A DNA stretch of 64,000 bases. Origin: Hormiphora californensis. Lineage: Eukaryota; Animalia; Ctenophora. The position numbers and the translations under genes are program-made. Location of the stretch: the NCBI GenBank assembly GCA_020137815.1, contig CM035350.1, positions 4,526,001-4,590,000 on the forward strand, written 5' to 3'. This document shows positions 1 through 64,000 of this stretch, in pieces. Under the pieces are notes generated by a model, which saw nothing but the letters and a program-made list of their open reading frames with translations, searched no databases and was not told the DNA's origin. How positions within the stretch are numbered: the first letter of the stretch is position 1; each line of letters starts with the position of its first letter.

Positions 1-17966
<17,966 letters not shown>

Positions 17967-18244
17967 GGGCTATACATTTAGAGGTGAGGTGGTTAGTATA
18001 AAAATTGAGGGGCGGGCTGTGGTTTTATTCGGGCTACAGCCGCTTCACTGGCTGGGTCAGCAGAAGCTGCGCGCGAGGAGTGTTGTAAAAGTCTGTCCGC
18101 GCGCCACGTCTTTGTCTCATTGTGTGTGGGTGAATTGTGGGACAGAGCTTGGCACACTCATCAGTCAGCGTGTAATGAGTAGAGAGGGGATTTATGGGGG
18201 CGGGAAATTAGGGAAGTTTCAAGTTTCAAGATTATAGTACTCAC

Positions 18245-18663
18245 GGTGCTAGGCACGGTTAGATCGACTACATCATGGATCTTGAATTTAGCCGCTGTTC
18301 CGACTCCATCTGTAGTAGCACTAGGAGGTGTAGTAGCACTCGTCAAGTCAACAACTGAAAAACAAGATGAATGTTAGATGAATATATTGGTAACTATGTG
18401 TGATTTATGAAGATAAGGATGTTGAGAAAGAAACAGTGGACATGCTAGTCAGTTATCTGTTGCCTTGCTCTGTTTTAACGGCCCCACACAGGAAACATAT
18501 GCAATGAGGGTACATAACAAGGTTTCTGTTGCTCACCAGGGGTCAGCCGAACTACAAGTTTGTTAAAATATATAAAAACCAATTACCCCACTGAAAACTA
18601 TTGGTTTGTACCTTCAGGACTGGTTGTTTTTCTCCGTTTCCGGTTCAGCTCATCGTCAGACAT
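18245..18663 (-). CDS. Two short coding exons (18612-18663, 18245-18354) encoding an NLS-like RKRRK and two VVDLT SUMO-interacting-like motifs; in frame with HEATR5 exon starting 17969
   Basis: MSDDELNRKRRKTTSPE|VVDLTSATTPPSATTDGVGTAAKFKIHDVVDLTVPST with canonical GT/AG boundaries and consistent phases (1, then 0). Confidence 0.65.
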
Positions 18664-18959
18664 CGCTATTAGGGAGACAAGCTGAGTACGGTGCTAAATC
18701 CCTCTTATCGCGCGAGAAAAGTGGGAGTATTTCACGATCTACATCTTTTACAATGTTGCCAAATAAAATATAATCCTGTATAAAAATAATTCTAACAAGA
18801 ATTTACAAAATGAGGGGAGAGCACTCCCGTCTCCCGTAAATAATCCTTTCATAAAATTTAGTTAGATACACAAAGTTTCAGCTCAGCAAAAGCTAACACT
18901 CAGAAGACAAATCGTCAGCGTTTTAATATGTACAGTCAAATCACAATTAAAAGCAGAAT

Positions 18960-19392
18960 AACTTCATGAATCGCTCATCTCTCTAAAAACACTTGGATCA
19001 TTTCTCCAATCGAAAAGGGAGTTACTATGCTCCACACGATAACCGCGAACAGGTGGCTGATCAGGGATAGTGGATAAGTAGGATCCAAGGGACTGCTTCA
19101 ACTCGAGAAGTGAGATAGATCCTCTCACGGCACGGGGCAAGGAGTTCCAAATATGAGCTCCTCTTACACCGAACAATGCATCATAAGGGCCTGAGGGCTG
19201 AGATAGTTTTTGCTACGATGTAATTGTATCGGTGAATCACTGCCCTAATACCAAGGCGATGGTGCTCATTGAACAAGAGCCCAGTACTGTTAGGTGCAAC
19301 CTTATGGAGAACCTTCCAGACATGGATAATCATGTATCGCTCACGTCGTCGTTGAAGTTGACAGTAATTTAAGATGCATTAACCTGTCCCCC
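18960..19392 (-). mobile_element. CR1-type LINE 3' fragment
   Basis: LQRRRERYMIIHVWK…FGVRGAHIWNSLP…IPDQPPVRGY, the C-terminal ORF2 signature shared with the copies at 26.5 kb and 53.8 kb. Confidence 0.8.
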
Positions 19393-19776
19393 AGTAGCCC
19401 AGAGCAGAGCAGCTTTAAAGGTAAAATACAAACAAGATCGAAAGGTAGCTACACAAACGTTGATCGAGATGTGTACCAAAGGAACGACCTAGGAAGGCAT
19501 TCGCCATTTAAAAAGAACACCACCGGGTGACACGTCCTGTGCAATGATGGAGGCCTTCAGACTTTAGTCAGTTTGTGAGAAGAGAAGATGTGATCGGGTA
19601 GTGGGTGATATCTCAATTGTAACATAATTAATTCAGATGATCACATGATTTGCCATCAGAAACTGTAATTAATTAGAAACACTGTTCATAAATTAGTCAT
19701 TAAATCAATATTCTCTAGTGATTTAGCAATATTTTATCTGATTTTGTCCATTAAAAGTAGTTTATATTTCACTGTA

Positions 19777-21180
19777 CTAAGCCATCCCCGTAGATGCTGT
19801 GTGATTGTGCAGATAGATGAAATCCTCTAGAATGTTTTTGGAAATGGCTGCGTAAACACCCGGATACCCAGGCTGTGCACACCTGTAGAAAGAGGACGCG
19901 TTAAAATTAAATCAATGCTAGGTAACTTTAATAATAATACAGTCGGACCCCGATTTACCGGGATGCTCGGGGGAAAGGGTTTTGCCCGGCGCGGTAAATC
20001 GGGGTGCCCGGTATATCGGGGTCAAATACTGTTCAAATCCTATATTCGGGGAAGTTTATCCTCCCGGTAAATCGGGGTTCCGGTAAATCGGGGCCCGGTA
20101 TATCGGGGTCCGACTGTATCATTATGTATTATGTAACTTTTACATAATGCCCTGCAAATAGCAACTCTATCATAACTCACGAATAGCCCCAGCTAACGAC
20201 TCCAACAAGAGTGGCTGCACCGCTCCCGGGTATGATGTAGGTCAGGGGACCTCCACTATCACCCTGACAAGAATCTTTTCCACCTTCCCTGCGGGCAAAT
20301 GACAAAAATGTTGCTAAACAGAAAACTGTGATCCCAAAATAATAAATTACCACCTCATAATAATGGCATAAATCATCACGACAGGAGTTAACAGTTATTA
20401 TTAAATGCAGGGTTACAGTGAAACTCGGTGTATCAGAACTTTGATCTTCAGATAACACAACACTGCACAAACAGCTTACCCGGCACACACCATCGTATTT
20501 TCAACAATGGATAAAGTGATGTCCCTTGGGAAGCTGCCAAAGTTCCCACCATAAGAATCATAACAGCCAGTTGCTGAAACCACGGGGACATCGACCTTGA
20601 TATAGGGGAATAGATTGTTATACTGCCGCTCTAGTCGCAGAGACCGGGTTATATGTTCTAACTCTACTTTACATCTGCAAAGAGTGCACGGAAAGAGGGT
20701 CGAGCGAGGCAAGGAATAGAACATATAATATGTGATATCATGGTGTATCGACATGAGCTGCACTACAGCTGTCTACTGGAATTTGAAATGGAGTACTTAA
20801 AAACTAACTTCTTGCATGATGGAAGGGGAAGAACCTCCTGGGGATAAAGTGCCCCAACCGCTAACAGTAAATGTAGCGTGGGCTTGAGGTATGGTGAAGT
20901 CTGGAGAGGGCAAGCAGACAGGTCCAACTTGACTGTCAGTATCATCATCTAGAGAGAGAGAGAGAGCATTATGAAACATAATTATGAAACATAATGTAGT
21001 TATTCTTATTCAACAGGATGGATAGGATCCAATTCGGAGGTGGGAGGATTCAGTAAGATTGAGGGGAGTCATTATAGGTATGAGAGGATTGCACATGAGT
21101 TGCAGGAAGCGATACCCCGATCGGAAGAGCAGTATAGCCGGCGAACTACACAGAAGTAACAGAAGAAGTAAGTAAGTAAG

Positions 21181-21247
<67 letters not shown>

Positions 21248-24200
21248 CATATCATACCTTAGCCCGCGTAGCGGGCAAGCCCCGTAGGGGCTTATGTGAG
21301 GGGATCGCCCTACGGGCGTGCGAACATGAGGGGCGCGACGTGCCCAAATCATACCTGCCCATAGTGCAGTTGAAACTTTCAAGATAGCGACATCGTTGAT
21401 CCCAACCGGGTCGGTAAGATACCCGTTGTAAACGTGAACCTGGAGGATAGGGAGATTCCTGTTAAGTTACTAAAAAACTAATAAAAAAGTAACTTCATAA
21501 CATATCTCTAATTTCTCTCCACAGTTCAACACATTATATTTTTATACGTTCTGCATAAATCAATTAAAGAACAACATACCTCGGTAACATCCCATGTCTT
21601 TCTATCACCACTTTGAAAATCAACCACATTTCCCATAACTTTTATACTGCTGGCACTGCGTTTTATACATTGTTTCATTGTTCCTGCCAAGATATTATGG
21701 GGTTTAGGGCGGGGTGGGGGGGTGGGGGGGGTTGATGATCAAAAGGGGGAGTAGATCTGGTTAATTAAGATGGGCCACAACACAGATATCCGGGGGGGGG
21801 GGGGGGCTATCATACCTGGATGGAAGAAGTTCAGCAAGTAACTTGCCACACTGCTGCTAGTCCCCATATAGTCAGCATAGTACCCTACAGCATTAGCATA
21901 AGTATCCGCACCGTAGCAAGGACTGAAATAAGTATCGACTTGACACTACATGTACATTCAGACACGGGGTGACCACACGTATGCAGTTGTTTGCTAAGGG
22001 TGCTTCTATCACAACCATTCTAACTCGAAGGAAAATACTCACGCGTTTGTAACACAGTGTGCTGCAGTAACGACTGTGTACTTATCAATGACAGACCCGC
22101 CACAGAAAGGGCGTGTCGAGAATGTTGAGCTAGCAAGACCCACCTGCCATGGAATCATGCCTGCCTCCACATCAACCCCTCCTACTATCCGCCCTACAGG
22201 AGAGTAGACATATGTTGGTTACGAAGTTACTGCAATGCATACGTTGTGAAGGCTGGTGAGCTCCGTGAGCTCGCACCCATGGGGACACGTGTGCAGAGGG
22301 GTATGACTATGTATGTCATTACCAAGAGTAGTGTATAGTATGTGCAATAGTAATACGATATACAATCACGACATTATAAAAGTACAATTGGTGGCACCGT
22401 CACCTCTCTATAAGAGAGTTGTTTTATCGCTACATACAAGTATAATAGTCTAAAAATTTACCTGCTCCGGCCCCCTTGGGGAGACCACACGACCCCGTGA
22501 CAGGTGGGGGCACTGGGGGGCCTTGTTTGATCGTAGTGGTGGTCATTGAACTAGTGGTTATGGTCGATGATTGGGTTGAGGATTGTGTCGAAGTAGGAGT
22601 CGTAGTAAGAGTCGTAGTAGGAGGGATGGTTGTTGTTGTTATCACTTCTGGCAGCTCGCAGATGTAGGGTCCTTTGTACTTCTGAACCGTTTCCCTGATG
22701 GACCCGGGATCGTGTTATAATTCAAACGTGGAACATTTATATATAGGCGAGGGCCGTTACCAATAAACCAGGATAGTGCGGTATTTTAGGACATGCTAGA
22801 TACTAACTGGATTAGTCCTATAATAAAGCCTAGATTCCGGAAAATCTGGTTTATTGATAACCCCTAATGGTGTGTTCTTGAAAGCGTCTTACCGAAAGAG
22901 GGGGGTCGAAGATTTATACATAGTACATACCTTTTAAATGTGTAATATCATTGTTGTTTATCTATAACTGTTGCACGAGAAACGTGTCATGATACTTACC
23001 AGAATCCATTTTTATTCATGACAGCACTTTTATGTCTGCGAACCGGATTCCTTTTTTTCCATTTCGAATAATTAACTGCATCCCCTGTCTGCCAAATCCA
23101 GTTCTTTCCATTCTTCGCCAATCCTATAATTAATTGCGTGATAAATTCTTGGGAACACTGTTTATTTTGTTTACAATATAATTAATCTATACAGTATATG
23201 CCGATGAGAATTCCAGCGGTCAACTACTATAACTATAACAAGTGACGTACCTATAAGAATTTCTTTAATCTTTAGACTGTTTAAAGTTTTTGTCAACTCA
23301 TCATTCTTGTCCTGATCATATATTTCTATCACTTGAGCTCCATGTTCCTCACAGTTCTTAAAAGCTTTCTTTGCACTCTCGTTTCCAAGATACAGAACGA
23401 GTTGTTCTGTCTGAAATTCTGAAAAAAAAGAATGTTACATTTGAAAGAGTGGGTTTTGTTTTCAAAAATATTCCAAAAACAGCATCTCCCCCGATAGTAC
23501 CTGATGAACCTGACATCTTGATCCACCTTCCTGTAGAGCTACACAGATAGCGCTTGGTACTCCCCCTTTTCTTTGTAGTCACTTCGCCTCCCGGTAAACT
23601 ATTTAAAGGAATTTAAATATAATAAGGAGACCGCGTGTTGAGATCACATCAACTTCGCAAATCTTTGCCGTTTTGTCGCCATTTGACATCATTTGGCAAA
23701 ATCGGCACATAAAGCAACCTGTTAGTTTGCGAAGATACGGCGATTGTTCGCCATCGGTGCTGCATGGGGCCGAATGGCGCCACTTGGCGAATGTGTGATT
23801 TGCCAAACTGCACCATTTAGCGCCACGTGGTGGGTATCCTTATCCAGAATGGCCTAAGATCTTCGCCAACTGACAGGTTGCTTTATGTGTCGATTTCGCG
23901 GGCTGTTCGCCAGAAAGCGCCAAGTGGCAACGATTGGCGCCAAATGGCGACAACTGGCACCAAATGGCGAAGAATGGCACAATTTGGTGAATCGTTCTCC
24001 ATATTGCGCCGCATGGCGATTGTTTTGCTTTGGAAAGCAACCTAAATATATCAACCTCGGTGGAGAGGACACAGAAGGGTAAATTTAGAATTGTTATGTT
24101 ACAGCTACCTGACTGTTTTCTTTCCTTTTCTAGAAAATAGTTGGAGATTATGGTACGATACGGGTTCCCAGTTCAGTGACGTCAATTTACACGCTTTAGT

Positions 24201-25205
24201 CTTTCCTGAAAACAAGAGTTGATGAGCACGCTTAGTTTAATATTAATATTTAATTTAATTTAATATAAAAATAAAAAAACTAAAGAAGTTATTGCACTAT
24301 TATGCCAAAAACTAACAGAAATTAGTTGGCTGGAAAGGTGACCACTTTTGTTGTCAAACTGACACCTTTGCCCTCTCCGGGTTTTAACATCACTATCTTT
24401 CCCTTTCTGATTTCTCTCTCTATCTCTCTCGCTCTCTCGCTCTCTTTCTCTCTCTCCAACTCCCTGATTTACCCCGTCGATGATATCCGTAACCCGGGCC
24501 GGGCAAAGGTGTCAGTTTGACAACAAAAGTGGTCACCTTTCCAGCCAACTAATTTCTGTTAGTTTTTGGCATAATTTGGGTATATTTTTGGTATTTTCCG
24601 ATGTGAAATACGATGTTATACATGTCTGGACGTAGCAGAACGTGTAAAGACCGTCCGGAATAGCTGAAATACGAAAATTTCAATTTTGACGTCATTGTGA
24701 CGTCATAACGTGACGTCACGACGTTATAACGTCAAGATAGGGATGTATTATTATCAGCCTCATCTAGTTAAAGAGGCTGACCAAGTTTGAGATCGATTGG
24801 ACAAGATTTAAGGTCGTTAAGGCGAAAAACGCACATTCGTCATATCTATTTTCATACAGTCTTAACACTTCAGACGCGATTTGAGACCCTTAGAAATGGA
24901 GTTTCACAAATTCGCTATATAGTTTCTGAAAGTTTAGACGATTATCTTTCATAAGTGAGGTCTCCGTTTTTCAATCAGAAGCCGTCTTCAGGGTGTAAAC
25001 TGAGCTCAAAGAAATTTGGTTGATTTGAAAAAACTCTTATCTTTATGACAGTTTGTTAAGACGTTCTGGTTGGACCTAGAACATGAAAACTATTCGACTA
25101 CACAATTCAAACGATTATCTTTCGAATGCAACAAACGAGAAGTGTCTATCTTATGTCGTTTTCTCTCAAAAATGATTATAAATTTGGTAAAAACAGCGTC
25201 TATCC

Positions 25206-25242
<37 letters not shown>

Positions 25243-25649
25243 CCCGGGACATTTATTGCTTTTGGCACGATGCTGTATCTCTAAAACTAAAAGATATAGA
25301 GACTTGCCCTTTTGAACTACAGTAGATCTAGACTATGTGACACTGTATACCAAATTTCAGACTGATCGGTGCAGTGGGGGCCTCGCTATGGGCGTCGCAA
25401 AATGCCATTTTTGGCTAAAAACTGAAAAAACTTATTACTGCATTCTGGCACGCGCGGCTGGGGGGGGGGGAGATGGTCACCTTTGCGCTTGCCAGCGCAG
25501 TGATGACAGGTATTAAACTTACCCTTCTTTTCATTCGACGCAGAAGACTTCTTATCTCCATGACCATGTTGCTTCTTCTTATTCTTGGCTTCATTTACTG
25601 TTACAAATATAGTCAATACCAACGCGAGGAGCAAAATAAATCGACGCAT
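19777..25649 (-). CDS. Secreted trypsin-family (S1A) serine protease with N-terminal C-type-lectin-like domain and Thr-rich linker, ~14 exons
   Basis: Signal peptide [21 protein letters not shown] (exon 25523-25649). CTL-like [24 protein letters not shown]…PYICE, then a Thr-rich stretch. Activation site R|IVGG and TAAHC (22043-22195), NDVAIL (~21385), GDSGGPL (~20255), GYPGVY; stop at 19777-19779. Confidence 0.9.
19940..20116. mobile_element. Tc1/mariner-pogo-like MITE with TA target duplication
   Basis: TA|CAGTCGGACCCCGATTTACCGGG … CCCGGTATATCGGGGTCCGACTG|TA, with internal CCGGTAAATCGGGG repeats. Confidence 0.88.
21163..21247. repeat. (AAGT)n microsatellite; the window also has many (GA)n/(CT)n tracts, (TTTG)n at 16050-16157 and (GATA)n at 25206-25240
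   Basis: Directly visible. Confidence 0.95.
23650..24030. repeat. Degenerate palindromic (MITE-like) insert rich in TGGCG/CGCCA motifs
   Basis: 23702-23737 is roughly the reverse complement of 23859-23894; termini not resolved. Confidence 0.5.
24300..24574. repeat. ~74-bp perfect inverted repeat (hairpin) in a protease intron
   Basis: 24300-24373 (TTATGCCAAAAACTAACAG…CACCTTTGCCC) is the reverse complement of 24501-24574. Confidence 0.85.
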
Positions 25650-26099
25650 GTCAAATGTTAATACTGATTAAAGCAGAGTGGTACGAACAACCTTTTTTTG
25701 TTTTGTCTAGGACTACGATTAACTTATGACCTGCGTCATCTTTAACAACAAGTCAAGAGTTTAAAATTTGCCATACTCTAGAAGCCCCAATCCGTAGTTA
25801 TCCACAGTGTAGGATAAGATAGAACTTTCAATTCAAACTCCCATGACAATCCGTAAAAAGATTTACAGGACGTGGGAAACTACCAGGCCCATGAGCAAAG
25901 CACCGGGCCCCGCGTTATCTAATCTTGTAATCTTGTAAAGGGGCAACCGTCTGACTTGGCGAATTCGCGCCTCGCAATTCGTAAAAAAGTTAAAAGGCCT
26001 TTATATCAATTATCAACGGGAGACAGGACTGTTTTGGCAGATGACAGTACGGGATAAGGCAGCGCTTTTCAAAGGACTGTCATGAGAGTCTATTTCGAT

Positions 26100-26910
26100 A
26101 CAGAGTTTGTTACCGATCGAATGCAAACTGTTATGGTCGACGGTATCCCTTCCTCTTTCGCTCAAGTAATTAGTGGCGTACCCCAAGGGACAGTTCTAGG
26201 CCCAATCCTATTTCTCATATATGTAATCGACCTAGATTCTGTGGTCAAACACGGCTCATCCTTGTCGTTTGCAGACGATACCAAAATCTTCTCTGCTATA
26301 CGAACGTTACTGGATAAGGTCCACCTTCAAGATGACCTCGACAGAATCATTTCTTGGGGCTTGGGCAGACATCAACAATATGTCGCTCCACCAAGCAAAG
26401 TTTGAAGTGATGAACTATACTCTCAGGGAAATGCCCTTCAGTGTATAGAACTATACATATATTCTTTCAGGCGGTAGAGCTATTATCCCTTCCCGTACCG
26501 TTCGAGACTTCGATCCCTGTGCCTACTGCAACTGTCACTACAAAGACGTCGTGAGAAATACACTTTGATCATGGTCTGGAAAATATTTAATGGCAAATCA
26601 CCAAACACCACCAACATGGGCTTTGTGGAGAGCCCCCGTTCTGGACCAAGAGCAATCGTTCCCAGATACTCTTATGAAGCTCAACGATCAAATCTCACCA
26701 TGTTTGAGGGTTCTTTTGCAGTTAAGGGCCCCCAACTGTGGAACACTCTACCACGACATGTTAAGGAGGCACCGACACTTTCCCATTTTAAATCACGCCT
26801 GGGTGTCTACCTTTGTTTCATCCCTGATACTCCACCTATTATCGGGTTTCCATCTCAATCGAACAACAACTCTATCCTGCAGTGGCGTCCTGATCATTTC
26901 CAATCTTGAT
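26100..26910 (+). mobile_element. Degenerate, internally deleted CR1-type LINE fragment
   Basis: GVPQGTVLGPILFLIYV and FADDTK, followed by C-terminal LQRRREKY…GPQLWNTLP…IPDTPP, with frameshifts. Confidence 0.85.
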
Positions 26911-29149
26911 TAAAAACAATGCAACAAATTAATTTATTTTAACCTTTATGTACTGATTACACTTATTGTTATATTCCGTATTAATGGGCCCGGTCAACCC
27001 GGTTTTTCAAAATCTTGATGAATGTTGTTTGTTGCTGAGCTGGTGTGTTATTAATGACTAATGAGGAGGTTAATTTTTTTAAATATCCTGTGTATTTACG
27101 AAAAATCATTTGAATTGAAATTTAATTGTTTCGGGGAATATTATTGTCCATACAAGGCATAGTTTTAGCAGTAAGCCAGGGCCCTGGGGGCAAAGACAGG
27201 AGCGTAGCAGGGTCCCTACTGCAGGAACGGAGTCCCTACATCGTGTCCCTGTGCTTCCGGGGCCAGGGACGGCAGCAAAGGTCAGGGGGAGTGAGGGTGT
27301 AGGGGTGGGGTGTATGGGTCATGCGACAGGGGGGGGCCCGGCCCAGGGGCTGCAAGCCCCGGTGGGGTCGAGGGCGTGAAGTCCCCCGGAATTGGCAAAT
27401 GCTACTGACCCTATTGGATAAGGCAGCGCTTTTCAAAGAGTTGGCAAACGCTGCTGGCCCCCGATAAGGCAGTGCTTTTCAATTCAAAGTGGTGAAAGTG
27501 GAAAAAGTGGAAAATTCCAACACAAAAGTTTGGCCTATGCTACAGGCCCTAAAGAAGAAGCCGTGGAAAACGCGCGCACTTGGGGTCTGCAGCGCATGCC
27601 AACACAAAAGTCCGAAACACGAAGCGAACAATAAAATATCGCTGAAGTACGATACTGAAACACGTTTAAAATGTAATGCGCCAATATTTATTTTATGTGC
27701 AACGCATTTACTCCCATGCGCACGATGCGCGCACTTGAAATTCGTGTGAATCGTGAAGTTGTTGTAGTGGAGAGCGCAGCTCCAGACCGCGCAATTCCAA
27801 GCCGCGCATTTTGTTCTTGTTTGCGCGCGCTCTGCCACTTGTTCGTCCGTACTCGAGCCAAACCGAAAATTTTTCATTTCCACTTCGGTGGATTCTGGGA
27901 GGTCCGATCCGGACGCTCTCTTCGATTTCGATGTTCTTTCTTTGTATTCTGTTTTATTTGTGCCGTTCTTGATTCCAAAGTTATAAATTCATCTTTACCC
28001 AAAATTTAGCTACTTTTTTATGTTTTTCGTTGAGAGAAATTTTTGAAAAAGCTTGAGCAGCCTTGAGCCTTGACCAAATGCCTGGATAAACAATTTGTCA
28101 CTGTTAACTACGTTTTTGCTAGTTGTGTTGTACACCTTTTTTAAGGTGTAATAGCTCTCACACGCACCGCCGAACTGTTCAAAAAGTCCTTCTATGGCCC
28201 TTATTGAGCCAATCTATCAGAGAAGCTTTAGATTTGTACCTCTTGTTCCCCGATCCCAGGGATGTCGCGGCCTGCTCTAGCGTGTCGTCAGAAAAACGTT
28301 TCAGTTTTTAACGTTAGTGTTGTGGAGAACAGTAGGGCTGTAGGCATCGATCAGTCTCTTTACCTTAGCGTTAGCAGTGTCGTCATCACGCAGCTCCTTG
28401 AGTCTACATTTCTGCTTCTCCACTTGATCAAAATCGTCAACCATTTTGGCTCAAATTAATTTGTTTAAAGTAGTGTTGAAAAGTTTGAAACTTTTTGAAA
28501 TTTGGATTTTTTTAGTATAATCAAAACTTGTGTTTCAATTTCATTTTTGAAATGTTAGAGCACTGGCAAACCTGTACCTCCTCCGCATTTATCACTTACC
28601 TGTCGTTCAATTTAACGAATTGGGCTAGTGTGCTATACATTTCGATATCTCTCGAAATCTTTTGCGAGTGGAGATTTTCGTCATAAAATAATTTGAGTGT
28701 ATTCTTTTTTCAATATAATTAATTGAAGCTTCTAAAGTAAACAACACCCACTGCACCATTGTTTGAAAAATACAGTTGCCTGAAAACCACCACCTCTGAT
28801 ACATATAGAATCAAAACCCAGACATGACAATGATCCATCAGAACCATTTTTCATAAACCAAGTGAGTTGTCTTGGAGATTCTCGATCGCAGGATATTCTA
28901 GTAACAACTGTTTTTACATCTTTCTACACCAATGTCGCAACATTATCCTCTACAATATATAACTATCTTTGCGCTACCCAGGTGCCAACTGATATATATG
29001 ATAAACACAGGAATAAAGACCAAGCTTCTACAACGTCCATGGCTGGGCAGGATTGCTATAGAACGTGGACTACAGTGAACACTCACACAACCAATACTAA
29101 GCTAGAGGTGAATTATCGCAGTAATACTACAGTAATAGTAATTTACTAA

Positions 29150-29560
29150 TTTCCCTTCCCTTGGCCTTCTCTTCCCTTGGCCTTCCCTTCCCTTGGCCTT
29201 CCCTTCCCTTGGCCTTCCCTTGGCCTTCCCTTGGCCTTCCCTTGGCCTTCCCTTGGCCTTCCCTTCCCTTCCCTTCCCTTCCCTTCCCTTCCCTTCCCTT
29301 CCCTTCCCTTCCCTTCCCTTCCCTTCCCTTCCCTTCCCTTCCCTTCCCTTCCCTTCCCTTCCCTTCCCTTCCCTTCCCTTCCCTTCCCTTCCCTTCCCTT
29401 CCCTTCCCTTCCCTTCCCTTCCCTTCCCTTCCCTTCCCTTCCCTTCCCTTCCCTTCCCTTCCCTTCCCTTCCCTTCCCTTCCCTTCCCTTCCCTTCCCTT
29501 CCCTTCCCTTCCCTTCCCTTCACTTCCCTTCCCTTCCCTTCCCTTCCCTTCCCTTCCCTT
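29150..29560. repeat. (CCCTT)n / (CCCTTGGCCTT)n simple repeat
   Basis: Pure pentamer run ~29260-29560 with an 11-mer variant at the left end. Confidence 0.97.
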
Positions 29561-30094
29561 TTCCTTTCTCTTTTCCTTTCCTTTCTCTTTTCCTTTCATT
29601 TCAAAACTCTGCCTATACGTAACTCCCCATCCTTCTCCCTGATGCAGGTTCAGTTGATTGGAAATGGGGGTAGGGCACTCAGACTACCCACACGAGTTAG
29701 GTAGCTCATTATTGATCCCACTAAACAGATGATATAGGAGATGTTGTTACCTTTACTGTTGACCATAACAACACCGAGTGTTCCACTGGAGGAGTTCTTA
29801 TACAGGGTAACTTATCAGGATTGACTGTCAAGGCTTTTTAATCGTCAAAGCTCTGTTATACCAAAATCATGTTTTACACGTTTTCCCTCCCCCTCAGGAC
29901 TTCACACTGCGCTATCAGAACGGACCAGTAATAATCGAGAGTTACTACTACACCCCTAACCATGTGGCTGCTGGTTGATCCAAGTTCGTTGGGGATAGAT
30001 GAGATCTGGTTGATATAGGTGACTGTGTGGGGCTGTGGCTAGTGTTACTGTCAGTTATGTCAGGGTGGTCCTGTTGAGAAAAAAACCACGCCCC

Positions 30095-30153
<59 letters not shown>

Positions 30154-30949
30154 TGGCGGACGACGAGAGAGATATAGAGAGAGGAGAGCTAGGAGAGGGC
30201 CTAGCCAGTCGAGAGCTAGAGATATAGATAGATAGTCGAGCTAGAGAGAGTATTCCGAGAGATACAGGCAGAGAGATCGCCGATCTAGATCGAGACAGGA
30301 GCGAGAGAGAGATAGAGCGAGCGAGAGAGAGATAAGGAGCGGTGAGCAGGAGAGACAGAGCAGAGAGCGGAGCGAGATATGAGAGAGAGCGAGATGAGAG
30401 AGGCAGAAGAGATATTAAAGAGAGGAGAAGAGAGAGAGGTGGAGTTGTCCACCTGCCACCACCTCCCTCTTTCGGTTTCCCTCCTCCTCCCCCGGTCAAC
30501 AGGGTCACCGGATGTCCCTTTTCCCCCACTCCCCATTTCCCTTGTTCGACTCCAAGGTCCGTGTGGCCGTTGCTAGCGTGGCTGTTATCAATAAATACGG
30601 AAAAAATTCATGAACTAGCAAACTCAAAAAAAATCTCTCTGCTAGCGGCCCCACAAGTTGGATAATCAACCAACCTATTACGTTCCGACACTACGTTCCT
30701 AACCCGCCTTCCCCTGGCTTTAGGTTTCCCGTGAACAGGCACCTTCCTTCCACCTGTTGGACCTCCAGCCCCTTTATCTAACGGACCCCGCCCGTGCCGT
30801 TGCTTGCCTGGTGCTGGTCTGCTGGCCACCCTGGACCTTTCGACGTGGGATCGCCGCTACGGACGGGGGTTTTTGGTTCGAGGTGGATTGTGTTTTTTTT
30901 TTTTTTCTTTTTGACCGGTTGTGGCTGGCTCCCCCTCTCCTGGGCGTGG

Positions 30950-31580
30950 TGGCTGTCCTCTCCGGTCAGTCTGAGCGGGGTGAGCTTTCCTCTCTGAGCG
31001 GTGGTGGCTTGTCCTCTCTGGAACGGGTGGGCTGCCTCTCTGGATTGGTTGTGGCTGTTCTCACGGGAACGGGGTGGCTCATCCTCTCTGTGAGTCGTTG
31101 TTGGCTGGCCTGTCTTCAACCTGGAGCGGCGGTGGCGTTCTCACTGTACCGGGTGCTATTCTTCTCTGGAACGGGGTGGCTGGTCTCGCACTGGAACGTG
31201 GGTGGCTTTCCTCTATCCTCTGGAGCTGTGTTTCTTTCCTCATGCTTGTAACGTTAGTTTCTGTCCTCTATCTTATCGGTTTTATTTCTTGGTTTTACTC
31301 ACTGGAACGGGGTGGCTATCCTCACTGGAACGGGGTGGGCCTGTCCTCCTCTGGAGCGGCGGTGTCTGTCCTCCTCTCCTGGAACGGGTTGGGCTGTCCT
31401 CTCTGGAGCGTGTGGCCCTGTCTTCTCAACTGGAACGGGTGGCTATCCTCTCTTGAGCAGGTGGGGCTGTCCTCACTGGAACGGGGTTTCGGTAGCTCTT
31501 CTGGAGCGGGGTGGCTGGCCTCACTGGAGCGGGGTGGCTATCCTCTCTGGAACGGGGTGGCTGGTCCTCTCTGGAACGCG
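30950..31580. repeat. Degenerate ~22-bp minisatellite (CTCTCTGGAACGGGGTGGCTGTC-like)
   Basis: CTGGAACGGG(G)TGGCT recurs about 20 times, in a noisy region. Confidence 0.7.
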
Positions 31581-34500
31581 GAGAATTGTCCTTTCCGGAT
31601 TGGTGCCCTGTCTGGGGCGGGTGCCCTGGTGGTGGGGGGTTGGTTAGTGGGTTAGTTTTGTTATTTGAGCCCATCTTATACCCTTCCTGCTTGCCCCTCG
31701 ATTTCCCTAGATTTCAGACGGTTTTGCATTCTTCTTCAGTTTCCCCGATAAGTTGTCCTTCTTAGGCTCCGTTGCAGATGATGGGCTTCTTCTGGATAAT
31801 TAGGAGTCCTTTGCTCCGCACCATGAGCTTTACATAAAACAAATCCCCCTTTTGTACTTTCCCCCCTTACTTTAAAAACCCCTTTGTGCCAATTGTGGGG
31901 GTTCGACTTAACCCTTCAATGTACACTTGATTTGAATCGACCACCTTTAACTACTACCTTTACTCCCGCAGCCCTCCTGGCCCTCAGATCCCACAGGATC
32001 CGGGCTTTCGGGGGATTTCCCCGACTACTCTTTTGCATGGGCATTACGGCCCCATGTGGGGTGGTGCGTGTAGTAGGACCGAGAGAGGCCAGAGAGAGGG
32101 ATTGTAGAGAGAGTCAGCAAGCCTCTTCGCTTCTCGCTCTCTAATCTTCATAGCATAGATCAGCCTAGATAGCTAGATATATATCATCTGTCTCCCTAGA
32201 TAGTCGTTCTACATAATCGCACTTGGTGGTTCCTTTATCCTGTTCGTGAGAGACCTTCCTCCCCATCGTTGTCTCATATCGTCTCACAACACTCCAAATT
32301 TAAAAGCTTTTTCCCAAATATTTTATTAAACTCTCTTGGTGGTGGTATCCAAATTTTACCCTGACTCATCGTTCATTCCCTGCTCTACCCTCCTTTGCTT
32401 GCGCCGCCCCTCTTTACAAATTTAAAAAAAAAACAAGTTATAGACGTCGTTATTGGTCTCATGCAGCATGCTTAGAATTTAGATATAGGGATTCCAACCT
32501 ACTCAGTACTCCTTGACATCATATCTATACCCACACACGCAATTCCCAGGTGTGCAACTGTTGTTGTCCTTCCAAAAATGTCCCTCAGAGGATAACTATT
32601 ATATCTCATACATCCAGCTACAAGCTGCAGGTGGAACAGGAAGAGCAGTGAATCACTGTCAGTGATCAATGGAAAGGGGTTATGTGTGCATGTTCGCGCC
32701 CCTCTTTGTTTCGCAGCCCGCCCGCTGTGGGGTATGGGCATGACATTATAAGGATGAAGCAACCGTGGTAGATTATGCTTTATAATTCTCTATATTTTAG
32801 TTTGACAAATGCAAGATCAAAAATATTTTAATTCTCGAATTTATTTTTTCCCTTCCTCTCTCACTCCTACCTTCTACCTGCCTACACCAAAATCTAACTT
32901 ACTTCCCCCTGCAACTTTCCAAGGAGTCCTCAGTAATCTGAGCGTGAGCTGTCCTCTCGATGCACTTCTGGGCTCGTTTCTACCGGTTCTCTCCTCCTCT
33001 CTCAGTCTCCTCCTCTCTCTGTGTGGTTCCTAAGCTCTCTTTCTTGTATGTACTGTAGTCCGGGATAAGATCTTCGCGTAGGTGTCCTACCTTCTAGTTG
33101 TGGGTGGTTGTGTTGCAGGACCGGATCCACTCGAAATGTGAATTGGTAGGTTGTTAATCAGGTTGTTTAGCAGACATAAACCCTGGCCCCCTGCCCCTAC
33201 TCCAACAACCGCCCATAGTAATATCTCCCTGGCAACCGTTTATCTTCCCGGGTTGGTATTAATTCCACAACCTTCTTTTTTTATCATTTGGGATGGTGAC
33301 CCCCGAAATTTATAAAACTTTCTTTCCGTTGCTTAGTAACCCGTTAGGCCCGGCCCGCCTGTCCCCTTGTGGCCCCTAACCAACATTCACACTTGCTATT
33401 CGCCAATAAGCAGTATAATATATAAGCATTATATTCTCTATACAGATAACGTTTACGATGATCGAACACGGAAACTTTCCCCATCTCTTTAAAATACAAA
33501 CCCTTCTTTTTTACCCTCTAACAATAACAACAACCCTTTCCCTCTCAGAAAGAGACTTCTCGTTGAAGATGAACAGCCGGCCCCAGCAGCCAAGAGCATC
33601 TCCGCTTGAAATCCTAGACCCCACTTATAAGGAGATCACATCTCGACCTTCAGCTGATGAATGTTGTAGGATTACTGTGATAAGGTTTTGTGGTCCCAGC
33701 TCTATCCTCGAAATAATCCCATTATGTTGTTTTTTCACTCAATCGCCTAACTGCTAATTTACAACTCTTCGTGTACTGTATAGCCCATGTATATCTAATC
33801 ACTTATTAACGACCCTTCTATCTGAACACCGAAACCCCTGTTTGTTCTTATCTATCTCACCAACGACCTACAACTACCCTAAACTCCCCGACGCCTTCTT
33901 AACCAGGCGCCTAACCCCACCCAACCCCATCTCCTCCCTCTCCGTGATCACCTCGAGGATCCATTCGACTTTGGAGTTGACTGTCAAACTGCAAGTGCGA
34001 CCACAATGTGTTACTATGAACGGCGACTGTGCAAGTTGGTTCTGTTTGTTTTATGTTATGCTGTGATGTCAGGACATTGAACAGAAATATAGCCTTACTC
34101 CCACTACACTGTTTATATTATATATATATTCAGTCCCCCTACACGTTATATCTATATCATATCATCTAGCTGACTGCGGTATTGGAATCCAGCTCCATTT
34201 TGTCTGTTACAAATGGAATAGGAATAACAGGTAATACTCATAACCTACCGACATGGTCCTATTATTAAAACCCCCTGTATTAGAAAGGAGAATACAGAGG
34301 CGGAATTTTCATTATAGAGTGTTGTGACTATCGGGCTGACCACCTAAACTGCACATCCTTTAAATTGAGATTGTTTCTTCCTGTTTTAATATTGCGGCCC
34401 CCCTCATTCCACGTACCCCACATTCGGTGTTTTGATACATGGTCCCTACTTTCTAACTGCTGTTCATAGACCCATTGTATGATATACCCTTCACCACGGT

Positions 34501-35029
34501 TTCTCAGCTCTTAATAATATTTTAGTTCGATACCAGATTTTTTTTCTGTTCTGCAATTCCCCATTTGTGGTCCTTTTCAAATCCACTTATACTATCGCTT
34601 CATCAATGGTGTCCTGCACGTTTTCCAATGCGACCCGGCGCACTTTTTGGTACAAAATCCATTTTCAGTCACACGTACACTAACAGTCCGACGAACTAAC
34701 CCGTACCTACCCACCCGCGCTAAAAACGTCTCTCATCGCGTGTCGGGAGAAGTGCACGTCAGCTCAATCATCGATGTCCCGCCGCCTGTCGGCGACTGTC
34801 GCCGCTTCTGTTTGGGGCGCGCACAACGATGGAGCAAGGATCCCCACTATTTGATGTGGTGCGCTCTGGGAGTGGTGTCTTTTGGAGGTGGTACGCTCTT
34901 GGATGGGGTGCGCTCTTGAACTTTATTATGGTTCCTTATTGGTTTTCTTGACAAAAAAGTGAAGAGTTTTCGAAAATCGCTTGAAAATATTTGTTGTTTG
35001 TCTTTTCTTTTTTTCTGGGTGTTTGGATC

Positions 35030-35050
35030 TTGAAAAGCGCTGCGTTATCC
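35030..35050 (-). promoter_or_regulatory. Copy of dispersed motif GGATAANGCAGCGCTTTTCAA (others at 26052, 27416, 27463, 61331)
   Basis: Five near-identical copies, all intergenic and upstream of genes; regulatory role is inferred. Confidence 0.45.
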
Positions 35051-35119
35051 CGCTGCACTGCTCATGTGCGGCCCCCTGTCCTTTTATTAAGAAATTCGAC
35101 TTTAAGACAGTATGTTTTT

Positions 35120-38100
35120 ATGACTTTCATTTCACTCAGTTCAATCACTCTTTCTCATCAATGGAATGTATTGAATTATTGCTGACTCATTCAAACTGCA
35201 TGCCGCTTCGATTACTTGGTGGTATCGCTCCCCATCCCAATCCCTTCTGTTTTCTTGGAGGAGTTCGAGACACTATCTACTTCATGGTCGGGCGGAAATG
35301 TCGGGAGAGGTCGTCAAACTTGGGGTTGATTTCAACATCCATTTACGAACATACATGAAGTTTTGTGTTGCTTGCCAAATCCTTCTGTGACATCCTGATG
35401 TCACTCTTTCCTTCAACACGCATCGGTTGAACACACCGCCACTCATGTCTCCTGTGGAATACAACTCGAGCCTAGTTCTCACTGCGACGAAATCTCCCCC
35501 TGATGCCTTCCAATATTAAATCTTGCTGTAGGATACTCCGCAAGCCGCCTGATCCACGCACTGGTTGCGTTTAAAAAAATAAATTTAAAACCTTCTCCAA
35601 TCGGCGGGGCTCCATTAGCGGAAGGACTTCATCTTCATTCAACGGACGGGATAAGTCAAAATTTGGATGTGGATGACACCCTTCGATGCACACCATCTAC
35701 TGAACCTCCTCCGCCACGCCTGCGACACATAAGAATTCCCTAGTGAACTGGTTGAGATCATTCCTGTATTATGACCTCTGTCCGATTTTTGGACGAACTT
35801 TGCCCGATTTAGAATTAAGGTTTTCCAGAAAATCTAGCCCTCCCTGGTTTTATAAGTGACATGTCAGGCGGCAAACGGCACGCAAGGAAAAGACCGAGCT
35901 TTGATTCAATGCTTACCGGGAATGATATATGTGTCCCTCGCATATACTGGTTGAATCTCTGAGGAATCTCAGACGGGAGGGACCGAAAAGAGGGCCATCA
36001 CGGTTCATCATCACTTCAACCAGAGAACGACTACTATCGGAGGAACTGGAAGAGGCTGGAATGACCAATCGGTAATATATCGAATTACTAATGGAATTAC
36101 TTGGCAAGGAGAAGAATCCGAGCACACTACCGGAACATGATGACCAGTTGATCTCTGTCAAAAATTCATTCAGTATTTCAAGGAAAAAGTGGACAAAATC
36201 TATTTGGACATCAAGAAACTACGGACAGAAGACGTCACCAGAGGACCCGAAACTCCCAGCCCACCACAACTCGATTCCTTTCGTGCATTATCTAGTGAGG
36301 AGCTAGTTAAAATTGTTCGATCAATGAACTAACAAACAATGTGACCTTGACCCTCTACACCATCAAAACTGGTCGGAGAATGCATCCACGAACTGATGCC
36401 GATAATATTGGCTATTGTCAACGGTAGCCTTACTAGTGGAGTGTTTCCCTCTACATTGAAAAAGGCCATGATACGACCGGTTTACAAAGGGAAAGGACTC
36501 GACTCGAACAGCATGTCAAGTTATCGACCGATTTCTAATCTGAGTTTTATCTCAAAGATTATTGAAAAGTGCGTTGCTCTACAGATTACAGAACATCTGG
36601 AAAGCCATGGACTTCTTGCCTCAGTTCAATCGGCATACAGACAGAAGCACTCCTGTGAAACAGCAACACTACGTATATTCAATGATCTGCTAGTTCTCAC
36701 TGATAAACGGAATAAGGCCGTTCTTCTCCTCTTGGATCTATCCGCTGCTTTCGACACAGTCCCTCACAACATTCTCATTAGCCGATTGGACAAGATGTAT
36801 GGAATCAAAGGGGTGGCTCTCGAGTGGTTCCAGTCATATCTGAAAGACCGGGTAGCAGTTGTCAAAATTGGCAAAAGTCAATCACTTCCTGTTAACATCG
36901 AAATAGGTGTACCGCAGGGATCCATCCTCGGTCCGTTACTTTTTATTCTGTTCACTAAGGACTTGGAAGCTATAGCGGCACGACACAAAACCAAGATTCA
37001 CCTCTACGCTGACGATTCTCAGCTATATGTCAGCTTCACAAACGATGCCTGGAACGAATGTGAGTCTCAACTCAAAAAATGTTTCTTGGAAATTAAAGCA
37101 TGGATGGCATCCAGTTACCTGAAACTAAACCCGGCAAAAACTGAGTTGATGTTCATTTCCTCTCGAACTGATAATAGTCCAAACCCACTGGATTATTCAG
37201 ATCCTCTAACATTGTGTGATGAGGAAGGACCCCTCTCGGCGACCATCTTTCCCTCCCAGACTGCCAAGAATCTGGGTGTTGTCTTTGATGAAAAACTTAC
37301 CATGAAAGAACATGTTTCAAAAGTTGTGAAGGAATGTAACTATAACCTTGTCAACCTCCGTAGAATTGGAAACAAGCTACAGAGAAGACACAAGGTTCAG
37401 CTGGTCCATTCGCTCATCCACTCTCGTCTGGACTACTGTAACGGCTTACTAATTGGTGCCGATAAATGTGACATTGCCAGATTGCAAAAAGTGCAGAACG
37501 CAGCGACTCGCTTTGTGTTTGGAAGGTGGCAGTGGAGGGGAGTTACAGACCTCAGGCGGCAATTACACTTTCTTCCAGTTGATGCTAGAATTGAATTTAA
37601 AATCTGTCTCATGGTTTTCAAGTGTCTAAACAATCAAGCACCACAATATCTTCAAAATCTAATAAACAAACGTCAGAGGAAAGGAAAATCACTACGTCAC
37701 GACGGTGATCTGACCCTTTTGGAAAGGGATTTTTCAACCAAGTACAAAACCACACAGCGTGCATTTCAAGTTTCAGGCCCGAGGATCTGGAATCAACTTC
37801 CCATTGACATTCGCAACTGTTCAGACGAGGAAACTTTCAAATCCAGACTCAAAACCCACCTGTTTGAAAAGTCGTATGGTGATTGGGATGGACTGTCCCA
37901 TTAATTTATGTGTACATCTATACGTCCGCTGCATGCACTGAGCTTCAGAATTATGGAGCAGTGATTCGCTCCACTCTTTTATTTCGTGATTAATCTCTTT
38001 TCTATGTAACTTATTACATTGATTTAACATATATTTTCATACATATAATTATTTCTTACTTAATCAAAAACATTAATTTATTATCTAATTATTATCATCA

Positions 38101-38279
38101 TATCTGGGCTATTAATATCACTCATATCATCTTTCTTTTCCACGTTGGGTTCACCGCTTTAGAAGGCTGGTAGGAGTGCTCTGGCGCTCATCGAGTAACT
38201 TAGTATGACGTTTATCACTCTTACTATTATTAGTCAAAAAGCGGGATGTTAAATGTACATTTTGATTGATTGATTGATT
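35120..38279 (+). mobile_element. 5'-truncated L2-group LINE (degenerate APE endonuclease + intact RT), (TTGA)n tail, 22-bp target-site duplication
   Basis: RT ORF 36396-37904 (YRPISNL, LLDLSAAFDTV, GVPQGSILGP, YADD, SRLDYCN). APE remnants (DFNIH ~35330). GACTTTAAGACAGTATGTTTTT at both 35098-35119 and 38280-38301. Confidence 0.92.
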
Positions 38280-38381
38280 GACTTTAAGACAGTATGTTTT
38301 TTAGACAGTCCGTTCGTTTCTGGTTTCGGTCCTCCTCTTCTTTCTCTGCCTCTCTACTTTAGAAACGTGGAGCGGAATGAT

Positions 38382-38698
38382 ATGGACCTTCAGACGATAG
38401 CAACATCTGTAGCATCAGTAATAGGGTCACTTGCTATCGTAGCACTCTTTATCGGTGCAGGTAAGAGTTGGATCTGTGTCAAAATTCATTGCGTGCTGCT
38501 CTTCATACAACACGGACTTGTCATTCAAATATCAATACAACATGAAATTATCTTTCAGCATGGTATATTCTTTGGCGATTGCTTCTATCAAAAATGCCAG
38601 TCTTCAGAGCTATCTTCGGCCTCGACAAAGAGGAAAAACGCCCCGGATCCGCCAACTCCAGCTCTTCGCGAAAAGCAAAAACTCGTAAAGCGGACTGA
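38382..38698 (+). CDS. SMIM13: Small integral membrane protein 13-like (72 aa), exons 38382-38460 and 38559-38698
   Basis: Spliced product MDLQTIATSVASVIGSLAIVALFIGAAWYILWRLLLSKMPVFRAIFG… resembles the SMIM13 core (WYFVWHLFLSKFKFLREL, from memory). Phase-1 GT/AG intron. Confidence 0.75.
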
Positions 38699-38880
38699 CA
38701 ATAACAAATTGTGACTGTGTGTAAAAACGATATTTATCGAACTTGTTCTTTTTAATCCCGTTGATTTCAGATTTATATTCCGTTGTTCTCTATTGAGGCT
38801 GTTTTTTATTATCCAATTCTCTAAAACTCTCCGGTTCGGACCGTGAATGTAACTTCTCCAGACTAAACATTTAGCGCTTC

Positions 38881-41336
38881 ATGTATTCTGTTGGTCGTAG
38901 AAACGAGAGACGATATGATACAAGCAGGCCAGAGCTACACGAGGTTAGAATGAACTAACTTACTAATAATTAAGGGTACGCTAACCAAAAATTTTTTTCG
39001 AGTGCAGGGAAATCTCTCACCGTAGGGTTGTAGGCCATGCCAAGGAGACCTCAAATATGCAATTTGAGCTCTCAAGTCGAATTCATATTTTTGCTACAGC
39101 TGCTTGAAAAATGAACTGAAAATAAGTTTTTGGCATCTCAAAAAAATTTTTTCAAAGATAGGAGCATGAATATTTGGGGATTTGAAGAGGACATGAAGGT
39201 GAATAACCACAAAATTTTTTTTTGCAATCCGAGCTGATTTCCGGTCCTGAGATGGATTTCTTTTTTTCCACTTTAACGCCCTATTTGGCAAAGTTCCGAA
39301 AACATGTGAAAGCTGTAAATTGGTGAAAAGTTGCGTCTAACGATTATCTAAGTGGCCATAAATTTTGGGCGTGTCCTTATTTGAGATAAGCTGTACAGAA
39401 TTTTTTTTGTGAAAGCCGTCATTTCAGAAATAAATAAATTCCCTGTATCTCAAAAACAGCTGATCGTAGAGACCTGAGACTATGCTTAAACGATTCAGAA
39501 GGTCCGATTTTGGGGGGGTCTTCTGAGAGACATTTTGCTCCTACTTCAACCGTTTTTGCTGTAATTGCGAAAAACAAATTCTATGAAAAGGGCAAAAGCT
39601 AAACTCCAATATCCTGTAATTAGGGAATTTTAGCTAAGAAAGGACCGAAACTATGGAAAAATGTTTAACAAGCTAATTCCTTCACTATTTGGTCCATATG
39701 GGTCCCTATAATCATCAAAAACAAAATCACAAAAAATCCACGATGGCGAAGATGGGTTATTGTTTTTCGCAATTACAGCAAAAACGGTTGAAGTAGGAGC
39801 AAAATGTCTCTCAGAAGACCCCCCCCAAAATCGGACCTTCTGAATCGTTTAAGCATAGTCTCAGGTCTCTACGATCAGCCGTTTTTGAGATACAGGGAAT
39901 TTATTTATTTCTGAAATGACGGCTTTCACAAAAAAAACTCCGTACAGCTTATCTCAAATAAGGACACGCCCAAAATTTATGGCCACTTAGATAATCGTTA
40001 GACGCAACTTTTCACCAATTTACAGCTTTCACATGTTTTCGGAACTTTGCCAAATAGGGCGTTAAAGTGGAAAAAAAGAAATCCATCTCAGGACCGGAAA
40101 TCAGCTCGGATTGCAAAAAAATTTTTTGTGGTTATTCACCTTCATGTCCTCTTCAAATCCCCAAATTTTCATGCTCCTATCTTTGAAAAAAAAATTTTGA
40201 GATGCCAAAAACTTATTTTCAGGACATTTTTTAAACAGCTGTAGCAAAAATATGAATTCGACTTAAGGGCTAAAATTGCATATTTGAGATCTCCTTGGTA
40301 TGGCCTACAACCCTACGGTGAGAGATTTCCCTGCACTCGAAAAAAATTTTTGGTTAGCGTACCCTTAAAGCTGTATAAAGTGCTGTAAGTGGAAATAATA
40401 CTCAAATTGTACTACCCTTTATTAGGAAGTGAGGTTGTTTAAGAATGCCAGGGAACGAGAGAAGTACGACAATATGGCGGATCTATTTGCCCTGATCCAG
40501 ACTCTCCAGTGTTTGGAGAAAGCGTACATTAAGGATGCTGTGTCAGCACGTGATTACACAGATTCGTGTGCTAAACTCCTTGCACAAATCAATGTACGTT
40601 AATGCGATAGTTTAGTTAGTCTCCTTATTGTCAGTCGATGTACGTTGTGCCAGGAACATACAAACATAATTATATGGCAATTGAAACCTAAATCATCCTC
40701 CTCCCAGGCTGCGTTCAATTTGGTAAAATCTTCAACATATCGAGACATTCCTACCTTCATGCGAGAATACTATTTGGACTGTCCTGCTGCTTTACAAAGA
40801 ATTGAAGAAGGAAAACCCATTACGGTACAGGACAATCAAGGTAACACAGGTCACAGTGATAGTTGTTGTAGTTTCATTGTAAATATTTTAGTCTTTGTCT
40901 GGATCAGAATGTGTCGACTAAGTTCCAATGTTGACCAACATTTCTCTCAGGAAACATCAGTAAGAGTGTGGCTGATGTTATTTCTCTTTACATTACCCTC
41001 TGTGATAAGCTGCAGATGGATATGAGGGCTAAAGATGAACTATACACAGATTTGAAATGTCTCACAGATGTTCTTGATAGAATGAGCAGTCTACCACCCG
41101 ATTTTGAGGGGAAAATGAAGGTCTACTTTTGGTAAGCTTCCACAATTGAAAAATCAGAAAATCTGGGTTGTAATTCCACACTTTTTGAACTTTAAATCCT
41201 AACCTTCGGTTCCAATGTCAGGGTCAAGGAACTGGACAAGTTATCTGCAGCTGAAACTCTCAGTGACGATCAAGTGAGACAGATGGTATTTGACTTGGAA
41301 TCAAGTAGAGAGGCATTTGTTCGCACTTTGGGATAA
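38881..41336 (+). CDS. VPS28: ESCRT-I subunit VPS28; exons 38881-38943, 40426-40593, 40708-40840, 40951-41131, 41222-41336
   Basis: RPELHE|[22 protein letters not shown]…[10 protein letters not shown]…[17 protein letters not shown]…DFEGK…[10 protein letters not shown]. All introns are GT-AG with consistent phases. Confidence 0.95.
38974..40364. mobile_element. Foldback-type non-autonomous DNA transposon, TTAA target duplication, GG…CC termini (Kolobok-like), in VPS28 intron 1
   Basis: TTAA|GGGTACGCTAACC … GGTTAGCGTACCC|TTAA. Near-identical inverted arms of ~600 bp (38974-~39577; ~39760-40364) around a ~180-bp spacer. Confidence 0.9.
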
Positions 41337-41745
41337 ACTGACAGATCTCTTATTGTTTAGGGTTGGGAGTGTGTCATAGGGGGACTATTTACCATAATTA
41401 GTTGTTTTCAGGGATTAGTAAACCTTGTACATTGAACAAGATAAATTCGAGTGTGTCGTATATCTTTTGTCCTTTCCATATTTTCTACTGATAATTAGAG
41501 ATAGAGCGATTGTTATGAAAAACAATAGTATTCTTTTTTCACACTGATGGCAGAGCGTGTTGCGTTTGTTAGACGGGAATATCTACGCTGCTGCCACTGA
41601 TTAGTAGATTGATATTACCAACCTAGAGTTTGTGTGCATTGCATTTTTGTAAATATTTATGTTTCTGATTTTACCCATTTCAAACTGATCCCATTTATAT
41701 CTCTCCATTATAATTAACACTCTCTCTCTCCCTCCCTCTCCCCAG

Positions 41746-43293
41746 ATGGCTAAGCCGGTTGTTAAGGTGCTAGTTGCTGGTAGTGTGGAGGGTAACGTCA
41801 AACAACTCTGTACACGGATTAACAATGTCAACTCAAAAAGTGGACCCTTCGATTTGGTCCTAATTCCTGGCCGGGTCATTGGGGACAATTTGGAGTCATG
41901 GTTAGCACTGCGTGACGGTACCCTCCGTATCGATGTACCTACGTACATACTCGGTCCAACAGAGTCCACCCAAGTCCCGTATTACTCCCAGATCCCCCCG
42001 GACGGGCAGGTGGCAGATAATGTGACCTACTTGGGCAGAAGGGGTGTCTACACCACCACATCGGGCCTCTCTGTTGCATATCTCAGTGGTCAGTACAGTG
42101 AAAAGGGAGGCTCCACTCACACCTATACCGCATCTGATCTATCTGTACTGCACGCTCAGGCTGGTATTATCCACGGCGTGGATATTCTCATCACCTCGGA
42201 GTGGCCGGAACACATCCTGAAGTATGTAAAAGGGCCCCAGAATGCACCCTCGGGGGTTGGGGAGGTATCTAAACTGGTCAACGTGCTGAAGCCCCGGTAT
42301 CACTTTGTTGCGGGTCCTCATTATGAGAGGCTGCCCTACCGGAACCATAAGATTCTCCACGAGCGAGCCCAGTACTGTACCCGCTTTATCTCTCTGGGCT
42401 GTGCGGGAAATAAGACGAAGTGCAAGTGGCTGTATGCCTTTAACATTACCCCCCTTAAACACATCTCAGATGAAGAGCTGAGGAAGCAACCCTCGGAGAC
42501 AACTGAGAACCCGTATATAGAGATGGAGAGGGAGGAGGGGAAGGTGGAGGACCGGAACAGGCAACACTTTTACAGCACACCAGGGGAGAAGAGGAAGATG
42601 CCGGGATCAGACCAGCCAAATAAGCGGGGTGATAGTTGTTGGTTCTGTTTGAAGTCTCCAAATGTTGAGAAACACCTAGTCATATCGGTCGGAGGGAGCA
42701 TGTATCTGGCGCTGGCTAAGGGAGCCCTATCGGCCGACCATGTCATGATTATCCCAACTAACCATATCAAATGTCAACAATTCTTAGACGATGATCAACA
42801 GGCTGATGTTGAGAAGTTCAAATCATCTCTTCGGAGCCTTTACAGGACTCTGAAAAAGAGCACAGCTGTATTCTTCGAGCGTTCACTGGCAACCTCTCAT
42901 CTCCAGATCCAAAGTGTGCCAATAGCCCGGTACTCGGTTGCCGACATTAAGGATGTGTTCTACAGGTTCTCCTCCAAGTTGTCCCTCGAGGTACAGGAGG
43001 TGCCTGCCGGTGAGAGTTGGAAGGATCTGGTACCTCCAGGTTGTGATTACTTCCTGGTAGAGTTTGAGAACCAGGACAAGATGTTGTTCCTGTGTTCCAA
43101 CTCGGTTCGGTTCCCCCTCCAGTTTGGAAGGGAGGTGCTGGCTTCTGAGGGGTTGTTGAACATGCCGAGGAGAGCTAATTGGAAACATTGCCAGGTGTCA
43201 AAGGAACAGGAGGAACACGACGTGAAGGAATTCAGGCAGCAATTCCAGGAGTTTGACCCCTTCAAAGTTGATAGTGACAGTGATAGCGACTGA
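41746..43293 (+). CDS. CWF19L1: CWF19-like protein 1 (Drn1; metallophosphoesterase-like + CwfJ C-terminal domains), uninterrupted CDS
   Basis: 515 aa with KSGPFD, GVDILITSEWP, LKPRYHF, YERLPYRNH, TRFISL, CWFCL.SP.VEKHL, YLALAKG and FPLQFGREVLA. Confidence 0.95.
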   Translation: MAKPVVKVLVAGSVEGNVKQLCTRINNVNSKSGPFDLVLIPGRVIGDNLESWLALRDGTLRIDVPTYILGPTESTQVPYYSQIPPDGQVADNVTYLGRRGVYTTTSGLSVAYLSGQYSEKGGSTHTYTASDLSVLHAQAGIIHGVDILITSEWPEHILKYVKGPQNAPSGVGEVSKLVNVLKPRYHFVAGPHYERLPYRNHKILHERAQYCTRFISLGCAGNKTKCKWLYAFNITPLKHISDEELRKQPSETTENPYIEMEREEGKVEDRNRQHFYSTPGEKRKMPGSDQPNKRGDSCWFCLKSPNVEKHLVISVGGSMYLALAKGALSADHVMIIPTNHIKCQQFLDDDQQADVEKFKSSLRSLYRTLKKSTAVFFERSLATSHLQIQSVPIARYSVADIKDVFYRFSSKLSLEVQEVPAGESWKDLVPPGCDYFLVEFENQDKMLFLCSNSVRFPLQFGREVLASEGLLNMPRRANWKHCQVSKEQEEHDVKEFRQQFQEFDPFKVDSDSDSD

Positions 43294-43451
43294 GTATTGA
43301 ATATATTGTTTTTAAGTGTGTGTGACATAGTTTTTAACGCTCTTTCAAAAAAGATTTATCAGATTATTATTTTGAGCTGTAACAGCTGTTATCCAATGTG
43401 TATCTTTCTCTCTCTTTATTTAACTTCCTATATCTTCCTCTATCTTTAGGG

Positions 43452-46400
43452 ATGACACTGATCAACCAGTGTAGCCGGCTCCTAGCCCGATCCAACCTCC
43501 GGAACCTCTCCACGGTGAGTTCTCTGGGCTTTAAAAAGAATTGTTGTAACAGCGTGTTCTAGAATTCTACACTGTGAAAAAGTGAAAACTTTTTTAAAAC
43601 TCATTCCCCCTTTTCAGAGATTTGCTCTACCAAAATCAGGACCCAAAGTTCGATATGTAAGTGTGAACATGAACTACCATTTCAATTTATGTTTCAATAA
43701 CTTAGATGCTCAAAAAGAATCTGACGGCTGATGAGGTGCAGGAATTTTCTCCTATGTTCTCTGCTTTCGCGACTTGATGTAACGCGCGAGCTTTTCAAAT
43801 GTGTTGGGAGGGAACAGTTAGCGCATTTCCATTTCACGCGCAACTCTGTCGTGAACTACCCCGGTGATGAACAACCGCTACTGTCACAGTTCCGTCATCA
43901 CCCCCTCAGAACTCACTCACAGTTTCCCTCTCTCCCAGAACTATGGAGCTGTGGGTCTGCTAGGAGCGGCTGTATTTTCAATGGGGGCTGCCCTTGTCGA
44001 CGGCCAGATTAGTGCCGACGAGCTGGAACTCGGACACGCCCACATGCACTGGGAATTCAACGAGCTGTTCAAGTCCTACGATCACAAGGCGTAAGTTATA
44101 ATCCTGATATGACCTCCCCCTCTCTATCTTGACTAACAACACAAGTTGCAAAACTGACACCCCCTCCCCTCTTCAGACTGCGACGAGGTTTCCAGGTGTA
44201 TAAGGAGGTGTGTCAGGCATGTCACAGCATGCAATACCTCTACTGGAGGATGCACGTTGATGTCACCCATGACGTGGATACGATGAAAGAGTATGCTGCT
44301 GAGTACCAGTATCCCGATATAGATGATGATGGTAACAGTATCATGAGGGCCGGAGACATCCAAGATTTCATGCCCGCCCCATACGAGAACGAGATCAAGG
44401 CCAGGCTGGCTAACAATGGTGCTCTTCCCCCTGACCTATCGCTCATCACCATTGCACGAGAGGGTGGCAGTGATTATCTGTTCGCCTTGTTGAACGGTTA
44501 TGAGGAGCTCCCTGCTGGAGCTGCCGAGCCGGCCGAGGGCCAGGCCTTTAACCCCTACTTCCATGGGTATTATATCGGTATGGCTCAGCAGATTTACAAC
44601 GAGAGTGTCGACTATGAAGATGGTATGTCTACCTGTTCCATTATAGAAACACTTTTGATTACACGTGTAAAAAACCAACTGCGAGAAGAAGTATTCACAC
44701 CTGAGAGAGATCTAATTTCCACCACCATTTCCAGGAACGATACCGTACGCCTCCCAGATTGCCAAGGATGTCTGTGAGTACCTAGCCTGGACCAGCAACC
44801 CCTATATGGACGAATCTAAACTTTACGGAATGAAGGTGAGTTGCTTTTTATTATTTTTTTCGTTATATTTTCTGGGGTACTAAACTGAGTCTCATACGAC
44901 CCGGAGATGGCTTAGCCCGGAACGCTCCGTTTATGTACAATCAAAACACTCGGAATCCCCCAAGAACTCATAAAACACATCACGTGAACATGTCAACATT
45001 GTATCGGTTGATCTGTGCCACTACGTCCGCCAGTTTCACATCACCCCGTCCTGCGTAGTCGATCATAACCAGGTTTATCGGTCGTCTAGTTGTCTTGACG
45101 ACCTCCTTGTTTATATCTATCAACTTGTGTAGCTCTGTCCCATCACACAAACCGGCTAGATCCCAGAGGCACAGACCGTATGCGAAGTACCAATCCACCT
45201 AGGGGGGGGGGGTATATAGGGGTTAGAGTGAAATTAGGGGGATTATTGGATGCCGAGATAATTGTGGGAGATGTCGACAACAGCCGTTACCTAAACAAAG
45301 GATTTTACCTGGAGGGGGTAGACATCATATTTAGCCCGAGGATTGCTAGTCAGCCTATGAACCATCTCGCTGACAGTAAAACACGATTCACTTCCCCCAT
45401 CCATCTTATAGGATTCGACCTGCCTCAGTGCATGGATAGGTCTTCTTGGGTTGAAACCCCCGTTTACGGTTACAACTAGCCGCTCATTCCGCCCAATGGC
45501 CTCCCCTAACACAGGGTTATCTGTCCTACTCAGCTTCACCTTTCCAGACCCAGTGATGAACCTGCTCAGCTCTCTAGCTAGGTTGTCCCCGATATAGGAT
45601 CGGGACTCCTCCGGGTGATCCTTCATTCGAACAACTACAATTTCGTCCTGGTGTGATCCAAGAAAGTTCTCAATTTCTGACATGGCTCGGCGGAGTGACC
45701 GGGAGTAAGCACAATCTGTTGCTCCACAGTGTACCAAGACAATCCCCTCCTCCCACCACTCTCCACTAGCCTGGCTGTGGGTTATATGGGATATGTCAAA
45801 ATCGAAGTATCGTATACCCTTGTTGAGTTGGTCAGTGATGGAGAGGTCTTGGTTTCTATAGAAACAAGATGGAGCTGCCCCGCCACTCCACCAATAAAGT
45901 TGTCCGAATGCACCCGCTCCCGAGTTATGGGTACCTGGGGGAATGAGAGTTCAGAGACATTTCATGATTACAATATACCAGTATATACCGCCCCAAGTTA
46001 TGACATACATTTATTACATTGCCAGATGTGTGACGTAATGCATTACAAAAACAAAGTGATGTCTTCTGATAACACCGCGACCTTCTAACCTGCCAGTGTA
46101 AAGTAGTTAAGGTGCAATCCACATGCCCCAGAGATACCATTGACCTTGGTACAAGTCCGGGCACTAACTGCCCCAACAATCCAAACGAAAACTAGAGTCA
46201 CTCTCATAATTTGAGCAGGTGTGAGAAAACCGCTTCGTTCTATGTTTTCGAGTCTCCATCCATCTTTTTCTGGATTTTGATTGATTTGATCCACCTGGTC
46301 GAAGTCGGTAAAAGTTTTTGTTCCGACTTTAAAATTGAGTTTTTTCTTCAGCTGGCTACTCCATGTGTCATAATCAAACTTTGAAAACATATGTATTATG

Positions 46401-46684
46401 CAACCCTTCATTGTTTTCTTCGCACCAAACCTAATTAATGAATCATTCCCCACCTGTTGACTATCCTAACCCAACCTTCCCTTCTCCAGGCGATTGCCAG
46501 TATCACCCTCTTCGGAGCCGCCATGTACGTTCTCATGCGAGTAAAGCGAAACCATATGCGAGTCAGGCAACTGGCCTTCGCTGTACCCGGAAAGGAAAAG
46601 AGCATATCCGCTAACGGCAATGTCAGCACTCTTTCCAAGTACAAACAAGTCGATGAAATGTTGGATCGGGCATCTAGAAAGTGA
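43452..46684 (+). CDS. CYC1: Mitochondrial cytochrome c1; exons 43452-43514, 43618-43656, 43939-44090, 44177-44622, 44735-44835, 46490-46684
   Basis: Arg/Ser-rich presequence, LRRGFQVYKEVCQACHSM heme motif, ANNGALPPDLSLI, FNPYF, QIAKDVCEYLAW, and a C-terminal TM anchor in the last exon. Confidence 0.95.
44980..46207 (-). CDS. Secreted PI-PLC X-domain (PLC-like phosphodiesterase) protein nested antisense in CYC1 intron 5; exons 46090-46207, 45309-45934, 44980-45198
   Basis: Signal peptide MRVTLVFVWIVGAVSA, then FTLAG|THNS, NQDLSITDQLNKGIRYFDFD, second His (LVHC), EIENFL…EIVVV and C-terminal NLVMIDY. Confidence 0.85.
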
Positions 46685-47527
46685 TGAGAGACACTTTGAA
46701 AAAGAGAGACCGTGACCTATCAGTCTGCAGCGACACATTTTGTTGGATGTTGTGGGATTATAGAAAACGGTAGTATCACGGTTTAACTACCGCCAATTAA
46801 GTTATTGTCATTATTTTGAGTCGATCACCCGTGAGCCCTCTTTTCCTGTTGTATTCTCGATTTAGTTTGTAAAGAACCAACAATGATTGTGTTTGAATTA
46901 TTTCAACAACCTCTCCTCGGCAGGAAATCTTGTAATTTCCTCATTTGGCGTGTGAAGTGATATTTTGGGATCAAATCCTGGACAGGATCGGAACACACAG
47001 GGCAAAGTAAAGATGCGCGCGTGGTCCAACGCGCACTGTCTGGTACAACACATCGGTGTACTTTTATCATCTCTAAGGCAGGAAAACTAGCAATACCTAC
47101 TGTGTGTAGTGAAAAGAGTGGACAGTCATGTGTATGTGTAGTTCGGAGGTGGGGCAGTTCCATTCACAGTACCGGTTATTATAGTCGCGTGGTATGTGGT
47201 CTAACATCATTAAACATACAGCGAGGGAGGGAGAGAGAGAGAGCGATGTTCGACAAACAGAAAACAATTAAGATTGTGGACTGGTAACTGTTTCGATCTG
47301 AATCGTCTATAAAAAACATTGCAAAGTCTGACATAAAACGGCCATCAAATATTCTGAAATTTGCTCTCACAATAATAGAAATAAAATGTAATAACTCAAA
47401 TTGTCCTCGCTCTTTCTGAGAAAGAATTATCCCTCTGTAGGCTCATAATAAGAGGAGCCGCCAGCCGGTCAGGTATGATCAACCCTTTCTCGCCTGATCA
47501 AAATGAGCCCCAGCTGCCCCTCTTTCT

Positions 47528-49016
47528 CTATTGCTGTAATTGTGGGGTCCGTTGGGAGGGGTGGCACTTGGAGATGTGTGTTGCAAGAGCTTGTAACGTT
47601 TGGAACACCTGCAAACGGGAAAATAATATTATTTCTTAGAAAGAGAGTGTGTTGATTAATCCCTTTCGGGCAAGTCCCTCCCCCGCGGTATATTCCTCTC
47701 TCCTAGTATCCCCCAGTACGCAGTACCCTCAGTACTCAATACCCCCCGCGTTATTCATTTCACTGCTCACCTTGGTGCACACGTTGCAGGTTAATTCAGT
47801 CTGGTAGTGGCACAATGAAACATGCTCGTTAAGAGAGGAAACACGCTCAAATACCTCCCCACATACTCTACATACCAGTACCTCTGCTCCAGCGTGTGTC
47901 TTCCGAATGTGTCTAGTGAGGTGGGACTTGTAGGCAAACGTGTGGTCACACAACCTGGGAATTAAATGGAGGGTTACACAACCTGGGAATTAAATGGAGG
48001 GTTACACAACCTGGGAATTAAATGGAGGGTTACACAACCTGGGAATTAAATGGAGGGTTACACAACCTGGGAATTAAATGGAGGGTTACACAACCTGGGA
48101 ATTAAATGGAGGGTTACACAACCTGGGAATTAAATGGAGGGTTACACAACCTGGGAATTAAATGGAGGGATACACAACCTGGGAATTAAATGGAGGGTTA
48201 CACAACCTGGGAATTAAATGGAGGGATACACAACCTGGGAATTAAATGGAGGGTTACACAACCTGGGAATTAAATGGAGGGTTACACAACCTGGGAATTA
48301 AATGGAGGGATACACAACCTGGGAATTGAATGGAGGGATACACAACCTGGGAATTAAATGGAGGGTTACACAACCTGGGAATTGAATGGAGGGTTACACA
48401 ACCTGGGAATTAAATGGAGGGTTACACAACCTGGGAATTGAATGGAGGGTTACACAACCTGGGAATTGAATGGAGGGTTACACAACCTGGGAATTAAATG
48501 GAGGGTTACACAACCTGGGAATTGAATGGAGGGTTACACAACCTGGGAATTGAATGGAGGGTTACACATAAACTGGGTTACACATATATTGATTTATTGA
48601 TATTGGAAATAATGGGAATGGGATGGGAATGAAGGGTGACTGGAAAATAAACTACTTTCGAGATAAAGCGATCTAGCGGGGATTGATTGAGCGTGTCATG
48701 CTGCAACGATCAATGCAGGAGTTGAATTACACTATAGCATGATCGTCACTATAGAATGCACGTCACTATAGTATGCACGTCACTGAGCACGTCACTGAGC
48801 ACGTCACTGAGCTGCTCATTATGCAGTCTATACACACACACTCATTGTAGTACCAAGACACTTCATACACACGATGATGAATATAGCATTCATCACGCAC
48901 AGACTGAGATGAACTGACACACACACACACATTCCAGTACCTCATTATACCTCATCTTACTGCTCTACAATTATACTGACCTCTCCTAAATCAACACTAG
49001 CAGTGAGTGAGAGAGG

Positions 49017-49114
<98 letters not shown>

Positions 49115-51497
49115 AAGAGAGTGTGTAGTGTTATGATGCTACATCACTTTTAATAACATGCAGCTCGATGAATGAAATATAAAACTCATTCAGTCCGGAA
49201 TATGAGTGTAGAACACACTAAAGATCTCTACAATATATCAGAAGAGTAAAGTCTTCTCCTCGCAGTAATTGTCAAACTAACATGGTACAATGTCTTGATT
49301 ACACCGCCCCCCAGTTCAAAACTAATATACTAATGTCTTGAGTACTCTAATGATATAGCTCATACCCCCCTCCCAGTTCCAAACTAACCTACATGAGTGA
49401 GCACGTGTTTTCTGGTGAACACTCCGTACGTGCAGTACCATGGATGTCCGCTGTGTGAATTGTTGTCCACACTCCGGGCACGTGTGTTCCTTGATTTTCT
49501 GGTGGGCCACTTTGACGTGTTGTGCGACGTACCGGCGTGATCTGAACTCCTTATCACATACCTCACACCTGTACCTGGGATGGAATGGTAGAGAGATCGT
49601 GCCTCACACCTGTACCTGGGATGGAATGGTAGTGAGATCATGCCTCACACCTGTACCTGGACCAGATTGGGATCTGTTGAAATGGGGGACGGTAGGGGAC
49701 ATTAGGTAGAGGAATGGGGGACGGTAGGGAGGTAATAGCAGGGAAAGGAGGAAGGGGGGGTATAAACTATCTGCAATTTATATCTTTGAGAAAAATGAAG
49801 CAATATAATATTATCATCGAGGAAGATAGTTATTTAGAATGGAGTTGAATATTTCATTCATGACAGAGAATATTAAATTTCTGTCGGATAAAATATGTTA
49901 ACTACAGCTCTGTATTAGGCTTGATTTGTTGAAACTTGAAAGGGGGGGGGGGGTGCGAGAAAATAGAATTGAGAGACAGAGAGTTACTGAGAAAATGGGA
50001 GACAGCGAGTTACTGAGAAAGAGGGGATCGGTGGGGTGAGTGGTGACTTTTTAAGCAGGAGGAGTGTGTGTGTGTGGTAGAAAGAGAGAGACAGACACAA
50101 TGTGTTCTAAACAAAGGGTGTCCTTAGGTTGCAGCTTGGTACATAACAGGAATGTTTGACCCTTGTCTAGTCGCCCTCATTTTCTATCGGGGGGGGGGGG
50201 GGGGTATGTCGTCTCTTTAAGGGTCAATCAAGACCGAGATAGTGCATGGATTAAGGGAGATAATGAATTTAGGGAGATATTCAATTTAGCAATTACGTAG
50301 CCCGATATGAGATTTGTTCTCACAGCGTAGCACTAAAAGTGTAGTGGGAGTGCTACCACGTTCTCTACTACACTCTCTACAGAACTGTACTAGCGACGGG
50401 TGGTTCTACGAATGACTACAAATGCACCAGATGACAACTCAAGATCAGCTCAAGATCATGATTGATAGAGATACTCCAAACAACATGTCTACAACTGTAC
50501 TACGCTCCAAGATATTATAGTGAATCAGAATATAACATGATCTAGCTTACTGGAAGTTGTATCTCTAAACAATTTTCCACTACTATAACTACTAGAAATT
50601 AGGTTTGTTATAGGATTGGAGTATTAATCCTCGTCTAGGTGTTTGTTACGTAGTGATGATGTAGTGCGGAAAGTGAGGGTGGAGACTCAGGTTTACACAT
50701 TAACAGACAACACTTCACCTCTACTTGCCCGATATAAAGTGCTGACATAGTAAACTTCTCGTGAAATACAAAATATTCCTTTTGATTCAAGCTCCGTTCG
50801 ATTTGCCCTTTAGATATATATTAAAGGCACCACTTTATGACAAATTGTGCTCCTTTTGGTAATTGCAGGGCTAGTCTAGACATGGAGAGAGAGGGCTCAC
50901 CTGATTTCGCTGTGTTTCTGCTTGACATGGAGGTTGAGGGTAGCAACGGTTGCCATGGTTTCTGAACAATGCGGACACTGGTGTTTCTTCCTCCCAGGGC
51001 TTCCACACAACCTCTTTTCGTGTCTGTGTAGGAGATAATAGAGAATCTGATTTGGTTTGGGAGGACGGTAAAACAGGGGAATTATGGGAGGGGTAGTGGT
51101 GCAGCATTGGGGGAATGAGATTGGGGTGGAACTGTTCCACTAACTTGGAGAGATAGATACGATTCTTGAATGATTTCCCACACTTATTACACTGATGTTC
51201 TGATAAGAAAGGGCTCTGTGTTGTCTCCATAGCAACTGAATTATTGTAGGATGCCCCTTCCATAGCAACTGAATTGTAGGATGCTCCATCCTTAGTCCCA
51301 CCTGGTGCTACTGCACTACCTGATACATTGCGGGTTTGGCAGAGGAGAAATGAGAGAAACTCTTCATCAGAGAGGCCCCCAAAGTTTAACTGTTGTTTTT
51401 GGTGGTGCCACAGTCGGGCAGTTACACCGCCACATCTTATCACGTACTGGCCTTCTCCTCCTGCCTCTGCAGTCATGGACCCGAAATGGGAGTTCAT
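47528..51497 (-). CDS. C2H2 zinc-finger protein (exons ~49390-49574, ~47771-47954, 47528-~47608; probable 5' exon in 50871-51497)
   Basis: CEVC…H…[48 protein letters not shown]…H…H. The link to the 51.5-kb ORF (CNKCGKSF) is uncertain. Confidence 0.7.
47947..48568. repeat. 28-bp minisatellite (~22 copies) spanning a splice acceptor of the ZF gene
   Basis: Unit CACAACCTGGGAATT(A/G)AATGGAGGG(T/A)TA, head-to-tail with no spacers. Confidence 0.97.
49561..49660. repeat. 41-bp tandem repeat (~2.5 copies) spanning another ZF-gene acceptor
   Basis: CCTCACACCTGTACCTGG at 49561, 49602, 49643. Confidence 0.9.
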
Positions 51498-51534
51498 TGG
51501 GGGAAGCTAAGTAGAAAGATAGAGAGAGAAAGAT

Positions 51535-51604
<70 letters not shown>

Positions 51605-51704
51605 GTTGTTGCAAGTGGTTATGAGAAGGATACAAAGCACGCTACAGGGCGTGTGTGTGTTTTTGCTTTGTGTCGTGTCTCCAGTGTTCCATGAGGTCTT
51701 AGAC

Positions 51705-51788
<84 letters not shown>

Positions 51789-52228
51789 GTGGTGGCACTG
51801 TGGATGTGGCAACATATGAATCAAGCCATGTGTTCCTGGTATCGGGTAAAGTCAGAGGTGAGAGAAAAGAGGAACTGAATTTGAAAGGGAGGCCCAATAT
51901 TTGAGACTGGATCGAGGGAGATCTGTATTAGAAAAAGTTGTGAGATCATTGTTTTATGGTGAGAGTGGTGTGAGTCGAGAGAGGTGGAAGATCCAATAAA
52001 AACCAGGTGCGTGTTTACAGTTTTACCATGGATCCAATAGCATATTATATATGCATAACATAAAGCGTGAGATCAGTACATCTTCGAGATTGCTCAGGAC
52101 CGTTCCGATTTGTTGTTGGATTTACGATTTCCATGGGGAGAGAAATATCGGTGCCGGATGCTAATCTTAGTAGTACAGGAAGCATTTGGGGGCGTATTTC
52201 GGGCACTGAGAGAGAGAGAAAGAAAGAG

Positions 52229-52302
<74 letters not shown>

Positions 52303-52563
52303 AGATGGGGAGAGAGAGCTAAGCGACGCTCATTGTGGGTTACCTTTCGGACCACATAACATGTAAAGAAAGAGAAATAGAAAGAAAGGGAGAAAGAAAG
52401 TTTATAGAGAGAAAGAAAGAGAGAGTATATCCTGGTTTTAAGTAGGTTTCTGTATGAGAGCACAAGCTCGTGTGAGTCGCGCTTGTACCCAGTAGCAAAG
52501 TGAAGAAGAAAGAAGAATGAAAGAAAGAAGAGAGGGTTACGTAGAGAGAGAGGGGGAGAGGGG

Positions 52564-52639
<76 letters not shown>

Positions 52640-53631
52640 GATGAAGACACCTCTTTATTCCTTGTGAGGAGAGTGTGTGTGTGAGTGGCGGGTTAAAGAG
52701 CAATAGATATTACAGTGCTCCACCGAGGATAAAATCGGGGCGGTGAACTGGAGCCCACTTAGCAGTAGTGGCTTTAGTGAGTATAGGTAGGATGGTAAAA
52801 CTTGGGTAGGTAGATCGAGTCAGAGCACTCTCACTTGTGGCCTGTGGGGGTGGAGTCCCCCTCCTCTAGTAGGGGAGAAAAGGAGCAAGTGAAATAAAGG
52901 GGGATAGAAAAGGGGGCAGTAGGAGGGGGTTTTTGTGGATCCTTCGTTAGTAGAAAATGGGTTGAAAACATCTTAAAGCTGGAGAGAAGAGAAAAGGAGC
53001 ATGTAGGATGTAGGTACTGGGGGGGGGGAGAAACTATGTAGAAGTACAGCTGTTAGTGTGGGAGCATCATGTGTACAATAAACTACTGCACACGTGAAGA
53101 AGGGGGACCCATACTTGGACCACTTTAAGTGCATTAGAGATAAACGTCCCAGCAATATATCAAATTAGCTCATCTATCCATCGAATAGTCTGCCAGTCAT
53201 TTTAAGATAGCGTGTCTGAGCTATTGTGAGTGAGAGCATATTGCGGAAGTGGTACTGTATGGCTCTCTAGACACGGCTCATACATACCCAAATAGTATGC
53301 AGCAGCAGCAGGCTGGGTTTATTTTGAGTAGTGTGAAATATATAGTCTCATTATCCAAACCAAACCCTCTGTAGGTTAGGTTTTATCAAACAGAGGTTTC
53401 CCTCTGTATTTGTCTGCAGCAGGTTTGAGTCAAGACACACACACATAGTGTGTATGTAGACTTGATTGTGCATGATGTAGAGTGTGCCATACACTCAAAC
53501 AGTGGTGGTAACCCCAGTATGTCAGCAGGGGGAGATTGTAAGGGGGTACATTCTATTTCGGGATTCTGAGAGATGATCAACTCTCTGCGTGTGTATGTAT
53601 TTGTGACGAAAGAGGTAGAGAGAGAGAGAGA

Positions 53632-53715
<84 letters not shown>

Positions 53716-53765
53716 TATGGAAACCTATGGAAAGAAGTTAGGCGCTAGGCGCCAGAGGTATACCT

Positions 53766-55306
53766 TTAATGAGGCAGACCTGCGGAGATCCAGCTCAGGA
53801 TACTGTTCTTGTTAGGACAGCTGTATCCTCTTACTGGTGGGCTGTCTGGGAAGTTAGAAAGGTAGGCATCCAGGGCAGACTTTACTCCAGCGGCAGTCTC
53901 CCTGTCCTTGATGTTCCCAGGTACAGCGTTGAACAGTGCTAAGGAAGATGACGTGAACCCGTTGAATATGAGTGTATTCACTCCTTTCAGTCGGGCCTTC
54001 CCTAGCGGTCGTTCAGCAGTGGGTCCTCGCCTTAGGGACATACGGAAGTTGATATCACCGTGGTTAGGTAACAGTCCCTTCCATATCTTCCACATAGTGA
54101 GGATTTTAAACCTCTCTCTTCGTCTTTGGAGCGACCAAAGACCCAAGGTCTTAAGGCGAGCCCAGTAGTCCATGTCCTCACAACCTTTGATATTTGACGT
54201 GAAAGATCTCTGGACGGCTTCAACTCTTTCAATTTCACCAATGAGGTGAGGATCCCATAGAGGTGAGCAGTACTCTAAAAGAGGTCTCACGTAGGACTTG
54301 TAGAGTTGGAGCATATGATCCGGTTCTCTGGTCCGGAATGTTCTTAGTATCCATGAAGCCATTTTTCTAGCCTTCTTGGTAATGTCAGTTATGTGTGACT
54401 TCCAAGATAGGCCCGGATCAACATTTATACCAAGATCCCTTACCACTTCAGATCCTACTACTTCGGTTTGTGGGTTCAGTTGGTAGGGTTTTTTAAGTTC
54501 CTGGTTACTTCCGTGCTGCAATAGCTGGAACTTCTCAGCATTGAACTTCATACTGTTCAGTTCCGCCCACTCCTCGATCCTTTTCATGTCCTGTAGGAGC
54601 AAGGACCTGTCCTCCTCGGTGGTGATGGTTTTATGGACTTTGCTGTCATCAACAAACATCTTCACCATACTGTGATGAGTAACCGTTGGTAAGTCATTGA
54701 TATAGACTAGAAAGAGGAGCGCCGCCAGTACAGTGCCCTGCGGTACTCCGGACAACACCCTTGCTTGGGAGGAGTGGCATCCATTGACCACCACAACTTG
54801 GGTTCTGTTCGAAAGAAAGCATTCCAGCCAAGCTAGCAGGGTACCTCCAATCCCACAGAGCTCCAATTTCTGAAGCAGTCTCTTGTGGCTCACTCGATCA
54901 TATGCTTTGCTGAGATCCAGATACAGCACATCGACATTGTGGCCCTGTTCCAGATCATGTAGCACGTCATCCAAGTGTTGAGCGAGCTGGGTAAAACAGG
55001 AGTGTCCCGTTCTACTTCCATGTTGATCTTTGGTGAAGAAGCCCGATTTCTCAACAAAGTCAGACATTTGAGATCGTATCACCCTTTCAGCTACTTTGGC
55101 CAGGTGCGATGTCAACGACACCGGTCTATAATTTGCTGGGGTCGCCCTACTACCCTTTTTAAACACTGGAACGATTGTCTGTTGTTTGAACAAGGGCGCT
55201 ATGTCTCCTGTGTCCATAGATAACCGCCAAAGTGTGGCCATTACGGGTGAAAGTTGTGTTCCGCATTCCTTCAGCACAATAGAAGGAAATTTGTCCGGCC
55301 CAGGAG
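53766..55306 (-). mobile_element. 5'-truncated CR1-type LINE with uninterrupted RT ORF, flanked by (GA)n runs
   Basis: APGPD…NYRPVSLTS, YLDLSKAYDRV, GVPQGTVL, FVDDSK, YVRPLLEYCSPLW, SLQRRRER. Confidence 0.93.
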
Positions 55307-56260
55307 CAGAGAGAGAGAGAGAGAGAAAAAAAAAAAAGGGGGGTGTTTGAAACAAGGAAAACAATCAGTTAATCGGTCATTAAAAGGGTTGTCTTTCAAA
55401 AGAGATATTAACTTCTCTAGTTCTCTCACTCTCGCCTCTATATTAATAATAGGTTGTGAAATATATCATTATATGAGACTAACAACAGACCTGTATTAAC
55501 CCACATGTAGTACCAAAGAAGTGTAAAATAGGCTTTCTCTCTCTCTTTACAGTCACATTTCTCTCAACAAAATGAAGGAGCAAGAAGATGGCGTTCCAAG
55601 ACGCTTCTGTCTTCTCACCTGCCATCATCTACCTATCATGAGAGTGCCAGAAAAATATTGGTTTCTGTCTCTCCACACCTCTATTAGCTAACAATCTCTA
55701 TCTTTCTTTCTCGCCTTCTATAACAGTATTATTACGGAAATTCAGCTCAGACTAACAAATAACGATGGGAGATCACACGCGGATATGAAACAGTCAAATC
55801 ACAAACATCATCTCTCATCCCATTTCTATTCTTCTCATGGAGATAGGATGAAAGTGTACTGCCCTTCCCTGTGAAACACACACATTCCATTGCTACTAAT
55901 GTGGAACACACAACACATGAATGGCTATAGAAATTGTAAATTTTGATAAAATAAAGTCCTTCGCAAGGTTCCAGATAATACTGGCTGTATAATAGTTGAG
56001 TTAATTTCCTGCAAAAACAAATATAATATTGTAAAGCTAATATAATATGGGGGAATTTATGAACCGAGACATTTATAAACGATGTTGATTTGGAAGAGAT
56101 GCAGCAAAAAAACAATCAATTAGGCCTAATTAGGGGAAATTACGGTATAGTGGTGGAGAATAAAGATGTGTAAAATCTGACTTAATTTCAAGGTTATTAT
56201 ATCTCCCTCAACCCGGGTCTATGATTCTCCCCTGCAGTCCCCTTGAATGTCCCACACCCC

Positions 56261-59200
56261 TCATTTTGTGGCTAAGTCCTTCTCCAGGAAAGACCTAAGC
56301 CGTTCAAGATAAACGCTGTACAATTCAATATCATTGTGCCCTGCTCCCTCCACCCATAATGGATCCACCGGCTTGGGACATCGCTCGTAGAGTTGCAGTC
56401 CGGCACTAAAATCTATTACCTCGTCTTCCGTTCCGTGGATTATTAATACCGGTGCTTGGACGTGACCTGAAGATGGAGAGGGGTTAATAGGACTGTGAAT
56501 TGGGAACTGGGCGATCCTAAGTGAGTGTGTACCTGTGACGTAAGCTAGTTTACTTAGACAACTGCCGGCTGGTTTGATAGATTTAGTAATATGGAGGACT
56601 GAAGGATAGAGGGAGAAGGAGAGAGGAGAGAAAGTATTTTTTTTCCCCCAAAATTTTTTTTGAAAAAAAACGGTAAATTAATTTTTGGCCCTGTCCCTCC
56701 CCCCTAATTTCCCAGGTTGGGCTCCCTCGGGTTTCCGCCCCCCCTTTCCCCCAACCCCCTTCTTGGGTTAATCCTCTCCGTGACCTAAGGAAATTTAATA
56801 GGACTGTTTAAACCATTGGGGGTTTTCCCCCTTACAAATGTTTCTTAACCCCCTTTTTGTTTTTAAATTTGGGGGGAAAAAAAACCCCCGGGGGGGAAAA
56901 AAGGGGGGGAAGGAAAAAGGAGGGGGGAAAAGGAAGGGGGAAAAGGAGGGGGGGGGAAAGGGGAAAAATTTTTAAAAAAAAAATTTTTGGGGGTTTTTTT
57001 TTTTTTTTTTTTTCCCCCCCCCTTTTTTTTAAAAGTGAAACCCTTTTTTTTTTTCCAAATTCGGAAAGCCCCGGGGGGTGGGGGGGGGAACCCCCGGGGC
57101 CCAGACGGGGGCAGCCATCCCTTTTGGTTATTTCCATGGGGGGGAGGGCTGGGCCAAGAGGATGGGGGAGTTGTAGTAGTGCAAGATTTCTAAAAAATAT
57201 CCCCACAAAAATTTTCACCCCCACCCTCTTTTTTTCTGCATACAAAATACCTGTCTAAAAGTGAACTACTTACCCGTTCCCTATCGGGGCCGTACTGCGT
57301 TCCAAGCTGCCTCAATGTCTGCATAAATGTTCCTCTCAGAGGGTCGACCCGAACTGCACCCATACCCAGAGTAGTCGTATGAGAAAATGTTGCAGTTGGG
57401 CCCTTGTACCCCCGCCAAAGTAAAAAAAATGTGGATTGTTAATGTTAACACTGTAAAGGCCAGTATAATACAGGGGCCATCATATTCACGATGTGGTTTT
57501 ATTTTATTTGGGGCTAGGAGGGAATGTATAAACCCCTGAGAGAGAGATAAGGGAAAAAAAAAAATGGGGAATATTATTTTTGGGGGGGAAAAGAATTTAC
57601 AAAAATTTTTGAAACTACAAAATTATTTCCCTCTCTCTCTTTTTTCTTATTCTTTATTCTCTTTTTTCCCCTTTAAAACCCCCTTTTGCCTTTAGGCAGG
57701 TACTTTTAATAAACCTCTTTTATCCATCACGCATTTCACTACCCCCTCTGCTTATCATCATAATAATAGTTTATATCAAAAGAAGGGGGGGATGAGATGC
57801 GTGATTTTAAAGAGGTTTTAAATTAAAACATCCCGTCTCCCTCAAATTTCAAAAACGATCATTAGAATTAAAATCCAGCTGGAAAAAGTCAATTTTGATT
57901 TTTTACTTTTTCTTTTTCCCAAATATTTTTTTTCTTCTTCCCTCTTATTGTCATAAGCCCGATTACACGTGTTTTTTTATTTCCCCCATATTACACTTCT
58001 CCTTACCTCCCCTCTCTCCTCTCTCTCTCTCTCTCCTCGCTCCTTCCTCTCCCTCCGTCCCCTCTCTTCTCCCTCTCTTTTCCCCTCTCTCTCTCTCCCC
58101 TCCCCCTCTCTCTCCCCTTTTTCCCTCCTCTCTTCTCTTTTCTCTCTCTCCCCCCTTTCTTTTCCCCTTTTTCTCCCTTCCCCTTTTTCCCCTCTCTCAG
58201 CTCTCTCCTCTTCTCCTCCTTTTTCCTCCTCTCCCCCTCCCTCCTCCCCCTTTTCCCCTCTTCCCCTTTTCGGAAAAGATTAGGGGATTTTTGATATGGT
58301 TGTGGTGTTAGGAAGATGGATGATAGCTTTACTGTGTATGTTCAAAATGTATTATCGGGAAAGAAAGATGGGGAGGAAAATATTGGAGAGAAATATGGGA
58401 AATAATTCATTTCACGATTGGTAAATAAAGGCAATCTTACGATTCATTTTGTGATGAATCTACGATTATATGAAAACTTGAGAAGTAAATGTCGTGAGGA
58501 TGTCGTGAGGATGAAAAAGGCTACACCGACCAGGAGGCCTAATCAATGCTTTTTGAATATTTTACCTGCTCATCTGTCCGAGATCCACGGCGTTACCATG
58601 ACTGAATAAAATCGTAAATAGCGGATTCTTTACCGGCCTCACCATAATGCATGCGATCTGAGGAGAGAGAGGGAGGGGTAGAGGGGGAAAGAGGATGGGG
58701 GGGGGGGGGTTAAATAATGGAGAATATTCGAGTTGAGTAATGGAAAGGGAGAGGGGATACATAAAGAACGACTTGACCTGCTCGTACCATGTTTCTCTCT
58801 CTCATTCTTTGACTTCTCAAGAAAACAGGCAGAGCATGTCAAAACTGGTTCAAGACAATTAAAGTGAGAGTGGACCGAATCAGAATTGGACAAGTTTGTT
58901 GTAGGTAGTAGAGATTAGCTCTCTGAGCATTTTGCGTTTTTGCCGCTCAAAATCGACCCACCCATCACTGAGATATTTTTGTTATGTTGGGAGAACTCTC
59001 GTTTAATCAGTATGTAAAAAACAGAATAGAAACAATAATCGTGTTTTACTAACACATTCTGAATATAAGCAGTGAGGTTGACATGTCCATGCACAGAAGC
59101 AGAACAATGCAAGATAGCATATTGAAAATTTAAAGAATGTGTTAGTAAAACACAAGGATTGTTTCTATCCTGTTTGATAAATACTGATCAAGCAGGAATT

Positions 59201-59945
59201 CTCCCAACTTAACAAAAATATCTCAGTGATGGGTGGGTCGATTTTGAGCAGCAAAAACGGAAAATGCTCAGAAAGCTAATCTCTACTAGCTACAACAAAC
59301 TTGTCCAATTCTGATTCGGTCCACTCTCACTTTAAGCTGGTTGACAATTAAACTGCCACCTCCAGGTCACGTACGGTATGTGACAACAATCCCCAGGTAC
59401 TGTGAAAACAATCACTTACCTTGTTTCCCCTGCTACTGCGGGTGGTGAAGGCATCAATGAAGCCCAGTTCTCGGTCATTGAACTGCCACTCGGCCTTGTC
59501 CGTTAATACCAACTCCTGGGAACCGCTCTCCTGAAACAAAACACACCGGTGAAATTTGACGAGGATGTTTAAAAATTTGACTTGCGAAATAACGGTTTAG
59601 TGCATGAGGGTGGGATTGAGGATAGCCTCGCTCGACCCTGTTTCACTGTTTACATATGTAAAGGAGGGTTAGAACATAACAAGTTTATTTGTGAAGCTGT
59701 GTGAACTGTGAAGGTTTGATATATTACTAGAGTTTTACAATTGCAGGGATGAACATTGAATAATGCCTTCCTGTGCTAAATAGCTACGGAGTGGTGCTAC
59801 ATTGCATAGCTCGGAGGGGGTCATTACTAAATTAATTAACTCGAGGGGGTGGAGCTTTCAAGCAGGATATAGATTGATCTAGAATATTCGATACACACGT
59901 CATGTCTCTTTCATTCGGCATCAGGCTCTGTGTGTATGAGAGTGA

Positions 59946-59995
<50 letters not shown>

Positions 59996-60342
59996 TTGTG
60001 ATTGCAGAGGTTATTACAGCAACATTCCTTTTGCTTCTGAGCAAGGAGAAGAAAGAGAGTGAATTTAAGAGGCACAGTATTTAATTGTCTCAGTACATGT
60101 ATGGCATAAAAAGGGGCGGGGGCTCCGGGGCTATGTACATGTGACATGTCGGTAGGGCGATTAGGGCGGGTCTATTAGTAAACAAAGGGTGTTAATTAGG
60201 GCCCACAAAAGGATTCTCTTACCTTAGTAATGATTGCATAGCTGGGCTCGGGTGGCACAAAGGCGAGCTTTGCGGCGATGCGTGAGGGGACTGGAGGGCA
60301 GCACAGGAGGCAGCAGATATCGGAGAAACTAAAACCGTTCAT
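56261..60342 (-). CDS. ABHD17: Alpha/beta hydrolase 17 (protein depalmitoylase, FAM108 family); middle exon(s) in corrupted sequence
   Basis: [35 protein letters not shown] (60223-60342), AEWQF (59420-59531), [14 protein letters not shown] (~58566-58657), [18 protein letters not shown] (~57275-57400), and [16 protein letters not shown]…[11 protein letters not shown] (56261-~56467). Confidence 0.92.
58863..59331. mobile_element. Palindromic MITE with TTAA target duplication and AG…CT termini (Kolobok-like), in an ABHD17 intron
   Basis: TTAA|AGTGAGAGTGGACCGAATCAG … CTGATTCGGTCCACTCTCACT|TTAA, with imperfect arms of ~200 bp. Confidence 0.88.
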
Positions 60343-61941
60343 TGCATCGCGTGTTATATGGCCATCGTCTATTAAATAGGGTTATAATGGTTAGCCGTCC
60401 GTGTCTGCTCTTGCTCTCCACCTCGTTGCATTATTATTGGTTGCACAAATTAAAGCTCAATTTCCCTCTATTTTACACGACTGGTCAAGACAAATATAAA
60501 TAGTTGGATAATAATATGTGCTGCAGCCACAACTCACAAGAGACAATAACATTCCATCTCTGTGACTTTCAAAAATACACGCAACCTAACGATATGTATT
60601 TCAAGGCTGTTTTCATACCGCACTGCTAAGCATACTCATTACTCAATATTCTTTTTTCCGGCGGAAAAACCGCAAATACACCGACGAACAATTAAAGCTA
60701 AACAGCTATTTGGAGTATTACTGATTAGAGGACAGAGGGGGGCATTCTAAAACATTCTAAATTAGTAGTAATTACTAATTACTAATTACCAATTACCATA
60801 GTCGACGTTCATTTACTTTTCGCTGCACGCTACTCAAAGTAAAGCAACGTTGATGGAAAATCTACTCATGTGATAGCAATGCATGGAAACTCGGATAAGT
60901 AGTAAACTTTATTTATTCTAACATTATTTCTGCAGTTAGCATGAAAAGTAAATGTTTTTGAAAACATCCTATCCAGAATGTACAATGTACAGGGTGGTCT
61001 ATAAATTATGAGGCCGGTGACGAGCCGTAGCTCTAAAAAGTTGATAGTTGTGCAAAAAACTATGGGAACATGCTGTATCCGGGCATGGTTCACTATGAGT
61101 GTCCCAGCTGTCCAGAGAAACTGATGTCCGGTTTCAATTTTGTAACCGGAGCGTTAGGGCAGTGGGCACACCATTTTTTCACAAAATAAGGACGTATTTG
61201 AAAATGCATGGGGTGCAATATTAATTATTTATTTTGTTTCGTTTTCGGGCGTAACATTGTTTTCTGTTTCAAAATATAATAATAATAGTTGTCCAATCCA
61301 AGCCAATTCTGCAGAATCCTTTGGAATGCTGGATAATGCAGCGCTTTTCAACCGTTTATCGGCCCACTATTCATCGCAATGTGCGACTTTGCTGACTAGC
61401 TCTTCTTTCTGTCTTTCCTCCTCTCCTGGGCACCTCCGTATGCACACTACCTTCTGGGCACCTTCGGCAGCTCCTCCTTAGATGCCAATCGGTGTTGGGG
61501 TTAGGGGTTGGCCAAGAAACCCGGAGTTAAAATGACAAGCAATACCGTTAAAATGATAAAACGTGCAGTGTTGGTGCAGCAGGGCAAGTTATTACCTAGA
61601 ACCTGATATTACCTGGCACGTGTTACTACCTACCACGTGATATTACTTAGTACGTGATTGGTAGCCCCTGTACGAGTGCGGATCGGTAGAACGGGAGGGG
61701 CATCCGTTTAATGATGAAGTCGAGAGACCGGCCCTTTTTGGACCACATAACGAATTGCCATGCACTATCACGATGCACAGTTTCACCAATTTTCTTCATA
61801 TGGATGTAATTATGCTTGATTTGTGATTCCTTTATGCTTGATTATGCTGTCTCTTAACATCTTCCTCAACTTTTCTAAAACTGACCTTCTATTCAGTACA
61901 GCTAGTTTTTTTACGGTTCAGACCTCGGGCGAGCGACGAAA

Positions 61942-63507
61942 ATGGCATGTACTCGTTTCGTGTACCGGGTAAGTTACTACAAACCATGCACACACATACC
62001 CCAAGGAATTAAATTCATATAACTCCATGACACCCCTTGAGGAATGATTTTATTAACTGTGGTTCTGTTTCAGCGCCCAATTTGTCTCCTGTTTGCCTCA
62101 ACCATCTTTCTCCTTGGACTGTCGACGTGGTGGTTTAATGATACCTCAGCTTCCGTCGCTACAGCAACCTTACCTTCCGTTGCTATAGTATCCAACCAGT
62201 ACATCAACTTGATAGATGAATCTAAAACCCCTGCAGTTCTGCCGGCTCAGGAATCCCACGTAGAAGTGCAGGAAGAACAAGACAGTACAAAACAGTACTT
62301 GATAGATGAATCTAAAACCCCTGCAGTTCTGTCGACTCAGGAATCCCAAGTAGAAGAGCAGGAAGAACAAGACAGTACAAAACAGTACTTGATAGATGAA
62401 TCTAAAACCCCTGCAGTTCTGTCGATTCAGGAATCCCACGTAGAAGAGCAGGAAGAACAAGGCATAAAACTTGAAGTGCCTCTTGCCACCCTCCCTGTTG
62501 ATAAACCCCCTTCGGATGCCATCGGAAGAAAGGTTCTGGAAATCCAATCGAAAGACGTGTTGGAAGGCCTCCCCGAACACTATCTGCCAGACTACAAAAC
62601 CTTCTGCTGGTACGACGCACACGACCAGTTTAGCTGCCTCCCCTCTCTCTACGTCATTGGTCTGCCAAAGTGTGCCACAACGGACCTCGCACGTACGCTC
62701 GTACTACACCCGGAGATTGAGTTCAACCGACACGGGAAGGAGTACCACTACTGGACACGACGTCGTCTCGCCCGACCGATGTCGCTGTGGAACCGGAATA
62801 AAGCGGGTTTAAAGGAGGATTTTATGGACTACGTTAAGGGTTTGGATGCCAGTAGAATTCGGGAGCGGAGGAATGTGGTGTGGGTGGATGGAACACCGTC
62901 AATTTCGTTCGAATTGTTTGACATCGTCCCAAATATCAACTACACCAACGCGGATTTGCTCTACGCGGTGGTCCCCTCTGCCAAGATTATCATGATTCTC
63001 CGAGATCCCGTTGACCGGGCCTACTCTGGCTTCCACTACTTTAATACACACGCACCCCCGAAACGGACACCCGAAAACTTCCACACCGAGGTGGAGAAAT
63101 CGATTCGTCAGTGGGAAAAATGTTATAAAACACGGGGTGATCTGAAAAATTGCTGCTATCGGCCGGATCAACGGGATCTTAGCTTGACGATCTTTTTGAC
63201 GGTCGGTATCTACGTTTGCCACGTTGAATCGTGGTCCACACTGTACAGGGACAACTTTTATCTTCTCAACTTTGAGTACTATTCAAGGGACCGAGCTAAA
63301 AGTCTAGCGGAAATTTTCGAGTTTATTGGCGTATCACAGTTACCACAAGGGGAGATTGCAGGCTGGTCTGCAAAAAATAAAATTGAAAACCATCAAAAGC
63401 CATACCCGCAAATGCTAGAGAAAACTCGAGATCTGCTAAAGAAGTTTTACAGTCCGTTCAATGCAATGCTAGTGCAAATAACGGGAAGAGACGAATTTTT
63501 CTTCTAA
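61942..63507 (+). CDS. Golgi carbohydrate sulfotransferase, CHST15/GalNAc4S-6ST-like; exons 61942-61968, 62074-63507
   Basis: MACTRFVYR|RPICLLF… type II anchor, 5'-PSB CLPSLYVIGLPKCATTDL, KEYHYW, 3'-PB ILRDPVDRAYS, FYSPFN. Orthology to CHST15 is not established. Confidence 0.88.
62209..62460 (+). repeat. In-frame 90-bp (30-aa) tandem repeat, ~2.8 copies, in the sulfotransferase stem
   Basis: LIDESKTPAVLxxQESxVExQEEQDSTKQY; TTGATAGATGAATCTAAAACC at ~62209, 62299, 62389. Confidence 0.95.
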
Positions 63508-64000
63508 AAAATGGCAGTCACCCTGTGCAATTAAACATGTTTACTGTTTAGTCGCTTGACACTGCACACACGGTAGTACAGACTACATCTAGCGAAGGAA
63601 GAACTACTGATTAGTGATAGACAAAGCTAACACTTTTCGTCAGTAGACGACTAAACTGACGTACTGATGAAAAGCGTTAGCTTCGAAACAATTGTTTACC
63701 ACTTATCAGTAGTTCTTCTTTTGTTAGTCACTGGCTCTCCGGTACTGTTCGTGATCGAGCTCACTACTACTGCAGAATACATCGAGTACAGACTTCTAGT
63801 GTTCAACGGGTATTCCGTGTTCGCAAAGTTGTCATTACCTTTGTTATCAGCCAGAATTTTATTGTGCTTTTCTAGTTTTGTTTTACAGTTTACAATAAAT
63901 TATTAAATCTATATAATTTACACAATTTAATTGTATAAATAAGTTTTAGTGCACACAGCAGGCCAGAGGCCTTCCCTTCGTGGGTCCACCTAAATCACTG

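What the first reader, a model, noticed from the sequence alone, without database searches (positions are those of the whole stretch)
38361..46684. Candidate eukaryotic operon: SMIM13-VPS28-CWF19L1-CYC1, resolved by trans-splicing
Seen: four functionally unrelated housekeeping genes lie head-to-tail on +, with stop-to-ATG gaps of 182, 409 and 158 nt. Each ATG follows a YAG acceptor-like site, mostly with a pyrimidine tract (AG at 38361-62, 38873-74, 41744-45, 43448-49; 19, 6, 0 and 2 nt before ATG). A 158-nt gap leaves little room for a 3' UTR, a promoter, a 5' UTR exon and a cis-intron. Known: this layout is typical of SL trans-spliced operons in nematodes and tunicates, and SL trans-splicing is reported in ctenophores. 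Inference: one polycistronic pre-mRNA is cut into monocistronic mRNAs by SL addition.
Basis: partly seen in the sequence, partly recalled or inferred. Interest (0 to 1): 0.85.

Follow-up and report, generated by a model that had tools for sequence, protein, structure and literature searches.

The report
Conserved comb-jelly housekeeping gene operon
In a comb jelly, four unrelated housekeeping genes sit head-to-tail only 158-409 bases apart, the last one carries the comb-jelly spliced leader at the predicted site in RNA from a close relative, and three are numbered consecutively in a distant comb jelly, so they are likely transcribed together as an operon, an arrangement my searches did not find reported for this phylum.

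Summary
Observation confirmed; operon likely (about 0.7) but not proven. The window is from a Pleurobrachia-like ctenophore. Four intact co-oriented genes (DUF4750/SMIM13-like, VPS28, CWF19L1, cytochrome c1) have stop-to-ATG gaps of 182, 409 and 158 nt. One RNA contig from a close relative joins the 3' end of the published ctenophore spliced leader (SL) exactly at the CYC1 acceptor AG (43448-49). The Mnemiopsis orthologs of VPS28, CWF19L1 and CYC1 carry consecutive locus tags, although these lineages split 160-260 My ago and keep little gene order. Transcribed 3' ends reach to within about 105 and 125 nt of the next acceptor. Against: no contig bridges a gap (coverage is thin); SL is shown for 1 of 4 genes; similar acceptors precede 4 of 5 other putative starts in the window, so they are not operon-specific; no transcription start data; SMIM13 linkage is seen only within Pleurobrachia. 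A 3.2-kb LINE insertion ends 59 nt before the first acceptor. Operons were stated unreported in ctenophores in 2021 and six searches found no report; this scan already noted another operon-like cluster in the same genome (e1-10649461).

The parts
35098..38301 (+). LINE insertion (RT ORF 36351-37904, TTGA-repeat tail about 38262-38281) between 22-nt direct repeats at 35098-35119 and 38280-38301 (target-site duplication); ends 59 nt before the first acceptor, so it likely sits in the outron or promoter region of gene 1
   Evidence: Pfam RVT_1; repeat match; distance; loose ends of other copies at 38277 and 38281
38361..38362 (+). Acceptor-like TAG of gene 1, 18/20 pyrimidines, 19 nt before ATG; SL use not shown
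   Evidence: one X1 contig (38294-38426) runs through it unspliced
38382..38698 (+). DUF4750 (SMIM13-like) gene, exons 38382-38460 and 38559-38698, 72 aa
   Evidence: 56-58% identical over all 72 aa to 5 of 5 members of one unnamed cluster
38699..38880 (+). Gap 1 (182 nt) with weak acceptor AG 38873-74 (12/20) and alternative AG 38860-61 (11/20)
   Evidence: no RNA cover in 4 of 4 runs
38881..41336 (+). VPS28, exons 38881-38943, 40426-40593, 40708-40840, 40951-41131, 41222-41336, 219 aa
   Evidence: 86% to Mnemiopsis P0319; intron 4 confirmed in X1 and X3
38970..40368 (.). Foldback element in VPS28 intron 1: 609-nt arms 97% complementary, TTAA on both flanks
41337..41745 (+). Gap 2 (409 nt): RNA cover to about 41638, then about 105 nt to acceptor CAG (AG 41744-45, 20/20 pyrimidines, directly before ATG)
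   Evidence: end of cover inferred from depth and from_end columns (arithmetic)
41746..43293 (+). CWF19L1, single exon, 515 aa
   Evidence: 69% to Mnemiopsis P0122
43294..43451 (+). Gap 3 (158 nt): RNA cover to 43320 and 43322, then 125 nt or less to the trans-splice acceptor AG 43448-49
   Evidence: X3, X4; X3 record 16 has 10 loose letters AATTAATTTG before 43448, matching the leader end printed in PMC8527503
43452..46684 (+). Cytochrome c1, exons 43452-43514, 43618-43656, 43939-44090, 44177-44622, 44735-44835, 46490-46684, 331 aa; RNA ends near 46879-46883
   Evidence: all 5 introns confirmed; 73% to Mnemiopsis P0336
44980..46207 (-). Antisense gene nested in CYC1 intron 5, weak PI-PLC-X match (E 0.0018, below the Pfam cut-off), spliced in RNA; no acceptor-like YAG within 20 nt of its putative ATG
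   Evidence: CT..AC joint near 45196/45307 in X2
28450..28493 (-). Genomic copy of the spliced leader (43 of 44 letters as printed for Hormiphora, compared by eye), followed by a short ORF, not by GT; shows this genome has the same leader
   Evidence: against the passage

Best explanation
The four genes likely form an operon: one promoter upstream of the first gene would drive a single pre-mRNA that is likely cut into separate mRNAs by 3'-end formation after each gene and addition of the ctenophore spliced leader at the AG before the next, a joint seen directly for cytochrome c1. Shown: intact co-oriented genes, 158-409-nt gaps, leader joined at AG 43448-49, same leader in this genome, consecutive Mnemiopsis numbering for VPS28-CWF19L1-CYC1. 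Inferred: leader addition at the other three AGs, about 100-125 nt between 3' end and acceptor, a single promoter (at or upstream of the LINE insertion, whose sequence would be discarded with the outron), and membership of the SMIM13-like gene, which is the weakest link (about 0.55).
For: Leader junction at the predicted AG: X3 record 16, 10 loose letters plus AG equal the 12 last letters of the Hormiphora leader. Leader copy in the window. Mnemiopsis tags ACHWQZ_G008351, G008352, G008353 and accessions KAL5262917-919 for VPS28, CWF19L1, CYC1, all on a 21,511,028-bp record, while Hormiphora and Mnemiopsis share colinear blocks of at most four genes (PMC8527503 passage) and lobate and cydippid chromosomes correspond without gene-order conservation after 160-260 My (PMC10232365 passage). 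Four unnamed ENA contig lengths are shared between a CWF19L1 ortholog and a CYC1 or VPS28 piece (co-location inferred from equal length only). A P. bachei gene model fuses SMIM13-region, VPS28 and CWF19L1; fused models are a known mis-annotation of operons (PMC7986045 passage). RNA reaches to about 105 and 125 nt from the next AG, near the c. 100 bp of C. elegans. The other two co-oriented gaps I could measure in the window are 1113 and about 4760 nt.
Against: No contig bridges any gap (0 of 4 runs for gaps 2 and 3; 0 of 4 for gap 1), though cover is thin. Leader seen at 1 of 4 acceptors, in one contig, from a relative mostly 95-99% identical; the VPS28 and CWF19L1 acceptors had no cover, and the SMIM13 acceptor is read through unspliced in one contig. 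The leader is on at least 56% of Hormiphora reads and 4 of 5 other putative starts in the window have a YAG within 20 nt (13-18 pyrimidines), so SL sites do not mark operons. An expressed antisense gene inside CYC1 intron 5 shows that the locus holds at least one other promoter. Orientation and spacing in Mnemiopsis were not seen, only tags. No named SMIM13 ortholog was found, and its 5 unnamed relatives lie on 921-1075-nt contigs, longer than a monocistronic SMIM13 mRNA could be in this layout.
Confidence: 0.7

Rival explanations
1. Each gene has its own promoter lying in the 3' end of the upstream gene or in the gap, makes a short outron, and is SL trans-spliced as a monocistronic unit; order is kept because regulatory sequence overlaps the neighbour.
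For: SL is common in ctenophores; unclustered genes show the same acceptor layout; nested antisense gene needs a promoter in a tight space; no bridging contig.
Against: 125 nt or less remain in gap 3 after the transcribed CWF19L1 3' end, and much of it is pyrimidine tract (no other AG for 62 nt); three such gaps in a row; order kept in Mnemiopsis. In Hydra a comparable 436-bp gap had no promoter activity (PMC3273482 section 7 and passage).
Confidence: 0.17
2. Hybrid or shorter operon: only part of the cluster is co-transcribed (for example VPS28-CWF19L1-CYC1 without SMIM13, or CYC1 fed also by an internal promoter).
For: SMIM13 linkage seen only in Pleurobrachia; long contigs for SMIM13 relatives; weak VPS28 acceptor; LINE 59 nt before the first acceptor.
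Against: Gap 1 is only 182 nt and must hold the SMIM13 3' UTR; the P. bachei model keeps the same two residues before the VPS28 Met, which implies the same acceptor spacing. This reading overlaps the best explanation and differs only in extent.
Confidence: 0.1
3. The AGs are cis acceptors joined to small upstream non-coding exons, or stable dicistronic or fused mRNAs are made.
For: A cis-spliced VPS28-CWF19L1 fusion is possible in silico (P. bachei model); GT sites with 5 of 6 consensus letters exist in every gap; SMIM13-VPS28 as one stable mRNA is untested.
Against: The CYC1 5' end is non-genomic leader, with no donor-linked copy on the + strand of the window; ctenophore VPS28 (220-221 aa) and CWF19L1 (516-520 aa) occur as stand-alone proteins.
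Confidence: 0.03

Closest known systems
SL-resolved operons of Hydra (RFC140-flp; PMC3273482, section 7 and passages read)
   Same: Non-bilaterian; two co-oriented genes; short gap with pyrimidine tract and AG acceptor near the ATG; downstream gene gets a general leader.
   Different: Hydra case is two genes and was proven with reporters; here four genes, another phylum and leader, order kept across two ctenophore orders, co-transcription not proven.
Chaetognath operons (Paraspadella gotoi; PMC12460157, passages read)
   Same: Defined as genes under 250 bp apart with at least one SL gene; housekeeping content; no operon-specific leader. This cluster meets that working definition for gaps 1 and 3 directly and for gap 2 once the 3' UTR is counted.
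   Different: Genome-wide call there (18% of genes); one locus here.
Nematode and tunicate operons (PMC7986045, section 3 and passages read)
   Same: About 100 nt between 3' end and acceptor as in C. elegans; a single leader serving mono- and polycistronic genes as in Ciona and Oikopleura would fit.
   Different: No SL2-type leader tested; spacing longer than in Ciona (median 1 bp) and Oikopleura (60-bp cut-off).
Ctenophore SL trans-splicing (Hormiphora californensis; PMC8527503, passages read)
   Same: Same leader; nested genes; Pleurobrachiidae.
   Different: That paper has 0 occurrences of 'operon' or 'polycistron' in its main text.

Membership tests
SL-resolved eukaryotic operon | Two or more adjacent, co-oriented, intact genes | tested here: met
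SL-resolved eukaryotic operon | Short distance from upstream 3' end to downstream acceptor | tested here: met
   Stop-to-ATG 182, 409, 158 nt; at most about 105 and 125 nt from RNA cover to AG in gaps 2 and 3; true poly(A) sites not mapped
SL-resolved eukaryotic operon | Downstream genes receive a spliced leader | tested here: inconclusive
   Met for CYC1 (1 contig); no cover at the VPS28 and CWF19L1 acceptors in 4 of 4 runs each
SL-resolved eukaryotic operon | Polycistronic precursor spanning the gaps | tested here: inconclusive
   No bridging contig; only assembled contigs of thin cover were available
SL-resolved eukaryotic operon | One upstream promoter and none in the gaps | not testable with these tools
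   No cap, chromatin or reporter data; contigs cannot show starts
SL-resolved eukaryotic operon | Mature mRNAs are monocistronic | tested here: inconclusive
   CYC1 has its own leader and 3' end; stand-alone ctenophore VPS28 and CWF19L1 proteins on short contigs; SMIM13 unresolved
Nematode SL2-type operon | Specialised leader for downstream genes | not tested
   Only 12 letters of one leader junction seen; they match the general Hormiphora leader
Ctenophore SL trans-splicing | Non-genomic leader ending AATTTGAG joined at an AG acceptor | tested here: met

The most novel reading that the evidence does not exclude
Probability: 0.45. Interest if true: 0.8.

Novelty: new member of a known kind. 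Interest (0 to 1): 0.6.

Why it matters
SL-resolved operons are known from nematodes, tunicates, flatworms, chaetognaths and Hydra; a 2021 paper lists ctenophores among groups with SL trans-splicing but no reported operons (PMC7986045). A conserved ctenophore operon would add the deepest-branching animal phylum to the list and bears on whether operons follow wherever SL trans-splicing arises. It gives a testable reason for residual microsynteny in ctenophores, warns that gene models fuse such genes (as in the P. bachei model) and that annotated 5' ends are not promoters, and offers a 158-nt cassette for two-gene expression in Mnemiopsis, as was done in Hydra.

Tried and rejected
No whole genome is held, so genome-wide spacing could not be measured. 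Uncovered places are not evidence of absence. Contig depths (CYC1 higher than VPS28 or CWF19L1) cannot rank genes and were not used. Two contigs stop at 43320 and 43322 inside a GT repeat, so this is not taken as the poly(A) site. The A-run behind 46883 in X2 is followed by letters that look like a fold-back, so it is only a hint of the CYC1 3' end. No AATAAA lies in any gap; TGTAAA or TGTAAC occurs in all three gaps and 12-15 nt before the CYC1 end, a post-hoc lead only. The metagenome scan returned 10 loci at 29-52% identity, none ctenophore-like. Rfam: 0 matches in the window. Pfam on 101 short ORFs between 27400 and 36330 found nothing convincing, so the gene upstream of the LINE was not identified. 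The SMIM13 search gave 1 cluster with no named member; Mnemiopsis G008350 was not seen. No Bolinopsis CWF19L1 appeared in the lists read. Derelle et al. 2010 (PMC2844618) is not held and may discuss ctenophore operons; no supplements were read. PMC12221973, PMC11797021 and PMC11184263 gave 0 hits for 'leader'.

Full report
Observation. The four genes are real and intact. Joining exons at GT..AG sites gives a 72-aa DUF4750 protein (38382-38698; SMIM13 is my recalled name for the family), VPS28 (219 aa), single-exon CWF19L1 (515 aa) and cytochrome c1 (331 aa), each with one terminal stop. Pfam supports each. Gaps are 182, 409 and 158 nt, and the AGs are 19, 6, 0 and 2 nt before the ATGs. Three of the four acceptors have 17-20 pyrimidines in the 20 nt before the YAG; only 2.6% of 2038 window ATGs have such a site within 20 nt. 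The VPS28 acceptor (12 of 20) is ordinary.

Organism. The best named matches are ctenophores: Mnemiopsis leidyi (86%, 69%, 73% for VPS28, CWF19L1, CYC1), Bolinopsis microptera, and Pleurobrachia bachei gene models at 94-99% for VPS28 and CWF19L1. The window is therefore Pleurobrachia-like. It holds on the minus strand (28450-28493) a copy of the leader printed for Hormiphora, 43 of 44 letters alike by eye.

RNA evidence. Seven runs were listed, all as assembled contigs with small shares. On 40380-47300, runs X1-X4 confirm VPS28 intron 4 and all five CYC1 introns. One X3 contig (record 16) starts with ten letters that lie on nothing in the stretch, AATTAATTTG, placed directly before 43448, where the genomic AG follows. 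These twelve letters are the 3' end of the Hormiphora leader (PMC8527503 passage). This rests on one contig from a relative (9 of its 13 laid contigs are 95-99% alike). X1's CYC1 contig stops short of the acceptor; X2 and X4 have no cover there. The CWF19L1 acceptor had no cover in 4 of 4 runs. On 38040-38965, runs X1, X3, X5, X6 give no cover of the VPS28 acceptor or gap 1, and one 133-nt X1 insert reads unspliced through the SMIM13 acceptor, which fits an outron, a pre-mRNA, an un-trans-spliced mRNA or DNA. No contig bridges a gap. RNA cover extends to about 41638 in gap 2 (inferred from depth and from_end values) and to 43320-43322 in gap 3, leaving about 105 and 125 nt to the next AG; strand is not shown by contigs.

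Conservation. The Mnemiopsis orthologs of VPS28, CWF19L1 and CYC1 are ACHWQZ_G008351, G008352 and G008353 (KAL5262917.1, 918.1, 919.1) on one 21.5-Mb record: same order, with strand and spacing not seen. This is notable because Hormiphora and Mnemiopsis share colinear blocks of at most four genes and lobate and cydippid chromosomes lack gene-order conservation after 160-260 My (PMC10232365 passage). Bolinopsis has two VPS28 and two CYC1 entries on one 26.2-Mb record. Four unnamed ENA contig lengths (311,076; 2,960,320; 165,774; 69,644) recur between a CWF19L1 ortholog and a CYC1 or VPS28 piece, which suggests co-location. The P. bachei model sb/3461846 fuses the SMIM13 region (out of frame), VPS28 (twice) and CWF19L1, entering VPS28 two residues before its Met and CWF19L1 at its Met, which implies the same acceptor spacing there. 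For the SMIM13-like gene no named ortholog was found; its five relatives (72 aa, 56-58%) lie on 921-1075-nt contigs, which means either long UTRs and no tight linkage in those species or contigs that run into a next gene. I could not fetch them.

Controls. Of five other putative starts that I picked from ORF features (not RNA-verified), four have a YAG within 20 nt with 13-18 pyrimidines (zinc-finger gene, protease, and two starts at the HEATR5 5' end); the nested antisense gene has none. With the leader on at least 56% of Hormiphora reads, acceptors before ATGs mark trans-splicing in general, not operons. What sets the cluster apart is spacing (other measurable co-oriented gaps: 1113 and about 4760 nt) and conserved order.

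Boundaries. Downstream, a zinc-finger gene on the minus strand converges on CYC1, so the cluster ends at CYC1 (RNA ends near 46879-46883). Upstream, a LINE with an RT ORF lies between 22-nt direct repeats at 35098-35119 and 38280-38301 and ends 59 nt before the first acceptor. The original promoter would therefore lie upstream of 35098, or transcription now starts in or reads through the LINE; either way trans-splicing would discard that sequence (inference). An antisense gene with a weak PI-PLC-X match is nested in CYC1 intron 5 and is spliced in RNA, so the locus has at least one more promoter.

Mechanism. Most likely (0.7) one pre-mRNA is made from upstream of gene 1 and is resolved by 3'-end formation after each gene and leader addition about 100-125 nt later. 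Rivals are separate promoters embedded in the upstream neighbours (0.17), a shorter or hybrid operon (0.10) and cis-splicing or stable dicistronic mRNA (0.03). The defining tests, a spanning precursor and a single start, are inconclusive or not testable here, so this is a strong candidate and not a proven member.

Prior knowledge. [quoted passage not shown] Six library searches (listings and abstract starts seen) showed no title or abstract start reporting them; the Hormiphora genome paper has no 'operon' in its main text. Derelle et al. 2010 was not available, subscription papers are mostly missing and no supplements were read, so absence from print is not certain. The closest proven case is the Hydra RFC140-flp operon (section 7 read); the chaetognath working definition (under 250 bp apart, at least one SL gene; passages) fits this cluster. 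Passages of PMC12221973, PMC10282587, PMC11184263 and a term search of PMC11797021 added nothing on ctenophore operons. This scan has already noted an operon-like translocon cluster in the same genome (e1-10649461); I did not test it and do not count it as support.

Verdict. A new member of a known kind, likely the kind's extension to a phylum where it seems unreported. Interest 0.6.

Noticed in passing
window 28450-28493 (-): Near-exact genomic copy of the spliced leader followed 5 nt later by an ATG and a short ORF rather than a GT donor; looks like the head of a retroelement copied from leader-spliced RNA, as in earlier scan findings from this genome.
   Followed up: partly
window 35098-38301 (+): LINE with a 22-nt target-site duplication inserted 59 nt before the acceptor of the first gene; RT ORF intact, 5' part broken by stops.
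   Followed up: partly
window 38970-40368: 1.4-kb foldback element with 609-nt arms and TTAA on both sides in VPS28 intron 1; termini GG..CC suggest a Kolobok-like non-autonomous transposon (recalled, untested). An unnamed relative (P0322) reads through this intron position, so the intron may be lineage-specific.
   Followed up: partly
window 44980-46207 (-): Expressed antisense gene nested in CYC1 intron 5, with a hydrophobic N-terminus and a weak PI-PLC-X match; lacks a near-ATG acceptor, so it may not be trans-spliced.
   Followed up: partly
window 17966-18663 (-): Two small exons starting at ATG 18663 encode two VVDLT motifs (SUMO-binding-like, as in RNF4; recalled) and can splice in frame to the TAG 3 nt before the HEATR5 ATG at 17966: either an N-terminal extension of HEATR5 or a separate gene with HEATR5 nested in the same direction.
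   Followed up: no
window 13792-14898 (+): 7TM receptor ORF on the strand opposite to HEATR5, within the span of HEATR5-like hits (163-17969), next to an RT ORF at 12426-13784.
   Followed up: no
window 38720, 38848, 41648, 43378, 46868 (+): No AATAAA in any gap; TGTAAA or TGTAAC occurs in each gap and just before the CYC1 RNA end, a possible 3'-end signal (post hoc).
   Followed up: no
proteins P0133/P0313 and P0195/P0320: Bolinopsis microptera has two CYC1 and two VPS28 entries on one 26.2-Mb record, suggesting a duplicated block or a retained haplotype.
   Followed up: no
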